A DNA stretch of 64,000 bases from Dendrobates tinctorius (taxonomy: Eukaryota), in contig NW_027361704.1 in assembly GCF_039654945.1 (NCBI RefSeq), positions 42,036,001 to 42,100,000 on the forward strand, given 5' to 3'. The notes under the pieces were generated by a model. It worked only from the letters and a program-made list of their open reading frames with translations. It made no database searches and had not been told where the DNA came from. The position numbers were made by a program, and so were the translations under genes. Positions 1 to 64,000 of this stretch are shown piece after piece; positions within the stretch are counted from its first letter, which is position 1, and the number at the start of each line of letters is the position of its first letter.

Positions 1-1299
1 AATCCCCCAATGACCCCAATATGCCTACTTACAGATCCGAGAATTAAGAAAACAGCCTGATGGGTGAAAATGCAGCAGGTGTCAGGTTTATGCTATAGCC
101 GACACACTTCTACTAAGGCCACAAGAAGAGATGGTACCAATGACCGTTCAACTCCCTTGATACTGCACTCCAAAAACATGATTTTTGTGATCCATGGCAA
201 TCTGAGCAAAATAGCAGCTTTGCTGTTTGACTGTTATGGTGGCCCTTTTGGATGTCGGCAACATTTTAGTAGAAAAGATATTAATGCAAAATTAAATGAA
301 ACAATGCCTGTGAAGAACCTGAAGGGTTAACAAAATTACCTACCAGGAGTTTTTAACCCCTTCATGACCGGAGGTATTTTCGTTTTTTGCTCCCCTTTTC
401 AGAACCATAACTATTTATTTTTCAGTCAATATGGCCATGCGAGGGGCTTGTTGTACTTTGAACGACATTCATTGGTTTTAACATAATGTGTACTGGAAAA
501 CGGGGAAAAAATTCCAAGTGCTATGAAATTGCAAAAAAAAGTGCAATTCTACAACTGCTTTTTGTTTTGCTTTTTTACTAGGTTCACTAAATGCTAAAAC
601 TGACCTGCCACTATGATTCACCAGGTCAATACGAGTTCATAGACACTAAACATGTCTAGGTTCTTCTTTTATTTAACTCCTTAGTGACAGCCATTTTGCA
701 GCTTAATGACCAGGCCAATTTTTACAATTCTGACCACTGTCAATTTATGAGGTTATAACTCTGGAAAGCTTTAACGGATCCCGCTGATTCTGAGATTGTT
801 TTTTGTGACATTTTACTTCACGATAGTGGTAAAATTTCTTCGATATGACTTGTTTAGTTATGAAACAAATGGAAATATGGAGAAAATTTTTCAATTTTCA
901 AACTTTAATTTTTTGCTCTTAAATCAGAGAGAGATATGTCACACAAATATCTTAATAAATAACATTTCCCACATGTCTACTTTACATCAGCACAATTTTG
1001 GAAGCAAATTTTTTTCTTGTTAGGAAGTTTTAAGGGTTAAAAGTTGACCAGCGATTTCTCATTTCTACAACAGAATTTACAAAACCATTTTTTTTTTTTT
1101 TTTTTTTTTTTAGGGACCACATCATATTTAAAGTCATTTTGAGGGGTGTACATGACAGAAAATACCCAAAAGTGACACAATTCTAAAAACTGGACCCCTC
1201 AAGATGCTCAAAATCACATTCAAGAAGTTTATTAACCCTTTACGTGCTTCACAGAAACTGAAGCAATGTGGAAGGAAAAAAAATGAACATTTAACTTTT

Positions 1300-2535
1300 T
1301 TTTGCACACAATTTACTTCAGAACCAATTTTTTTATTTTCACAAGTGTTAAAAGAGAAAGTGAACCACAAAATTTGTTATGCAATTTCTCCTGAATGTGC
1401 CGATACCCCATATGTGGGGATAAACCACCTTTTGGGCGCATGGCAGAGCTCGCAAGAGAGGAGTGCCGTTTGACTTTTTCAACGCAGAATTGGCTGGAAT
1501 TGAGATCGGACGCCATGTTGCGTTCGGAGAGCCCCTGATGTGCCTAAACAGTGGAAACCCACAACAAGTGACCCCATTAAGGAACTTATCTAGATGTGTG
1601 GTGAGCACTTTGAAGCTCTAAGTGCTTCACAGAAGTTTATAACGTAGAGCCGTGAAAGTAAAAAAACATTCTTTTTTCCACAAAAATGATCTTTCGCCCC
1701 CAAATTTTTATTTTTACAAGGGTAACAGGAGAAATTAGACCCCCAAAGTTGTTGTGCAATTTTTCCTGAGTACGCCCATACCCCCTATGTGGGAGTAAAC
1801 CACTGTTTGGGCGCACGGCAGAGCTCAAAAGGGAAGGAGCACCGTATGACTTTTTCAATGCAGAATTGTCTGGAATTGAGATCAGACGCCATGTCGCATT
1901 TGGAGAGCCCCTGATGTGCTAAACAGTGAAAAAAAAAAACCAAAGTGACCCCATTTTGGAAACTAGACCCCTTAAGTAGCTTATCTAGATGTGTGATGAG
2001 CACTTTGAACCCCCAAGTTCTTCAAAGAAGTTTATAACGAGGAGCAGTGAAAATAAAAAATTATTTTTTCCACAAAAGTGATTTTTTTAGCCCACTATTT
2101 TTTATTATCCCAAGGGTAACAGGAGAAATTGGACCACAAAAGTTGTTCTGCAATTTGTCCTGAGTACGCTGATACACCATATGTGGGGGGAACCACTGTT
2201 TGGGCACATGGGAGAGCTCGGAAGGGAAGGAACACTATTTTGGAATGCAGACTTTGATGGAATGTTCTGCAGGCATCATGTTGTGTTTGCAGAGCCCCTG
2301 ATGTGCCTAAACAGTGAAAAGAAAACCCACAAGTGATCCCATTTTGGAAACTAGACCCAAAAGGAGCTTATCTAGATGTGTGGTGAGCACTTTGAACCCC
2401 CAAGTGTTTCACAGAAGTTTATAACACAGAGCCGTGAAAAAAAAAACATCTTTTTTTCCACAAAAGTGATTTTTTTTAGCCCCCAATTTTTTTATTTTCC
2501 CAAGGGTAACAGGAGAAATTAGACCCCCAAAGTTG
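1300..2535. repeat. ~3 diverged tandem copies of a ~390-bp unit
   Basis: TCTAGATGTGTG(G/A)TGAGCACTTTGAA recurs at ~1589, ~1985 and ~2371; GAGCCCCTGATGTGC also recurs. Confidence 0.8.
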
Positions 2536-2569
2536 GTAAATAGTGGAAACCTCTCAATTCTTACTCCAA

Positions 2570-2657
2570 CTCTAACCCCAACACACCCCTAACCCTAATC
2601 CCAACCCGAACCCTAATTCCAACCCTATCCCTAATTCCAACCCTAATTCTAACCCTA
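2570..2657. repeat. Degenerate (CCCTAA)n-like telomere-type repeat inside the transposon
   Basis: CCCTAA interspersed with CCCAA/TCCAA variants. Confidence 0.6.
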
Positions 2658-3295
2658 GCAGGAAAATTGAAAATAAATGTATTTTCTGTATTTTATTATA
2701 TGTACCTAACCAAGGGGGTGATAAAATGGGGTTTTTTTTTACTTTTTTTTTTATTTTGATCACTTTGATAGTTTATCACAGTGATCAAAATGAATTAATG
2801 GAATCTGCAAGCCGGCAGATTTGCAGCGGGCACACTGCGCATGCGCCCACCATTTTCTTCTGGGACCAAGATGGTGGAGCCCACCAGAGGAGGCAGGAGG
2901 GACCCAGGACCACCGGGAGGTACCGGGGGGGGGGGGTCAGGGACCCTATTTCTCTCTCCTCTGATGTGCGATCACAAATTAAATGCAAAATTGCGGCTTT
3001 TTTTGCGATCGCCGTTATAGGGTTAATAACGGCGATAGCAAAAGCGGGGTCAGTAAATACCGACCCGAATCATGTTCTCTGGGGTCTCGGCTACCCCCGG
3101 CAGCTGAGATCCCGGAGAAAATCCGACGCTGGGGGGCACTATTTACTTTCTCCACAGCGCCGTGAATTAACGGCACTGTGGTTTAAGTACCCTTAACTAC
3201 CGCTGTTAAAAGGCGTATCGGCGGTCGTTAAGGAGTTAAGTAGTAAAAAAATTCCAAAGTTTAAAAAAAAAATTTGCTCCATTTTCCAATACCCG

Positions 3296-3727
3296 GATAT
3301 AACAAGAGAACATAGAATGGCAGATTTGCAAAAATTTGCAAAAATTCTCTGCAGCCAAAAATATGGCAGTAATCAGCAAGTGCTGAACAACAAATACAGG
3401 GTATTTAGTCGATACGTTTTTTTGCAAAAAAATGTATACCAAGCTGCCTCACCAACGTCAAGGTAACCCGTGTCGAAGCAGGTTACCTTGACGTTGGTGA
3501 GGCAGCTTGGTATACTTTTTTTTGCAAAAAAACGTATCGACTAAATACCCTGTATTTGTTGCTCAGCACTTGCTGATTACTGCCATATTTTTGGCTGCAG
3601 AGAATTTTTGCAAATTTTTGCAAATCTGCCATTCTATGTTCTCTTGTTATATCCTAGTTAATGGGTGGTGTGAACACTGTCTGACCGACGTGTTCACATT
3701 TGTGCATTTCACATGTGTTTTTAATCT
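3296..3727. mobile_element. Short retro-type insertion consisting mostly of a 174-bp-arm palindrome, with a 15-bp TSD
   Basis: TSD ATTTTCCAATACCCG at 3281-3295 and 3728-3742. Arms at 3295-3468 and 3481-3654, 12-nt loop, 2 mismatches seen. Confidence 0.8.
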
Positions 3728-4614
3728 ATTTTCCAATACCCGTAGCGTCTCCATTTTTCGTGATCTCGGGTTGGGTGAAGGCTTATTTTTTGCATGTCGA
3801 GTTGATGTTTTTAATGATACCATTTTGGTGCAGATGATTTTTTGATCGCGCGTTATTGTATTTTAATGCAATGTTGCTGTGACCATAAAAAGTAATTATG
3901 GTGTTTTGATTTTTTTTTCTCATTACGCTGTTTAGCGATTGGGTTAATTCTTTTTTCATGTTAATAGATTGGGGCGATTCTGAACACGGCGATACCAAAT
4001 ATGAGTGTTTTATTTTCTTTTTATTTTATTTTGAACGGGGCGACAGGGGGTTGATTTGAACTTTTATATTTTTTTATTTTAATATTTTAAAAAAAAAAGG
4101 TTTTTTTTACTTTTAGCATGCTTCAATAGGCTCCATGGGAGACTAGAAGTTGCCATAATCCAATCGACTCTGCTTCATACAGGTGATGATCAGGTCGTCT
4201 GTATGTAGCAGAATTGCTCACTTGCACTCAGAGCAATCAGGCAGTGATAACCATAGAGATCTGCAGGAGACCTCTGATTGACAACCCATCAGTGACCCAA
4301 AATCACATGACGAGGGTCACCAATGGGCAGATTTCCGGCACATATGGTGGAAGTGCGTGCTAAATGCTGCTGACAGTGTTTGACAGTGGCATTTAACGGG
4401 TTAATAGTGATTCCACACGCTGCTGTTCCGGGTACATATCAGCTGTTCAAAACAGCTAACATGTGCCAGGAAAGATGTGGACTCCCCGCCAGAGCCCACA
4501 TCAAAGGGAGGGTGTCCAACATCGGCATAATATTACGCCCGATGTTGGAGAGGGGTTAATACTCTGAGGGGTGTGATTTTTGAAGCCATATGACTGAGGT
4601 TTTTCAATATGTAG

Positions 4615-4793
4615 CTGGACCCGTAGAAGCGAGTAATCGCGAAACGGCCATTGTCCGGCACCTCCCTCCCCTAGCATTCCTCTAACGTCCTGCATGTCCA
4701 CACATCTATTGATGGAATTTATGTGAAATAAAGACGCACAGTTTTTCAGCTATATCGGTGAGTGCTGCATATTTCTTCTTTTTTCGCTTCACA
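4615..4793 (+). mobile_element. Short Penelope-like/retrozyme-like insertion with a degenerate hammerhead motif and a 14-bp TSD
   Basis: TSD TTTTCAATATGTAG at 4601-4614 and 4794-4807. Motif CTGGAC-CCGTAGAA-GCGA-GTAA-TCGC-GAAAC-GGCC-ATT-GTCCGG at 4615-4658, followed by AATAAA. Confidence 0.65.
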
Positions 4794-7700
4794 TTTTCAA
4801 TATGTAGGCTCTTCGCAATCATATCAAATCTAAATAGGTCTTGAAAAATTGAAAAACAAAAACAGCTGCTAAACTTTGAAATCTCCTAACATTCTAACAA
4901 ACTAAAAAAATAATGATGACAAAGTAGACTTATTAAACATTTTGTTTGGTATGGCTATGGTATCATTTTTTTTTAATTTATTTATTTTTTTAAGATTACT
5001 TTACCTGTTTTTTTATTATCTATACCACCACAGTCGTCTATATGGTATGATATCCACAACAACCCCCATCATAGCATGGTATCACCATAGACCTCAAATA
5101 GTATGATGTGCACCAAAGCCCCTCATACATAGTATAATGGCCCCCACAGGGCTCTATGCAGTATGGACACCACAGCCTCACATACTATGATGTCCTCCAC
5201 AGCCCCTCATGTGATGGCCCCACACTATAAGAATTAAAAAAAATATATATTTATGCTCCCCTTATCCAGGCTCCCTGCACACTGTGGCCGTCGTGTCCTT
5301 TTCTGTTTTGAATAGCAGTGAGCACTAGGTAGCGCAATGTAGTGATGTCATTGCACCGTCCGATGTCCTCTGCGTGTCTCCATCAGAGCACAGGCCGGAA
5401 GTGGCCTATGTTCTGCATGAGTTTCCAATTACAGCTCCTTTGCACCTATCCCAGGAGTAAACACAGCAATTGTGTTTGTGTCTTCCAGGCTAGCCTGTGC
5501 ACAGGTAGGGAGGGATAAACACCTTTGTGTCTGCGCCCTGGCCGTCAGTGTGCTGAATGCCTGTGGCCGGAAAAAAGGTGCTGGGCGAATGCATGCATTC
5601 ATGAATTATTTTCAAAATGCACCCAATCTTGTAGGCAAGAGGTAGCACCCTAAGCAGATGCCTATCCCTCATCCTGGCCCTGGTATTAGTATCCACAGGA
5701 AAGGAGTCAAAAACAGTAAAATCAGGTGCACAATATGCTACCGATGCCTGCCACCAGCTTCATTGGCAAAGTAGACAAGTTGGTTAGAAATTGGGCATTA
5801 TTGTTTTATAAGGGGGCAAAATATTGGGTATTATTGCCATGTGGGGAACTAAGAGAATAGAAACCCTATTACTAGTTTTGGGCAGTAAGAAGATCGCTAT
5901 TACTCCATGAATCATAAAGCCTACCCTTATAATGTGTTCTGTACATTATGATACACACCCTACCTGGTTTCCCTACAAAAAAATTATGCAGTTTCCCTTT
6001 GCATTAATTGTAATATACCTTGTGCCCCTACAAGTTAAATACACATGTTCTCTGAAATACCTAAATCATAATTGCATATCTAACCTCTTCTGGCCAGGTC
6101 TGTCTCCTATTGGAGGACATAAACGGCGTAATGACATCATTGCATCTGAGAGATAAAGTGCCAAATTGTAAGTTAGGGACTCCCTTGTACCTACCAGTGT
6201 CTGAGTATTCCATTTTTAATGACATGGATACAGTTCAGTAATATGAGGATAGATTCAGGATCCCTTTTCTCCCTGATTCCACAAACCAAACCGACAGTCA
6301 TAAAACAGTCTTGAGAACCAGAAGATACAGCCTGGATTCCTCTCCTGCACTGTGTGTAGGTGATTCAATCTCCTATCTTTTTTTTTTTTTATAAAAATAC
6401 AGTATTGAAGCAAAGTACAAAAGGAAAATGGAAATATTTGAGAATTTTTCACTTTTGCTTGAATTGATTGCTTTCTTAGGAAAAGGGTAGCAAATAATAT
6501 TCTCTCAAACACCATGTCAATAAAGCCTCAGGTCAGGACTCTGTAGGATCTAAAATCATTGCTTTCTAAAACTTTGTCTATTGTTTGACCAATGACTGCA
6601 AAAATGTATAAAAATTGTACAGAAATTGCTGTCTATAAAAATGCATTGAATAGCCTGAAAATCTAATAATCATTCAAGTTGGGGAAATTTCAAAAAGTCA
6701 AAGCTACATTTTCCATTATAGAATAAACCTCTTAGAAAAAGCTTCATAAAACTCTGTAGAAAGAAATGAAAATATATCTTACTGCAAAGTCCGTGTATAG
6801 CCTTAGCCAAAGAATGCTTGATGTCGGAAATTAACTAAGGATTTGTTCTGATTGCAATATCTGCTTTTCTCCCCCCTTGCATAGAAAAGCATCCACTGTA
6901 CAGAACTTTTTCTTGCTTTCTCTGGATCTATACAGCATGTAAATCATAGAATATGTTTTCTAAAGCACAACGTAAAAGCACGCAGGCAGCATAGATGTCC
7001 CATGGATGGCGGGGGCAAGACAACAAGCTCAAAAATGTTTCCATCTGCTCACGGCTACACTAAGAACAGCGCACGCTAAGGCAGTGGTGTTGTGAAAAAG
7101 ATTGCTAATGGATCAGCCCAGAATTCAAAAAATTTCTTGCCGAAGAGGTGTAATTTAGAAAGAGAACGGGAATAACATGCCGAAAGGATGGATATCATAA
7201 CAGCGACAAACGTAGCAAAATCTCGGCAAGCCCCAATTATACTCAACAATTGACTTGTGCATACTACCCTTTAACTTCAGGCAAATCAGAATTCTAAAAA
7301 ATGTACATTTCTTTTGATTCAGTCTATTCCTATTTTGTACTGTCTTGAGTAAAACATTAAAATCAAAAAAATTATTTAAATAAAGTTGGGAACCATAAAC
7401 AGGTCAAGGATTGGACCCAACGTGTTATACAATTTTTTCGTCTCATTGAAAAGTATTACGGACACTTTTTTTGGAGGACAATGTGCATCCACAATCTTTA
7501 AAAAAAAAAATGTAAAACTTCCCAGACTAGATGAAAAATTTAAAATATATCTTTAGTAATTAGATTTTTATGAATTGCAAAAGAAAAAATTACATGTGCC
7601 TTCACTGATGAACTGCGGCTCTGCCAGCATTTTTTTTTTTATCCCTGACGAGCAGATGTAACATTTTAGCCAATGTGATTGTTTGTGGAAGGAATAATTC

Positions 7701-8999
7701 TGATCAAGACGTAAAATGCAGCCAATGCAGGTCCTGCATTCTATCACCGGTAATCTGTTCTGACAGGTCATAGTAAGTGGAGATTCCTACTGTGAAGAGC
7801 GCAGATGTGAAGGGTCTGCGGCAGACCGATGAATCAAAACTCAAAGTGTAAAACAGAATGTATCAAGGGTTAAAAGCCATTGGATACATTAACGGATGAC
7901 CATTACAGTGATTAATGCGCTTTGAAAAATAAGTAGTGGATGCATTAGATAAAAAATGTCCCCTTTTAATATGGGGGGGGGGGGAGACCTTTTTTTTTTA
8001 ATTTTTTTTTCCAATTGGCATTTGCCACGGCAATCTACCTAGATGAGAATTAGGCTGCTATTTTCAGAGTTTATAAAAAAGCTCAAAATATTTTTTTTAA
8101 ATTTTTTTACTATTTTTGAATAATGAAAGCATTACTACGGGTCAGCCTTTCCAGAAAACACAGATGAAATAGCGTCATATAGGAAGCAGCTCGGTACTTT
8201 GTAGATCAGTATGCCAAAAATACCTTACAGACCTCAAGGATGTCATAGCTGATTACATAAATCTAACAACCAGCCCCTAAATTGCTTGAAAAGCAAGAGT
8301 GTTCCTTAAAATGGTTCTAAATTGCAGCAAATCAAGATATTTTTGGAAGACAGACTGCAGATTAGACTCATTTCCCCCCCCAAAACGGCAGTTCAGACCA
8401 GTCAGATTACTGCAGCAAGAGGAGGCCTTCTGGTTGGTGGCGCTGATTACAGACAGGGCAGATGAGCCTCAACAACTCCTAATTACATTGTAATCGGATG
8501 AAGCAAAAACATTCCAGTTCCTTTTTAAGAAAGACGACCGCAGTCTTACTGGAAGTCAGATGCACAAAATAACGGTTAGATGCCCTGACATTGACCACAG
8601 AATAAAGGCAAAATATTGCTTGGGGAAGTATCGATTTGCCATGAGCCCTAGGCATGGTACATTTTCTACATTGCCCACTTTAAACATTTTTCATCTTTTC
8701 GAAGAAAATTGGGGTGAAGGTACAAAATAAAAAAAATGTACAAATTGATGCTAATAATTTTTTCTCCGCTCTAGAGAAATATTAAGGCGTGATATGAAGT
8801 GATAGAGGCATTACACACAAACTGAAACCTAATGCCGTTAAGGAATATTTACCGTCCCCCATTTCTTTTATAGAGACCCCTCCTTACTAAAGAAGTGAGG
8901 CTAATGGATAAAAAAAAAAAAAAAAGCAATGGCACATTACCATTCAAAAACACACTTTATAATCCAGAAGTATAAGCCTAATTCTAGTTTCCAGACTTA

Positions 9000-9387
9000 G
9001 GCCGCTTTCACACTTCAGGCTTTCGGTATCCGGCATGGGGCGGCAAAAAACCGGACTACCGCATCCGGCTGCATACGCAGACACCGGATCCTTCTTTCTG
9101 CCGCATATATTCCTGGCAGAGAAGGTTTCCGGGCATGCGCAGTGCGAAAAACCGGTCCGGCATTGGGAAAAAACGTTGCATGCAACGTTTTTTCCAGACG
9201 CCGGATCGGCTATTTTCTCCGGATCCGGAAAAAAACGGATGCGCCGCATTGCCATCCGGCGCAATGCGGCAGCAATGAAACAGCACGGGAAAAAAGCCGG
9301 ATCTGGTCGTAACAGGCGCCGGATCCAGCAGTCCGGTTTTTCGCCGCACCATGCCGGATACCGAAAGCCTGAAGTGTGAAAGCGGCC
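9000..9387. mobile_element. PIF/Harbinger-type MITE
   Basis: TIR GGCCGCTTTCACACTTCAGGCTTTCGGTATCCGGCATGG and its reverse complement; TTA TSD on both sides. Confidence 0.85.
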
Positions 9388-10091
9388 TTAACAGGATATT
9401 CCAGTCTCCAAGATCCTATCCCAATATGTAGTTGGTGTAATAATATTAGCAAATATATCCAATCAGAAATGTAGTGTTGTTCTTCTGATAAGCTATGTTG
9501 CTTATCTCATGTGCAGGCCATTGCATTAGCATACAAATGACCAAAAACTGACTGGCACATCCAGACTAGTGTGAATGGGAGCATACCTACCCCCATATAC
9601 AATAAACAAAAAAGGTTGCACTCCATCATGCTAAAGCATGTCAATGTGAAATATATGAAACATGAATAGCAACACGGCTTTTGAATACTAGATTTCTTTG
9701 AGATTTGAAGGTTTGGTAATCCTGAATATTTTTTTTAGCTTTAATTAGCCCTTAAAGGAGTTGTCCGGCCGTAGGCTACAAGTCTGCAGTCTTGTGAATC
9801 CTCATGTCACACACTGAGTGCTGCAAGGATTCTCTAGTGCACACGCCAGGAACGTGACGGCAAGTATGCGATTACCATATATGCAGTCAAGTGCTGACTA
9901 GACGTGTGTTGCCTCAATCACTAAGGTGGGAAAAGCTAGCCATCTAGTTGGAATGCGATTGAAAGTAGGCAAGTTGCATACTTAAAGTCACATGACCCCC
10001 CCCCCCTCCCAACACCCGGAGACTTGTCAGCACGCAGTTCACACGATGTGAAGATTCACAATTCTGCAGTTATATAGAAAGACTCCATATA

Positions 10092-10230
10092 CAGCTCTGA
10101 CAAAAATTGAGAGACCACTTTCAAATGTTCAGTTTGTCTGAATTTTCTCTTTATAGGTATATTTGAGTAAAATGTAAATTGTTCTTTTAGTCTATAAACT
10201 TCTGACATGTCTCCGAATTTCCAAGCACTA
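10092..10230. mobile_element. Terminal fragment of a Tc1-like element (same family as 60330-60870)
   Basis: TA|CAGCTCTGACAAAAATTGAGAGACCAC; reverse-complement similarity to ~60730-60870. Confidence 0.6.
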
Positions 10231-10727
10231 AAACCATTGATCAGAGAAATAAAAATTTAAGTCCCATACAGGACGAAGTAAAAAAATAAATTAAATAAAT
10301 AAAAAAAAAAAAAGAATAAAAAAAAATATTAAGCCAACAAATATGTATATTTATGTAAAACATTTTATGTAAAAACAAAAAGTACACATTTGTTATCGTC
10401 GCGTCTGAAACGACCAAACCTACAAAAACTGTCAGGCTAGTTAACGCCTTCAGTGCACGCCGTAAAAAAAAAAAAAAAAAAAATATAGAGCAAAACCTGC
10501 TTTTTCATCATGCCACTGAACAAAATGTAGAATAAAACACAATCAAAAAGTCAAATCAAAATAAAAATGGTAGCAATGAAAACATCTTGTCCTGCAAAAA
10601 CTAAGCTGCCATACAGCTCCAACAGCGGAAAAAAAAAGTTAAAGCTCTCAGAATAAAGCGACGCAATAATTATTTTTTCTATAAAATAGTTTTTATTGTG
10701 AAAAAGCAGCAAAACAAACACAATATA

Positions 10728-12338
10728 CAGTGGCATGCAAAAGTTTGGGCACCCCTGGTCAAAATTACTGTTATTGTGAATAGCTAAGCAAGTTGAAGAT
10801 AAAATGATCTCTAAAAGGCCTAAAGTTAAAGATGACACATTTGTTTTGTATTTTAGGCTAAAAAGTAATACACATTGTCATTTTTTCACATTTTAAAAAT
10901 TACAAAAAGAAAAAAATGGTCCGATGCTAAAGTTTGGGCACCTTTGGAGATTTGTGTGCTCAGATAACTTTGACCAAGGTTTCAGACCTTAATTAGCCTG
11001 TAAGGGTTATGGCTTGTTCACCCTCAATGTTAGGAAAGGCCAGCTGATGCAGATTCCACAGGTTTAGAAACACATAGCCTCCTCTACCCTTGTGCGAAAA
11101 AACAGCCACCATGGGTCCTTTTAAGCAGCTGCCTAGCACTCTGAAAATGAAAATGGTGGAGGCCCACAAAGCAGGAGAAGGCTATAAGAAGATAGCAAAG
11201 CGTTTTCAAGTTGTCCTTTCCTCAGTTCAATATGTAATTCAGTAATGGCAGTTTACAGGAACAGTGGAGGTCAAGATAAGGTCTGGAAGGCCAAGCAAAA
11301 TTTCAGAGAGAGCTGCTTGTAGGATTGCTAGAAAGGCATATCAGAACCCCCACTTGACTGCAAAAGACCTTCAGAAAGATTTAGCAGATTCTGGAGTTGT
11401 GGTAATTGTTCTACTGTTCAGAGACACCTTATCAAATATGGCCTTTATGGAAGAGTCATCAGAAGAAAACCTCTCCTGAACCCTCACCATAAAATTCAGC
11501 ATCAGAGGTATGCAAAAGAACATCTAAACAAGCCCAATGCATTTTAGAAACAAGTCCTGTGAATCGTTGAAGTTAAAATAGAACTCTTTGGTCACAATGA
11601 ACAAAGGTATGTGCAGAGAAAAAATTGCATAGAATTTCAGGAAAAGAACATCTCTCCAACCATTAAGCATGGGGATGGATCAATCATGCTTTGGAGTTGT
11701 GCTGCAGACAATGGCACAGGGAACATTTCACAGGTAGAGGGAAGAATGGATTCAAGGAAATTTCGACAAATTCTTGATGCAAACATGCATCAAAAAAGCT
11801 GAATTTGAAAACAGGATGGCTTCTACAAATGGATGATTACACACATCAAAATCCACAATAGACTACCTCAAAAGGCGATAGCTAAAGGTTTTTGAATGGC
11901 CCTCACCGTCCCCCAATTCGATCATCATTGAAAATCTGTGGCTAGTCCTCAAAATAGCAGTGCATGTAAGACGAACCAGGAATCTCACAGAAATGGAAGA
12001 ATTTTCCAAGGAAGAATGGATGAAAATCCATCAAACAAGAATTGAAAGACTCTTGGCTGGCTACTAAAAGCATTTACAAGCTGTGATTTTTTTTAAAAGG
12101 TAGTACTACTAGGTACTAACTATGCAGGGTGCCCAAACTTTTGCATTGGCCTATTTTCCTTATTGTAATTTTTAAAATGTAAAAAATGACAATATATATT
12201 TTTTTTGGCCTAAAATACAGAGAAAATGTGTCATCTTTAACTTTAGCCCTTTTAGAGATCATTCCATCTTCAACTTGCTTAACTGTTCACAATAACAGTA
12301 ATTTTGACCAGGGGTGCCCAAACTTTTGCATGCCACTG
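10728..12338 (+). mobile_element. Tc1/mariner transposon with long IR/DR-type TIRs and a decayed transposase
   Basis: TA|CAGTGGCATGCAAAAGTTTGGGCACCCCTGGTC...reverse complement|TA, ~210-bp TIRs. Transposase fragments RSGRPSKIS and PTIKHGDGSIMLW broken by stops and frameshifts. Confidence 0.92.
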
Positions 12339-13431
12339 TAAAATGTGGGATAGATGCAATTTTACTGACACAAAGAATAAAGCTGCCTTATCAATTTTAC
12401 CACACATGGAATAACCAAAAAAAAAAAAAAATTAAAAAAAAAAAAATTCCTGAATTGCTGATTTTTGAAAATGGTACCAATAAAAAAGTCAACTTGTCCT
12501 CCAAAAAAAAGTCCTCATGTGACTGTCGGCCGAAATATGGAAAAATTATAGCTCTCAAAATATGGTGATGCAAAGACTTGTTTTCACAATAAAAAGCATC
12601 TTTAATGTTTACAGCAGCTAAACATAAAAACCCAATATAAATCTTCTATCACACTGACCTGAAGTATAAAGTCGTCTAATCACTTACACCGCACGAGGAA
12701 CGGCATAAAAAAAAATAAAGAAAACATTCTTCACATGCTGTTGCTTTGTTAATTTTGCCTCACAAACGTCACAGTAAGGTTCGGCGCACATTCATCCTGC
12801 GCTCTGCTCTGAGCGCTAACACCGGGGTTTCCATGTAAATCTCTGAAATATGTGATTCAGATGGAACCCCCAGCGGAAGATTCCCTATAATGAGCAGATG
12901 GAGACACTGTGGACGCCGTCTGACCTGTGATCAGGTGGTGTCCATCTTTTTAGTCGTACATAAAAGCACGGACCACCAGTTTTGTGCACCTCTGAAAAGG
13001 ACAGTGCTGAACAGAGACCAGACCGAGTAACTCTGCTGCCTCATTATAGTGAATGGATCCCTTGTGGGTTTCATCTGAATCATGTCATGATGAGATTAGG
13101 ATGGAAAGCCCAAAGTAAATGCTTAGCGTGCCCTATAAATATGATCCTAAACCTTATGGAAAAATGTTCCCAATAAAAGCTTCAACTCAAGCCACAAAAA
13201 AAGCCCTCACTCAGGGCTGTCATCTGTTAACGGAAATATAGGGGACTTCCACCTAACTGGTAGTACAAAGGCTCTGGAAAAGCACTATGGCTCCTCATCT
13301 CCTTAAAGAAATTCCGCAAATTCTGCACTCCCAAATGTAACTGCACCCCTCCCTTTCTGATACCCAGTGGGCTTAATCCACATTTAGCGCCCACATGTTT
13401 GGCATTTCTATACCGATGAGAGCCTGCCTAA

Positions 13432-13926
13432 AGCTGGAGTCACACATAGCGACTCACCAGCGATCCCGACAACGATATCAACGGGTCAGGATCGCTGGCG
13501 AGTCGCTATGTGATCGCTGGTGAGCTGTCAAACAGAACAGCTTCACCAACGATCAGCACAGCGATGCCGTGCGTCCCTTAGATACCTGATGTGTACGTTA
13601 GTTACCAGCTCCCTGCATCAGCGCGCTGGTAACTAACGTACACATCGGGTATCTAAGGGACGAACGTCCCTTGGATACCCGACGTGTACGTTAGTTACCA
13701 GCAGATCGCTCGTCTCCTGCCTGTCACACGCAGCGATGCGTGCTGGCCAGCGGGAGACCAGCGACAAAAGAAGTGTCCAGCGGTTTCCTACAGCGATACC
13801 GGCAGGGGGGCCGGTCGCTGATCGCTGTCACACACAGCGATCTCGCTGGTGAGATCGCTGTTGTTTCACAAAACTTGTGACTCAGCAGCGATCTCGCTAG
13901 TGAGATCGCTATGTGTGACGGGGCCC
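13432..13926. mobile_element. Harbinger-type MITE with internal palindromes
   Basis: TAA TSD; GTCACACATAGCGA...TCGCTATGTGTGAC termini; same family as 62761-64000. Confidence 0.75.
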
Positions 13927-16238
13927 TAACTTACGGGTGCATAACTCTAGAAGTATGAGCTGAGCATAATGTACTGGCCACTACAACATACTGGTCACTA
14001 TAATGGCAGTTTGCAATTTTCACTTAGCAACATCCAATGCTGCTTTTTTCTGGAAAATACTTATGGAGTCAAAATCACCACTATACCTGTAGATAAATTC
14101 CCAAAGGGGTGTAATTTCCAAAATGGGGTCACTTGAGGGCGGATTCTACTCTTCTGGCATTTAGGGGCTTCTGTATATCGAGTCCCGAAACACATTTTGG
14201 CACCATTTTTTACCAAATTCCCCATGTGAAAATGTAAAATCTGGGGCTAAAACAAATTTTTTGGGATGTAAAATTGTAGTTATTTTTTCTTCACTGCCCA
14301 ATGGTATAAAATTCTGTGACCCACCTCTAGTGTCAATATGATCACTGCACCACTAGATGAATTCATTGAGAGGTTTAATTTGTAAAATGGAGTCAATTAC
14401 GAGGTTTCCGCTGTTCTGGAACTCCAGGGGCTCTGCTAATGTGACATGCCATAACAGCAAAATCTGCATTATTATATTGTGCTCCTTCCCTTTTGAGCTG
14501 TGCCTCAAAGTAGTGTTAGACCACTTATGGATTATTGATGTACTCAGGAGAAATCACATAGCAAATTGTACTGTTCGTTTTCTCCTATTACCCCTTTTGA
14601 AAATTGAAAATTTGGATTCAAAGCAACATTTTAGTGGACAAAATAGTAATATTTCATTTACAATTTTATACAAGTTTGTGAATCATCTTAAGGTTAAAAA
14701 TACTCACTACTACCCTAGATGAATTCCTTGAGAGGTGTAGTTTATATAATGGGATTACCTGTGAGGATTTCTGCCGTTTTGTTGTGTCAGAGGCTCTTGA
14801 AATGTGACATGGTATCCGCAACCTACACCAGCCATAATAGTATTAATTCCCTTTCCAGCCCTACCATGCATCCAAGCAGTCATTTTTCAACAGATATGGG
14901 GTACCTGCGTACTTTTGAAAAATTGCACAACAAATTTTGGCATCCATTTTGGGCGCAGAGAAAACATTTTTGTTGGAAAAATGTGTTTAATTTTCACGGC
15001 TCAATATTATAAAATTTGGTGATGCCCCTTAGGGTTCAAAGTGCTAATCACAAATCTAGATAAAAGTCTTTGAGGGGACTAGTTTCCAAAATGGGGTCAT
15101 TTGTTGGGGTTTCCACTGGGTAGACACCTCAGGAGCTCTCCAAACACGACATAACGTCGGTTATTGATTCAAGCCAATTTTGTAAAAGTCAAATGATGCT
15201 CCTTCCCATCCGAGCCCTGCCGTGCACCCAAACAATAGTTTTCTTTCACATATGTGGTATCGGAGTACTCAGGAGAAATTGCACAACAAATTTAGGGAGT
15301 CCATTTTTTCTTGCTTCCGTCATGATAAAAAAAACAACATTTTTGTGGGAAAAAGTTAAATGTTTATTTTTTCCTTCCACATTCCATTAATTCCTGTGAA
15401 GCACGTAAAAGGTTAATAAGCTTCTTGAATGTGGTTTTGAGCACCTAGAGGGGTGCAGTTTTAGAATGGTGTCACTTTTGCGTATTTTCTGTCATATAGA
15501 CCCCTCCAAGTCCCTTCAAATGTGATGTGGTCCCAAAAAAATTGATTTGTAAAATTTATGGAAATATGAGAAGTTGATGGTCAACTTTTAACCCTCCTAA
15601 CTTCGTAACGAAAAAACATTAGGTTTCAAAAATTGTGCTGATGTAAAGGAGACATGTGAGAAATGTTATTTATTAACTATTTTGTGTGACAGAATGCTCT
15701 TGCAAATTTAACCACCATCATAAAGTACAATATGTCACAAAAAAACAGTCACAGAATCATTGGGATCCATTGAAGCATTCCAGAGTTATAAACTCATAAA
15801 TTGACGCTGGTCAGAATTGCAAAAGTCGGCCTGGTCACGAAGGTGAAAACAGACTTTGGGGCGAAGGGGTTAAAGGAGCAATTTATTTGAGAACAATTTG
15901 ATTATTCTGGAATTTTTAATATCTATAGAACAAGAACCATTTTAAACCACTGTAATTTTACCCATGTTGAAATTCCAGGAATTATCTAAAAAAAACTAAA
16001 ATAAAAACCTCAAAGTTAAGCACATGTGGCTTTGTGCTATCGAACTTCACAATAATATCTTAACAGAAATTAAAAATATTGCTTCAGATAAATATTTCTT
16101 TCTCTATCGAATATACGAGAGAAAATTCTCTATAGGGAAACATTCAAAAAGACACGCCAAGACAGACAGACCTCTTATAAGTGGAAAACGCCATTAATCT
16201 CTCCTGTTACTAGAGAAGTTTGTAAAAATGACCATTTC

Positions 16239-16700
16239 GGCTATGTGCACACGTGCGGATTTTTAGCGTTTTTTGCCGCGAAAACGCTAAAAATCCGCAA
16301 CCCATTGAATTCAATGGCATTCCGCACATCCTGTGCTAATGCTGCGTATTTTTCCGTGGCAGAATCGCATCACGGAAAATACGTAGCATGCTCATTCTTT
16401 TTGCGGAATCGTGGAGAATCCGCACACATAGGAATGCATTGATCCGCTTACTTTCCGCATGTGGCTATGGCCACAATGAGCAAAGTAAGCGGAAAATGTG
16501 TGGATGGTACCCAGGGTCTGGAGAAGAGGAGACTGTCCTCCAGGCCCTGGGTACCATATCCCTGTTAAAATAAAGAATTAAAATAAAAAATCATGATATT
16601 CTCACCTTCTGGCGTCCCCTGCAGCGTTCCCAGGCCTCAGCGATGCTCCCGGCAAGTCCCGTTCCCAATGATGCCTTGCGACAATGACCCCAGATGACGT
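16239..16700. mobile_element. Truncated Harbinger-type MITE
   Basis: Starts GGCTATGTGCACACGTGCGG; similar to 52456-53392; right TIR not seen. Confidence 0.55.
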
Positions 16701-16811
16701 AAACAGGATACTGTTTTAAATGGGGGAAGCGGTCCTGTTACTGTGCAGAGCGACACTGTCGCCTTTTTTTTTTTTTCAGTCTGGTGTAGTTTAGAATTTT
16801 ATTAAAAAAAA

Positions 16812-17710
16812 CTAGCTGAAGAGCCCGGCGCTGCCCGGGCATAGTAACTAACTGTGGTTAGTTACAGCAAATTATAATTATCCTCCATCCCATAGTCCCG
16901 TGCCCATATACCCATCATACATATCCACGATCCCATAGGCCCGTGCCCATATACCCATCATACATATCCTCCATCCCATAGTCGAGTGCCCATATACCCA
17001 TCACACATCATCCCATAGACCCATGCCCATATACCCATCACACATCCTCCATCCCATACTCCCATGCCCATATACCCATCTTACATATTCGCCATCCCAT
17101 AGTCGAGTGCCCATATACCCATCACACATCCTTCCTCTCAGTCCCATGCCCATATACCCGTCATACATATCCTCCATCCCATAGTCCCGTGCCCATATAC
17201 CCATCATACATATCCGCCATCCCATAGTCCTGTGCCCATATACCCGTCATACATATCCTCCATCCCATAGTCCCTGCCCATATACCCATCATACATATCC
17301 TCCATCCCATAGTCCCGTGCCCATATACCCGTCATACATATCCTCCATCCCATAGTCCAGTGCCCATATACCCATCACACATCCTCCATCCCATAGTCAA
17401 CCATTATGACATCATAATGAGCGGCGGGGCTTGCAACCTATGATGACATCAGCATCGCCATGGCAACCATTATGACATCATAATGAGGGTCGGGGCTTGA
17501 CACACTTTTTCCCCATTATGTAGATGGGGCAAAATTGTTTGGTGAATTGGAATGCGCGGGGTTAAAATTTCACCTCACAACATAGCCTAGGACACTCTCG
17601 GGGTCCAGATGTGTGACTGTGCCAAATTTTGTGGCTGTAGCTGCGACAGTGCGGATGCCAATCCCAGACATACACACATACATACACACACTTGAGCTTT
17701 ATATATTAGA
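16812..17710 (-). mobile_element. Non-autonomous Helitron carrying a ~43-bp minisatellite
   Basis: On the minus strand it begins A|TCTAATATATAAAGC and ends with hairpin CCCGGGCAGCGCCGGG plus CTAG|T; inserted between A and T with no TSD. Confidence 0.8.
16881..17398. repeat. ~43-bp minisatellite, ~12 copies
   Basis: TCCTCCATCCCATAGTCCCGTGCCCATATACCCATCATACATA repeated with variants. Confidence 0.9.
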
Positions 17711-17719
17711 TTAAGTAAT

Positions 17720-18651
17720 GTGCTCTGCAAGCTGTGCTCTAGATAACTTATCTCCTGCAGAGACGAGACCTGGCTGGAAGAAGTGACGGCGGTCTGTGCT
17801 GAATGAAAGATGAAAAGCGAAGATGAAGGACTTCACCTAGAGACGTCACTGGTGAGTCTGTACACTGATACTTTACACTGTATACTTTATACAGAGGTCC
17901 TGTGTACAATGTCACCAGTGATCACTGTATTCCCTGTACACAGACACTGCATACTAAGTACAGATCTCCTGTGTATAATGGCACTTATGGTGACATTAGC
18001 ATTGTTTTTTTATTAATGATCAGTATTGTAGTATTCAGTCTCTACGTGGTGATAATATGTTGTCCGGCAATGGTGTGGCGGTATTTGCTCCTTGTATGTG
18101 CTATTATTCAGTCACTGTGTGGTGGTAATATGTGGCCTGGTCATGGTATGGTGGTATTTGTCCTTTGTATGTGCTATTATTCGGTCACCATGTGGTGGTA
18201 ATATGTGGTCTGGTCATGGTGCAGTAGTATTTGTCCCTTGTATGCGGAATTATAGGTCACTATGTGGTGGTAATATGGTGTCTTGTCATGGTGCGGTGGT
18301 ATTTGTTCCTTGTATGTGTGTGATATTATTGGTCATTTTAAAAATTGAAAAATAAAAATATACCTAAATTGTATTGGATATTTTAGCAAACGATTAATAG
18401 GATAGAGTAGAGCTCGGTCAAAAGAGTGTACCTTGTCGTGGTGGCAGCTTAAAAAATCTTTTGGCCAAAACAAAAGCTGCTGACTATAGATGTGATCTGG
18501 TGATTGGAACTGTTAATGTGCGATTGGTGAAAAGTGGAGTTTTTCCATTCGAGGGGTGGAGGCGGGGCTGGGGTGGAGCCTGGGCGGAGTCTCAAGGGGC
18601 CCTCGAAAGTTTTGCCAGTATGGGGCTCCAAAATTCCCAGTGGCAGCCCTG
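17720..18651. mobile_element. hAT-like non-autonomous fragment with internal ~70-bp repeats
   Basis: Ends ...AGTGGCAGCCCTG (CAGGG-type TIR); GGTGGTAATATGTGG repeats at 18045-18310; left end not found. Confidence 0.45.
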
Positions 18652-18848
18652 GTTTGATGTATTGTGGCCCTAGAATCACAAATGTGGCTACTTTCTAAAT
18701 CAGATGTTCTGCAGGCACTTACTGAGCTTACTATACATATTTATATACACCTCAGACAGTAAAGAGTTTTATACAGGTAAATATCTCTAACAGATCAATT
18801 TACAGGTTGGAATCACCAGGAACAGACAGCTTGCCATTTGAAATGTAT

Positions 18849-20217
18849 AAAGCCATGGCCGAAAGTCTTGTCAACCTTGAACTTGCTCCACAAAATGAAG
18901 TATTTCTCCCAGAAAATTATTGCAGTTACATATGTTTTGTTATACACATTTATTTCCTTTGTATGTATTAGAACAAAAGAAAAAAAAAGCAAATTGGACA
19001 TAATTTCACACAAAAACCCCAAAATGGGCCGGACAAATTCTTAGCACTCAATTTAATTTTGGGTTGAACACCCTTTGGAATAAATAACTACAATCAATCA
19101 CCTTCTATTACCATCAACAAGATTCTTACACCTCTCAACTGGAATTTTGGACCACTATTTTGCAAACTGCTCCAGGTCTCATATTTCAAGGGCATCTTCT
19201 TCCAACAGCAATTTTAAGATCTCACCACAGGTATTTAGTGGGATTTAGATTTGGACTTGTTGCTTGCCATTTCAGAACTCTCTAGTGACTTGTTTCCATC
19301 CATTTCTGGGTGCTTTTTGAAGTGTGTTTGGAGTCACTGTCCTGCTGGAAGACCCATGACCTAGGACGCAAACTCAGGTGACACTGGGCACTATATTGTG
19401 ACCCAAAATCCTTTGGCAATCTTCAAATTTTGTGATGTCCGCACAGTGTCAAAGCACCCAGTGCCATAGGCAGCAAAACAATTCCAAAACATCTTTGAAT
19501 TTCCACCATATTTGAGCGTAGGCACTGCATTTTTTTGTTGACCTCATTCCATTTTTTTGGTTAACAGTAGCTTTACCAAAAAGCATTATTTTGGTCTCAT
19601 CTGTCCACAAGAAACTTTCCCAGAAAGATTTTGGCAACTTGCAGTCTAGCTTTTTTATGTCTCTGTGTCAGCAGTGAGGTCCTCCTTGGTGTCCTGTCAT
19701 AGTGTTTCATTTCATTCAAATGTCGACAGATAGTTTGCTTGACTAATGCACAATGAGCCTTAAAGGACAGCTTGAATTTTTGGGGGGGAACTTGATTGGA
19801 GCTGCTTATCCACCCTTCACCAATTTTTCTCTGCAGTCTTCTTGATAATGTTGCACACTGTGGACAAAGGAATATCAATATCTCTGGCGATTGTCTCAAT
19901 CTTGAGATTGTTGATATTGTTCAACAATTTTGGTTCTCATGTTGCTTGCCTCAGGCAAGTTTGAATGAGCATCACATGTTTGAAGCATAGTGGTTTACCC
20001 ACAATTTTGAAAAGGTGCCAACAATTTTGTCTGGCCCATTTTGGGGGATTGTGTGAAATTGTGTCCAACTTGCAGTTCTGTTTTTTTGTGTTGTACCAAT
20101 ACACACAAAGGAAATAAACATGTGTATAGCAAAACAGGCGTAATTGAAATGCATTTCTGGGAGAAATTCTTCATTTTCTGGAATAATTTCAAGAGCACCA
20201 CCACTTTTGGTCAAAAA
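18849..20217 (-). mobile_element. Decayed Tc1/mariner element
   Basis: Diverged ~200-bp inverted termini; minus-strand fragments FWESFLWTDETKIMLFG and RTPRRTSLLTQRHKKARLQ. Confidence 0.8.
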
Positions 20218-21946
20218 TGTAAGCAATACTCAAACATTACAATATACACATAAACCTATAATATTGCAAACACAAAAGGATCATGCAATAAAATTCAAAG
20301 CGACTAATCCTTATGAAATGTCAGGAAGCCCACAAACACTTTAGTTGGGAGGCCGATGTTGCCAAAATCGAAAGGTGTTGGCCAACTTTGAATCTAATGT
20401 GTATGGGGGTCTTTAGTGTTGTAAGTATTGTAACAAAGCCAATCTATATTGGGGAGCTCTAGAACTGCACTGACACACTTAAAAAAAAAAAAAAAAAAAA
20501 TCTCTCTCATACTTAAAAGGAGTTAACCACTAGAAGACAATGCCTTCTCAAATTAAAAATTGCAATACTTACCTCTCAGACCACTCCTCCAATGACAGCA
20601 ACAGGTATCTCCAGCAGTCATGTAGCAGCTGCAGCCAATGAGGAGCTGCTCAGACAAAACAGTAGTGGCTGCTGCCGATTGGTGGTTACTGATTGGTTGC
20701 AGTTGCCACATGATATATCACATGACCACTAGGGTGACAGTGCCATCGTCATAAAGGAGAGAACCAAAGAAAAAGGCGCACATAGGGGTAGTGCGTAAAG
20801 ACAACTGGAATAGTAGTGAAGAGGGAAAAAAAATGGGTGATCACCTTACGGAGTTGTGCTGAGGTGGGCACAGCACTGCTGTAGGCAGAAGTTAAGATCC
20901 ACTTTAATGAAGATTTCTGAGCTATAAAAAGGATCTTCAGAACCTTTACAGCAATAATTTTAAAAATACAAACATTTAAAAAAGAATCACTTTGATCTTG
21001 ATCTTTATCAGCATCTTTCATTGCACCAATACTTTAGAATCTGAAGAACAGTATTTCCCTATTCTAATAGTTCTAGTCTAGCTTTTATTTTATATCCAAT
21101 CCGCACACTCACATGAAAACCTGGATGACTCACCTTTGACTTACTTGATCATTAAGGCTATGTTCACACGTTGTGGAAAATTTCCCCTGTGGATTGGGTT
21201 ACAAATCCGCAAAGAATCCTCTGACAGAATGCGCATGTGTTCCTTTTATTTTCTCGCAGATTTGGCTTTGAGCATGCAGCTGCTTTCATTTTCGTGCTGA
21301 TTTTTTTTTTTCAATATGTGACTGGAATTTTGAAAAACCCATTCACTGAAATTGTACTTTAAATTGCTGGGAACTTGTGGTGCAAGATCCGTGACATGTG
21401 ACATCAGCTTTAGTCACTAGAATGCATCAGCCAGTCGATTATATTTGTGTGCGGAATTTATGGATACAAACTAAAAACTGTAGTTTTACAACAAAACATG
21501 GATGTGCCGTAACAATCTACAGACAGTCCTGTACAGATTTTGTTAACCTGCAAATAGGTTTAAGCTTTGACCAAGTGTTGCATCTAGTTACAAAAAATTC
21601 CCACCACAGTGTTAAGTAGTTGTCCACTAGGTGGCTCTCTCAACTATACGAATTATGCATTGTGTTTTATTGAAACCTAGCATGTTAAACACCATGCCAA
21701 CTCATGTTAATACTTATAAATGAAAAATGCTAGAAAATAAGGTCATCTGTGTGGAGTAACTGAAGACCATATGCTTTAGTGCAAATTTATGAAATATACT
21801 TAAGATACAATTTCTTTTAGTGATTGTCATAATTAACCACATTTCTGTAATAGGTTCTGTTACATATAAAAGATGATAGGATGGTGACGTTACAGTGTAG
21901 ACTTATTAAGCCGATCAAAGCCCTTTGGGGTTTAAAGAAGGACAAC

Positions 21947-21977
<31 letters not shown>

Positions 21978-24397
21978 GATGGCCTTCATAAAAGGTCATA
22001 GGAGACCCCTCAGCAGTAACATATTCTGAAGCTTTAGGGATTAACCGAATCCATTTTTACGTCTCCTGACATGTAATTGCAATGCTGGACGATAATATGT
22101 GCTGAACTCTGACCTGTAAATAGCCAACATGCGGGTATCTTCATGACGACCACGTTTTATAATCTGGGTTGCCTTTATGTTTCTTGGTAAATGGTAGTAT
22201 CTGCATTACACTGATATGACTAGGAAATGGGGTGATAGGCCATAGGGTAGATAAATAATTCATCCAAAAAGAAATAAAAGGTAGTGTGACCCCATAGGTC
22301 AACAGTAATTGATAACAGATCTAGATTTCTGCATATTAAAAAAAAAAAAATGATATTCTCAAGCTTGAAAGTTATCCCCTATCTGTGGTATATTAGATAA
22401 CTTCCCCCCCACTGATGCCAAGAACCAGACCACTTTAGCATCCTGTGAATGGAGCAGAATTCAATCATGCGCACTGGGGCTCCATTCATTTTACTGGAAG
22501 TACCGAAACTCACCAGGCGCATCACTCTGCAATCTTCGACAGTCCCATTAAGAGCAAATGTAGCGGCAGTGTGTATGATCAACCGCCACTACATTCACAC
22601 GGGACACTTCTTGGGATCAGTGGGGGCCTCAGAAGTCAATCCCACACACACACACACACACATACTGTATATTGTGGTAGATCGGCTTACTCGGCTGGAC
22701 ACCGAAGTAGAAACGGAACACTGTCTCTTTAAGAACGTGCTTGGTTTATTAAATGCAGCATAAACCAAGCTGGGAAAAAGTAAACAAGGCCCTTTGGACA
22801 AAATATCAAAACAAAACAGTCCTAGTGGGGGGAGGGATCAGCTGCCTGCCTAACAGGTAGTATCTCAGGGTGTTAATTACCCACTTAATGGCCAAGCACT
22901 CTTTCTCTACGATGGGATAGGAGGAATGTTTCCTATTCAGGTATAGGACTGGATGTTTGTCCCCATCAATTTTCTGGGACAACAAAGCTCCCAAACTAAC
23001 TTCAGAGGCGTCCATCTGGAGCACAAACTCCTTAGTGAAGTCAGGTCTGACCAAGACTGGCTGTCTGCACAGGACAAGCTTCAACTCCTGAAATGCCATC
23101 TCAGCTTCAGAGGACCATTTGACCATCGCCGACTTTGTGGCCTTGAAATGATACGACAGGGGGGTGGCTATTATGGCGAAATTCCGGACAAATCACCGAT
23201 AATATCCCGCAATTCCCAGAAATGCCCTAAACTGCTTTTTGGAAACCTTCTGAGGCCACTTTTGAATTGCCTCCTTTATCTCGCCCCTTCCAATGATGTA
23301 GGCCAAGAATTTTGCTTCTTCTTTCCCGAGGACACACTTCTTTGGGTTTATGGTAAACCCTGCCTTCCTCAATGCATCCAGTATCGCCTGGACCTTCTGC
23401 AGGTGACTTCCCCAATTCGGGCTGAAGATCAAGATGTTGTTGAAATAAGTAGCAATGTACTTCTTGTCAGGGGCTAGGATCTGGTCTTTAGCCCTCTAGA
23501 AGGTAGCTGGACCTCCTTGTAGTCCAAACAGCATCCGGGTATACTGAAAGCATCAGTCAGGTGTAGAGAAGGCAGTCTTCTCCTTGGAACTTGGAGAAAG
23601 GAGAATTTGCCAGTACTCTTTAATTAGGTCCAGGGTTGTGATATATCTGGCTGACCCTAGCCTCTCAAGACGCTCACTGAATATGCGTCGACCTGGGACA
23701 CCTCATTGAGCTTCCTTTGATTGTTACAGAAGCGCCACTTTCCATCTGGTTTCAGCACAAGGACAATAGGGCTGGACCAGCCGCTCTGACTCCTCGATGA
23801 TGCCCAGGCTCAAAATTCTCTTCACCGCCTTGGAGATCACCTTGCGGTGAGCTTCAGGAATCCATTATGGCCTTTGGTTCACCCTCACATGAGATTCAGT
23901 CAGGATTTCATGCTCCACAACCTGCCTACATCTTGGTAACTCCAAAAACAGGTCTCGGTTCCGCTGAAGCAGCTCATGGCACTGTTTCTGGGCCGGTGAC
24001 ATTGTCTCTACCACTGCAACATCCTTGACCCTGGCTTCAGGAAAGGCCCCTAGGCACGTTGCTTCTACCAGATCAATGTCTGGCCATGGTTTCAGAAGGT
24101 TAATGTGGTACACCTGGTATGGATTTCTTCTCCCTGGTTAGTGGACCTTGTAGTTGACAACACTCAACTTTTTGACGACATCGTATGGCCCTTGCAACTT
24201 GGTCAGGAACTTACTTTCATCTGTGGGGAACATCACCAACACCTGAGCTAAACCACTCTTGAGCTAAACCATCTCAGTCTTGCTAACCAACTGTAGACCT
24301 TTGCCTTGGCCTCTTGTGCTTGGAGGAGGCTGTCCCTCACAATGAGCATCACACTTGCGAACCTGTCCTGCATCTGGGCCACGTTTGATAATGCTTC

Positions 24398-25712
24398 TGT
24401 CATGATCCAGGTTGGATTATGACAGATAAATGCACAAGTAGGCAAAAAAACACGGCACTCCAGAGAAAAAAAGGAAGGTTGTTCGGTGCTCAAGTAAGGT
24501 TTCCAACCCGTAAATATGTACAAAAATACTTGGCACTCAAAAATGAAGAAGCAGTATATTCTTTATTTAACATCCAGACAAAAATAGACTCATATCATAT
24601 GAACTTTTTCGGTCCAACAACAGACCTTCATCAGAAAGGTTTTTAGGTTTCTTTTGGTAGAAAACTGCAAAAGATACCGATAGGGTAATAGATATCCTTA
24701 GGTGGTAGCAAAGTCTATGCTGGTATTATATAGAGGCTGGAACACGAGTCTATCTGGTTGGAATTAGATAAATGTGACTGGATAAAGCAGGGCTACAGGA
24801 ATGGGTTAACAACGCTAGGAGTGCAGGCTCTGCAAACAGATACAGCACTTAGTGCCTGCAGGAGAAATCCAGGGTGCCAAAAGAAACCAAAAAAACCTTT
24901 CTGATGAAGGTCCGTTGTTGGACTGAAAACGTTCATACAATATGAGTCTATTTTTGTCTGGATGATAAATAAAGAATATACTGCTTCTTCATTTTTGAGC
25001 GCCAAGTATTTTTGTACACAGATAAATGCACAAGTAACCTTTTTTTTTCCTTAAGCTGTGTGCTTAACGTTAGGTTTGCCCCCGGTGGCCATTAGGGTCA
25101 TTGCACTCTGGTTACTTTAGTTTAGTGCATGTGATTATAAAGCAGGTTTGATTGCTCTGGCCTATAAAAGAGTGTCAGGTGTTGCAATCACTGTTGGTGA
25201 TATTGGTCATTTCCAACCATCCCTGGTTGAGGAAGGAGCTAGCAAGAGTTCCTTGCAGCACAGTCAGAGTCCTGGTGTGGAAGGACCGATAGTGAGGAGT
25301 TCCTTGCAGCTCTGACAACGCTTGGTGTCGTAGCAGCTATTCAGGAGGAAAGCTGCATTCTGGTGCTGGTCTCAACAAAACAAAGCTAAGTGGTGTTATC
25401 CCTGTTTGTAGCCTTTCCTTTTGTGTGTTTCAGTGCAGTGGTGGGATTAGTTTCTGCACTGTCCATTTCGCTAGAAAGGGCTAGGTGCAGGGCGAGCTAG
25501 AGTTTTTAGGTATCCTGCTCGGCGACAGGTGCGGAGCCTGTATAGGGACTGTCAGGAGTGTAGAGACACTGACTCAGGGGAGTGCAGGAAGTCTCCATGT
25601 CCCCGTTCCCTATCGCAGGGCCCTCCATTGTATCGGTTTCCCTGGTGTTTCCATTTATTATTTAAATTCGCCCTGCTGGAGGCGGTGTGTCCAGTCACAC
25701 GTGACCATCACA
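24398..25712 (+). mobile_element. Solo LTR inserted in the Gypsy integrase region
   Basis: TG...CA termini (TGTCATGA...CCATCACA); 5-bp TSD GCTTC at 24393-24397 and 25713-25717; TATAAAA at ~25163. Confidence 0.8.
24441..25017. mobile_element. Penelope-like non-coding insertion with ~140-bp inverted repeats, each bearing a hammerhead-like core; 19-bp TSD
   Basis: TSD ACAGATAAATGCACAAGTA at 24422-24440 and 25018-25036. Arms at 24518-24657 and 24877-25017. Core CTGATGA-A-GGTCC-GTTGTT-GGACT-GAAA at 24901-24928. Confidence 0.75.
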
Positions 25713-27904
25713 GCTTCGGTGGGTGTTACCTCTGCTTCCCAGGTCTCCTTTGCACTGTCCAGTAGACTCCAAGAGTGCCGTCCATATAAGAGCTCGAAAG
25801 GTGAGAACGCCGTAGAGGCCTGTGGGACTTATCTAATGGAGAACATCTGTCTGTGGATAACAAACTGACGTTGGGTAATCTGGAGGGCCTAAAACACAAC
25901 TCCTTCATTACCTTGGACATGAACGGTGTTCCTTGGTCTGTCAGGATCTCCTTCGGCAGGCCGTTCTAGGAGAAAAATATGAACTAGCTACCGTGCTCTA
26001 CTCTTGGCGGAAGAGTTTCTTAGTGGTACCACCTCTGGGTACTGCGTAGCATAGTCGATTACCACCAGGTGTATTTATGACAGGTCAAATGGGACTTCGA
26101 TATGGGTAACAACACTACAGGATTGCAGAAATGGGATACGGGAGCAGTTAGCCGACAGGTAGAACAGGATCAGCAGAAATTAACAATGACCCTATGACAC
26201 CCAGATCAATAAAACCTCTGAAGGACTCACTCTTAAGTTTTATCTACTCCCCCTCCAAGATATGAGCATGGGCCAGATCTAGTGCTCTACGTCTATAGGG
26301 TCTTGGAACTAACAGCTGCTTTAATACTTCCCCTCACTGTTTAGTGATCCGATATAGCAAGTCCTCATTGACTGCAAAGTATGGGAACCTGGAGTCAACC
26401 TCCAGCTCTTGGGCAACCCCATTTATCACAGTCACATTTTCTTTCAAGTTCATTTTTTAAAGTTAAAACCTGCATTTGGGCAGACCCAAAATTCCCACCA
26501 GAAAGCTCCAGTTCAGGAATTCCGGCCTCACTGGTCACCATCTCGTCCTCGTCACCAGCCAGGAGACACAAAGGGAACGCATCCACCTCCGACTGTGATG
26601 AGGTTTCATCAGGGTTGAGCTGGCTCCTGTGTGTCACTTGGCATCCCCGCCTGCCTTTCCCCAAAAGTTCCATAAAAGGCTGAAGTCCCGCCCGATTAGC
26701 ATGGGGTGTAGCAAACATTTGACTACTCCGACCTCATGGGACTCAGTACCCCAGCTCATTTTTGTAGACACTCTGATGATGGGATAGTCCTTGGCGTCCC
26801 AGCGGATAAAGCGAATGCCCACATGTTTCCCTGGGATCAACTGGTGGGGAAGTGTGGCCCTTATCTGGGTCACCAAGCTCCCAGAATCTAAGAGTCCTGA
26901 CACCAGCATCCCATTTATTGACATGGGACATGCCTGCAGCCCCTCACCGGGCTGATAGTCCACACTGAAGGTGGGATAGGCATAGTAGGAGCAGCACCTC
27001 CCTAAGCAGCAGTCCATCTCTTCTGAGGACAAAAGATCATGGGCGACTTTATGTCCCGGACCACGACATCTCCAGCAAAGCAAGTCTTTACCCATTGCCT
27101 TTAACAATCTCTCAGCGACCCCTTAGGATCTAGGACTCCCTTCCCCCAGTGGTGGCTCTACTAGCCCTTTTTTGGGGCTCAGGTTCTCGCTGGGTACCCC
27201 AGTATGGGGATGCACCACCCCCTGGCTTTCTTAGGGACCTCTCGACCACCTCGTGCCATTTCACTAGGCCCACCAGTTCGTTCGTATTCCAGGGATCTCT
27301 CTGGGCAACCCAGGTCTGCATTAGCATTAGACGCGAGTGTCCGAATCTGTCCATAACCTGCTCGACCATCTGGGTTGGAGTGAAAGATTCTGGCTGCAAC
27401 TATTTTTGCACAAAATGCAGTAGATCAAACATTTGGGATCGAGGCGGTTTGTCCCTATAATAAGCCCAGTGGTGAACCCTTTGTGATCTGACTGACAGTC
27501 ACTCCCGCGAGTGTCAAAATTTCAGTTTTTAGTTTGGAATACTCCTGCACATCCTGTAATGCCAAAACATAACAGATCTTCTGGGGCCAGCACCTCCGCC
27601 CACTACTCTGGCGGTTGTTTCTCACTCTCTGACACCCGCTTGAGCACAGTCAAAAATGCCTCCACATCATCACCTGCCGGGCTTTCACGAACTGCCGCTG
27701 TGAGCAAGTCAATCTGCTGCTGTTGCATTTGCTGTATAAGCAGTTTACAGGTCTCTTGTTGCGCCATATGTTGCTGCTGTAATAGCGGCTGGTCCTGCTG
27801 TTGCTGTGCTTGTACCAGATGTTTGAGCAGGTCCTTCATTTTGCCTGACATTGTATGCTGGCTTGCGGCTTCCTTCATCCAGGACATGCAGTACCTCTTG
27901 TAGC

Positions 27905-29296
27905 TGTTGCACCCCTGAGGCTCAGTCGCCACAGATGTACTGCACCTTCTCCTAAGGTGTAGTGCCCCACCAACTAGGTAAGTTGGGAACTCCTTGGCAC
28001 GCTCCAACACCTGCATCCCACACACAGGATAGTTCAGTAGGTCCGCCTAGTAGCTTCAGGCTGGGGGTAGCAGAGCACCCTTTGTGTATCCCTGCTTCGT
28101 AACACGAGATGTGCTGGGAGGTGAGTGGAGTTAGTATAAAAGAGTGGGAAGGTTTAGAGTTGGAGCTCAGTCAGATGGGGAGTCTGAGTCAGAGAGCAGG
28201 CGGACTGGAAGCCAGCCTGAGGGGAGCTCAAGGCGGAGGAATGCAGTCAGTCAGGAGAAGCTGAGGACTGGTCTTAGTGGAACGAGCTCCCCAGAAGAGA
28301 GATAGAAGAGAGAGTGCTGCAGCTGCCTCAGTGATCTGAGCCAGCTGGCACGGGAAAGGAACAGAAGGAGAGAGACGTAGATCTGCAACCTAAGCTTCCA
28401 TAAGAGAGAGAAGGAACAGCGAGGAATGAAGGAGTAGGAGAACAGAGAGGAGTTGTGGGTTGGAAGAGGAACCCTGCCTATAGGTTCTCAGCGCAAGGCC
28501 GGGGCCCGGTCCCAGAGGTTGTATGGACACTTATGGTTCTGCAGCAGACATCGGTGAAGTAGTTGGCTGTAAATGCACTACTCCCATCCAAGACTTGGGA
28601 CACAACGGCAACCGATTTGCGAGCCAGGACTCTGAAAGGAGTCCCCGATAGAGGCTACAGCTGTCTGTCATACAAGTAAGGTTCTAGGAACATCTGACAG
28701 GAGGAATTCCAGAGAACTACGGTACTGGAGCTCTTCACATTAAAAGGCGCAATAGAGGAGTCGTTCAGGAAAGGCACATGTTGGCGGAGTGTTGGAGAGG
28801 AGAACCCTGACTTGCCCCGGAGGTTGATTGAGTCTCTACCCCGGAGGACACGGCACGGAGGCGGGCACCAGTGGGTACCACGAACTGTGAGTAAAGCTTT
28901 GAAACTACAAGCCCTGGAGTCCTCCATTCATTCGTCGCTAACCCCTTCAGCACCGCTACTTCTGGGTACCAGCATCTATACCATTCTGCGCCTCTCCTCA
29001 TCCATTGCACCCTCACTGCCCTGGGACTACAGCTCCACCATCTTTGCTGCACCACACCATAAGTCCCAGTGGATCTGCATGCAGCGTTGGCTCAACATCT
29101 TACTTGCCAAACACCACGGGTGGCGTCACAAACTATTCAACTAAGCTATAACACTATTGACATCACGGCCATTGATATTGGGCACCCAGGGCCACGGACC
29201 GGGTCACCGCTGCTGTGACACATCCCCCCCTGACAACGGCCCGGTACAGAGTACCCCGCTGCCCTGGGTGTGAGGGGCGACCCATAGCCGTAACAC
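27905..29296 (+). mobile_element. Probable solo LTR upstream of the Gypsy gag
   Basis: TGTTGCACCCC...GTAACA termini; TATAAA at ~28135; AGTAAA at ~28890; no TSD seen. Confidence 0.5.
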
Positions 29297-30530
29297 GTGT
29301 TCGCTGGGAATGCTGCCCGCACATTATATCCCATTGTGAGACTGTCTGCATAGTTATCATTACAAGGAATCTGTTTACAGATTTTTGCTACCCCATCTTA
29401 GAACAACATAATGTAGGGGAAGAGATCCTGATTCCAGCGACCATTAACTGGGATTCTTGTTGTCATATTGATACAGTCATAGTTTTCTCCACTGCAGATC
29501 TAGCAGTTCTCTGAATGCTGAGCTCTGTATAGCCGCACCACCACTGATGGGCTGAATGCTGTCCATGTACAGTGTACACTGAAAGCTGCCAACCAGTATT
29601 GGGGGTGGTGTTATGCAGGGCTCATGAATATGGAGGATTGCCTGGCAGCAGGTTTAGAAGTCCTCTAATGATAATCTCCTGCTAATAAAACACTAATTTA
29701 ATCAAAACTACATTAAGCAGTGGAGTGACATCACTGGAATGAGGGTGTCTGACATTTTCAGAGGAAATTGGCTCACAAGACTGTCAACTGCTGGACAAGG
29801 TCGGTGTTACACATCAGTATATGGACTACGATACAGACTAGTACATAAGAGGGTGCCGAGTTCAGATCAGGAGACCTGCAGCCAAACCATGCAATTCAGT
29901 TGAAGTACAGATGGCGAAACACACAGGCCTTAGATGTACATGGGCACAACAAAAATTCAGTGCAGGTCACAGGCTCTTCCCCGCATCCAGGTGGTTAGAG
30001 GGATGAAGCTTACTTCATCACTGATGGGTTATTGTGACAGACAGGGTCCTAATAATGGTGTAAAAACACTTTAACAAGTTGCAAAAGTTTTGTGCAATTC
30101 AAGGTTGCCCAAAAAAGTTGCGTTTTGTTAAAAAATGGGCTGGCATGACATCACCGCTCATCTAATTCATGATGATCTGCGACAGACACGCCTAAATGAA
30201 TCAAGATCGTCCTTTTCAAGACTGGCGTTGTTCATGCCTCAGAGCGAAGGGCCTAATCGGATGCTTGCGAGTGGCTTGTTGACAAGCTTGATGCACTAGA
30301 ATACAAAAGTACTGTAGTGTACTATCTGGGTTACCACTGTGTGACAATATCGCCATGCAAATCCTCATTTCTTTAACATGCTTTTAGTAATCATTTTTCA
30401 ACTTGTAAAATATAAAAAAAGAATTTCCATTCATAAAGCAAACATATCAATTAAAGTCCAATATAAAGTTTCACTTTCTGGGCATCAGTGTTCAAAGCAT
30501 ATTGAGCCTCATATTGCGAGTGGTCCCTGT

Positions 30531-30835
30531 TAGGGATGAGCGAATAGCTTTGGATAACTCCATATCTGAATAGCTATAGCACTTACTGAATAGCTGCATC
30601 GGGAACCGGGATACCTGGAGCGCTCCCGATGATCAGCGGCATGTGTCCCAGCTGTGCGACAGTCAGGCTCTCCATGCAAGTGTTGTGACTGTCACACAGC
30701 CACAACACATGCAGCTGCGGCGCCGATCAGCCGATTATCGGGAGAACTCCAGGTATTCAGCTTTCGATGCAGCTATTCAGTAAGCGCTATAGATATTCAG
30801 ATAAGGAGTTATCCGCACCTATTCGCTTATCCCTA
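30531..30835. mobile_element. hAT-type palindromic MITE
   Basis: TIR TAGGGATGAGCGAATAG / CTATTCGCTTATCCCTA; 8-bp TSD GTCCCTGT at 30523-30530 and 30836-30843. Confidence 0.85.
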
Positions 30836-32269
30836 GTCCCTGTACAAATAAATCTAAAACATGTTTGACAATTAATGTTATGTCAACCATGATCCCCCTC
30901 CCCCACAAATAAGCCACCAACAGATCCCATTACTTATAATGGCGTTTGGTAGGGTTTCAGTAAAGTTATTGAGTCATAGCTGGCATTTCTGATCCCTCAG
31001 GGCTTGTCAGCTCGCCTATCAGTCCCTATGTCCTCAACGGCAAATGTCGATAATGGGTAAGTGAATGGAGTGGAGTAGAATCCCATGTGGACTAGCAGGT
31101 ACAGCTCAGGAATGGATGGAACGAAATGCACAAGCTGTTTTCTTCATTATTTTAGGAGTAAAATGTTCCACTAAGTAGCCATTTGAATAGGGTAAAATAT
31201 GGTATTTACAAGAAACCATTTATATACTGAACTACTTTCTCATAAAAAATTTGCCGTAAATGACATAGAATAGCAACCTGCTCATAAAAGAAAGAAATTC
31301 GAAAAATAATGTTGTACCCCTCACTTCAGTGCCACTGATAGGTTTATGGCTATTCAGAGGATCATAAAACACAATAAAATCGGGGGGTTTTTAACTTTCA
31401 ACTTCATAGTCACCCGGCGCAGGACTGGATGCTTCTCAGAAAACTGGAAATCAAATTAAACGTAGACTTTTTGTGAACAGTCATGACAAGCATAATCCTC
31501 CTTACCATGTTAATTTATGGTAAACGGCTGCAATATCAGCCACAGGTGTTGCTTTTAATATATGGAGTGCAGCTGGCTGGGAATATCAGTTCTCACAAGA
31601 CTGAAAATGACATCACTATCAGACATGAAAGATAGAAAAATAATAATCAAAAAATGTTGTATTCTATGTATGTATTATACACTGCATGTGTGCATTTACA
31701 TATATTATACTGTATATATACACACACACACAGTGTATAATAATAGTCAGAATAAAAATGAAATAAAATGAGAGGTGGGTGGGGTGGCAAAAGGTGACCA
31801 GTCCCAAAAATTATTATTTTGTTGGCTTCTCTTTGTCAAGTCACAAAACAATTGGGGGGGTAAATGTACAACTGAAGTTACTTTATATCGTTAAACAATG
31901 GTTCTATTTCATGATCTGTTGACTTTCATTTGATCAGCTTATAAAAGAAAAGTGGGTTTTCTAAGTATAGGTACAGTGCCTCCAAAATGAAAATGGCTTT
32001 TGTGTTTTCATGGTAACAGACTACAAAAACTCTGAGTGGTCTGATTCTTTCACCATATTGCCATCTCTCCTCTACATTTTGCCAACCTACCAAACGTAGA
32101 ATAAATAGAGTATAGATAGGTGCAAATTCCTGATTATAGGACAAGAGCCATAAAACTACAAGGACTCTAATCAGTTATCTCGACAACATCCTGGCCTGCT
32201 TAGAACCTGTAGACCATTTGAGATCATTGGTGAAGTCTGTTTGCAAACTTGCTTCATTTTACTTCAACA

Positions 32270-32607
32270 AACCCCTATCAATCCATATGTTTGCCCACAG
32301 TAAAATAACACTTGTACGCCCCTCCGATGTCATTCTAGTGGTGTCGGTCGATCCATGTGGCCAATCAGCACTCTCACAGCGCTCACTTCCTCCGGATGTA
32401 AGTGATTTGTCCAAAGGCAGGTAGAGTGGAGCGGCCGCTGATTGCTACCTCACAAGATCCGTGCGGCCAATGTCACACGAATGCCAGGAGAGGCAGTGCG
32501 GACACAGCTGGAACAGTGCTGGTACCAGAGGTGGATATAAGTGTTATTATTTTACTGGGGCTAACATATGGATTGAGAAGGGTTTGTCCAAGTATTGGAC
32601 AACCACT
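32270..32607. mobile_element. Decayed TTAA-flanked (Kolobok/T2-like) MITE
   Basis: Inverted arms CAATCCATATGTTTGCCCACAGTAAAATAA / TTATTTTACTGGGGCTAACATATGGATTG; right end GGACAACCACT|TTAA. Confidence 0.5.
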
Positions 32608-34895
32608 TTAACATTTTAATAGGCCATAATTAGTGGTCTTCCGAGTGGAAAGTAACAGCGGAATACAAGGCTTGCCATCAAATTTTTCTTCCCCTAGAGA
32701 CTTGCCTCATTTACAAGCCACACACCTTCCCCAAGCTTCTCAGATAGCCCAGATACGTATCCAAACATACAATCGGGGTCATGTCTGTTGGTGGAGCTTC
32801 CCAATATCCCACACAATACACAAACCTTACAATACTGAAAAATGTTCGTTTCTTCCCTTATCTGCTTTCCTGGACATTTGCTGACTTTTTCCAGAGTTAA
32901 GGAGATCCTTCCTGTCCCTGGTATATTCACAGATGTTCTGGGAAAGTTGGCAAGGGTGCCAAACCTACTCTTCCCTATTTATTGAATAATCATCTTGAGG
33001 TGGCTTAAGTAGTATGCAGTACATTTTTACTGCTAGGGTCAGCACTTTTTTTACTTACGAAAATATTTCAAAATAGCTGCAACCAATCACTCTCTAATTT
33101 CCAAAGGACTATCCTGTTTTGGAGGATTTTCCTGTGGAACTTATTTAAATTTTAGAACAAAACATAATAAAAGTATAATCCGCCATACAATATAAGCCGG
33201 TAATCTGAGAGAGTGCTTCCAGTGACACAGGACTATATTACTGGAACAGCGAGATGCCTAATTCTTCATTCATTAGCCCAGATATACATGACTGGTCTTT
33301 AAACCTCACTTCAGATGTAAAGCGTATATTTATTAAACTGCTACAAGGCCACCATGTAAAACGCTTTGCGTTGCTATAATAAGCCCAAAAAAGTGATGCC
33401 TTGAAAAAGAGGTTTAATAACGTAGTGATTCAGAATGGGTTTCTTTTTTTTGGCACACAGACCAGTAGTCGGTTCATTTTATAGATTTACCACTGCTTTG
33501 GAAAGTATATAATTTAACACATCTTATGCGTTTTACATATAATAAGAATATGTTACATTATATAATAATGATCATAATAAAAGTAGCAATTAATACCAGA
33601 GCATAGTAAACTCGTCCTCTGAAAATATGATCTGAGAAGCACTAAACATGTAGCACATAGAGCTACAGCAAAATAAAAAATATATATGTTTATAGTATAT
33701 TTATATTTTTTCTGAATTTTTTAAATATTCTATCACAATCCATTAGAAAATTAAATGAGGCAACACCATCTGCTTTAACCATCCAGGTTTGGTCAAAGAG
33801 CTGAATTGGAAAGCAAACTACAACTTAAACTTTCCACCAGAGATGTGCAAACAATGGAGACCAGGGCAGAGAATCCTAACCTCATTCAGCAGGTTTTACT
33901 ACTGATTTATCTACCAATACATCAAAAAAGAAAAACATGGCTAATGTCTTTCTAAAACAGAGCCACCTATAGCTATATGTTGTTACTGGAAGGTAAACTC
34001 AGCCCCACTTAAGTGAATAAAAGCAAGCTGCAATACCATGCACAACCCATAATCAGTGGTGGCACTTGTTTCTAAGAGAAAGCAGACATATTTTTCTAAT
34101 CCTGGATAACCCCTTTAAGGGGCCCTTTAAAAGGATCAATGATCACTCTTTAGAACCGGAAATGTATCCGCCTGAGGGAAAGGACCCAATAGGCCACTTT
34201 TTGAAATTGCAGGTTTTTGGGTCTACTTGGTCTTAGAAATATTGATGCAAAATATAAAACAAAATGGTACTGTGCGAATGTGGCTTTATGATCAGTTATA
34301 CAAAAAAGTATCAGTAAAAACTTGTAATTCAGATCTCCAATACAGATGTATTATAGATAAAAGACCACTTACTGTTCCCGTTCTCTCCCCAAGTCATTAA
34401 ATCTTTTACTCCAATAACCATACTGGGAACTGTCTGCATATACACTATATAGAAAAAATATTTGTACACACTGTCACAGGGATACTGTGACAGAGAGGGG
34501 CCAGAAGATTGCGGAGTCTGATTAAACGTACGCCTGCACTGATTGGAGCTCTTTCACCTTCCTATTAGCAGTGCAGGTTTCCCTTTCTCTGTTATTGCAA
34601 GGGATAATCAGTTCTGTTTATCTCCAACCTGTGTGGTCTCAGCTGTTCTGTGTTTGCCACTCCTCTCTGATATATATGCTCACCTCTTGCACTTGAGAGT
34701 TGCAAGTGATTGCTTACTACTTCCTGGTTTGGAGTTGGAGGAGTGTGCAGAGTTTGGAGCGGCATTTGGCGTTGTATCAGGAGATATCTGCGTCAAGTTA
34801 GTTTGTGTGTGTCTTCTTATACTTTTTTTCCCCCCCATTTGGTTTACATCCCCTTTTCCTTCCATATATTCCACTCATTTGTTTTTATTTTTGTA

Positions 34896-36010
34896 CTAGC
34901 TGAAGAGCCCGGCGCTGCCCTGGCACAGTAACCAACTATGGTTTGTTATAACAAATTATAATGATTATATCTATATATAAAGCTGAGTGTATAGCCCTGC
35001 TCACTCCGCATAGCCACATTCAGTATAATATCCCACATCATCCTGTCAGCCAGAGCTACGGGACTACTAATATACCACATCATCCCGTCAAAGCCACCGG
35101 ACTACTACCCCTAATATCCCACATCATCCCATCAGCCAGAGCCACCGGACTACTCCCCCTAATATCCCACATCATCCCGTCAGCCAGAGCCACCGAACTA
35201 CTACCCTTAGTAACCACATCATCCCGTCCTGGGGATCCCTTTAAAAGAGGCCTGGCGTCAGAACCAGAGTGCCGAGTGGATTTGCCCTGACTTTCATACC
35301 AATGATCCCTTTAATAGAAGCTTGGGGTGAGAATAAGAGCGCTGACGGATTTACCCTAACTTCCATACCGGAGATCCCTTTAAGAGAGGCATGAGGTCAG
35401 TACCAAAGCGCAGAGTGGATTTTCCCTCACTTCCATACCGGGATCCCTTTAAGAGGCCCCGGGGTCAGAACCACAGAGCTGAGTGGAACGGTCCTAACTT
35501 GCATACCGGCGATCCTTTTAAGAGAGCCTGGGATCAGAACCAGAGCGCCGAGTGGATTTGCCCTGACTTGCATACCAGTGATCCTTTTTATACAATCCTG
35601 GGGTCAGATTCAGAGCGCCGAGGGATTTGCCCTAACTTCCATACCAATGATCCCTTTAAGAGACCCTGTGGTCAGAACCACAGAGCTGAGTGGAACGGTC
35701 CTAACTTCCATACTGGGGAAGATGTGCCTGTGGGATGGAGGATGTGTGATGGGTATATGGGAATGGGAGGGAGGGGGATTCATTTCTGTCATGTCCTCTC
35801 TGCTCCTTTCTGGGGGGCAGACAATGGCTGGGAGCTTATGTTCCCAGGCATGCAAGATTTCTCCCACTCGGTCAGTGTTTGCAGAGGTGTCGTGGAGTGG
35901 GAAAACTGTTGCTCATAGCAACCAATCACAACTCAGCTTCTTTTAAACAGCTCTGGTGAAATGAAAGATGCTTTGCGATTGGTTGGTGACACACACATTC
36001 AAATATATAT
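34896..36010. mobile_element. Composite Helitron-like region with ~50-60-bp tandem repeats
   Basis: CTAGCTGAAGAGCCCGGCGCTGCCC matches the Helitron 3' end at 16812; an opposite-strand 5' end ATCTATATATAAAGCTG follows at ~34968; GATCCCTTTAAGAG repeats at 35230-35715. Confidence 0.6.
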
Positions 36011-36019
36011 AATTGGTTA

Positions 36020-36535
36020 GCATCCTCAATCAGAACCTCCCACTCCCGTCTCCAAGACTTTACACGTGCTGCGCCAATTCTTTGGAATGCACTTCCCAGG
36101 TCAATACAATTAGTCCCCAATCCCTACAATTTTAAACGTGGCCTGAAAATGCATTTATTCAGATTGGCCTACCACCTCAACACATTAACCTAACTATCCC
36201 TGTGTGGCACAGTCAAAAGTTTTACCATAACCAGGTTCCCTGCATTATGTTCCCACATGCTTTATGCGTCTATCAGCCCTTTGTGTCTGTACTGTTATAC
36301 ACTTAACATTATGGCTTATCCAAACAATCAGGGCAATTGTTACCACCCACCTTTCGTGTCTACCTCTTTCCTCAGACTGTAAGCTTGCGAGCAGGGCCCT
36401 CATTCCTCTTGGTATCTGTTATGATCTATGTGACTATTGTTATTCTGTAATGTCTATCGTCTGTACAAGTCCCTTCTGAAATGTAAAGTGCTGCGGAATG
36501 TGTCAGCGCTATAGAAATAAAATTTATTATTATTA
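36020..36535 (+). mobile_element. L2-type LINE 3' fragment
   Basis: Translates ...RAAPILWNALPRSIQL...FKRGLKMHLF; 3' UTR with GACTGTAAGCT and an (ATT)n tail. Confidence 0.75.
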
Positions 36536-36645
36536 TGATTGCAGTTTTATTTTATCCCTGTCTGTTTTCCCTCTGTGTATTTACATTCCAGCAGGGGTAG
36601 CGATTCTACAATCCTACTCACTATTCAGAGTGATACTCATGGTAA

Positions 36646-37105
36646 GGCCTGTTTCACACATCCGTTTGTGTCCATCAGTCAAAATCCGCCGTTTTGCAAA
36701 AAAATGGATCCGCCATTTTTCTTGGCGGATCTGTTTTTTTTCCCATTGAGTTGCATTACCGGCGGATCTTGACGGATGGCCATCCATTGGATCCGTTTTT
36801 TGCGGATCCGCCAAAATTTTGACGTCCGCCGACATGCCCGAACGGACCATGCAACGTTTTTTCGGCTGGCAGGATCCGCACTACTCACTGAGCATGCCCG
36901 AAAGACTTCACTCAGCCGAGAATTTAACCCTAAACTCTGTTCTGGCGGCTGAAAAATTCTCTCTCTCTCTGGCAGCGGTTCCTTTGACGGATCCGTTAAA
37001 ATAACGGTCCGGTGACAAATATTGTGGTCAGTACAGGAACGGATCCGCTATCCGCCATTTTAGCGGATTTGGACTGACCAAAAAAACTGATGTGTGAAAC
37101 AGGCC
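36646..37105. mobile_element. Harbinger-type MITE
   Basis: TAA|GGCCTGTTTCACACATC...GATGTGTGAAACAGGCC|TAA. Confidence 0.88.
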
Positions 37106-38399
37106 TAAGACAGTGATAGGAATGTGATTGCAGCACAGGGTTAAAGAACCAGGCTCGGAACACCTGAGGAGCAGAGGATGGCGCAGGGCAAGAATCAGAC
37201 GTGCCCCTTGTTTCCTTCCCAAATTGTCTCCCAATGTACAATCTTACTCCCAGTAGAAGCATGACAACAGGTTTTAACCATTAAATACAATGTAGGGAAG
37301 TCACTCTACGGCAGCAATTGAGGTAGGCGCAAGCCAAAACCTACTTAGTCAAATATGAAAATTTATTTAACTTCATAAATCTTCAAATGAAACAAACAGT
37401 CTTTCACTGGCAACACAGTTTAACATAAAATAAAACAGTCTTTACAGATGTACGACTCACCAGTTAACCAGGGTCTCTATGACTAGTCTTTCTTAACTAC
37501 AACAGACGACAATAACAGGCAGTCTTAAACGGCCTTAGGCCTGTTTCACACATCCGTTTGTGTCCATCAGTCAAAATCCGCCGTTTTGCAAAAAAAAACG
37601 GATCCGCCATTTTTCTTGGCGGATCCGTTTTTTTCCCATTGAGTTGCATTATCAGCGGATCTTGACGGATGGCCATCCGTTGGATCCAATTTTTTGCGGA
37701 TCCGCCAAAATTTTGACGTCCGCCGACATGTCCAAACGGAGCATGCAACGTTTTTTCGGGCGGCCGGATGCGCAATTCTCACTGCGCAAGCCCAAAAGAC
37801 TTCACTCTGCCGCAAATTTAACCCTAAACTCTGTTCTGGCGGCTGAAACATTCTCTCTCTCTCTCTCTCTCTCGGCAGCGGTTCCTTTAAAATTCTTCCT
37901 TTGACGGAGCCGTTAAAATAACGGACCGGTGCCAAACGTCGTGGTCAGTACAGGAACGGATCCGTTATCCGCCATTTTAGTGGATTTTTACTGACCAAAA
38001 AAACTGATGCGAGAAAGTCTTAGTTACTCACCGGTTAACGGTATTTTTCGGAGCCCATGACAGCACCACCTGAGAGAGGGGATCCGCCCTTTAGGAACAG
38101 GAAACCTACAGATACAAAAGGGTGGCACCTCTCCCACACATCAGTTGGATTACAGAGCACAAGAGGACTTCCAAGGTTAATGCATGATTTATGTACAGTA
38201 TTCTTATTATTATTATAAATGTTTATCACCAGTGGGCATATACAAGAGGAAGACGTGCACACCCAAATTAAACTAAAGGGAGGGAATATACGGGTGCTGT
38301 CATGGACTCCGAAATATACCGTTAACTGGTGAGTAACTAAGACTTTATTCGGTCGTCCATGACAGCACCACCTGAGAGAATTACAGAGAGTAAAACTAT

Positions 38400-39830
38400 T
38401 TAGGGAGGGACGACAGCCTGCAGTACCCTTATACCAAAAGAGAGGTCTGTGGAAGCACCCAAGTCTAGCCTAAAATGACTATAAATGGTGCTTGGAGAGG
38501 ACCAAGTAGCCGCCTTACATATCTGGTCAATGGAGACTTCTGATCTTTTGGCCCCCGAGATCGCCATGGCCCTGGTGGAATGCGCCCTCAGCTTCCCAGG
38601 TGGCGACCTGCCCTTTGAGGTGTATGCTATTGAAATCGCCTCTCTAATCCATCTGGCTAGTGTATTTTTCGACGTTCTACAACCTTTCCTAGGGCCTTGA
38701 TGGGAGACAAATAGGGCATTATCTTTCTTCCAGGGATCGGTGACTGCCAGATATTCTATGAGGCATCTCCTAACATCCAGGGTGTGTAGTTTCTCTTCCT
38801 TCTCGTTAGCTGGGTTAGGGAGGAAGGATGGGAGGACTATCTCCTGTGTCCTATGAAAGCTAGAAACTACCTTAGGTAAGTACGCTGGATCAGGTCTGAG
38901 TATTACCCTATCCTCTTTGAACTGTAAATAAGGAGGACGCCTAGATAATGCCTGGATATCGCTTACTCTGCGAGCTGATGTTAGAGCTACCAGGAAGGCT
39001 ATTTTGAGGGACAGGTTTTTTATGGAAGCCAATGAGATAGGTTCGAATGGGGTTTCCGTCATAGCAGTGAGGACTAGGTTCAAGTCCCACGGCATGAATC
39101 TATCCTTCACTATTGGTCTGGCTCTACCTGCCGCCTTAATGAACCTGCTGACCCAGTAATTACCAGCGATGTTGCAGCTAAAAAGGGCCCCCAAGGCTGA
39201 TACTTGTACTTTAAGGGTACTGGTAGAAAGCCCCATGTCCAGACCTTTCTGTAGAAACTCTAATATCTGAATTATAGGTGCTGAATCCCCAGCGACTACT
39301 CCTGAGTTTTGAAGGAATTTTTTCCAAATTCTAACATAAATTTTCGTGGTAATGATTTTTCTACTTTTAAGTAGGGTGTTAATTAGGTCTGGGGAGAAGC
39401 CTTTCTCTTCTAGCAGTGACCGTTCAAACTCCACGCCGTCAGATGTAGGCCAGCCAACTGAGGATGGAACACTGGGCCCTGGGATAGGAGATCCGGGATG
39501 TCCGGAAGAACCAAAGGATCGGATACCGACATGGTCCTGAGGCATGAGAACCATGCCCTCCTGGGCCAAAATGGAGCGATAACTATAACCCTTGCTCTGT
39601 CTTTTCTGATTTTCTTTATCACCAGGGGTATTAGAGACAGAGGAGGGAAGGCGTAGGCTAGCCTGAAGTCCCACTTTATCAGAAAGGCATCTACCGCCAG
39701 AGGATTCTCTCTGGGATTTAAGGAGCAGAATTGTCTCAATTTTTTGTTCTCCTTGGTGGCGAAGAGATCTACCTCTGGATGTCCCCACTTTTGTACAATC
39801 AGGTTGAATATGGAGGTGTTTAAGGACCAT
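38400..39830 (-). CDS. DIRS tyrosine recombinase
   Basis: LVALTSARRVSDIQAL (catalytic R), LDVRRCL, RAHSTRA (HxxR), CKAATWSSPSTIYSHFRL. The expected terminal Tyr appears as F here versus HYRL in element B, so it may be inactive. Confidence 0.9.
   Translation of the reverse strand: MVLKHLHIQPDCTKVGTSRGRSLRHQGEQKIETILLLKSQRESSGGRCLSDKVGLQASLRLPSSVSNTPGDKENQKRQSKGYSYRSILAQEGMVLMPQDHVGIRSFGSSGHPGSPIPGPSVPSSVGWPTSDGVEFERSLLEEKGFSPDLINTLLKSRKIITTKIYVRIWKKFLQNSGVVAGDSAPIIQILEFLQKGLDMGLSTSTLKVQVSALGALFSCNIAGNYWVSRFIKAAGRARPIVKDRFMPWDLNLVLTAMTETPFEPISLASIKNLSLKIAFLVALTSARRVSDIQALSRRPPYLQFKEDRVILRPDPAYLPKVVSSFHRTQEIVLPSFLPNPANEKEEKLHTLDVRRCLIEYLAVTDPWKKDNALFVSHQGPRKGCRTSKNTLARWIREAISIAYTSKGRSPPGKLRAHSTRAMAISGAKRSEVSIDQICKAATWSSPSTIYSHFRLDLGASTDLSFGIRVLQAVVPP
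39410..39790 (-). pseudogene. DIRS N6-adenine methyltransferase-like domain overlapping the YR ORF
   Basis: DAFLIKWDFRLAYAFPP...VIVIAPFWPRRAWF, the typical DIRS1 MTase-like domain after RNase H. Confidence 0.8.
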
Positions 39831-39855
39831 TCTCCTTGCTTTAGCTGATTGCGGC

Positions 39856-40308
39856 TTAAAAAGTCTGCCGTGATGTTGTCCTCCCTTTTATATGTAGAGC
39901 TGTTAAAGATAGAAAATGCTGCTCTGCTAGTTGGAACAACCGCTCTGCTACAATCATCAGGGGTCTGGAATGGGTCCCGCCTTGGTGATTGATATACGCC
40001 ACGGTGACCTGATTGTCGGAGAACACTCGCACGTGATGGCCCTGTAGATACACAAGGAGCTTTTTAGCCGCCTGTTCTACTGCTGTCAATTCTTTTAGGT
40101 TAGACGACATTCCTAACTGATGATGTTCCCATTGGTCCTGGACTAGCATTTCACCCATATGAGCCCCCCAACCGGAAGGGCTAGCATCTGTGGTGACTAT
40201 GCGGGTTGTGTTATACTCCCAGGGTACCCCTTTAGATAAATTATCCTTGTCTAGCCACCACTCTAGGGACTCCCTTGTGTTACGGGACAAGGTTAGCTGG
40301 CCCTCCAA
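39856..40308 (-). pseudogene. DIRS RNase H
   Basis: TTDASPSGWGAH, SSNLKELTAV, VFSDNQVTVAYINHQGGT; separated from the RT by a stop. Confidence 0.88.
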
Positions 40309-40374
40309 GTAACCCCCAAGGATTTTTTGATGTAATAAAACCTCGCTCTGTAGTTTCCTTGCATGAAACTGGGC

Positions 40375-41223
40375 CTACTGGACTGCCGGGATACAGGCCG
40401 AGAGAGAGCCTAGAAGGGACATGGCTTTCCTGAGGGACATGGTGGGGTTATTGGAGGCGTTCAGGACCTGGTAGTGGAGGCGAACAAGCTTCTCCGGAGG
40501 CAGACGGCATTCCTGTTTCTCAGAATCTAGGATTAGGCCCAAGAATTGTTGGACTCTCATCGGTTGCAACCGAGATTTTTTGATGTTCAGCAACCATCCT
40601 AACCGCTCTAGGGCAAACATTGCCCTTTGTAGCTGTTCCAAACAATGGTTCGCCATTTTGCCTACAATAAGAAAATCGTCCAGGTAGGGGACCACCAGAA
40701 TGTCAGATTCACGTAGATGGGCCATGACTTCCGCTATCACTTTAGTAAATACTCGGGGGGCGACTGCCACACCAAAGGGAAGGGCCGCATATTGGAAATG
40801 TCGAACTGACCCATCTAACTGAACTGCCACTCTGAGAAAATGCTGATGAGCTGCATGGATGGGTATATGGTAGTAGGCGTCTTTTAAATCTAACACCACC
40901 ATAAAGCAGTTTTGGAACAGCAATTTTATTGTGGACTTAATTGTTTCCATTTTAAACGGACGTATGACCAGAAACTTGTTGAGGGCCTTAAGGTTTATTA
41001 TAGTCCTAAAGGAGCTGTCTGGCTTGCGGACCAGGAACAGAGGGGAGTAGAAACCCGTCCCCCATTCTCCCTCTGGAACCTCTGTTAGGACTTTCTTGCC
41101 GCACAGGTCATGAACCTCAGCCTCCAGGGCAGCTTGTTCTGAAGTAGAAGACCTGAGTGGGGTGATTTTAAATCGATCATGGGGAACCCTAGAGAATTCT
41201 AGTCGCAGTCCCACAGCTATCAC
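40375..41223 (-). pseudogene. DIRS reverse transcriptase
   Basis: FYSPLFLVRK, DLKDAYYHIPI, LPFG, YLDD. Confidence 0.92.
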
Positions 41224-41497
41224 CCCCAGTATCCAGATGCTATTAGAGATCAGCGACCAGGTTGGGTAGAAGGCAGCTAGTCTCCCTCCTACCGGGGCAA
41301 CTAGTCATTGGGGCGGGTTTTTCGTGTCACGAGCTGGACCTTCCTGGCGCCCCCCTCCTCCAAACATGAATCCTGTACCTTTCCTTCTTTTCTCATCCCA
41401 TCTGCCCTGATCTCTGGACGGCCTTCTACGGAAATATCCTTTCCTGGTAAAGGGACGTCTATAAGAAGGATTTGGCAGACTGGGAAATTTCTTTTTG

Positions 41498-42782
41498 TCA
41501 TCCCCAGCTTTTTCTAATAATTCGTCCAGGACAGGGCCGAAAAGATACTCCCCCCTCGCAAGGAATGGAACAGAGACGGGACCGGGCCTGAATATCTCCC
41601 GGCCAGCACTTTAACCAGAGCGCTCTTCGCGCTGCATTAGATAGACCCGCGGCTCTAGCCGCCATCCTTGCAGAGTCTGCTGAAGCATCAGCTAAAAACG
41701 CAGCGGCATTCTGGATGATCGGCAGATTTTTTCGAATGGATGCTCTTGAGGCTCCGTCTTTTAGCTCGGAATACAGTTGATCTAGCCAGACCATCATGGA
41801 TCTGGCTGTACTGGTGGCAGCTATCGCTGGTCTTAGTGCGCCTGCTGACATCTCCCATGTTCCTTTTAGAAAAGAATCTGCTTTTTTATCTAGCGGATCT
41901 TTCAAGGAGGCCATATCGTCAAAGGGTATGGAGGATTTTTTGGACGCTTTGGCTACTGCTGCGTCTAGTTTCGGGGCCTTATCCCATCTGCTTACTACTG
42001 GGTCATCAAAGGGGTATCTCCGCTTGAAAGCTGGTGGCATGGTGCCCCTTTTTTCAGGTCTCTTCCATTCTCTGTCTATTAGGCTCTGGACTTTATCATT
42101 TAATGGAAAAGCCCTGCGTTTTCTGGGGTCTAGACCCCCGAACATTATGTCCTGTGCTGAGAGTTCCCGTTTTGTGTCCGCTACCCCCATGGTGGACCTT
42201 ATTGCTTTCACTAGTCTGTCCATTTGATCTAAGGGGAAGCAGAATCGGCTAGAGTCTTCATCCGAGGAAGATGACGAGGAGGCCGAGGAATTATCACCTT
42301 TCCTAGGGGTGACTCAGGCCTCCGAGCCTGAAACACTAGCCTCTCTTCTAGAAGGTTCCCCTTGAGATAAGACTTTCATCTCCGACCTGATTATCTCCCT
42401 CAGGCTTGAAGTGAAGTCAGGTGTCTCTTCCGCTACCTGCGTAAACGGGGGAGAGTATAAGGGCCTGACAATCTACCCCTGGACTCCCTGTCTCTATCAA
42501 CCCCTACCGTCTGTCGTATGCATGGCTGACATAACTTTTTAGGGTGGCCATCTGGTAGGGGGCAACTACAGAGGGCACATTCCCTGTGCTTCTGTTTTCC
42601 CGTAGCTTTCTTCCCCTGCGAAAAAACATAAGGGAACACTGCATCAGGGTACATTCACGGAGATCTCTTACCCATGCAGTTGAAGCAGGTACCAGATCAC
42701 GGAGGGAGGCAGGGGGATCCTTTAGTCTGGAGGAACTTCCGCGGCTTTGGTCGCTTGTTCGTCTGTTTCTTTTGCTGGCCAC
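41498..42782 (-). pseudogene. DIRS gag with an N-terminal CxxC...CxxC finger, apparently split by two short GT-AG introns
   Basis: Exon 42508-42615 encodes GKKATG...CALC...CQPCIRQT. Splicing out 42616-42671 and 42437-42507 puts it in frame with ORF 41498-42223, with one TGA at ~42315. Confidence 0.8.
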
Positions 42783-43929
42783 TCGTATGTGGTTTTGTTG
42801 TGGCCCGTTTCTGCGGGCGCTCCTGCGCCTCGTCCTGCTGGTCTATGGGGGCTTCCGTCGTATCCATTGCTGGGCCCTTCGGAAGCACCCCAGAAGCGTC
42901 CCCCCTGCCTTATATGGCCTCTTGGTGTCCGGATCAGCAGGGATCTGGCCATGGCACCACCCACCCGGGATTCTCCCGTGACCTCCCCCCCATGCTCCGG
43001 CCCCCCCACCTTACCCAGGCCGCCGCCCGCGACCCCCGGACAGGCGTGCACCCACGGCGCGCATCGGAAGCCGGCCGGCACCCGACTTCCTGTTTCGGCG
43101 TTCCCGGCTCCGCCCCTTCCGCCGCATCACTTCCGCCGCTCACCAGAGCTTTGCGGGAGCGCGCGCGAAGGAGCCGGCGCGGCGCCCCCTGCCCGGAATG
43201 CCTCCCAGCCGCGCGCGCGCCGCCATGACCGCCAACCAGGCGCCAACGTTGACCGGGAGGACCGGACCCGGGGGAGCGCACCAGGAGGGCCCGGGGCATA
43301 CCCGGTGCTGGCATTCTGGAGGCGGTGTCCACCGGACCCTCTGCTCCACCTGCTCCGTCCACTGCCGTTGTGACCTACCCAGCCCCACCGTGGCGCTTCC
43401 AGGGACCCCGCACTGACCGAGGTAGGAGACCCCCCCCGCTACCTGGGTCGGTCAGCCGGCCTGGGAATCCATGACAACTCCATGACGGACGATCTGTAGG
43501 GAGTCTTGTCCTCTAAGAACAGGAAACCAACTGATGCGTGGGAGAGGTGCCACCCTTTTGTATCTGTAGGTTTCCTGTTCCTAAAGGGCGGATCCCCTGT
43601 CTCAGGTGGTGCTGTCATGGACGACCGAATAAAGAGGCCTTAAATAATCACTCTAATCCTGGAAGTGGAGATATGAGAATAGGCAGTCCCGCCCAGTTCT
43701 TGTGGTGATTCCTAAAACCCTAACCCAATTTCCAGGCACATTAAAATAAAAAAAACAAATAAAAAAAACTCAGCACTAATGGTACTGGGGCCTGTTCTTC
43801 AGAGCTCACACCACCTCAGTGACATCTCCTAACCAAGACCTGTCCAGCTGCCACCTTACAATGGTTTTTCATTCAGTCCCACTGCCACAGGTCTATAACA
43901 TCTAGCTCTTCACCATGCAGTCTGCATTT

Positions 43930-44510
43930 AGCAACATTAATGAAAGAATGGGTTTTTCTGACGACTTCACAGATACCAGCGTGGTCATGTAACCGTAAGT
44001 CACTTTTGCAACAAGTCATGAAATGATTTCACTCCTAAATATTCCATGAACCTGCTGAGAAGTGTAAGCGTTTAGGAACCACAGCAACTCAGAAAGTAGA
44101 CACCACGTAAAGCTACAGAGTGGGGACACCAAGTAGTGTTAGTGTATGAAAGTCAGCCACACTGTGCTGAGTCCAAACCTCCTAGAACAATAACACAAAA
44201 ACTGTGTGCTGGGAATTTAATTGCATGGGCTCCTATGGCGGATCAGCTGCGTGAAAGCCTTACATCACCAAGCACACTGCCAAGCATCAAAAGAAATACA
44301 GTAAGGCACACTGACACTGGACTATGGAGCAGTGGAAGTATGTTCTGTGGAGTAACCAATCATGCATCTCTACCCTGCAGTGTAATGGACAAGTCTGAGT
44401 TTGTTGAATACCAGAAGAACGTTACCTGCCAAACTGCATTGGGCCAATTGTACAATTTGATATAGGTGGGATAATGCTATATGGTTGCTTTACAGAAGTT
44501 TGCCTAGGCT
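43930..44510 (+). mobile_element. Highly decayed Tc1-like transposase fragment
   Basis: CACTGGACTATGGAGCAGTGGAAGTATGTTCTGTGGAGT translates HWTMEQWKYVLWS. Confidence 0.55.
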
Positions 44511-45468
44511 CTACTACACTTACTAGGTGTCAATTACCCTATGACATTAACTATGATCATGGTCTGCACCTCCTTTTGGTTGCTCCTCCTTCCTGTTCTC
44601 ATGACCCAAACAATACATTGTAGTTGATATTTTAATGATTATTTGTTAATAAAGCTCTTGTTTTTACTTCACCCTGTGGTTTATAGCTTCTTCATTTTTT
44701 CCTCTCTGTTTAACAGAATACAAATGGCCTGCCTTTTCTTTGAGCTGGACATTAGTCATATAGTTCCTCATGGCTTATTGTCCATTATCCAGGCTCAGTC
44801 CTTCACGACCCTTATCCACATGTGCGCTTCTTGACAAATGATAAGGTTTTAATATTAGAGGTTAGGACCATCCCAAGCAGGGTCACCGTGACGTGGTTGG
44901 ATGGATTTTAACTTTATGTTTATTATAGTGCTTGAAAAAAACCACTATATTGGAATCCGAACGCTGCTAACTTATCATTATTCAGTTGATTTCCACAATT
45001 AATGCTGCCCGAACCGCTACACGCACAGACTCCGTTGAGGTGTCGTTTCGAAGCCAGCGTCCACGAGAGGTGTGCTAAGTAATTTTCGTGTCGATCGAAA
45101 TTTGTGGTTTTTGCGCAATTTGCGTTTGAAAAAACATTTTCCTCAATGCATTTCAATGGGAAACTAGATGTTTATTTCCTGAAGGACGTACAGATAGTGG
45201 TTTGAAATGGTGCCTGGGCTGCCCCTTTAAGAGAGACTTGCCTGCTGCTCCTGCAAGACTTCCAACTCAGGATCCGTTTTAACTGTGAGTGCCTCTCAGG
45301 GGCCACTTTGGCCTCAGGGTCTTATTTGGTGGGTGGGGCCCCTCAGGATCTGATTCCATGGCCTGGGCTCCTCAGGGCTTGAATTGTTGGTGGGGATCCC
45401 TCAGGGTCCGATTTTGTGAGTGGGGCCCCTCAGGGTCCGATTTTGTGGCCGGATCCCCTCAGGGTCTG

Positions 45469-45620
45469 ATTTGTTGGGCGGGACCACTGGGTCCAATTTG
45501 TTGGGCGGGACCACTGGGTCCAATTTGTTGGGCGGGACCACTGGGTCCAATTTGTTGGGCGGGACCACTGGGTCCAATTTGTTGGGCGGGACCACTGGGT
45601 CCAATTTGTTGGGCGGGACC
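45469..45620. repeat. 27-bp tandem repeat, ~5.5 copies
   Basis: TTGTTGGGCGGGACCACTGGGTCCAAT. Confidence 0.92.
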
Positions 45621-46218
45621 GATCAGCCTCCGATTTGGAGGCCGGGGTCGATCAGCCTCCGATTTGGAGGCCGGGGTCGATCAGCCTCCGATTTGGAGGC
45701 CGGGGTCGATCAGCCTCCGATTTGGAGGCCGGGGTCGATCAGCCTCCGATTTGGAGGCCGGGGTCGATCAGCCTCCGATTTGGAGGCCGGGGTCGATCAG
45801 CCTCCGATTTGGAGGCCGGGGTCGATCAGCCTCCGATTTGGAGGCCGGGGTCGATCAGCCTCCGATTTGGAGGCCGGGGTCGATCAGCCTCCGATTTGGA
45901 GGCCGGGGTCGATCAGCCTCCGATTTGGAGGCCGGGGTCGATCAGCCTCCGATTTGGAGGCCGGGGTCGATCAGCCTCCGATTTGGAGGCCGGGGTCGAT
46001 CAGCCTCCGATTTGGAGGCCGGGGTCGATCAGCCTCCGATTTGGAGGCCGGGGTCGATCAGCCTCCGATTTGGAGGCCGGGGTCGATCAGCCTCCGATTT
46101 GGAGGCCGGGGTCGATCAGCCTCCGATTTGGAGGCCGGGGTCGATCAGCCTCCGATTTGGAGGCCGGGGTCGATCAGCCTCCGATTTGGAGGCCGGGGTC
46201 GATCAGCCTCCGATTTGG
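45621..46218. repeat. Perfect 29-bp tandem repeat, ~20 copies, with an internal hairpin
   Basis: GATCAGCCTCCGATTTGGAGGCCGGGGTC; GCCTCC/GGAGGC stem in each unit. Confidence 0.97.
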
Positions 46219-46826
46219 CGTGTCGGCCCTTTAAGACTCATTTCGGTGCGCCGGCCCTTTAACAATCACTTTGGCGCGTCGGCCCTTTAAGAGCTAGTTT
46301 GGCTCACTGGGCTTCTTCTAAATCAACTTTGGCGGACATTCTCTCTCAGGGGCATGTGTCATGTGATGAAGCTATATTTGCATTAGTGCTGTGGTTTTCA
46401 CTTTAAGAGCTGATATTATGTGGCAGAAGCTCTGTCCTCGGGGCGTCATGTGACATTCGTAGGCGTTGGCATAGTAACTGGGTGTGCCTGCGCATATCAA
46501 TGAGCTTAACTGCCATTTCAATCGCCTCAGGGCACGTTTTGCCATTTCCCATTGAAAAGCATTGGAGACAATGCATTCTAATGACGGGAAAATAAATTTT
46601 CAAACTCAAATTGCGCAAAAACTAAAAATCCGATCGACATGAAAAATACTTAGCACACCTCTCATGGACGCTGGCTTCGAAACGACACCTCAACGGCGTC
46701 TGTGCGGGTAGCGGTTCGGGCCGCATTAATTGCGGAAATCAACTGGAAAATAAGAAGAATAAGTTAGCAGCGTTCGGATTACAATATAGTGGTTTTTTCA
46801 AACCACTATAAATATTGCCACAGAGA

Positions 46827-48313
46827 AAACATGCCCTGAGGCGATTGAAATGGCAGTTAAGCTCATTGATATGCGCAGGCACACCCTGTTACTATGCCAA
46901 CGCCTACGAACTATAGTATACATGACCCCCCCAGGACAGAGTTTCTGCCAGATAATTTCAGCTCTTAAAGCGAAACCCAAAGCACAAATGCAAATCTAGC
47001 TTCATCACATGACGCATGCCCCTGAGAGAGAATGTGTGCCAAAGTGGATTTAGAAGCCCAGTGAGCCAAACTGGCTCTTAAAGGGCTGACATGCCAAAGT
47101 GAGTCTTAAAGGGCCGGTGCACCGAAATGAGTCTTAAGAGGGCCAGTGCGCCACATCAAAAGCTGAGTGACCCCAGGCTCCAAATTGGAGGCTGAGCCAC
47201 CCTGGCCTCCAAATCGGACTCAGAGTGGCCCCGCTCACCAAATCTGACCCAGAGTAGCCCCGCCTACCAAATCGGACCCTGAAGGGCCACGCCCACCAAA
47301 TCAGACCCAGAGTGGCCCCACCCACCAAATCGGACCCTGAGGGGCCCTACCCACCAAATCATACCCACATTGGCCCCGCCCACCAAATCAGACCCAGAGT
47401 GGCCCCGCCCACCAAATCGGACCCTGAGGGGCCCCGCCCACCAAATCGGACCCTGAGGGGCCCCGCCCACCAAATCGGACCCTGAGGGGCCCCGCCCACC
47501 AAATCGGACCCTGAGGGGCCCCGCCCACCAAATCGGACCCTGAGGGGCCCCGCCCACAAAATCAGACCCTGAGGGGCCCCACCCACAAAATCAGACCCTG
47601 AGGGGCCCCACCCACAAAATCAGACCCCGAGGGGCCCCACACACAAAATCGAACCCTGAGGGGCCCCACACACAAAATCGAACCCTGAGGGGCCCCGGCC
47701 ACCAAATCATACCCAGATTGGCCCCGCCCACCAAATCGGACCCTGAAGGGCCACACCCACCAAATCAGACCCAGAGTGGCCCCGCCCACCAAATCGGACC
47801 CTGAGGGGTCCCACCCACAAAATCAGACCCTGAGGGGCCCCGGCCACAAAATCAGACCCTGAGGGGCCCCGGCCACAAAATCAGACCCTGAGGGGCCCCG
47901 GCCACAAAATCGGACCCCAAGGGGCCCCACACACAAAATCGGACCCTGAGGGACCCCACACACAAAATCGGACCCTGAGGGGCCCCACACACAAAATCGA
48001 ACCCTGAGGGGCCCCGGCCACAAAATCGGACCCTGAGGGGCCCCACCCACAAAATTGGACCCTGAGGGGCCCCACCCACAAAATCGGACCCTGAGGGATC
48101 CCGGCCACCAATTCAAGCCCTGAGGAGCCCTGGCCACAGAATTGGATCCTGAGGGGCCACACCCACCAAATCAGACCCTGAGGCCAAAGTGGCCCCTGAG
48201 AGGCACCCACAGTTAAAACGGATCCTGAGTTGAAAGTCTTGCAGGGGCAGCAGGCAAGTCTCTCTTAAAGGGGCAGCATTTCAAAGCACTATCTGTACTT
48301 CCTTCAGGAAATA
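46827..48313. mobile_element. TIR-less inverted copy of the interior of the 44924-46811 element, with a diverged 29-bp repeat array
   Basis: 46827-47140 matches the reverse complement of ~46230-46540; ~48080-48313 matches the reverse complement of ~45172-45420; CCACCAAATCGGACCCTGAGGGGCCCCGC variants at ~47200-48190. Confidence 0.75.
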
Positions 48314-48481
48314 CACTGCAGTGTATTTGCTTTTTAGGTTTTTATCTTGGGGTTTTGTCTGTTTAGTGGCCAGTCTGAACATGCGACTACATGCCGCATG
48401 CACATACACTTGCATTCCAGTCCATATCTTCAGGAGTTTGGTATATCATTTGGCAGACTGCCCTCAAAATGCCAAACTATA

Positions 48482-50046
48482 CAGTTATGGCCCAACGTTT
48501 TGAGAATGACACAAATATTAATTTTTACAAAGTCTACTGCTTCATTTTTTCTAATGGCAATTTGCATATACTCCAGAATATTATAAAGAGTGATCAGCTT
48601 AACAGCAATTACTTGCAAAGTCAATATTTGCCTAGAAAACTAACTTTATCCACCAAAACACATTTCAACATCATTGCAGCCCTGCCTTAAAAGGACCAGC
48701 TAACATCATTTCAGTGATTGCTCCATTAACACAGGTGTGGGTGTTGATGAGGACAGGGCTGGAGATCAAGCTGTCATGATTAAGTAAGAATGACACCACT
48801 GGACACTTTAAAAAGGAGGCTGGTGCTTGGCATCATTGTTTCTCTTCTGTTAACCATGGTTATCTCTAAAGAAACACGTGCAGTCATCATTGCACTGCAC
48901 AAAAATGGCCTAACAGGGAAGAGTATCGCAGCTAGAAAGATTGCACCTCAGTCAACAATCTATCGCATCATCAAGAACTTCAAGGAGAGAGGTTCCCTTG
49001 TTGCCAAAAAGGCTCCAGGGCACCCAAGAAAGACCAGCAAGCGCCAGGACCGTCTCTTAAAAGTGTTTCAGCTGCGGATCGGGCTACCAGCAGTGCAGAG
49101 CTTGCTCAGGAATGGCAGCAGGCAGGTGTGGGTGCATCTGCACGCACTGTGAGGCGGAGACTCTTGAAGCAAGGCCTGGTCTCAAGGAGGGCAGCAAAGA
49201 AGCCACTTCTCTCCAGAAAAAACATCATGGACAGACTGATATTCTGCAAGAGGTACAGGGAGTGGACTGCTGAGGACTGGGGTAAAGTCATTTTCTCTGA
49301 TGAATCCCCTTTTCGATTGTTTGGGACATCTGGAAAACGGCTTATTCGGAGAAGACCAGGTGAGTGCTACCACCAGTCTTGTCTCATGCGAACTGTCAAG
49401 CATCCTGAAACCATTCATGTGTGGGGTTGCTTCTCAGCCAAGGGAATGGGCTCTCTCTCAGTCTTGCCTAAAAACACAGCCATGAATAAAGAATGGTACC
49501 AGAATGTCCTCGAAGAGCAACTTCTCCCAACCGTCCAAGAGCAGTTTGGCGATCAACAATGCCTTTTTCAACATGATGGAGCACCTTGCCATAAAGCAAA
49601 GGTGATAACTAAATGGCTCAGGGAACAAAACAGAGATTTTGGGACCATGGCCTGGAAACTCCCCAGATCTTAATCCCATTGAGAACTTGTGGTCAATCAT
49701 CAAGAGACGGGTGGACAAACAAAAACCTTCAAATTCAGACAAAATAAAAGCATTGATTTTGCAAGAATGGACTGCTATCAGTCAGGATTTGATCCAGAAG
49801 TTGATTGAGAGCATGCCAGGGAGAATTGCTGAGGTCCTGAAGAAGAAGGGTCAACACTGCAAATATTGACTTGCTGCATTAACTCATTCTAACTGTCAAT
49901 ATAACCTTTTGTTACTCATAATATGATTGCAATTATATTTCTGTATGTGATAAAAACATCTGACAAACACACATAAAAACCAGAGGGCAGCAGATCTTGT
50001 GAAAATATAATATTTGTGTCATTCTCAAAACTTTTGGCCATGACTG
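48482..50046 (+). mobile_element. Tc1/mariner transposon
   Basis: TA|CAGTTATGGCCCAACGTTTTGAGAATGACACAAAT ... ATTTGTGTCATTCTCAAAACTTTTGGCCATGACTG|TA. Confidence 0.92.
48857..49869 (+). pseudogene. Tc1 DD34E transposase with two frameshifts
   Basis: MVISKETRAVIIALH..., VIFSDES, FQHDGAPCH and [15 protein letters not shown] spread over three ORFs. Confidence 0.9.
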
Positions 50047-51826
50047 TACTTACATTTCTTATTTTCTGGAAGGAAGAGTAGCTCTGCAGCACAAACAGCT
50101 GATCTAACAACTGCTGTCATGGGTTCCGGAAAAACCGGCTACCGGTAAGTAACCATTGTGGTTTTCCCTTCACCCATGACAGCACCACCTGAGAGATTTT
50201 TGGAGATTCGAAACACCTTAGGGAGGGACCACCGCTTGCAGCACCCTTCTACCAAAGGTTGTCAGCAGAGGAGGATAGATTTAATCTATAGTGCTTAAAG
50301 AAGGTTGAAGGTGAGGCCCAGGTAGCGGCCTTACAAATCTGTTCGATCGATACCTTTGCTTTTTCGGCCCAGGAGGTCGCCACAGCTCTGGTGGAATGAG
50401 CCTTGATGCCGTCAGGAATCGGGATACCACTAGCTGTGTAGGCTACACTAATGACCTCCCTAATCCATCTAGCAATAGTCCCTTTTGAAACCCCATCGCC
50501 TTTCCTGGCACCCTGAAAAGCTACGAATAGGGACTGGGACCTCCTCCACTGGCTAGTCATAGATATGTATTCTACGAGAGCTCTCTTAACATCCAGATTA
50601 TGGAACTTTTCCTCCCCCAGATTTTTTGGGTTCTCGCAGAAAGATGGAAGGACAATTTCCTAGCCCCGATGGAAATCTGATGCTACCTTGGGCAGATAAG
50701 CGGGGTCTGTTCTTAACACTACCCTATCCTGAAAGACTTGCGTATAAGGTGGATTTACTGAGAGAGCCTGTAAATCGCTTATCCTGCGGGCTGACGTGAG
50801 GGCCACTAACAGGATTGTTTTTAGGGTCAGAAACTTTAGGGGTAGCTGATGTAATGGCTCATACGGATCTTTTGTAAGGGCCTCTAGCACTAGGTTTAAA
50901 TCCCAGGGGGCTATCCGGGGTATTGGGATAGGCCTAGCTCTATGGCAGGATTTAATAAACCTGGCTACCCATCTATTTGATGCCAATTTTCAGTTGTAGT
51001 GCAGACACCTGAACTTTAAGTGTGTTCACTGCTAACCCCATCTGCAACCCCGATTGTAAGAACTCCAGGATGGCATTAATCGGGGGATCTTTCCCTAACG
51101 CCCTACCTAAGAACTGCAGGAACTTATTCCATGTTCTGCCGTAGATGTTAGTCGTCACTGGTTTCCTACTCTTTAGCAGGGTGCCCACCAACCCGGGGGA
51201 GAACCCTCTATTCGTTAAAAGCGACCTTTCAAATTCCACGCCGTCAGATGGAATCCTTTGACCTGAGCGTGGAATATTGGACCTTGAGCTAGTAGGTCCG
51301 GGATTTCTGGTAGAACCCATGGATCGGAGAGGGACAACCTTCGTAGCAGAGCAAACCAGGGCCTTTTTGGCCAAAATGGAGCTATTAGAATCACCCTGGC
51401 CTGATCGTTTCTGATTTTTCTGACAACTGTTGGGATCAGAGCCACTGGGGGGGAATGCATAAGCTAGCCTGAAGTTCCACTGGATGTGCAATGAGTCCAC
51501 TGCCCATGGATTTTCTCTCGGGTTTAGAGAGCAGAACCTTTCTGTTTGCCTGTTGTGTTTGTTGGCAAAGAGGTCTATCACCGGTTAACCCCAAAGCTGA
51601 GTTATTTTTTGAAAAATGGACCGGTTTAGCGCCCATTCCCCCTGCTTCAGGGTATTGCGACTCAAGAAGTCTGCCTCTATGTTTTCTGCCCCTTTTACTG
51701 TATATGTAAGACTGTCAAGGAGTGTAGGTGTTCTTCTGCTCTGCTCAGAATGTCTGTCGCCGCTTCCATTAAGGAGTGTGATCTTGTCCCTCCTTGGTGG
51801 TTGATGTATGCCACTACTACCTTGTT

Positions 51827-52176
51827 AAGATGAGGATGAATGAACTCATGGAGATCAACATCCAACACTGCGGAGACACCATCACGTGTTTCTCAACGCA
51901 GTGATTCTAGAGCACTGCCCCATCCCTTATGGGAAATATGCAAAACATGCACAGTCTTTTACTAGGCATTGCTCCTACCAGCCAGTTTCCTACTCCACAC
52001 TGATGAGGGGCAATACCCCGAAACAGCTGTCTGTGGATGGATACCATGTTTTGGCATAGGTGGTTTCCTTCATAGGAGACTGCCCTTCCCGTGGTTGTTC
52101 CTTCCCGGGGAAAGACCTGGCTGGTCATTGCTTGCGTTGAGAAACATGTGATGGTGTCTCCGCGGCTTCTGTTTTG
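51827..52176 (+). mobile_element. 350-bp hammerhead-ribozyme-bearing retroelement (retrozyme-like) with a 15-bp TSD
   Basis: TSD CACTACTACCTTGTT at 51812-51826 and 52177-52191. Removing the insert restores DIRS RNase H SDNKVVVAYINHQGGTRS. Confidence 0.9.
51994..52037 (+). ncRNA. Type I hammerhead ribozyme, predicted cleavage after GUC at 52031
   Basis: Stem I UCCACA/UGUGGA, core CUGAUGA, stem II GGGG-CAAUA-CCCC, GAAA, minimal stem III with palindromic ACAGCUGU, then GUC. Confidence 0.9.
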
Positions 52177-52455
52177 CACTACTACCTTGTTGTCTGACAT
52201 GATGCGTACATTTCGACCCTGGAGTAGCGGAATGAAATGATTTAGGGCCTTGCTCACTGCCCACAGTTCTCTCAGGTTGGAGGATGCTTCCCCTTCTTGA
52301 CGCGTCCAGGAACCCTGACCTATGATGCCCCTTAGGTGTGCCAAACGGAAGAGCCCTGAACTGAAAGTGCCTTAGCGTGCCTTGAATATAAAGTGCTATC
52401 CTCAAGTATTTCTGGTAATCTGGGTGGATAGGGATGTGATAATACGCATCCTTTA

Positions 52456-53392
52456 GGCTAAGTGCACACGTACCGGAACTCTTGCGGAAATTACCGCGAG
52501 AATTCCGGAATTCCAGTCCGCGGGAAATTCGCATTTTAAATTCCCGCGATTTTCCCGCGGAAAAACTAGCATTTTGCAAGCGTAATTAGCTTGCAAAATG
52601 CTAGCGTTTTCCAAGCGATCTGTGGCATCGCTTGGAGAACTGATTGACAGGTTGGTCACACTCGTCAAACAATGTTTGACGAGTGTGACCAACTTTTTAC
52701 TACTGAGGCTGCCTATGCGGCATCAGTAGTAAAAGATAGTATGTAAAAAAAAAAAAACGGTGTTATTCTCACCCTCCAACGTCCCGCGCATCCGTTCCCA
52801 GTAATCCTTTGCGAAAATGCCCGCGATGACGTCAGTTCTCGCGGGATCGCGACGTCTCGCGGTTATTCGCGATGACGTCGCGCGAATGACCGCGAGACTT
52901 TGCGATCCCGCGAGAAGGGACGTCATCGCGAGCATTTTCGCAAAGGACTACTGGGAACAAGAGTGTGAAGAGAAGCGGGAAGGCTGTGCGGGACGTCGGA
53001 GGGTGAGAATAACAATATTTTTATTTTAAATTCAATTTTTTACAGGGATATGGTACCCAAAGCCCGGAGGACAGTCTTCTCTCCTCCGGACCATGGGTAC
53101 CATCCGCAATTGTTCTGCTTACTTTCCGCATGGTGTACACAGCCACATGTGGGAAATAAGCGGAACAATGCATTCCTATGGGTGCGGGATGGCCGCGATT
53201 CCGCAAATCAATGAGCATGCTGCGGTTTTTACCGCGAAGCGATTCCGCCGCGGTAAAAACCGCAGCATTAGCACAGCATTGCAGAATCCAATAGGAATGC
53301 ATGGGATGCTTATTTTTCACGTTTTCGTGGCAAAATCGCGCGGTTAAAACCGCTGCGGAAACGCGAAAAAAACGCCACGTGTGAACTCAGCC
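52456..53392. mobile_element. Harbinger-type MITE inserted in the element B RT
   Basis: TTA|GGCTAAGTGCACACGT...ACGTGTGAACTCAGCC|TTA; removal restores V-D-L-K-D-A. Confidence 0.88.
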
Positions 53393-56300
53393 TTAAATCG
53401 ACCATGGCCATGAAGCAATCTTGGTGTAGCAGCTTCACCGCCGTAGTTACTGATTCCATCTTGAAGGTCGAGTTCCTTATCCATAGATTGAGCCGTTTGA
53501 GATTTATGATTGTCCTGAAAGTTTGATCGGGTTTTTTTTATCAGAAAAAGGGGTGAATAAAACCCCTTCCCTTCCTGTAGGCGTGGTACCTCGGAGAGTA
53601 CCCGCTTGTCTATCAGGCTCAGGATCTCTGTTTCTAAGGCCACCTGCTCTTCGGTCACCTTCCTGATGGGTGTGATGACGACCACGGATTTTGGCTGACG
53701 GATGAAGGGAATTTTCAGGCCTTCTGTCAGGATGGTTAGGATCCAGGCGTTGGAGGAGATCATCTCCCAGGTTTGGAAAAAGAGTGCCAATCTCCCCCCC
53801 ACTGGAATACTGGCGTCACTGTGGCGACTTTTTTGAGGTGGAGGTACCTCCACCAAACATAAATCCCGATTCTTTTTTTCTTTTATCCTCCCATCTTCTC
53901 CTGTCAGCGGGAGGGCGCCCCCTATTGAATCTCCCCCTCCGAAAGGGCTGTCTCCTCTGATCCATAGGGAATCTGGGGAAGCCTTTTTTCTTATCGCCTG
54001 CTTTCTCCAGTATATCGTCCAAGTTCTTGCCGAACAAGAATCGACCGTCGCAGGGGAGAGAGCATAATTTGGCCTTGGACTGGAGGTCACCCGGACAGCC
54101 CTTAAGCCATAACGCGCGTCTAGCAGCATTTGATAGTGATGCTGCCCTGGCTGTCATCCGCATAGAGTCCGCCGAGGTATCGGCCAAAAAAGCTGCTGCC
54201 CCGTGCAAGAGATACATCTCCGATAAGATTTTCTCTCTTGGGACCCTTGAAGCCAGCTTTTCTTCTAACTGCTGCAGCCAGATCATGAGGGAGCATGCCG
54301 TACAAGTACCCGCTATTGCCGGCTTTAGTCCTCCTGCTGTCGCTTCCCATGCGTGCCTCAAATATGAGTCCGCCTTTTTGTCTAGTGGGTCTCTAAGAAC
54401 CCCTGCGTCTTCCAGGGGCAGGGCCGACCTTTTGGAGGATCTGGACACCGCTGCATCTATTTTGGGGATTTTGTCCCATATCTCTGCATCCTTATGCTTT
54501 TGAAAGTGGATGGAAGGGCCCCCGATTTTTCGGGCTTTTTCCACTCCTTCTCAATAAGTGCCTGGATCTTCTCGTTTACCGGAAAGGTCCGTTTTTTCCT
54601 CTCCTGAAGCCCCCCAAACATAACATCCTCTAGGGTTTTAGCCGCCTTTTCTTCCTGTAGGCCCATTGTAGCTCTAATGGCCTTTAGGAGGGCGTCTGTG
54701 TCTTCTACAGGGAAACATGGTTTACCCCCCATGTCGCTGTCTGAGGAGTCTGAGGAGGATGATTTTTCCGCCTGAGATGACATTGACGCGGAATCCGAGG
54801 GGGAACTAGGGGGATCCTTCCTGTTTTTTTTCTCTTTTTTCAATAGGGACTTAATTGAGCCTTCCATTTCTGACCTTAGGGCAGATATCAGATTGGCTGC
54901 GAAACTAGGCGCTTCCTCCGCCATAGTCCGCTGAATGCACGCAGCACAGAGATCTTTTTGCCAATCTCTTGCTAGGGGAGATTTACATATAGCACAATCC
55001 CTATTGTTCTTCTTGCTTCCCGCTTTCCTAGGCCTTTCCTACAGGGTGAAGCATACAACAGAAGCCCTTTAACATATGCTAACATTCACGAAGATCACTC
55101 ACCTCCCGAAATCAAGGGTACCGGACTCGGAGGCTGCGTCGGGGCACGTGACCTGCGTTCTTTGGATCTTGCTGAATCCCCCGACCTGCGGCTGGGGCGA
55201 CTGCTGCTGGAATGGCTTCCATGCTTTCTGCCAGAGGGCTGAGAGGGAGGCAGGGACGCTGAACGTTCCTGCTCTGACTCCATGTTGCACCACCGTCTGC
55301 TGCCGCCTTCTCTTTAAATACCATGCCTCCGCTCAGGTGAGCGTCTCTCCCCTCCCCCCTGCGACCGCCGGCCGCCTTTTCAAGAAGCCGGCCGGCGTCG
55401 CACCCGGCGCCATTAAACCGTCGCCCTTCTCTGACGTCAGCCGGCGCACCCAGCATGCAATGCGCCGCTGACGTCAGCGGCCGGAAGAAGCCAGCGTCTC
55501 TCCCCTGCTATGGGGATCGAGATGCGGTGTGCGCGAGGGGAGGGCGGCGCGGTGGGGGATCCCACCGACGCCCGCACGAACCCGGAACCCCAGAGGGCCC
55601 GGGGACTGCACATCCAGCACCCGACGGCCGGCGCTGCAGGTGAGACACCTGTTCTTCCTGCGCCGGGACGGGGCTGGGTCCATTTCCTTCGCCCATGACA
55701 GGCACCGCCAACAGTGGGGTTCCTTCCAGGACAGGAACCCAACTGAAGCGGGGGAGAGGTGCCGCCCCTTATATCTCAGTAGGTTCCTGTCCTGGCGGGG
55801 CGGATCCCTCTCTCAGGTGGTGCTGTCATGGGTGAAGGGAAAATAAAGATATTTACGAGCATGGATCGAGATGGAGATTTTTCAACAGTACTCCGTTTTG
55901 TCTATTTTTGTACCTTAACCCCATTTATTTTGGCTGTAATACTAATCAGCCCACATACCGGAGTGACATCATTTCTACAAAAACTATATTTTCCCTCTTT
56001 CTACTGAATATTAAAATATTAATGCATTTTTTACAAGATTTTCAATGCTGATCCTATCAGTTTCACCATCTGTTTATAGCCCTAATCCAGACAATATCAT
56101 CTGGGTCAAAACTATGAAATGATGTAATTTGCAGCATCCAAACTTTCAGCTGACATCAGAAAGAGGGATGATTTCCTGTCAAGATCCCATTCACTTTCTG
56201 AAATCCATTCATTACATCCAGTCCTAGAAGCGTCTACACCAAAACACAATCATTCTTCAATTTACAATTCCCCTCTATCCAGCAGAACGGCCCTGCTTAC

Positions 56301-56729
56301 ATCTGAAAGTATTTTCCTGCAAATACCTCCCAATGTCCATGATCTCAAGGCCCTGATCTTCTCCATAACTCCCATCTGCTGATGGAGCATACAGAGCTTC
56401 TGAGTCTGGCAGGCATTTCAATAACGGCACAATTTTCCATGCGTGTTATCAATGAGCGGACAGAAATGAGCAAAATGCAGTCATTTAATTGGCATCATAT
56501 GTGGATCACAAATGAAGAACACCCTACTGTATGATCACTATCATGGAGTCATGTATCGCTGATTGTAACCGATACAGTGTCCTTAAGTGGAACCAGCAAC
56601 TGCCGAGAAGCCACATGGTATTGCTTTACAAACATACATATCAATGTGGAGGCACCAATCACTAGTTTTACCTTCTCTTTGCCCTTTTTCAGCATTCTGT
56701 GTTACTGTGAATACAGAATACACAAGGCA

Positions 56730-57381
56730 TAATCATTTATTGACATTGGGCACTGAGACCATCCTCATGGAGTCGGTTTCTAATCGTTTGTGCAGACACA
56801 TGCATATTTGTGACCTGCTGGAGATCATTTTGAAGGGCTCTGGCAGTGCTCCTCCTGTTCCTCCTTGCACAAAGGCTGAGGTAGCGGTCCTGCTGATGGG
56901 TTGTTGCCCTCCTATGACCCCCTCCACGTCTCCTGGTGTACTGGCCTGTCTCCTGGTACTGCCTCCAGCCTCAGGACACTACACTGACAGACCCAGCACA
57001 GCTTCTTGCCACAGCTCGCATTGATGTGCCATCCAGGATGAGCTGCACTACCTGAGCCACTTGTGTGGGTTGTAGAGTCCGTCTCATGCTACCACAAGTG
57101 TGAAAGCACAACCAACATTCAAAAGTGACCAAAACACCAGCCAGAAAGCATTGGTACTGAGATGTGGTCTGTGGTCCCCACCTGCAGAATCACTCCTTTA
57201 TTGAGGGTGTCTTGATAATTGCCAATAATTTCCATCTGTTGTCTATTCCATTTGCACAACAGCATGTGAAATAGATTGTCAATCAGTGTTGCTTCCTAAG
57301 TGGACAGTTTGATTTCACAAAAGTTTGATTTACTTGGAGTTATATTCTGTTGTTTAAGTGTTCCCTTTATTTTTTTGAGCA

Positions 57382-57384
<3 letters not shown>
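56730..57384 (-). mobile_element. Tc1-like element 5' fragment
   Basis: Minus-strand terminus CACTGCTCAAAAAAATAAAGGGAACAC next to (TA)n, followed by a decayed N-terminal transposase region. Confidence 0.65.

Positions 57385-57386
<2 letters not shown>

Positions 57387-57440
<54 letters not shown>
57387..57440. repeat. (TA)n microsatellite
   Basis: ~27 TA units. Confidence 0.95.
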
Positions 57441-57444
<4 letters not shown>

Positions 57445-57832
57445 ATCGATTATTATTATTATTATTTTATCGATTATTCAATGAGATATGTAGGATTCCT
57501 GCTCTTCTATCCTCTTTTAGCATTTGTCCCATAACAGTAACAACAGCATGGAGGACATTTACAGCAGTACTAAACAGTGTAGCTGTGAATGCACCACTGG
57601 TATGAGATAAAACACTTACTAGAAAACAGCAGTGTTGTCTCAATGTGTTTTTCTGTACACTTCCCTCCTCCAATGCACACCTCCACTCCATCTCTCTCTG
57701 CAGAGCCCTACTCTTGGGACCCACAGTCCCATTCTTGGTATCGTTAGGGGCCCAGTAATCAGTAGGTCATTCCTTATCCTATGTACTTGGGATAAAGTTT
57801 TAATTGTTGAAATATCCATTTAACAAGGTCAC

Positions 57833-57964
57833 CTGGTTAAACGTCTTGAAGACAAACTCCTTGTAAATGGCATCCCTGGCAGTGATGTCTGCCCATCCTA
57901 AAGTCTGGAGTTCCTGGACTGCTTGCATTCTTTCTTCTGGAGTCAGTAAGTGAGCCTCTGATGT
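57833..57964 (-). CDS. PCBD2: Internal coding exon (exon 2 equivalent) of pterin-4-alpha-carbinolamine dehydratase 2 (DCoH2)
   Basis: 132 bp, phase 0/0, acceptor poly(T)CAG, donor GTGACC. Encodes TSEAHLLTPEERMQAVQELQTLGWADITARDAIYKEFVFKTFNQ. RDAIYKEF and FNQ match PCBD2 better than PCBD1 (RDAIFKQF/FNR), from recalled sequences. Confidence 0.88.
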
Positions 57965-58631
57965 CTGAAAAAAAAAAATACTCAATAAATTAATTGAAAT
58001 ATTGAGGGTGTATTCAAACATGCAGGTATTGTTGCATTATTTTTTTATTTGCCACTCCTGTCAATGGGTCAAAGTCCTCTTCTGCACCATTACCGCTCTG
58101 TGTAAAAGAAAAACCTCTAAATATAAATATAAAGGGGTTTTCTCATAGATAAGGTTCATCATCTGTCATCTGGAAAGGTGAAAAATGTCTGATCCCTGGG
58201 GACCCAGAGCTGGACCCCACTGATGATTAGAACAAGAGTCCCAAGCCCCAGCATAACCGCAAGGAGTGCATGCTGTGCTCTGATTTAGGGTATGGTGGCT
58301 CAGGCCGAGATGCTGTAGATTATCTGGATGGAAAATCCAAAGTGTTCTTGGGTGGATTCACATGAGCCATGATATTACATTCCTAACAAATCTGTCACAA
58401 AAGCTGTACATTTCTTTAGTAATTGGGGTCCATGCACATATTAAATATTTGGAGCAGAAATTTCTACATCTCTCGGTAGAAAAAAACGCAGCTAAAAACA
58501 GGTGAATTTTGCTGCATTTTTTACATGAGTTTTTGGTGCAGATTTTTCCCCACTCATTAGTATGGGAGAAATCTTCAGCAAAAACTGAAATAATTGACAT
58601 GCTGCAGATTTCCATCCACAAGTCACAAATA

Positions 58632-58816
58632 GGCTGGGTTCACACTTGCGAGAACCTCGAATGAGTCTTGTACCTCAACACTGCCGCCGGCACTCGGACC
58701 GAAGCGTTCAGCTGCATAGAAATACATGCAGCTGCACACTCCGGTCCTGAGTGCTGGTGACAGTGCCGGGTATTGAGACGCGAGACTCAGAGTTTCTCGC
58801 AAGTGTGACCCCGGCC
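58632..58816. mobile_element. Small palindromic Harbinger-type MITE
   Basis: GGCTGGGTTCACACTTGCGAGAA / TTCTCGCAAGTGTGACCCCGGCC; 3-bp ATA flanks. Confidence 0.7.
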
Positions 58817-59015
58817 ATAAGCAAAGTATACATGAGGCTTCAGGATTCTCATTCACTTGATGGTATCCGGAAACCCTTCAGGTTCTGTGGCGTCTGGGCA
58901 GAAGAAAAAGAGACAAATCTGCAACGTGTAGGCTTCAATATTGCTGCAAATCCAAGTAAAAATCCATGACACTTGCCACTCACCCATGATTTGCATAAAA
59001 ATGTCATGTACTTTA

Positions 59016-59861
59016 GGCCCCTTTCACACATCAGTTTTTTGCCATCAGTCGCAATCCGTTGAATTAAAAAAAAAACTGATCCAGCAACTGCTGCTGCAGG
59101 TTCCGTTTTTTTCTCATCTACTTGTATTAGCGATAGATTGGGACGGATTGCCTCACGTTTCAGCCGTCGTTTGCCACATCCGTCGAAAATTGTTTGTCTG
59201 GCGGCCGGAGACGGACAAAGTACCGTTTTTTGTCTACGTTGAAAAATCGGACAGCGATGGATCCATCGCTCTCCGTCTTTTGTTTGAATGGAAGCCTATG
59301 GGCGCCGGCTCCGTCGTAACCCGTCAAATGACGGAATCTGGCGACGGATTCCGGTTCTTTAACTGTGCATGCTCCGATTACTATCTCCACCCCAAACTAT
59401 CTTAATTTATAATTCTTTAATAAATAAAAACATTTCTTTTTATAAAAAGTTTTATTGTCTTTCATTTATTTAATAAGGTACAATACTTGGGGTAACAAGG
59501 TACAATACTTGGGGTAACAAGGTACAATACTTGGGGTAACAAGGTACAATACTTGGGGTAACAAGGTACAATACTTGGGGTAACAAGGTACAATACTTGG
59601 GGTAACAAGGTACAATACTTGGGGTAACAAGGTACAATACTTGGGGTAACAAGGTACAATACTTGGGGTAACAAGGTACAATTCTTTGGTTAAAATAGAA
59701 AAAAATCATGGTTTAAAAAATGGATCCATCGAAAAACGGAAGAAACGGATGAAAAAAACTGATGTGACGGATACGGCTCATCAGTTTTTCACAATCTGCG
59801 ACGGATCCGTCGAGCCAACGGATTGTGACTGACCGCAAAAAACTGATGTGTGAAAGGGGCC
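59016..59861. mobile_element. Harbinger-type MITE containing a 22-bp minisatellite
   Basis: TTA|GGCCCCTTTCACACATCAGTTTTTTGC...GCAAAAAACTGATGTGTGAAAGGGGCC|TTA. Confidence 0.85.
59475..59681. repeat. Perfect 22-bp tandem repeat, ~9 copies
   Basis: AAGGTACAATACTTGGGGTAAC. Confidence 0.95.
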
Positions 59862-60329
59862 TTACTGGTAACAGTCAGCATGTAAATCTGCTGGGAATGC
59901 AAACACAAGATGCTGCTCCTCTGGTGGTTTCTGCAGGTACCAAAGGAGGAGACCTCCCAACTGTCATTACATGACCCCCCAGAGGAGAAGAAGCAAAGGG
60001 GTGGCATTTGCATCTATGGTATATGACCGATAAAGCCAGTGATTGGAAAAGGTAAAGAAATGACTACTGAAGCCAGAGACCGAGACCACAGTGGAGGTTT
60101 CAAGGGGTACAGTAAGTAATGCTCATTTATTTTTCAACATTTCCCACTTATTACACAATTTTGAAAAATACCATATAACCTCTTTTAAACTATTCCTGAT
60201 ATAGGACAAATAATATGCTCCATGGTAAATGCTGGTGTATGGAGCTGGCCCAGCAACTGAACCCACTACATCTATGGCGGGTGCTAGTACCGCCTCCCTG
60301 TGACAGACAACTGAGCAATATACATATAT

Positions 60330-60870
60330 CTGGAAAAAAATTATGAGACCACCACATCAAATCCCTGTCATGGGCAGCCCAATCTCCAGACCTGAACCCC
60401 ATTGAAAACCTTTGGAATGTAATCAAGAGGATGATGGATAGTCACAAGCCATCAAATAAAGAAGAACTGCTTACATTTTTGTGCCAGAAGCAGTGTGAAA
60501 GACTGGTGGAAAGCAGCCAAGATGCATGAAAGCTGTGATTAAAAATCATGGTTATGCCACAAAATATTGATTTCTGAACTCTTCCTGAGTTAAAACATTA
60601 GTATTGTTGTTTCTAAATGATTATGAACTTGCTTTCTTTGCATTATTTGAGGTCTGCAAGCACTGGGTTTTTTTTTGTTTTTTTTTTAATTTTGACCATT
60701 TTTCTTTGTCAGAAAAAAAAAATACAAAATGTACTGCTTGGAAATTCAGAGATGTCAGAAGTTTATAGACTAAAAGAACAATTTACATTGTACTCAAAAA
60801 TATACCTATAAAGAGAAAAATCAGACAAACTGAACATTTGAAGGTGGTCTCTTAATTTTTGCCAGGGCTG
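60330..60870 (+). mobile_element. Internally deleted Tc1-like element
   Basis: [18 protein letters not shown] remnant at ~60375-60430; terminus GTGGTCTCTTAATTTTTGCCAGGGCTG. Confidence 0.7.
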
Positions 60871-60947
60871 GCTGTATGCATATATACACACACACATATA
60901 TACAGTACATATACACACACAGTACATCTATATACACACAGTACATA

Positions 60948-62554
60948 CAGTGGGGCAAAAAAGTATTTAGTCAGTCAGCAATAGTGCAAGTTCCACCACT
61001 TAAAAAGATGAGAGGCGTCTGTAATTTACATCATTGGTAGACCTCAACTATGGGAGACAAACTGAGAAAAAAAAATCCAGAAAATCACATTGTCTGTTTT
61101 TTTTTTCATTTTATTTGCATATTATGGTGGAAAATAAGTATTTGGTCAGAAACAAGCAATCAAGATTTCTGGCTCTCACAGACCTGTAACTTCTTCTTTA
61201 AGAGTCTCCTCTTTCCTCCACTCATTACCTGTAGTAATGGCACCTGTTTAAACTTGTTATCAGTATAAAAAGACACCTGTGCACACCCTCAAACAGTCTG
61301 ACTCCAAACTCCACTATGGTGAAGACCAAAGAGCTGTCAAAGGACACCAGAAACAAAATTGTAGCCCTGCACCAGGCTGGGAAGACTGAATCTGCAATAG
61401 CCAACCAGCTTGGAGTGAAGAAATCAACTGTGGAAGCAATAATTAGAAAATGGAAGACATACAAGACCACTGATAATCTCCCTCGATCTGGTGCTCCATG
61501 CAAAATCCCACCCCGTGGGGTCAGAATGATCACAAGAATGGTGAGCAAAAATCCCAGAACCACGCGGGGGGACCTAGTGAATGAACTGCAGAGAGCTGGG
61601 ACCAATGTAACAAGGCCTACCATAAGTAACACACTACGCCACCATGGACTCAGATCCTGCAGTGCCAGACGTGTCCCACTGCTTAAGCCTGTACATGTCC
61701 GGGCCCGTCTGAAGCTTGCTAGAGAGCATTTGGATGATCCAGAGGAGTTTTGGGAGAATGTCCTATGGTCTGATGAAACCAAACTGGAACTGTTTGGTAG
61801 AAACACAACTTGTCGTGTTTGGAGGAAAAAGAATACTGAGTTGCATCCATCAAACACCATACCTACTGTAAAGCATAGTGGTGGAAACATCATGCTTTGG
61901 GGCTGTTTCTCTGCAAAGGGGCCAGGACGACTGATCCGGGTACATGAAAGAATGAATGGGGCCATGTATTGTGAGATTTTGGAGTGCAAACCTCCTTCCA
62001 TCAGCAAGGGCATTGAATATGAAACGTGGCTGGGTCTTTCAACATGACAATGATCCAAAGCACACCGCCAGGGCAATGAAGGAGTGGCTTCGTAAGAAGC
62101 ATTTCAAGGTCCTGGAGTGGCCTAGCCAGTCTCCAGATCTCAACCCTATAGAAAACCTTTGGAGGGAGTTGAAAGTCCGTGTTGCCAAGCGAAAAGCCAA
62201 AAACATCACTGCTCTAGAGGAGATCTGCATGGAGGAATGGGCCAACATACCAACAACAGTGTGTGGCAACCTTGTGAAGACTTACAGAAAACGTTTGACC
62301 TCTGTCATTGCCAACAAAGGATATATCACAAAGTATTGAGATGAAATTTTGTTTCTGACCAAATACTTATTTTCCACCATAATATGCAAATAAAATGAAA
62401 AAAAAAACAGACAATGTGATTTTCTGGATTTTTTTTTCTCAGTTTGTCTCCCATAGTTGAGGTCTACCTATGATGTAAATTACAGACGCCTCATCTTTTT
62501 AAGTGGTGGAACTTGCACTATTGCTGACTGACTAAATACTTTTTTGCCCCACTG
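60948..62554 (+). mobile_element. Young Tc1/mariner transposon with ~200-bp TIRs
   Basis: TA|CAGTGGGGCAAAAAAGTATTTAGTCAGTCAGC...reverse complement|TA; near-identical TIRs. Confidence 0.95.
61316..62339 (+). pseudogene. Tc1 DD34E transposase with a single frameshift near 61980
   Basis: [10 protein letters not shown]..., [32 protein letters not shown]. Confidence 0.92.
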
Positions 62555-62760
62555 TATATAAACACCATTGAATTGACCCCCTTTCCCCAAGTTGAAAACA
62601 AAACATATTTGCAATCCCCATATTCATGAGTCCAATCTTTGAAATGATAATTAACTCCTATAATAAATGTCATTCAGAAAAAAAAGTTGCCTGATCAGAC
62701 ATTTTTTCAGCCATCTCGTAGCCCCCAAAAAATGGGATAAAAAGTGATCAACTAGTCTTA

Positions 62761-64000
62761 GGGCCCCGTCACACATAGCGACTCACCAGCGATCCCGACA
62801 ACGATATCACAGTAACAAAGTAGCATAGTTAGTAAGGCCGAAAAAAGACATTAGTCCATCCAGTTCAGCCTATAAAATTCTGTCAGAATAAATCCCCATA
62901 TCTACGTCCTTCTAAAGAACCTAACAATAACTGTAAGATACAATATTGTTACGCTCCAGGAAGACATCCAGGCCTCTCTTGGACCCTTCGACTGCATTCG
63001 CCATCACCACCTCCTCAGGCAGGGAATTCCAGATTCTCACTGCCCTAACTGTAAAGAATCCTCTTCCGTGTTGGTGGAAAAACCTTTTCTCCTTCAGACG
63101 CAGAGAATGCCCCCTTGTGACCGTCACCTTCCTTGGTATAAACAGATCCTCGGAGAGATATTTGTATTGTCCCCTTATATACTTATACATGGTTAGTAGA
63201 TCGCCCCTCAGTCGTCTTTTTTCTAGACTAAATAATCCTTATTTTGCTAATCTCTCTGGGTATTGTAGTTCCCCCATCCCCTTTATTAATTTTGTTGCCC
63301 TCCTTTGTACTCGCTCTAGTTCCATTATATCCTTCCTGAACACCGGTGCCCAAAACTGTACACAGTACTCCATGTGCGGTCTAACCAGAGATTTGTGCAG
63401 AGGCAGTATAATGCTCTCATCATGTGTATCCAGACCTCTTTTAATGCACCCCATGATCCTGTTTGCCTTGGCAGCCGCTGCCTGGCACTGGCTGCTCCAG
63501 GTAAGTTTATCATTAACTAGGATCCCCAAGTTATCAACTTGTCAGGATCGCTGGTGCCTCGCTACATGATCGCTGGTGAGCTGTCAAACAGGCAGCTTCA
63601 CCAGCGATCAGCACCAGCGACGTCGAGCGCGCGGCGTCGCTGTGTACGTTAGTTACCAGCGTGCTGATGAAGGGAGCTGGTAACTAAGGTACACACTAGG
63701 TTTCTAAGCAGCATGCGTCACTTAGAAACCTGATGTGTACCTTGGTTACCAGCTCCCTGCCTCAGCGCGCTGGTAACTAAGGTACACATCGGGTTTCTAA
63801 GCACCGCACGGTGCTTAGAAACCCTGCGTTTACCTTAGTTACCAGCGCGCTGATCGCTGGTCTCCCGCCTGTCACACGCAGCGATGCGTGCTGGCCAGCG
63901 AGAGACCAGCGATCAAAAAAATTGTCCTGGCCATTCCAGGACCATCATCGATAACCGCCAGGGGGGGCCGGTCGCTGGTCAGTGTCACACACAGCGATCT
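62761..64000. mobile_element. Harbinger-type MITE (family of 13432-13926) interrupted by a CR1; runs off the window edge
   Basis: TTA|GGGCCCCGTCACACATAGCGACTCACCAGCG; homology resumes at ~63532. Confidence 0.75.
62810..63531 (-). mobile_element. 5'-truncated CR1 LINE (ORF2 C-terminus plus 3' tail)
   Basis: [15 protein letters not shown]...[12 protein letters not shown]...TRGHSLRL...FFTVRAVRIWNSLPEEVV; short-repeat tail at 62810-62835. Confidence 0.9.

Follow-up and report, generated by a model that had tools for sequence, protein, structure and literature searches.

How can a retrotransposon gene carry introns, when retroelements are copied through RNA and are expected to shed them? The question is raised by a locus on the minus strand of a 64,000-nucleotide stretch of the Dendrobates tinctorius genome (contig NW_027361704.1; hereafter the window), where an original prediction made from the letters alone had placed two GT-AG introns inside the gag gene of a DIRS retrotransposon and had found one of them missing from a second such element nearby. 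The proposed coordinates, lengths and GT..AG ends, the 108-nt exon encoding a C4 finger and the uninterrupted junction in the second element could all be reproduced from the sequence. Comparison across families of frog DIRS elements indicates, moreover, that both segments behave as spliceosomal introns in ORF1 (gag), and they are probably real introns. We consider it likely that the locus holds a decayed DIRS element in which two ordinary GT-AG introns interrupt the first gene, such that spliced RNA is translated and unspliced RNA is copied.

A decayed DIRS element with an interrupted first gene

The minus strand between positions 38400 and 43400 is occupied by a DIRS retrotransposon (element A), the first gene of which is gag (Table 1). 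Its assignment to this order is based on the reverse transcriptase (RT) and RNase H domains together with a gag-like ORF1 carrying a LAP2alpha-like domain (PF11560). The Pfam matches are not those of a Penelope-like RT with a GIY-YIG nuclease, and no DDE integrase was seen among them. The LAP2alpha-like domain is detected with E = 1.5e-14 in element A and 1.2e-13 in the second element (B), and has been found in all Xenopus DIRS families (PMC9210276). The gag of element A shares 69% identity with DIRS gag proteins from two poison frogs, Ranitomeya imitator and D. tinctorius, and tblastn searches with annotated frog proteins locate only two gag copies in the window, those of A and B. The pol region of element A is broken into several ORFs (38400..41223, minus strand).

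Table 1. Positions of the exons, introns and domains of DIRS elements A and B in the window (a slash marks an exon–intron boundary)
Feature	Position	Strand	Remarks
A, exon 1	42693..42867	-	ATG at 42867-42865; basic, Ser-rich N-terminus; frame break near 42761 in copy A
A, intron 1 (by reading frames)	42616..42692	-	77 nt; CTG/GTACCT ... TTTTTTCGCAG/GGG; same donor/acceptor layout in 10 families or copies
A, second donor-like motif	42651..42672	-	GGTAAGAGATCTCCGTGAATGT; inside intron 1; originally predicted donor GT at 42671, 21 nt past first donor
A, exon 2	42508..42615	-	108 nt; no ATG; starts and ends in phase 0; basic stretch and C4 finger CALC-x12-CQPC (CxxC-x12-CxxC)
A, intron 2	42437..42507	-	71 nt; ACG/GTAGGG ... 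CCCTTATACTCTCCCCCGTTTACGCAG/GTA; GTAGGG...CGTTTACGCAG (GTAGGG..CGCAG); tblastn match breaks exactly here
A, exon 3	41498..42436	-	Rest of ORF1; LAP2alpha-like gag domain (PF11560); starts VAEETPDF
A, RT	40375-41223	-	Pfam RVT_1, E = 1.5e-18
A, RNase H	39856-40308	-	Pfam RT_RNaseH, E = 2.1e-07
A, tyrosine-recombinase-like ORF	38400-39830	-	476 aa; Phage_integrase E = 0.0016, 18.7 bits, under the Pfam cut-off of 27.1 bits
B, exon 1	55122..55283	-	54 codons from ATG 55283; phase 0 end at CCG/GTACCC
B, intron 1	55039..55121	-	83 nt; GTACCC...CCCTGTAG; second donor-like motif at 55103-55082, junction out of frame with that donor
B, finger exon continuous with gag	54457..55038	-	No intron 2; ...CAACIQRT MAEEAP... 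uninterrupted at 54939-54907

The exons were translated and searched one by one. In copy A, the initiating ATG of exon 1 appears to be out of phase with the end of the exon because of a private 2-nt length difference near position 42761, behind which other copies differ in length. When the 2-nt difference of the other copies is applied, the ATG frame reaches the boundary at 42693/42692 in phase 0. Exon 3 is in frame with the gag ORF at 41498-42223 except for one TGA (42316-42314), which had been explained as a decayed CGA. That explanation fails, as the related copies differ at the middle letter, 42315; the stop codon is private to copy A. With its exon 1 frame break, its exon 3 TGA and its fragmented pol, this copy is dead.

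Exon 2 bears a weak likeness to zinc ribbons, all matches to which lie below the Pfam threshold. Its dN/dS value is roughly 0.11 in comparison with the closest R. imitator family, for which dS is saturated, and by this measure the exon is under strong purifying selection. An exon that lacks an ATG and yet shows such a value has to be connected to exon 1 through splicing.

Element B (about 50200-55500) is a second DIRS element of a different family, the aligned 5′ regions of A and B averaging 71% column identity. A frame shift near 54500 divides its gag (54457-54924 and 53816-54544), and its RNase H region is interrupted (51827-52176). A word search with the finger and gag ORF of B returned no match. 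In families that lack intron 2, a methionine can lie exactly at the boundary between finger and gag, as in B (T/MAEE), in a family from Engystomops pustulosus (L012; I/MAEE) and in the Logan contig L006 (V/MEES).

Reading frames point to an upstream donor for intron 1

Intron 1 was compared among elements A and B, two Ranitomeya variabilis sequences (L001 and L002), three from R. imitator (L003, L005 and L016), one further D. tinctorius sequence (L004), the E. pustulosus sequence and one Logan contig (L011). These 10 families or copies share one layout: CG/GTAYY, a spacer of 13–26 nt, GGTRAG, a branch-like TGAY, a pyrimidine tract and YAG/GG. In element A, the branch-like CTGAT is located at 42647-42643 and is followed by the pyrimidine tract. 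All frog DIRS families examined contain intron 1, and the Logan contigs L006-L011, whose origin from RNA or DNA is not recorded, carry either intron 1 or a degraded finger.

This layout offers two candidate donors. The original prediction had used the second of these, giving an intron of 56 nt at 42671-42616 (GTAAGA...TTTTTTCGCAG; GTAAGA..CGCAG). Its acceptor is upheld by the comparison, whereas the reading frames favour GTACCT at 42692 and a length of 77 nt. An ATG-initiated ORF of 16–84 codons ends at the first donor in phase 0 in all eight unbroken families, while at the second donor such an ORF is in phase in three of the eight and missing in five. The downstream GT is in frame only in the families of A and L003, which have a 21-nt spacer without a stop codon. 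Since exon 1 ends at the first donor in phase 0, only splicing from that site continues its frame into the finger exon. Measured from the first donor, intron 1 spans 77–99 nt in the families compared, and its length modulo 3 is not constant. Reading through it leads to stop codons, often the TGA within GGTRAGTGA.

Three NCBI gene models (P0004, P0006 and P0012) take exactly the first donor and the acceptor. These models are possibly partly ab initio and therefore are not counted as RNA evidence. A word search with the N-terminus of P0006 retrieved P0006 alone. Overall, the frames point to 42692 as the coding donor of intron 1, 21 nt upstream of the site originally proposed.

The first donor (GTACC or GTATT) matches the U1 consensus poorly, with neither A at +4 nor G at +5, and a near-perfect donor follows 13–26 nt downstream. 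The splicing machinery would normally favour the downstream site, which counts against use of the first donor. The weak and strong donors in tandem form a compact natural case for the study of splice-site choice.

Presence and exact absence of intron 2

In tblastn searches, element A is matched by annotated frog proteins in two pieces that break exactly at 42505/42436, and element B in one piece. The intervening segment is not private to copy A: contigs from four D. tinctorius runs or studies contain it together with both borders, and variants that have diverged retain its AG. One contig of run X8, a single observation, joins 42439 to 42502, skipping 62 nt of intron 2 and leaving 9 nt, which would be an in-frame remnant.

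In the closest family, from R. imitator, four copies (L003, L013, L014 and L015) have an insert of 77 nt (GTGAGG..CCCCTAG) at the codon boundary where A has intron 2. Three of these copies (L003, L013 and L014) are situated on three chromosomes and are 99.6–99.8% identical over 800 nt. In the R. imitator copies, the three exons are all open, and read-through of the insert reaches stop codons after nine codons. Such near-identical dispersed copies with both introns indicate that the family has transposed recently and that the introns were kept. The NCBI models of this family begin gag at a downstream methionine and do not splice intron 2.

The interiors of the A and L003 introns resemble each other no better than shuffled sequences do (P = 0.10 and 0.57), an outcome expected at a divergence of roughly one substitution per site. 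The homology of intron 2 is consequently judged by position, phase and signals only. Both sequences retain the GT, the AG, a pyrimidine tract and a branch-like CTTAT or CCTAT. Exon 3, from the acceptor to its first methionine, is open and conserved, and begins with VAEE.

The D. tinctorius sequence L004 is without intron 2 to the base, and its frame is intact. The intron is also absent from all other families examined (B, L001, L002, L005, L011, L012 and L016), and is thus limited to one lineage comprising A and the young R. imitator family. A tree of 4 kb of DNA has the topology (A,(L003,L004)), with support of 98/99 and 100/100, and a clade of A with L003 is rejected (p-AU 2.6e-9). The precise difference in the presence of intron 2 is supported by these comparisons. 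The families of A and B, from which it was first deduced, are distant from each other; the pair that is informative consists of R. imitator, with the intron, and its D. tinctorius sister lineage, without it. In the simplest history consistent with this tree, intron 2 was gained once, on the stem of the clade, and was later removed in a single precise loss. A history in which it was gained twice, independently, at one codon boundary would require an equal number of steps, but is much less plausible.

Evidence for splicing and alternative explanations

GT/AG ends, a pyrimidine tract and a branch-like site are found in both introns of element A, in intron 1 of the 10 families or copies and in intron 2 of the four R. 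imitator copies. As is characteristic of U2-type introns, removal of the segments restores one frame and their retention breaks it, as judged from matching phases and from exons translated separately. Likewise, position and signals are conserved while the interior of intron 2 drifts. Twenty sequencing runs matched the locus, all in the form of Logan contigs and none on record as RNA; such contigs drop rare forms and show presence rather than absence. In the contigs of four runs (RNA or DNA not recorded), many short contigs carry the introns, and none contains a spliced joint at 42436/42508, 42615/42672 or 42615/42693. The case for splicing is thus comparative.

A rival to this intron 1 boundary is that splicing proceeds from GTAAGA at 42671, alone or mainly, with the upstream GTACC being coding sequence or a minor site. 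This downstream donor is near the U1 consensus, is conserved in seven dendrobatid families along with the 15 nt that follow, and yields an open junction in A and L003. However, the distances between the two donors are 21, 19, 22, 23, 21, 19, 22, 26 and 13 nt, and so are not constant modulo 3, and even a variant copy of family A has a spacer of 23 nt rather than 21 nt (with a loose contig end at 42673). Together with the in-phase ORFs missing from five of eight families, this variation indicates that the spacer does not evolve as coding sequence, and we regard the use of GTAAGA as the main donor as unlikely.

For intron 2, the 71-nt segment could instead be an old insertion that is never spliced, so that ORF1 would yield a small finger protein and, separately, a gag translated from its own downstream ATG. 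The R. imitator gene models, which start past the insert, and the missing spliced contig in the four runs agree with this arrangement. So does the methionine often seen at the boundary in families without intron 2, from which a finger-less gag might also start internally. An unspliced insertion does not account, however, for the preservation of both splice ends, the pyrimidine tract and CTTAT/CCTAT in a segment whose interior has been randomized at about one substitution per site, nor for the open and conserved stretch that precedes the first methionine of exon 3. The sister lineage that lacks the insert exactly, with its frame intact, also argues against it; overall, this explanation is quite improbable. 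A copy as plainly dead as A would also suit an origin of the apparent introns by chance, from random GT..AG pairs and from indels accumulated in a pseudogene, but the same architecture occurs in intact, near-identical young copies of another species and in about ten families, so that coincidence is scarcely credible.

A possible division between message and template

If both segments are spliced as proposed, the full-length unspliced transcript would serve as the template for reverse transcription, and the spliced fraction would be the message for the complete ORF1 protein, in which a basic N-terminus and a C4 finger precede a LAP2alpha-like gag. Without splicing, the first ORF would end just inside intron 1. 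New copies would keep both introns because the RNA that is reverse transcribed would be unspliced. The dispersed near-identical copies that keep their introns fit such a scheme, at the level of genomic sequence, with an unspliced template and a spliced message for the full protein. The exact loss of intron 2 in the D. tinctorius sister lineage would most simply have come about through the copying of an RNA that had already been spliced there.

This model would have several implications. The copied RNA would be kept apart from the translated RNA, and the introns would provide a natural marker of the RNA species that is reverse transcribed, with intron 1 kept throughout and intron 2 lost a single time. 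Such elements would also be mis-annotated by gene finders and repeat libraries designed for an uninterrupted ORF1, as in the R. imitator models that start gag at an internal methionine.

A conserved second donor-like motif inside intron 1

A 22-nt motif, GGTRAGWGAYCTNCGTGAAWGT, has two matches in the window (42651-42672 and 55082-55103, both on the minus strand), compared with 0 expected, and is kept in seven dendrobatid families, namely A, B and five others. It consists of a near-perfect donor and a conserved 15-nt tail, such that GGTRAG is followed by GAYCTNCGTGAAWGT in the dendrobatid families, and is usually out of frame for gag. No conserved RNA fold was detected in intron 1 (−0.49 kcal/mol, no compensatory pairs), and a hairpin that hides the second donor was rejected as a candidate on this basis. 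Rfam searches at the gathering threshold gave no matches across 38–56 kb.

The second U1-like site could act as an alternative donor that gives a truncated product, as a U1 binding site through which the full-length RNA is protected, or as part of a signal present only in unspliced RNA. In retroviruses, the packaging signal resides downstream of the major splice donor. The intron 1 motif is a possible counterpart by analogy only, and we know of no packaging signal for DIRS elements. A signal of this type within intron 1 would explain why this intron has never been lost in any family. More tentatively, frog DIRS elements may possess an obligatory intron that separates message from genomic RNA, in which the 15-nt motif would be either an unspliced-only signal for packaging or for selection for reverse transcription, or a protective U1 site, and to which intron 2 would have been added de novo and once lost, when a partly spliced RNA was copied; this fuller proposal is possible but doubtful.

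Relation to other intron-bearing and spliced retroelements

Intron retention has been described as ‘highly unusual among retroelements’ and as typical of Penelope-like elements (PMC8557442), whose introns survive retrotransposition (Arkhipova et al. 2003, as cited in PMC8557442). As in those elements, the genomic copies of the frog DIRS families retain probable spliceosomal introns through rounds of copying. The likeness is confined to the keeping of introns: the RT of Penelope-like elements is telomerase-like and is accompanied by a GIY-YIG nuclease, and the intron studied best in them is located in the 5′ UTR, whereas the frog element is a DIRS element with introns in the coding sequence of ORF1. 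If the model presented above is correct, DIRS elements would constitute a second, unrelated order that keeps small introns, in this case in a capsid-like gene.

Drosophila copia produces a subgenomic GAG mRNA by alternative splicing. The same strategy is used by the Ty1/Copia element EVD of Arabidopsis, and in a plant Copia element a U1 site has been shown to protect the full-length RNA (PMC5580714). The proposed frog system would share with these the division into a spliced RNA for structural protein and an unspliced RNA as genome, and perhaps a role for U1 at the donor beyond splicing. However, the Copia intron removes part of pol, so that gag is readable on both RNAs, whereas the two tiny introns of frog DIRS elements (71–99 nt) lie within gag, and unspliced RNA therefore cannot encode the full protein.

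The frog elements otherwise resemble the DIRS elements described from Xenopus (PMC9210276) and in an overview (PMC3266345), with a LAP2alpha gag and RT/RNase H; those described elements also have a tyrosine recombinase, for which element A has a candidate ORF with a sub-threshold match. The words ‘intron’ and ‘splic’ are absent from both articles. A literature search found no description of introns in the gag of vertebrate DIRS elements; older DIRS papers (Goodwin and Poulter 2001) lay outside its scope, and an earlier mention there is possible.

Other features of the window and its annotation

One R. imitator gene model, P0013, begins with an N-terminus like that of DIRS exon 1 and continues into glycosyl hydrolase family 3 domains. 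It may be an artefact of annotation, or a chimeric gene model that joins a DIRS 5′ exon by splicing to a host gene.

Between the two DIRS elements, the window contains two long tandem arrays of 29-nt units (45312-46303 and 47209-48183). The first includes 20.7 perfect copies at 45620-46218, and the second comprises 33.6 copies at 47209-48183. The unit of the second array reads like the reverse complement of that of the first, and the arrays are thus inverted relative to each other. The long ‘ORFs’ in several frames at 45289-46290 are a consequence of the tandem arrays. A remnant of a Tc1/mariner-type transposase (HTH_Tnp_Tc3_2 and DDE_3) extends over two frames at 49128-49869 on the plus strand.

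What the first reader, a model, noticed from the sequence alone, without database searches (positions are those of the whole stretch)
51827..52176. 350-bp self-folding retrozyme-like insertion with an intact hammerhead ribozyme, inside a DIRS RNase H gene
Seen in the sequence: an exact 15-bp TSD whose removal restores the host codons SDNKVVV|AYINHQGG; no ORF and no poly(A); and a complete type I hammerhead at 51994-52037. The rest of the insert is extensively self-complementary: 51870-51900 pairs with 52133-52163 (31 bp, one G-U), CCAGCCAG..TTTCC pairs with GGAAA..CTGGCTGG, and AAAACATG pairs with CATGTTTT. Established: minimal type I hammerheads with a palindromic stem III occur in newt satellite-2, non-LTR retrozymes and Penelope-like elements, and often cleave as dimers. 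Inference: the cleavage site lies mid-insert rather than at an end, as expected if a circular or multimeric RNA was reverse-transcribed in trans from an internal start. That would make this a dispersed, ribozyme-processed circRNA retroelement family in a frog.
Basis: partly seen in the sequence, partly recalled or inferred. Interest (0 to 1): 0.9.

Follow-up and report, generated by a model that had tools for sequence, protein, structure and literature searches.

The report
Frog hammerhead-ribozyme retroposon, single copy
This is one full-length copy of a very abundant, protein-free jumping repeat that carries a self-cutting hammerhead RNA motif, pasted into a dead retrotransposon gene; repeats of this kind ("retrozymes", satellite-2-like) are already described in frogs and salamanders, so the locus is a clean example, not a new thing.

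Summary
A 350-bp non-coding insert (51827-52176) sits between exact 15-bp target duplications inside the RNase H-like domain of a decayed DIRS-like element. It carries a complete type I hammerhead (51994-52037, cut after C52031) and folds into a highly paired rod (z about -9.6).

The hammerhead has the canonical amphibian form: helix I 6 bp, helix II 4 bp, helix III 2 bp with a palindromic tetraloop. It is predicted to work only as a dimer. It stays below Rfam thresholds, but a strict descriptor finds it once in 64 kb and never in 300 shuffles.

Public contigs of two organisms show a very abundant family (summed depth a few hundred times that of the DIRS flanks). Depth steps sharply at both insert ends, the flanks beyond them differ, and no head-to-tail joint was listed. 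The copies therefore share fixed ends and are not circularly permuted. Penelope-like reverse transcriptases are reported to start internally, downstream of the hammerhead, and that explains the geometry.

Circular RNA was not testable. A lone monomer with one ribozyme cannot excise itself. This scan has already noted many similar hammerhead repeats elsewhere in this genome. Low novelty.

The parts
51812..51826 (.). Left copy of the 15-bp target-site duplication (CACTACTACCTTGTT)
   Evidence: Exact direct repeat with 52177-52191. The empty-site joint skips 365 nt with 15 shared letters.
51827..52176 (+). 350-bp non-coding insert: one full-length unit of a very abundant hammerhead-bearing repeat family
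   Evidence: Only one copy in the window. Summed contig depth is about 0.4-1.4 million over the insert against about 1-6 thousand in the flanks, with steps at 51826 and 52178. Loose ends with unlike flanks lie at 51830 (41 contigs in X1) and 52178 (32 contigs in X5), and both ends are seen in X13. No coding potential, no tRNA and no Pol III boxes.
51994..52037 (+). Type I hammerhead ribozyme motif. Helix I is 51994-99 with 52032-37; core CTGATGA at 52000-06; helix II 52007-10 with 52016-19 and loop CAATA; GAAA at 52020-23; helix III 52023-24 with 52029-30 and loop AGCT. Predicted cut after C52031.
   Evidence: Read directly. The descriptor scan gives 1 hit in the window and 0 in 300 shuffles. 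Rfam matches are sub-threshold. A related subfamily in RNA contigs of another organism has helix I TCTGCA/TGCAGA, which is two compensatory pair changes (loose ends at 51998 and 52033). The dimer cofold forms an 8-bp trans helix III.
51868..51900 (+). 5' arm of the long stem of the rod
   Evidence: Pairs with 52133-52165 over 33 bp. No variant at 10% share or more inside it across family contigs.
52133..52165 (+). 3' arm of the long stem of the rod
51977..51990 (+). 5' arm of the second stem (ACCAGCCAGTTTCC)
   Evidence: Pairs with 52109-52125 in both the linear and the circular MFE.
52109..52125 (+). 3' arm of the second stem
52177..52191 (.). Right copy of the target-site duplication
52177..52371 (-). 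Host: N-terminal part of the RNase H-like domain of a decayed DIRS-like retroelement, ending ...RIMSDNKVVV at the insertion point
   Evidence: PF17917 RT_RNaseH, E 1.4e-4, 22.4 bits (cutoff 24.8), profile positions 39-81 of 105. Translation.
51695..51826 (-). Host: continuation of the RNase H-like domain (AYINHQGGTRS...)
   Evidence: Translation in the same frame once the insert and one TSD copy are removed. Downstream minus-strand pieces carry DLFA and APFWP motifs. Piece 50252-50659 has a weak Phage_integrase match, E 0.054.

Best explanation
The insert is one full-length monomer of a very abundant, non-coding, hammerhead-carrying retroposon family of an amphibian. This is the class called non-LTR retrozymes, or satellite-2-like repeats.

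Shown:
- It entered by a staggered-cut, copy-in mechanism that left a 15-bp target duplication inside the RNase H-like domain of an already dead DIRS-like element.
- Family copies have fixed 5' and 3' ends.
- The element carries a canonical amphibian type I hammerhead whose weak 2-bp helix III and palindromic ACAGCUGU segment favour a double-hammerhead (dimer) fold.
- The RNA would fold into a roughly 70% paired rod in which the ribozyme core is sequestered.

Inferred:
- Insertion was target-primed reverse transcription by a Penelope-like element RT/GIY-YIG enzyme acting in trans. That enzyme starts cDNA synthesis at a fixed internal site downstream of the hammerhead, here 145 nt after the cut site. 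This would explain why the ribozyme sits mid-insert and why the 3' end is fixed.
- The sharp 5' end means the template had a defined end, or was copied for exactly one unit, rather than being a randomly permuted circle.
- This single-ribozyme locus cannot excise a unit-length RNA by itself. Any self-cleaved linear or circular RNA of the family must come from multimeric source loci or from dimerisation in trans.
For: - TSD, restored reading frame and paralogous empty sites.
- Complete hammerhead: unique in the window and absent from 300 shuffles.
- Its architecture equals the 'canonical metazoan type I' form: helix I 6 bp, helix II 4 bp, helix III 1-2 bp with a palindromic loop (PMC4209133). 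It resembles axolotl HHR_Amex2, carried on a 350/353-nt unit, which has helix III of 2 bp plus a tetraloop (PMC7229834).
- Two compensatory pair changes in helix I in a related subfamily.
- The dimer cofold is 5.5 kcal/mol better than two monomers, with an 8-bp trans helix III. The active monomer fold scores -11.0 against an MFE of -18.7.
- Rod fold: z -9.6 linear; -156.6 kcal/mol and 71% paired as a circle.
- Very high family abundance, equal depth at both ends, sharp steps at 51826 and 52178, loose ends with low-agreement flanks, and no go-back joint listed.
- Literature on Penelope-like elements: internal RT initiation downstream of the hammerhead, nicking and extension on both strands, and cleavage not needed for insertion (PMC11167929). 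Frog retrozymes occur as dispersed monomers, dimers and multimers and are related to Penelope pLTRs (bioRxiv 10.64898/2026.07.22.740005).
- A second insertion in the same window (24441-25017) has a 19-bp TSD and inverted arms, each with a Penelope-type minimal hammerhead. This suggests (inference) that Penelope-type insertion has acted in this genome.
Against: - No Penelope-like ORF lies in the window. No link between this family's ends and any Penelope pLTR could be tested, so the mobilising enzyme is inferred only.
- Rfam scores are far below the gathering thresholds.
- Cleavage, transcription, strand of the RNA and circularity are all untested. The one candidate RNA run of the same organism is only guessed to be RNA, and all runs were contigs.
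- Retrozymes are defined by tandem organisation. That is not seen at this locus or in the contig joints.
- Contig data can miss rare junctions, and six joints and 327 loose ends were not shown.
- What fixes the 5' end is not explained. No promoter or processing signal was identified.
- The target site is not AT-rich, unlike the preference reported for the anole enzyme.
Confidence: 0.72

Rival explanations
1. One reading: the template was a hammerhead-processed, ligated circular RNA (or a multimer) that was reverse-transcribed in trans. The version compatible with the data is site-specific priming in the terminal region of the rod followed by exactly one turn around a 350-nt circle. That would give unit-length copies whose two ends abut in the circle.
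For: - The insert has the length of one unit.
- In the circular fold its two ends lie next to each other, with 51827-29 pairing 52166-68.
- Rod-like folds and circular RNAs are documented for axolotl 331/353-nt retrozymes (PMC7229834).
- Other unverified notes of this scan report TSD-flanked 1.8-mers and dimers of 351-354-nt hammerhead units in this genome.
- Penelope RT initiates at fixed internal sites (PMC11167929), so fixed ends do not by themselves exclude a circle.
Against: - No head-to-tail joint 52176->51827 appeared among the listed joints of three runs that hold the family at very high depth. Rolling-circle copying should give copies longer than one unit.
- No RNA evidence of any kind.
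- The hammerhead is predicted to be inactive as a monomer.
- In the anole Penelope system, unprocessed RNA is the main substrate and no reads end at the ribozyme cut (PMC11167929).
- It is not shown that the tandem units noted elsewhere belong to this family.
Confidence: 0.17
2. A solo pseudo-LTR, that is, a 5'-truncated 3' fragment of an autonomous Penelope-like element rather than an independent non-autonomous family.
For: - Penelope insertions are mostly 5'-truncated and keep one terminal repeat that contains a hammerhead (PMC4209133; bioRxiv 10.64898/2026.07.22.740005).
- 24 of 57 Xenopus retrozyme families match Penelope pLTRs.
- The TSD length fits.
Against: - The 5' end is sharp. Depth is equal at both ends, and the sequence beyond 51830 has low agreement (0.52-0.61) across 41+ contigs. 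Few or no copies therefore continue into a common longer parent.
- The hammerhead is the canonical type I form with a helix III, not the helix-III-less minimal variant typical of Penelope pLTRs (PMC4209133).
- No RT or GIY-YIG sequence is nearby.
Confidence: 0.08
3. A foldback or MITE-type DNA transposon, or a Pol III SINE, in which the hammerhead-like string is incidental.
For: - Both strands fold equally well.
- There is a long inverted repeat, and copies have fixed ends.
- The inner arms keep a weak trace of inverted similarity (score 12; 10 of 500 shuffles as good).
Against: - The inverted repeats are not terminal: they lie 43 nt and 13 nt from the ends.
- A 15-bp TSD is too long for known cut-and-paste families.
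- No A or B boxes, no tRNA-like part and no A-tail.
- The full hammerhead is not expected by chance. Its helix I shows compensatory changes in a relative, and only loop 2 varies across copies.
Confidence: 0.03

Closest known systems
Animal non-LTR retrozymes of amphibians (axolotl Rtz_331/Rtz_353; newt satellite 2), Cervera & de la Pena 2020, PMC7229834
   Same: A non-coding unit of about 350 nt. A type I hammerhead with a 6-bp helix I, 4-bp helix II, 2-bp helix III plus palindromic tetraloop, and a similar loop 2 (CAAUA here against CACUA in the Ax353 construct). Predicted dependence on dimerisation. A highly self-paired predicted fold. A TSD longer than 4 bp. Very high copy number.
   Different: Here it is a solitary monomer with family-wide fixed ends and no tandem joints detected. 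Helix II is a strong all-G-C stem without the U-U mismatch. Expression and circular RNA are not shown. Sequence homology outside the ribozyme was not tested, because the Ax353 sequence would have had to be typed in.
Xenopus non-LTR retrozyme families and their dispersed monomers (Li, Clavereau & Pollet 2026, bioRxiv 10.64898/2026.07.22.740005); repeat-associated hammerheads of X. tropicalis (Perreault et al. 2011, PMC3088659; Cervera & de la Pena 2014, PMC4209133)
   Same: A frog genome. Hammerhead repeats occur as evenly dispersed monomers as well as dimers and multimers. The average amphibian consensus is 316 bp. The link to Penelope-like elements is inferred.
   Different: Those authors regard monomers as non-transposing offspring. 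Here the monomer with fixed ends appears to be the predominant inserted form.
Penelope-like elements and their insertion mechanism (Frangieh et al. 2024, PMC11167929)
   Same: The hammerhead lies upstream of a fixed 3' end. The TSD has variable, double-digit length. Related opposite-strand junctions occur in the family, and an inverted two-armed hammerhead insertion lies in the same window. Both fit priming from both DNA strands.
   Different: There is no RT/GIY-YIG ORF. The 3' end is 145 nt rather than about 85-92 nt after the cut. The hammerhead is canonical rather than minimal. The target is not AT-rich.
Schistosoma Sm-alpha SINE-like hammerhead elements (cited in PMC4209133 and PMC3088659; the details given here are from my own recall)
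   Same: A short, dispersed, non-coding retroposon that carries a type I hammerhead.
   Different: By recall, Sm-alpha has Pol III promoter boxes and an active monomeric ribozyme. No such boxes are found here.

Membership tests
Hammerhead ribozyme, type I | Conserved core: C3-U4-G5-A6-N7-G8-A9, G12-A13-A14, the A15.1-U16.1 pair, and H17 that is not G | tested here: met
   CTGATGA at 52000-06, GAAA at 52020-23, T52030, C52031. The descriptor scan finds it uniquely.
Hammerhead ribozyme, type I | Three helices around the core, with helix I open (type I topology) | tested here: met
   Helix I 6 bp, helix II 4 bp, helix III 2 bp plus tetraloop. Both motif ends lie in helix I.
Hammerhead ribozyme, type I | Rfam covariance-model score at or above the gathering threshold | tested here: not met
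   The best clan match is Hammerhead_3 at 16 bits against 48.5. The RAGATH-1 hammerhead scores 13 bits against 56.3. Nothing was found in the 4-kb scan. The Hammerhead_1 score itself is not shown, because only the best match of a clan is kept.
Hammerhead ribozyme, type I | Covariation that supports the helices | tested here: inconclusive
   A relative has helix I TCTGCA/TGCAGA where this copy has TCCACA/TGTGGA, which is two compensatory pairs. The two sides come from loose-end consensus sequences of different contigs.
Hammerhead ribozyme, type I | Site-specific self-cleavage | not testable with these tools
   Needs in vitro transcription of monomer and dimer constructs.
Non-LTR retrozyme (animal) | Non-coding unit of about 170-400 nt with a type I hammerhead and no LTR, PBS or PPT | tested here: met
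   350 nt with no ORF homologue and a hammerhead.
Non-LTR retrozyme (animal) | Tandem head-to-tail organisation, from dimers to multimers | tested here: not met
   There is a single unit at this locus, and no go-back joint was listed in three runs. Tandem 351-354-nt hammerhead units are noted elsewhere in this genome, but they are not verified to be this family. Published frog families do include dispersed monomers.
Non-LTR retrozyme (animal) | Highly self-paired predicted RNA structure | tested here: met
   z -9.6 as a linear molecule. The circular MFE is -156.6 kcal/mol with 71% of bases paired.
Non-LTR retrozyme (animal) | Accumulates as linear and circular monomeric RNA | not testable with these tools
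Non-LTR retrozyme (animal) | TSDs larger than 4 bp where present; GC below 50% | tested here: met
   15-bp TSD. GC is 49.4%.
Penelope-like element (solo pLTR or fragment) | Continuity with, or terminal identity to, an RT plus GIY-YIG coding element | tested here: inconclusive
   There is no such ORF in the window, and the family's 5' flanks are diverse.
Pol III SINE | tRNA-, 5S- or 7SL-derived head with A and B boxes, and an A-rich or LINE-derived tail | tested here: not met
   No tRNA. No boxes and no A-tail.
MITE or foldback DNA transposon | Terminal inverted repeats at the very ends, and a short TSD (2-10 bp) | tested here: not met
   The inverted arms lie 43 nt and 13 nt inside the ends, and the TSD is 15 bp.
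DIRS-like (tyrosine-recombinase) retroelement, host of the insertion | RT and RNase H followed by a tyrosine recombinase instead of an integrase | tested here: inconclusive
   RT_RNaseH E 1.4e-4, just under the cutoff. Phage_integrase E 0.054. Atlas leads are all RVT_1 or RT_RNaseH at 0.83 or below. The DLFA and APFWP motifs fit DIRS only by my recall.

The most novel reading that the evidence does not exclude
This family may spread almost only as exact one-unit monomers with fixed ends. That could happen if a Penelope-type RT primes at one specific site of a monomeric circular RNA and stops after a single turn. Alternatively, the monomer itself, and not a tandem array, may be the transposing unit. 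In that case the dimer-dependent hammerhead would serve something other than end formation, for example RT recruitment or trans-dimer cleavage. Either reading would revise the current view that retrozyme monomers are dead-end offspring of tandem arrays.
Probability: 0.12. Interest if true: 0.55.

Novelty: new member of a known kind. Interest (0 to 1): 0.25.

Why it matters
The locus is a textbook-clean insertion. It has an exact TSD, a restored host frame and paralogous empty sites, and the element belongs to a class whose life cycle is still unsettled.

Its modest value lies in the family-level pattern seen here: very high copy number, fixed ends, no tandem joints detected, and a hammerhead that should work only as a dimer. 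This pattern bears on whether animal retrozymes move through circular RNA or are ordinary passengers of Penelope-type reverse transcription.

It does not open a new category. Hammerhead repeats in frogs have been reported since 2011, and frog retrozyme families were surveyed in 2026.

Tried and rejected
- **Rfam.** The 4-kb scan gave no ribozyme match. The narrow scan gave only sub-threshold hammerhead matches.
- **Other copies through proteins.** The homologue search with the 89-codon open frame was blank. The exact-product look-up of a 57-aa ORF was blank.
- **Other copies through DNA patterns.** Two scans of metagenome contigs and one of viral contigs, with the hammerhead core or the stem arm, were all blank. 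These collections are not expected to hold frog DNA, so the blanks mean little.
- **This scan's findings, searched by sequence.** Blank.
- **Primers of Li et al., Table 7.** No meaningful match against the window.
- **Pfam on host ORFs at default stringency.** Nothing. Only short in-frame pieces gave the RNase H-like and weak recombinase matches.
- **Pol III boxes and tRNA.** None.
- **Rejected: origin as a simple recent head-to-head dimer.** Only the outer roughly 33-38 bp are near-perfectly complementary. The inner arms show just a weak trace.
- **Left out.** Aligning the insert with the axolotl Ax353 sequence printed in a supplement, because that would have meant typing a long sequence.
- **Copy number.** Not calibrated, because summed contig depth is not a copy count.

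Full report
**1. What is there**

The sequence shows a 350-bp segment, 51827-52176, bracketed by the exact 15-bp direct repeat CACTACTACCTTGTT (51812-26 and 52177-91).

- On the minus strand the host frame reads ...RNVRIMSDNKVVV up to the insert and AYINHQGGTRSHS... after it. Removing the insert and one repeat copy restores a continuous frame.
- The piece just upstream of the insertion point matches the RNase H-like domain of retroelement polymerases (PF17917, E 1.4e-4, slightly under the curated cutoff).
- A piece about 1.5 kb downstream matches tyrosine recombinases weakly (PF00589, E 0.054).
- Together with motifs I recall as DIRS-typical (DLFA..., APFWP...), the host is best called a decayed DIRS-like element. 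That label is only moderately supported: Pfam gave nothing on the larger ORFs, and Atlas neighbours are RT/RNase H clusters at weak scores.
- Contigs from public runs include paralogous host copies without the insert. One joint 51811->52177 skips 365 nt with 15 ambiguous letters, which equals 350 + 15. Four contigs continue from 51826 straight into DIRS-like sequence. The insertion boundaries are therefore real.

**2. The hammerhead**

Read directly from the sequence:

| Part | Position / sequence |
|---|---|
| Helix I | TCCACA / TGTGGA, 6 bp |
| Core | CUGAUGA |
| Helix II | GGGG / CCCC, closed by CAAUA |
| Core | GAAA |
| Helix III | A-U and C-G, closed by AGCU |
| H17 | C52031 |

- A strict descriptor that I wrote required the core, a helix II of at least 4 bp, A15.1/U16.1, H17 that is not G, and 6 of 6 pairs in helix I. 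It finds this site alone in 64 kb on both strands and nothing in 300 dinucleotide-preserving shuffles.
- Rfam does not reach any threshold: 16 bits for the best clan member and 13 bits for the RAGATH-1 hammerhead on a 131-nt scan, and no match in a 4-kb scan. I report this as a failed formal test.
- The architecture is exactly what Cervera & de la Pena describe as the canonical metazoan type I hammerhead: helix I 6 bp, helix II 4 bp, helix III 1-2 bp with a small palindromic loop, active as a dimer (PMC4209133). It closely parallels axolotl HHR_Amex2 on its 350/353-nt unit (PMC7229834).
- Folding agrees. The active monomer fold is worth -11.0 kcal/mol against an alternative MFE of -18.7 that sequesters the core. 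Two copies cofold at -42.9 against -37.4 for two monomers, through the 8-bp palindrome ACAGCUGU.
- In an RNA library of a third organism, related contigs keep the core. Their loose-end consensus sequences give helix I TCTGCA/TGCAGA, which is two compensatory pair changes. This is suggestive only, since the two sides come from different contigs.
- Across family contigs, the only variants at 10% share or more inside the motif are in loop 2.

**3. The fold**

- The + strand folds at -159.9 kcal/mol (z -9.6). As a circle it folds at -156.6 kcal/mol with 71% of bases paired. This includes a 33-bp stem (51868-51900 with 52133-52165) and a 14-bp interrupted stem (51977-90 with 52109-25).
- The minus strand folds nearly as well, so the rod is a property of the DNA palindrome and is not evidence for one RNA strand.

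**4. The family**

All 24 runs offered were assembled contigs. I laid four of them on 51700-52300.

- Summed contig depth is about 0.4-1.4 million over the insert in the main DNA run, against about 1-6 thousand in the DIRS flanks. A second organism gives similar ratios. The family is therefore far more abundant than the (itself repeated) host element. Depth is not a calibrated copy number.
- Depth is the same at both ends of the insert and steps exactly at 51826 and 52178.
- Many contigs run from the element into unlike sequence at 51830 (41 in X1, consensus agreement 0.52) and at 52178 (32 in X5, agreement 0.48). Both ends are seen in X13.
- No joint from 52176 back to 51827 is among the listed joints.
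- Copies therefore share fixed ends, lie in different places, and are not detectably tandem or permuted.
- Other copies seem to start with a short A run (AAAA-ATGAGG), where this one has AAG.
- This copy differs from the family majority at 52074 and 52123 and has a perfect TSD, so it is fairly young.

**5. Mechanism**

- A 15-bp TSD, the lack of terminal inverted repeats, the lack of Pol III boxes or a tRNA part, and the lack of an A-tail argue against DNA transposons and classical SINEs.
- The published properties of a Penelope-like enzyme fit best. Reverse transcription starts at fixed internal sites about 85-92 nt downstream of the hammerhead cut. Both DNA strands are nicked and extended. 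Ribozyme cleavage is not required, and unprocessed RNA is the main substrate (PMC11167929).
- The same window holds a second insertion (24441-25017) with a 19-bp TSD and two 139-nt inverted arms, each with a Penelope-type minimal hammerhead. I take this as an indication (inference) that Penelope-type insertion has acted in this genome.
- The Penelope link for the present family remains an inference. No RT/GIY-YIG ORF is in the window, and I could not compare ends.
- What sets the sharp 5' end is unexplained. It could be a transcription start, or one exact turn around a circular template.
- A point of logic: one ribozyme in one unit can only cut a transcript once. This locus cannot release a unit-length or circular RNA. 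Only multimeric source loci, or two RNAs dimerising, could.

**6. Comparison and novelty**

- Repeat-associated hammerheads in Xenopus were reported in 2011 (PMC3088659).
- About 9,000 minimal hammerheads were reported in X. tropicalis in 2014 (PMC4209133).
- Amphibian retrozymes with circular RNAs were reported in 2020 (PMC7229834).
- A 2026 preprint describes 57 Xenopus retrozyme families present as evenly dispersed monomers, dimers and multimers and related to Penelope pLTRs. Only one dimer cleaved in vitro.
- Notes of this same scan list hundreds of hammerhead findings in this genome. They include an abundant 352-nt unit and TSD-flanked tandem and head-to-head forms, which other follow-ups judged ordinary. 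I could not verify that those belong to the same family.
- I therefore file this as a member of a known kind. It is possibly already catalogued, which I could not check.

**7. Limits**

- No raw reads were available, so nothing can be said on expression, strand, RNA ends or circles.
- Contig joints and loose ends were only partly listed.
- No other genomic copy could be fetched.
- The organism is coded. "Frog" rests on the scan's own labels and on the match to the amphibian literature.

Noticed in passing
window 24441-25017: A second, unrelated hammerhead-bearing insertion of 577 bp sits between exact 19-bp TSDs (ACAGATAAATGCACAAGTA). It has 139-nt inverted arms that are 91% complementary. Each arm carries a Penelope-type minimal hammerhead (CTGATGA, then a 5-bp helix II with an extra A, then GAAA-ACGT-TC) about 85 nt from the outer end. 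The left side has about 76 extra nt, which may be a 'tail'. It looks like a head-to-head insertion primed from both strands.
   Followed up: partly
window 51826/51950 and 51947/52178 (joints seen in runs X1, X5, X13): A minor variant of the family has opposite-strand junctions. The reverse complement of the 5' end (...GTTCATTCATCCTCAT-T run) is joined to 51950, and 51947 is joined to the reverse complement of the 3' end (AAACAGAAGCCGCGGA...). Possible explanations are a full-length copy nested in reverse inside another copy at 51947-51950, a subfamily with the left 123 nt inverted, or a Penelope-type or twin-priming product. It is present in two organisms and remains unexplained.
   Followed up: partly
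window 51910-51972: Family contig depth dips two- to three-fold in this stretch. Common variants cluster here: 51915 C>A/T and an extra C after 51917. This may be a hypervariable or subfamily-specific segment of the element.
   Followed up: no
window 53819-54550 (minus strand): An open frame upstream of the host RT matches the LAP2alpha C-terminal domain (PF11560, E 1.2e-13). This is an unexpected domain for a retroelement gag-like region.
   Followed up: no
window 48784-49670 (+) and 61238-62336 (+): Tc1/mariner-type transposase remnants, with HTH_Tnp_Tc3_2 and Sleeping Beauty-like HTH matches. They flank the DIRS-like element.
   Followed up: no
window 38403-42313 (minus strand): A second, better preserved retroelement has long open frames (495, 309 and 271 aa), one with a YxDD motif.
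   Followed up: no

What the first reader, a model, noticed from the sequence alone, without database searches (positions are those of the whole stretch)
55039..55102. Homologous intron in the second DIRS family, with a conserved 15-nt motif just after the donor
Seen: element B has a 64-nt GTGAGT...CCCTGTAG segment immediately upstream of its finger exon (ERPRKAG...CAIC...CAAC), the same position as intron 1 of element A. Both carry GATCTYCGTGAATGT at intron positions +7 to +21 (A: gtaaga-GATCTCCGTGAATGT; B: gtgagt-GATCTTCGTGAATGT; 14/15 identical), although the flanking gag sequence is very divergent. Inference: this is a constrained cis-element, for example for splicing control, export or packaging, which would select unspliced RNA for replication and explain why the intron persists. 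Caveat: in this copy of B the upstream ATG ORF meets the donor one base out of phase, so an indel has to be assumed.
Basis: partly seen in the sequence, partly recalled or inferred. Interest (0 to 1): 0.75.

Follow-up and report, generated by a model that had tools for sequence, protein, structure and literature searches.

The report
Conserved donor-like block in DIRS intron

Summary
Element B has the 64-nt GTGAGT...TGTAG segment (55102..55039), and the motif GATCTYCGTGAATGT sits at +7..+21 in both A and B.

The interpretation needs one correction. The donor that keeps gag in frame is not GTGAGT. It is a weak donor 19 nt upstream, CCG|GTACCC (G at 55121). With that donor the ATG ORF (55283..55122, 54 codons) joins the finger exon in phase, and no indel is needed.

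The same layout recurs in 12 of 14 anuran DIRS gag starts compared. It consists of a weak in-frame donor D1, then a strong consensus donor look-alike D2 (G|GTRAGWG) 19-27 nt further in.

The 15-mer follows D2 in 7 of the 14: A, B, and five families from Ranitomeya and Dendrobates. There its mean pairwise identity is 0.86, against 0.36 for the next 30 intron bases and 0.57 for the zinc-finger codons.

The block is therefore under selection. It has no conserved fold, no long-range partner and no Rfam match.

Best reading (about 45%): a U1-binding decoy or auxiliary site that tunes splicing of the gag intron. No splice junction was seen, and the contigs laid on this region are unspliced.

Earlier notes of this scan reported the gag intron and tandem donors on other DNA of this genome.

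The parts
55310..55320 (-). Element B: TATA-like box (TATTTAAAGAG) about 30 nt before the ATG. Two TGACGTCA palindromes lie upstream at 55469-55476 and 55432-55439.
   Evidence: Read from the sequence. Coverage in run X17 (type on record only as a guess at RNA) drops to about zero upstream of about 55317.
55122..55283 (-). Element B gag exon 1: ATG plus 54 codons, Ser/Arg/Pro-rich, ending ...PPSP.
   Evidence: Open frame from ATG 55283 reaches the donor D1 in phase 0. Exon 1 in the relatives has a similar composition and a Pro-rich end.
55116..55124 (-). D1: the weak, in-frame coding donor CCG|GTACCC, with the intron's first G at 55121.
   Evidence: Phase 0 relative to both the ATG and exon 2. 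CGGTA is invariant in the 7-sequence alignment. Only 4 in-register pairs with the U1 5' end, about -4.3 kcal/mol.
55103..55121 (-). 19-nt spacer between D1 and D2. It is intronic under the D1 model.
   Evidence: Its length varies among families (19, 21, 23, 22, 27, 22, 21, 20, 20, 26), not in steps of three, and the sequence is not conserved.
55097..55103 (-).
   Evidence: G at -1 and GTRAG are invariant in 10 dual-donor elements. There are 8-11 in-register pairs with the U1 5' end, mean -10.7 kcal/mol. It is out of phase with gag in B.
55082..55096 (-). The 15-nt motif GATCTTCGTGAATGT (family pattern GAKCYNCGWGAAWGT).
55039..55081 (-). Rest of the intron, with a pyrimidine-rich tract and the acceptor TGTAG.
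   Evidence: Not conserved in sequence: identity 0.36 for the 30 nt after the motif. Copies in the genome differ here by substitutions and 1-nt insertions (tables 3 and 4).
54460..55038 (-). Element B gag exon 2 (CxxC...CxxC finger, then the start of the LAP2alpha-like domain), up to a frame break in this copy.
   Evidence: Translation. Pfam LAP2alpha on the next ORF. 158 relatives found by phmmer.
42616..42692 (-). Element A: the homologous intron, 77 nt from D1 (CTG|GTACCT, G at 42692). D2 is GTAAGA at 42671-42666 and the motif is at 42665-42651.
   Evidence: In this copy exon 1 is out of frame with either donor (175 nt from the ATG).
50112..55856 (-). [quoted passage not shown] It is degenerate (frame breaks, inserted repeats).
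38014..43634 (-). Element A as a whole: a DIRS-type retrotransposon (gag, RT, RNase H, tyrosine recombinase; ITRs of 97 nt at 97% complementarity; ICR).

Best explanation
Both elements are DIRS retrotransposons whose gag gene is split by a short U2-type intron just before the zinc-finger exon. The donor that yields Gag is a weak site, D1 (NCG|GTAYYN; in B the intron is 55121..55039, 83 nt). About 20 nt inside the intron sits a selected 22-nt block, made of a near-perfect U1-type donor look-alike D2 (G|GTRAGWG) followed directly by GATCYNCGTGAAWGT. The most likely action is as follows. U1 snRNP, perhaps with a factor bound to the 15-mer, occupies D2. D2 is too close to the branch site and acceptor (56-67 nt) to splice well and is out of frame for Gag. 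Occupancy of D2 would therefore hold back or tune use of D1. Much of the RNA would then stay unspliced and serve as the intron-containing template for copying, while a controlled share is spliced into gag mRNA. Shown here: the intron and D1 are conserved and in frame, the block is under purifying selection, and D2 is far more complementary to U1 than D1. Inferred: U1 binding, a decoy or tuning effect, and any factor on the 15-mer.
For: (1) D1 is in phase 0 with an ATG ORF of 21-74 codons and with exon 2 in 11 of 12 elements. This includes B, which no gene predictor selected. Through D2 the phases scatter, and 7 of 10 have no ATG ORF.
(2) The D1-to-D2 spacing is 19-27 nt and does not vary in threes.
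(3) D1-to-acceptor is 77-91 nt in 12 of 14 elements. That matches the 82-84 nt of the Engystomops lineage, where GTAAGT itself is the coding donor. D2-to-acceptor is only 56-67 nt in 8 of 10.
(4) Duplex energy with the U1 5' end averages -4.3 kcal/mol for D1 and -10.7 for D2. The -1 G of D2 is invariant.
(5) The block's mean pairwise identity is 0.87 over 22 nt and 0.86 over the motif. The comparisons are 0.36 for the next 30 nt, 0.57 for the finger codons and 0.75 for the best 15-nt coding window. The families compared have terminal gag branches of 0.26-0.81 substitutions per site.
(6) No consensus local structure and no shared long-range partner were found, which fits a linear binding site.
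(7) Run X17 is covered only downstream of the TATA box, as a transcript would be. Its contigs cross the acceptor, D2 and D1 unspliced, and no intron joint was listed in any of the 4 runs.
(8) There is a precedent for a decoy 5' splice site that keeps retroviral RNA unspliced, the RSV NRS (PMC3082916).
Against: There is no direct RNA evidence for any splice at D1 or D2. Only assembled contigs were available, they drop rare forms, and the type of the runs is uncertain.
The in-frame D1 in the 10 fetched loci partly reflects how gene models are built.
By the usual proximity rule, a strong donor nearer the acceptor should win. D2 could therefore be the site mainly used.
Two elements have D2 far from the acceptor (108 and 342 nt), so the steric argument does not hold for them.
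The 15-mer is missing in 3 lineages that keep D2, so D2 can exist without it.
No factor is known for the 15-mer.
The branch-site distances are heuristic, and no candidate was found in 5 introns.
Confidence: 0.45

Rival explanations
1. D2 is a real, mainly used donor, and the 15-mer is its intronic splicing enhancer. D2 splicing would give a second RNA species. That could be exon 1 joined out of frame to the near acceptor as a non-productive or regulatory product, or exon 1 joined to a distant acceptor for pol or recombinase expression, as another first-reader note in this genome suggests.
For: D2 has full U1 complementarity and an invariant -1 G. The position +7..+21 after a donor is where intronic enhancers of 5' splice sites act (general knowledge). 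Note s1-381455 proposes tandem donors with two routes.
Against: D2-to-near-acceptor products are out of frame, or lack an ATG ORF, in 7 of 10 elements, and in B they stop after three codons. The recombinase region of A continues the RNase H frame without a separate start or an evident conserved acceptor. No such joint appeared in the laid contigs.
Confidence: 0.2
2. The block is a packaging, dimerisation or reverse-transcription signal placed in the intron, so that only unspliced RNA is copied. This would parallel retroviral packaging signals that lie downstream of the major donor.
For: The block lies only in unspliced RNA, it is strongly conserved, and all genomic copies seen retain the intron. 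How DIRS reverse transcription is primed is unknown (PMC7192593).
Against: There is no conserved hairpin (consensus energy -0.8 kcal/mol), the fold z-scores are not significant, and no shared complementary partner exists within A or B. Half of the block is a textbook U1 site, which a packaging role does not explain. The 15-mer is absent from many DIRS families that still carry the intron.
Confidence: 0.15
3. The block works at the DNA level. It could be a transcription-factor site downstream of the internal promoter, or a GATC-containing target of the element's own Dam-like methyltransferase domain.
For: It lies about 220-280 bp downstream of the TATA box in A, B and L001. Six of 7 motifs start with GATC. 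DIRS elements encode a Dam/MT-like domain (PMC9210276).
Against: The -1 G plus GTRAG pattern is what RNA recognition by U1 predicts. The distance to the promoter varies. The Dendrobates copy has GAGC in place of GATC.
Confidence: 0.08
4. GTGAGT is the gag donor, and this copy of B carries a 1-nt indel in exon 1.
For: GTGAGT is the best-looking donor, and B is a degenerate copy.
Against: D1 already gives an in-frame product in B. None of the best-supported indels among thousands of contigs from family copies lies between 55103 and 55283 (table 4; 42 further indels were not shown). Relatives show every phase through D2.
Confidence: 0.03

Closest known systems
Negative regulator of splicing (NRS) of Rous sarcoma virus
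   Same: A retroelement needs both spliced and unspliced RNA. A decoy 5' splice site inside the intron, downstream of the authentic donor, binds U1 and holds back splicing (PMC3082916).
   Different: The NRS is about 230 nt long, lies a few hundred nt from the donor, and has a defined SR-protein-binding 5' part plus U11 binding. Here the block is 22 nt, lies about 20 nt from a very weak donor in an 80-nt intron, and has no known partner proteins. Inhibition was not shown here.
Pseudo-5' splice sites that block the third intron of the Drosophila P element in somatic cells (from general knowledge, not checked in a paper here)
   Same: A transposon controls its own protein output by drawing U1 to donor look-alikes a few tens of nt from the accurate donor.
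   Different: In the P element the pseudo-sites lie in the upstream exon and act with PSI and hrp48. That element is a DNA transposon, and the control is tissue-specific.
Retroelements that carry spliceosomal introns (Penelope-like elements; also copia and Ogre LTR elements, from general knowledge)
   Same: An intron is retained in genomic copies, so the replicated RNA is the unspliced one. Penelope-like elements are called exceptional for this (PMC4209133).
   Different: The element class differs (tyrosine-recombinase DIRS), the intron splits gag before its zinc finger, and it has tandem donors with a conserved block. The DIRS surveys that could be read do not mention introns (PMC3266345, PMC9210276).
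Retroviral major splice donor with the packaging signal just downstream
   Same: A donor-type sequence and an adjacent conserved element sit near the 5' end, in RNA that must partly escape splicing.
   Different: Retroviral signals are structured stem-loops. No conserved structure was found here.

Membership tests
DIRS1-like retrotransposon (order DIRS) | Reverse transcriptase and RNase H of the DIRS/Gypsy type | tested here: met
   Element A: RVT_1 E=1.5e-18 and RT_RNaseH E=2.1e-07. B matches A's RT by tblastn, in pieces.
DIRS1-like retrotransposon (order DIRS) | Tyrosine recombinase instead of a DDE integrase | tested here: inconclusive
   Phage_integrase E=0.0016 at 18.7 bits, below Pfam's cut-off of 27.1. 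The 476-aa ORF is conserved between A and B at 50-60% identity.
DIRS1-like retrotransposon (order DIRS) | Inverted terminal repeats plus an internal complementary region | tested here: met
   A: 97-nt arms at 97% complementarity, plus ICR repeats at 38293-38379. B: 48-nt arms at 88%, plus an ICR at 50112-50136.
DIRS1-like retrotransposon (order DIRS) | ORF1 (gag-like) with a LAP2alpha-type domain | tested here: met
   PF11560 with E=1.5e-14 for A and 1.2e-13 for B. The link between this domain and DIRS gag is described in PMC4495291.
U2-type spliceosomal GT-AG intron | GT...AG ends, a pyrimidine tract, and exons that join in frame | tested here: met
   With D1: phase 0 on both sides in 11 of 12 elements and a length of 77-91 nt in 12 of 14.
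U2-type spliceosomal GT-AG intron | Spliced RNA observed | tested here: inconclusive
   No joint over the intron was listed in 4 runs, and the contigs that cross it are unspliced. Only contigs were available and the run types are uncertain. Support is otherwise indirect: RefSeq gene models of relatives.
U12-type (minor) intron | Rigid donor RTATCCTT and branch site TCCTTAAC close to the acceptor | tested here: not met
   D1 varies among GTACCC, GTACCT, GTATTT, GTACTA and GTATAT. Candidate branch sites are CTTAT-like, which is the U2 type. The consensus used comes from general knowledge.
Decoy 5' splice site element (NRS-like) | A U1-complementary pseudo-donor inside the intron, downstream of the authentic donor | tested here: met
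   D2 lies 19-27 nt inside the intron and makes 8-11 in-register pairs with the U1 5' end.
Decoy 5' splice site element (NRS-like) | The pseudo-donor is not used productively and lowers splicing at the real donor | not testable with these tools
   Only inference is available: D2 is out of frame, is 56-67 nt from the acceptor, and the contigs are unspliced.
Decoy 5' splice site element (NRS-like) | An adjacent part that binds SR proteins | not tested
   The 15-mer could play this part, but no binding data or motif library was available.

The most novel reading that the evidence does not exclude
Poison-frog DIRS elements carry a miniature splicing switch not described for tyrosine-recombinase retrotransposons. 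A weak coding donor is paired with a conserved U1 decoy and a 15-nt factor site 20 nt downstream. The switch would decide whether a transcript becomes gag mRNA or stays the intron-containing template for copying. Because unspliced RNA cannot encode Gag, the mRNA and genome roles would be split between two RNA forms.
Probability: 0.3. Interest if true: 0.7.

Novelty: new variant of a known kind. Interest (0 to 1): 0.5.

Why it matters
How DIRS elements express their proteins and choose the RNA that is copied is largely unknown. The surveys that could be read treat ORF1 as one uninterrupted reading frame.

A gag gene that can be made only from spliced RNA, next to a short block conserved more tightly than the zinc-finger codons, gives a concrete and mutable handle on that question. 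It also adds a third kind of retroelement, after retroviruses and Penelope-like elements, in which splicing control is built into the element.

There are practical consequences for annotation. The true exon boundary is 19 nt upstream of the obvious donor. Gene predictors also turn these elements into 'uncharacterized protein' or 'LAP2-like' genes, and into chimeric models with host exons.

Tried and rejected
- **Word-based protein search** with B's exon 2 piece gave no hits. The exhaustive search was then used.
- **Word search with P0001**, residues 1-140, returned only P0001 and P0002, so no transcript-derived ORFs were found.
- **Metagenome scan** for the 21-nt D2+motif pattern gave 4 contigs. 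All are unrelated bacterial sequence and chance matches.
- **Viral-contig scan** with a full gag found no relative.
- **Local RNA structure:** single-sequence folds have z-scores from -0.98 to +1.22. The consensus fold of 7 sequences is -0.8 kcal/mol with 4 pairs.
- **Long-range pairing** of the motif within A or B found only non-homologous, weak sites.
- **Rfam** gave only a sub-threshold miRNA hit on the other strand.
- **Coding readings of the motif.** In the frame GAT CTN CGT GAA WGT, most differences would be silent or conservative. However, the exon 1 frame reaches the motif in that frame only in A and L015, and stops intervene in B, L001, L002 and L003. The antisense frames hit a stop in L001. 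This reading was rejected (own reading).
- **An alternative acceptor** (AAAG|C) that would put D2 in frame in A and B fails as a general rule, because D2 phases differ among families.
- **U12-type intron:** rejected (see the membership test).
- **Tandem donors routing to the recombinase:** A's recombinase region continues the RNase H frame, and no conserved acceptor was seen. This was not pursued.
- **Resemblances to snRNAs.** Eight-nt resemblances of the motif to parts of U1 and U6 snRNA were recalled from memory. They could not be tested, and the variable sixth base breaks them, so they carry no weight.
- **Bacterial-type promoter and terminator scan:** nothing found, and it is not relevant here.
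- **Gag tree**: mostly unresolved. For that tree only, the translations of A's exon 2 and exon 3 were joined inside a script, with X at the one stop.
Full report
**What is there**

The finding lies on the minus strand. The window holds two DIRS-type retrotransposons.
- Element A spans about 38014-43634. It has ITR arms of 97 nt at 97% complementarity, ICR repeats, RVT_1, RT_RNaseH, a weak Phage_integrase hit and a LAP2alpha-type gag.
- Element B spans about 50112-55856. It has ITRs, an ICR and a LAP2alpha-type gag. Its pol is broken by frame breaks and inserted repeats.
- A and B are about 64% identical in the pol and gag cores, and blastn cannot align them in the 5' gag region.

**Check of the observation**

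- B has a 64-nt GTGAGT...CCCTGTAG segment at 55102..55039, directly before an exon that reads ERPRKAG...CAIC...CAAC.
- The motif is at 55096..55082 in B and at 42665..42651 in A, in both cases at +7..+21 after GTRAGN. Fourteen of 15 bases match.
- These are the only matches in the window at up to 2 mismatches, against 0.22 expected.
- ATG 55283 to 55103 is 181 nt, so the ORF is one base out of phase with the finger exon through that donor.

**The coding donor is elsewhere**

An exhaustive protein search with B's finger exon found 158 relatives. Many carry about 55-68 extra N-terminal residues. I fetched the DNA for 12 of them. They are RefSeq or GenBank models from the following species:
- Ranitomeya imitator: L001, L002, L006, L015.
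- R. variabilis: L004, L005.
- Dendrobates tinctorius: L003.
- Bufo bufo: L007.
- Hyla sarda: L008.
- Dendropsophus ebraccatus: L009.
- Engystomops pustulosus: L010, L016 and L017.

In every dual-donor case the model's donor is a weak site, NCG|GTAYYN (D1), inside the conserved CCGGTAC string. The GTRAGT site (D2) lies 19-27 nt further in.

B was not chosen by any gene predictor, and it behaves the same way. Exon 1 (55283..55122) is exactly 54 codons up to CCG|GTACCC, the intron 55121..55039 is 83 nt, and exon 2 starts in phase 0. No indel has to be assumed.

Across 12 elements with D1:
- The D1-phased frame is open, with an ATG 21-74 codons upstream, in 11. A is the exception, because its exon 1 is out of frame with either donor.
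- Through D2 the phases are 1,1,2,1,0,1,0,2,2,2. In 7 of 10 the D2-phased frame has no ATG ORF, and in B it is closed three codons before D2.
- The spacer between the donors varies in length, not in threes, and is not conserved.
- None of the best-supported indels among thousands of contigs from B-family copies lies in exon 1 (table 4). That list was truncated.

**Two donors of very different strength**

- D1 makes 4 in-register pairs with the U1 5' end, about -4.3 kcal/mol.
- D2 makes 8-11 pairs, mean -10.7 kcal/mol, and its -1 G is invariant.
- D1-to-acceptor is 77-91 nt in 12 of 14 elements. D2-to-acceptor is 56-67 nt in 8 of 10.
- In the Engystomops lineage GTAAGT itself is the in-frame donor. 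There it lies 82-84 nt from the acceptor, only 6 nt after a CCRGT remnant.

Whichever donor codes is therefore about 80-90 nt from the acceptor. Heuristic branch-site candidates place D2 only 27-47 nt from the branch A in the dual-donor elements, against 48-69 nt for D1. That estimate is weak, because several introns gave no candidate.

**The block is under selection**

D2 is present in 10 dual-donor elements and is recognisably decayed in two single copies (L006, L007).

The 15-mer follows D2 in 7 of 14 elements: A, B, L001, L002, L004, L015, and a more divergent form in L003. The pattern is GAKCYNCGWGAAWGT. All seven come from poison-frog genomes. Two other Ranitomeya families and the four non-dendrobatid species sampled lack it, so it is not general to DIRS. 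The outgroup sample is small.

| Region compared (7 motif-bearing elements) | Mean pairwise identity |
|---|---|
| 15-nt motif | 0.86 |
| 22-nt block (D2 plus motif) | 0.87 |
| Next 30 intron bases | 0.36 |
| 84-nt CxxC finger core | 0.57 |
| Third codon positions of the finger core | 0.39 |
| Best 15-nt coding window | 0.75 |

The gag tree shows long terminal branches for these families, 0.26-0.81 substitutions per site. It is otherwise mostly unresolved. The motif-bearing rows need 2 changes on the tree, a value reached in 3 of 500 label shuffles. In the 7-way alignment the only invariant islands are CGGTA (D1) and GGT.AG.GA.C..CG.GAA.GT.

In the read-laying table, the base next to D2 (55104) is covered by 37 contigs in the DNA run, against 1-7 contigs for the listed intron positions nearby. 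That fits a block shared by many copies and families.

**What the block is not**

- No consensus hairpin and no significant single-sequence fold.
- No shared long-range partner within A or B.
- No Rfam family.
- No consistent coding frame on either strand.
- Not a U12-type intron.
- The exact 21-mer also occurs by chance in four bacterial metagenome contigs.

**RNA evidence**

Only assembled contigs were available.

Run X17 is on record only as a guess at RNA. It covers B from the gag region up to about 55317 and then falls to about zero until the ITR. A transcript starting after the TATA box at 55320-55313 would look like this. Its contigs cross the acceptor and D2 (54890-55112) and D2 and D1 (55083-55245) without a splice.

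No joint over the intron was listed in any of the four runs, including the DNA run. This fits inefficient splicing and the absence of intron-less genomic copies. It does not show that splicing never happens, and it gives no support for use of either donor.

**Mechanism**

The best-supported reading is a splicing-control arrangement. D1 is a weak, in-frame donor. D2 is a strongly U1-complementary look-alike about 20 nt inside the intron, too close to the 3' end to splice well and useless for Gag. The adjacent linear 15-mer may bind a helper factor. U1 held at D2 would compete with or modulate D1, leaving a large pool of unspliced, intron-containing RNA as the template that is copied. Spliced RNA would supply Gag.

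The closest precedents are the decoy 5' splice site of the RSV negative regulator of splicing (PMC3082916) and the pseudo-donors of the P element (general knowledge). I put this reading at about 45%.

The rivals are:
- D2 as the mainly used alternative donor, with the motif as its enhancer (20%).
- A DNA-level site (8%).

**Novelty**

The DIRS surveys I could read do not mention introns or splicing (PMC3266345, PMC9210276). Goodwin and Poulter 2001 is not held, so a prior mention cannot be excluded. Penelope-like elements are described as exceptional for carrying spliceosomal introns (PMC4209133).

Within this scan, the gag intron and tandem donors were already noted on other pieces of the same genome (s1-376925, s1-366821, s1-381455).
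- The phase proof for D1.
- The comparison of D1 and D2 by U1 complementarity and by distance to the acceptor.
- The quantified conservation of the block.
- Its restriction to poison-frog families.

**Limits and rules kept**

- The joined exon 1 plus exon 2 protein of B was not used in any search.
- For the local tree only, A's exon 2 and exon 3 translations were joined with X at the stop.

Noticed in passing
window 55310-55476 (minus strand): Internal promoter features of element B: TATTTAAAGAG about 30 nt before the ATG, and two perfect TGACGTCA (CRE-like) palindromes at 55469-55476 and 55432-55439. Coverage in run X17 starts just downstream of the TATA box.
   Followed up: partly
window 38023-38034 (minus strand), 3' end of element A: A second strong donor look-alike, CCG|GTGAGTAAC, sits in the terminal repeat/ICR-mirrored segment. 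Loose ends of contigs at B's end show ACCGGTAAGTAACC.
   Followed up: partly
window 40705-40719 (minus strand), RT gene of element A: CATCTACGTGAATCT, in the codons for HLRES just before the YLDD box, matches the L001 form of the intron motif at 13 of 15 bases and in the same sense. It is probably coincidence and was not examined in other families.
   Followed up: no
proteins P0002, P0010, P0012 (Ranitomeya imitator models): These are chimeric gene models in which host exons (for example a RING-type E3 ligase) are spliced onto the DIRS gag exon 2 acceptor. Many DIRS gag copies in Xenopus, Bufo and Ranitomeya are named 'lamina-associated polypeptide 2 alpha/zeta-like' or 'uncharacterized protein'.
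   Followed up: no
L010:2540-2560, L016:2538-2560 (Engystomops pustulosus): In this lineage GTAAGT itself is the in-frame gag donor, only 6 nt after a CCRGT remnant of D1. L016 has a possible degenerate motif after it (GATTTTTGTGCAGG, 10 of 14 bases). This may be the ancestral or a collapsed form of the tandem arrangement.
   Followed up: partly
window 52748-53027 and 52794-52958: Nested inverted repeats (78-nt arms at 91% complementarity, inside 51-nt arms at 82%) within element B's pol region. They look like a small hairpin-forming insertion, separate from the retrozyme-like insertion at 51827-52176 noted earlier.
   Followed up: no
window 55076-55471 (plus strand): A 131-codon ATG ORF antisense to B's exon 1 and promoter starts inside the intron and runs across the motif. 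The equivalent frame has a stop in L001, so it is probably spurious in this GC-rich stretch.
   Followed up: partly
window 42437-42507 (minus strand) and L015:2885-2959: Element A and its Ranitomeya relative L015 have a second short intron right after the finger exon (CAGACG|GTRRGG...AG|GTAGC). B and L001 lack it.
   Followed up: partly
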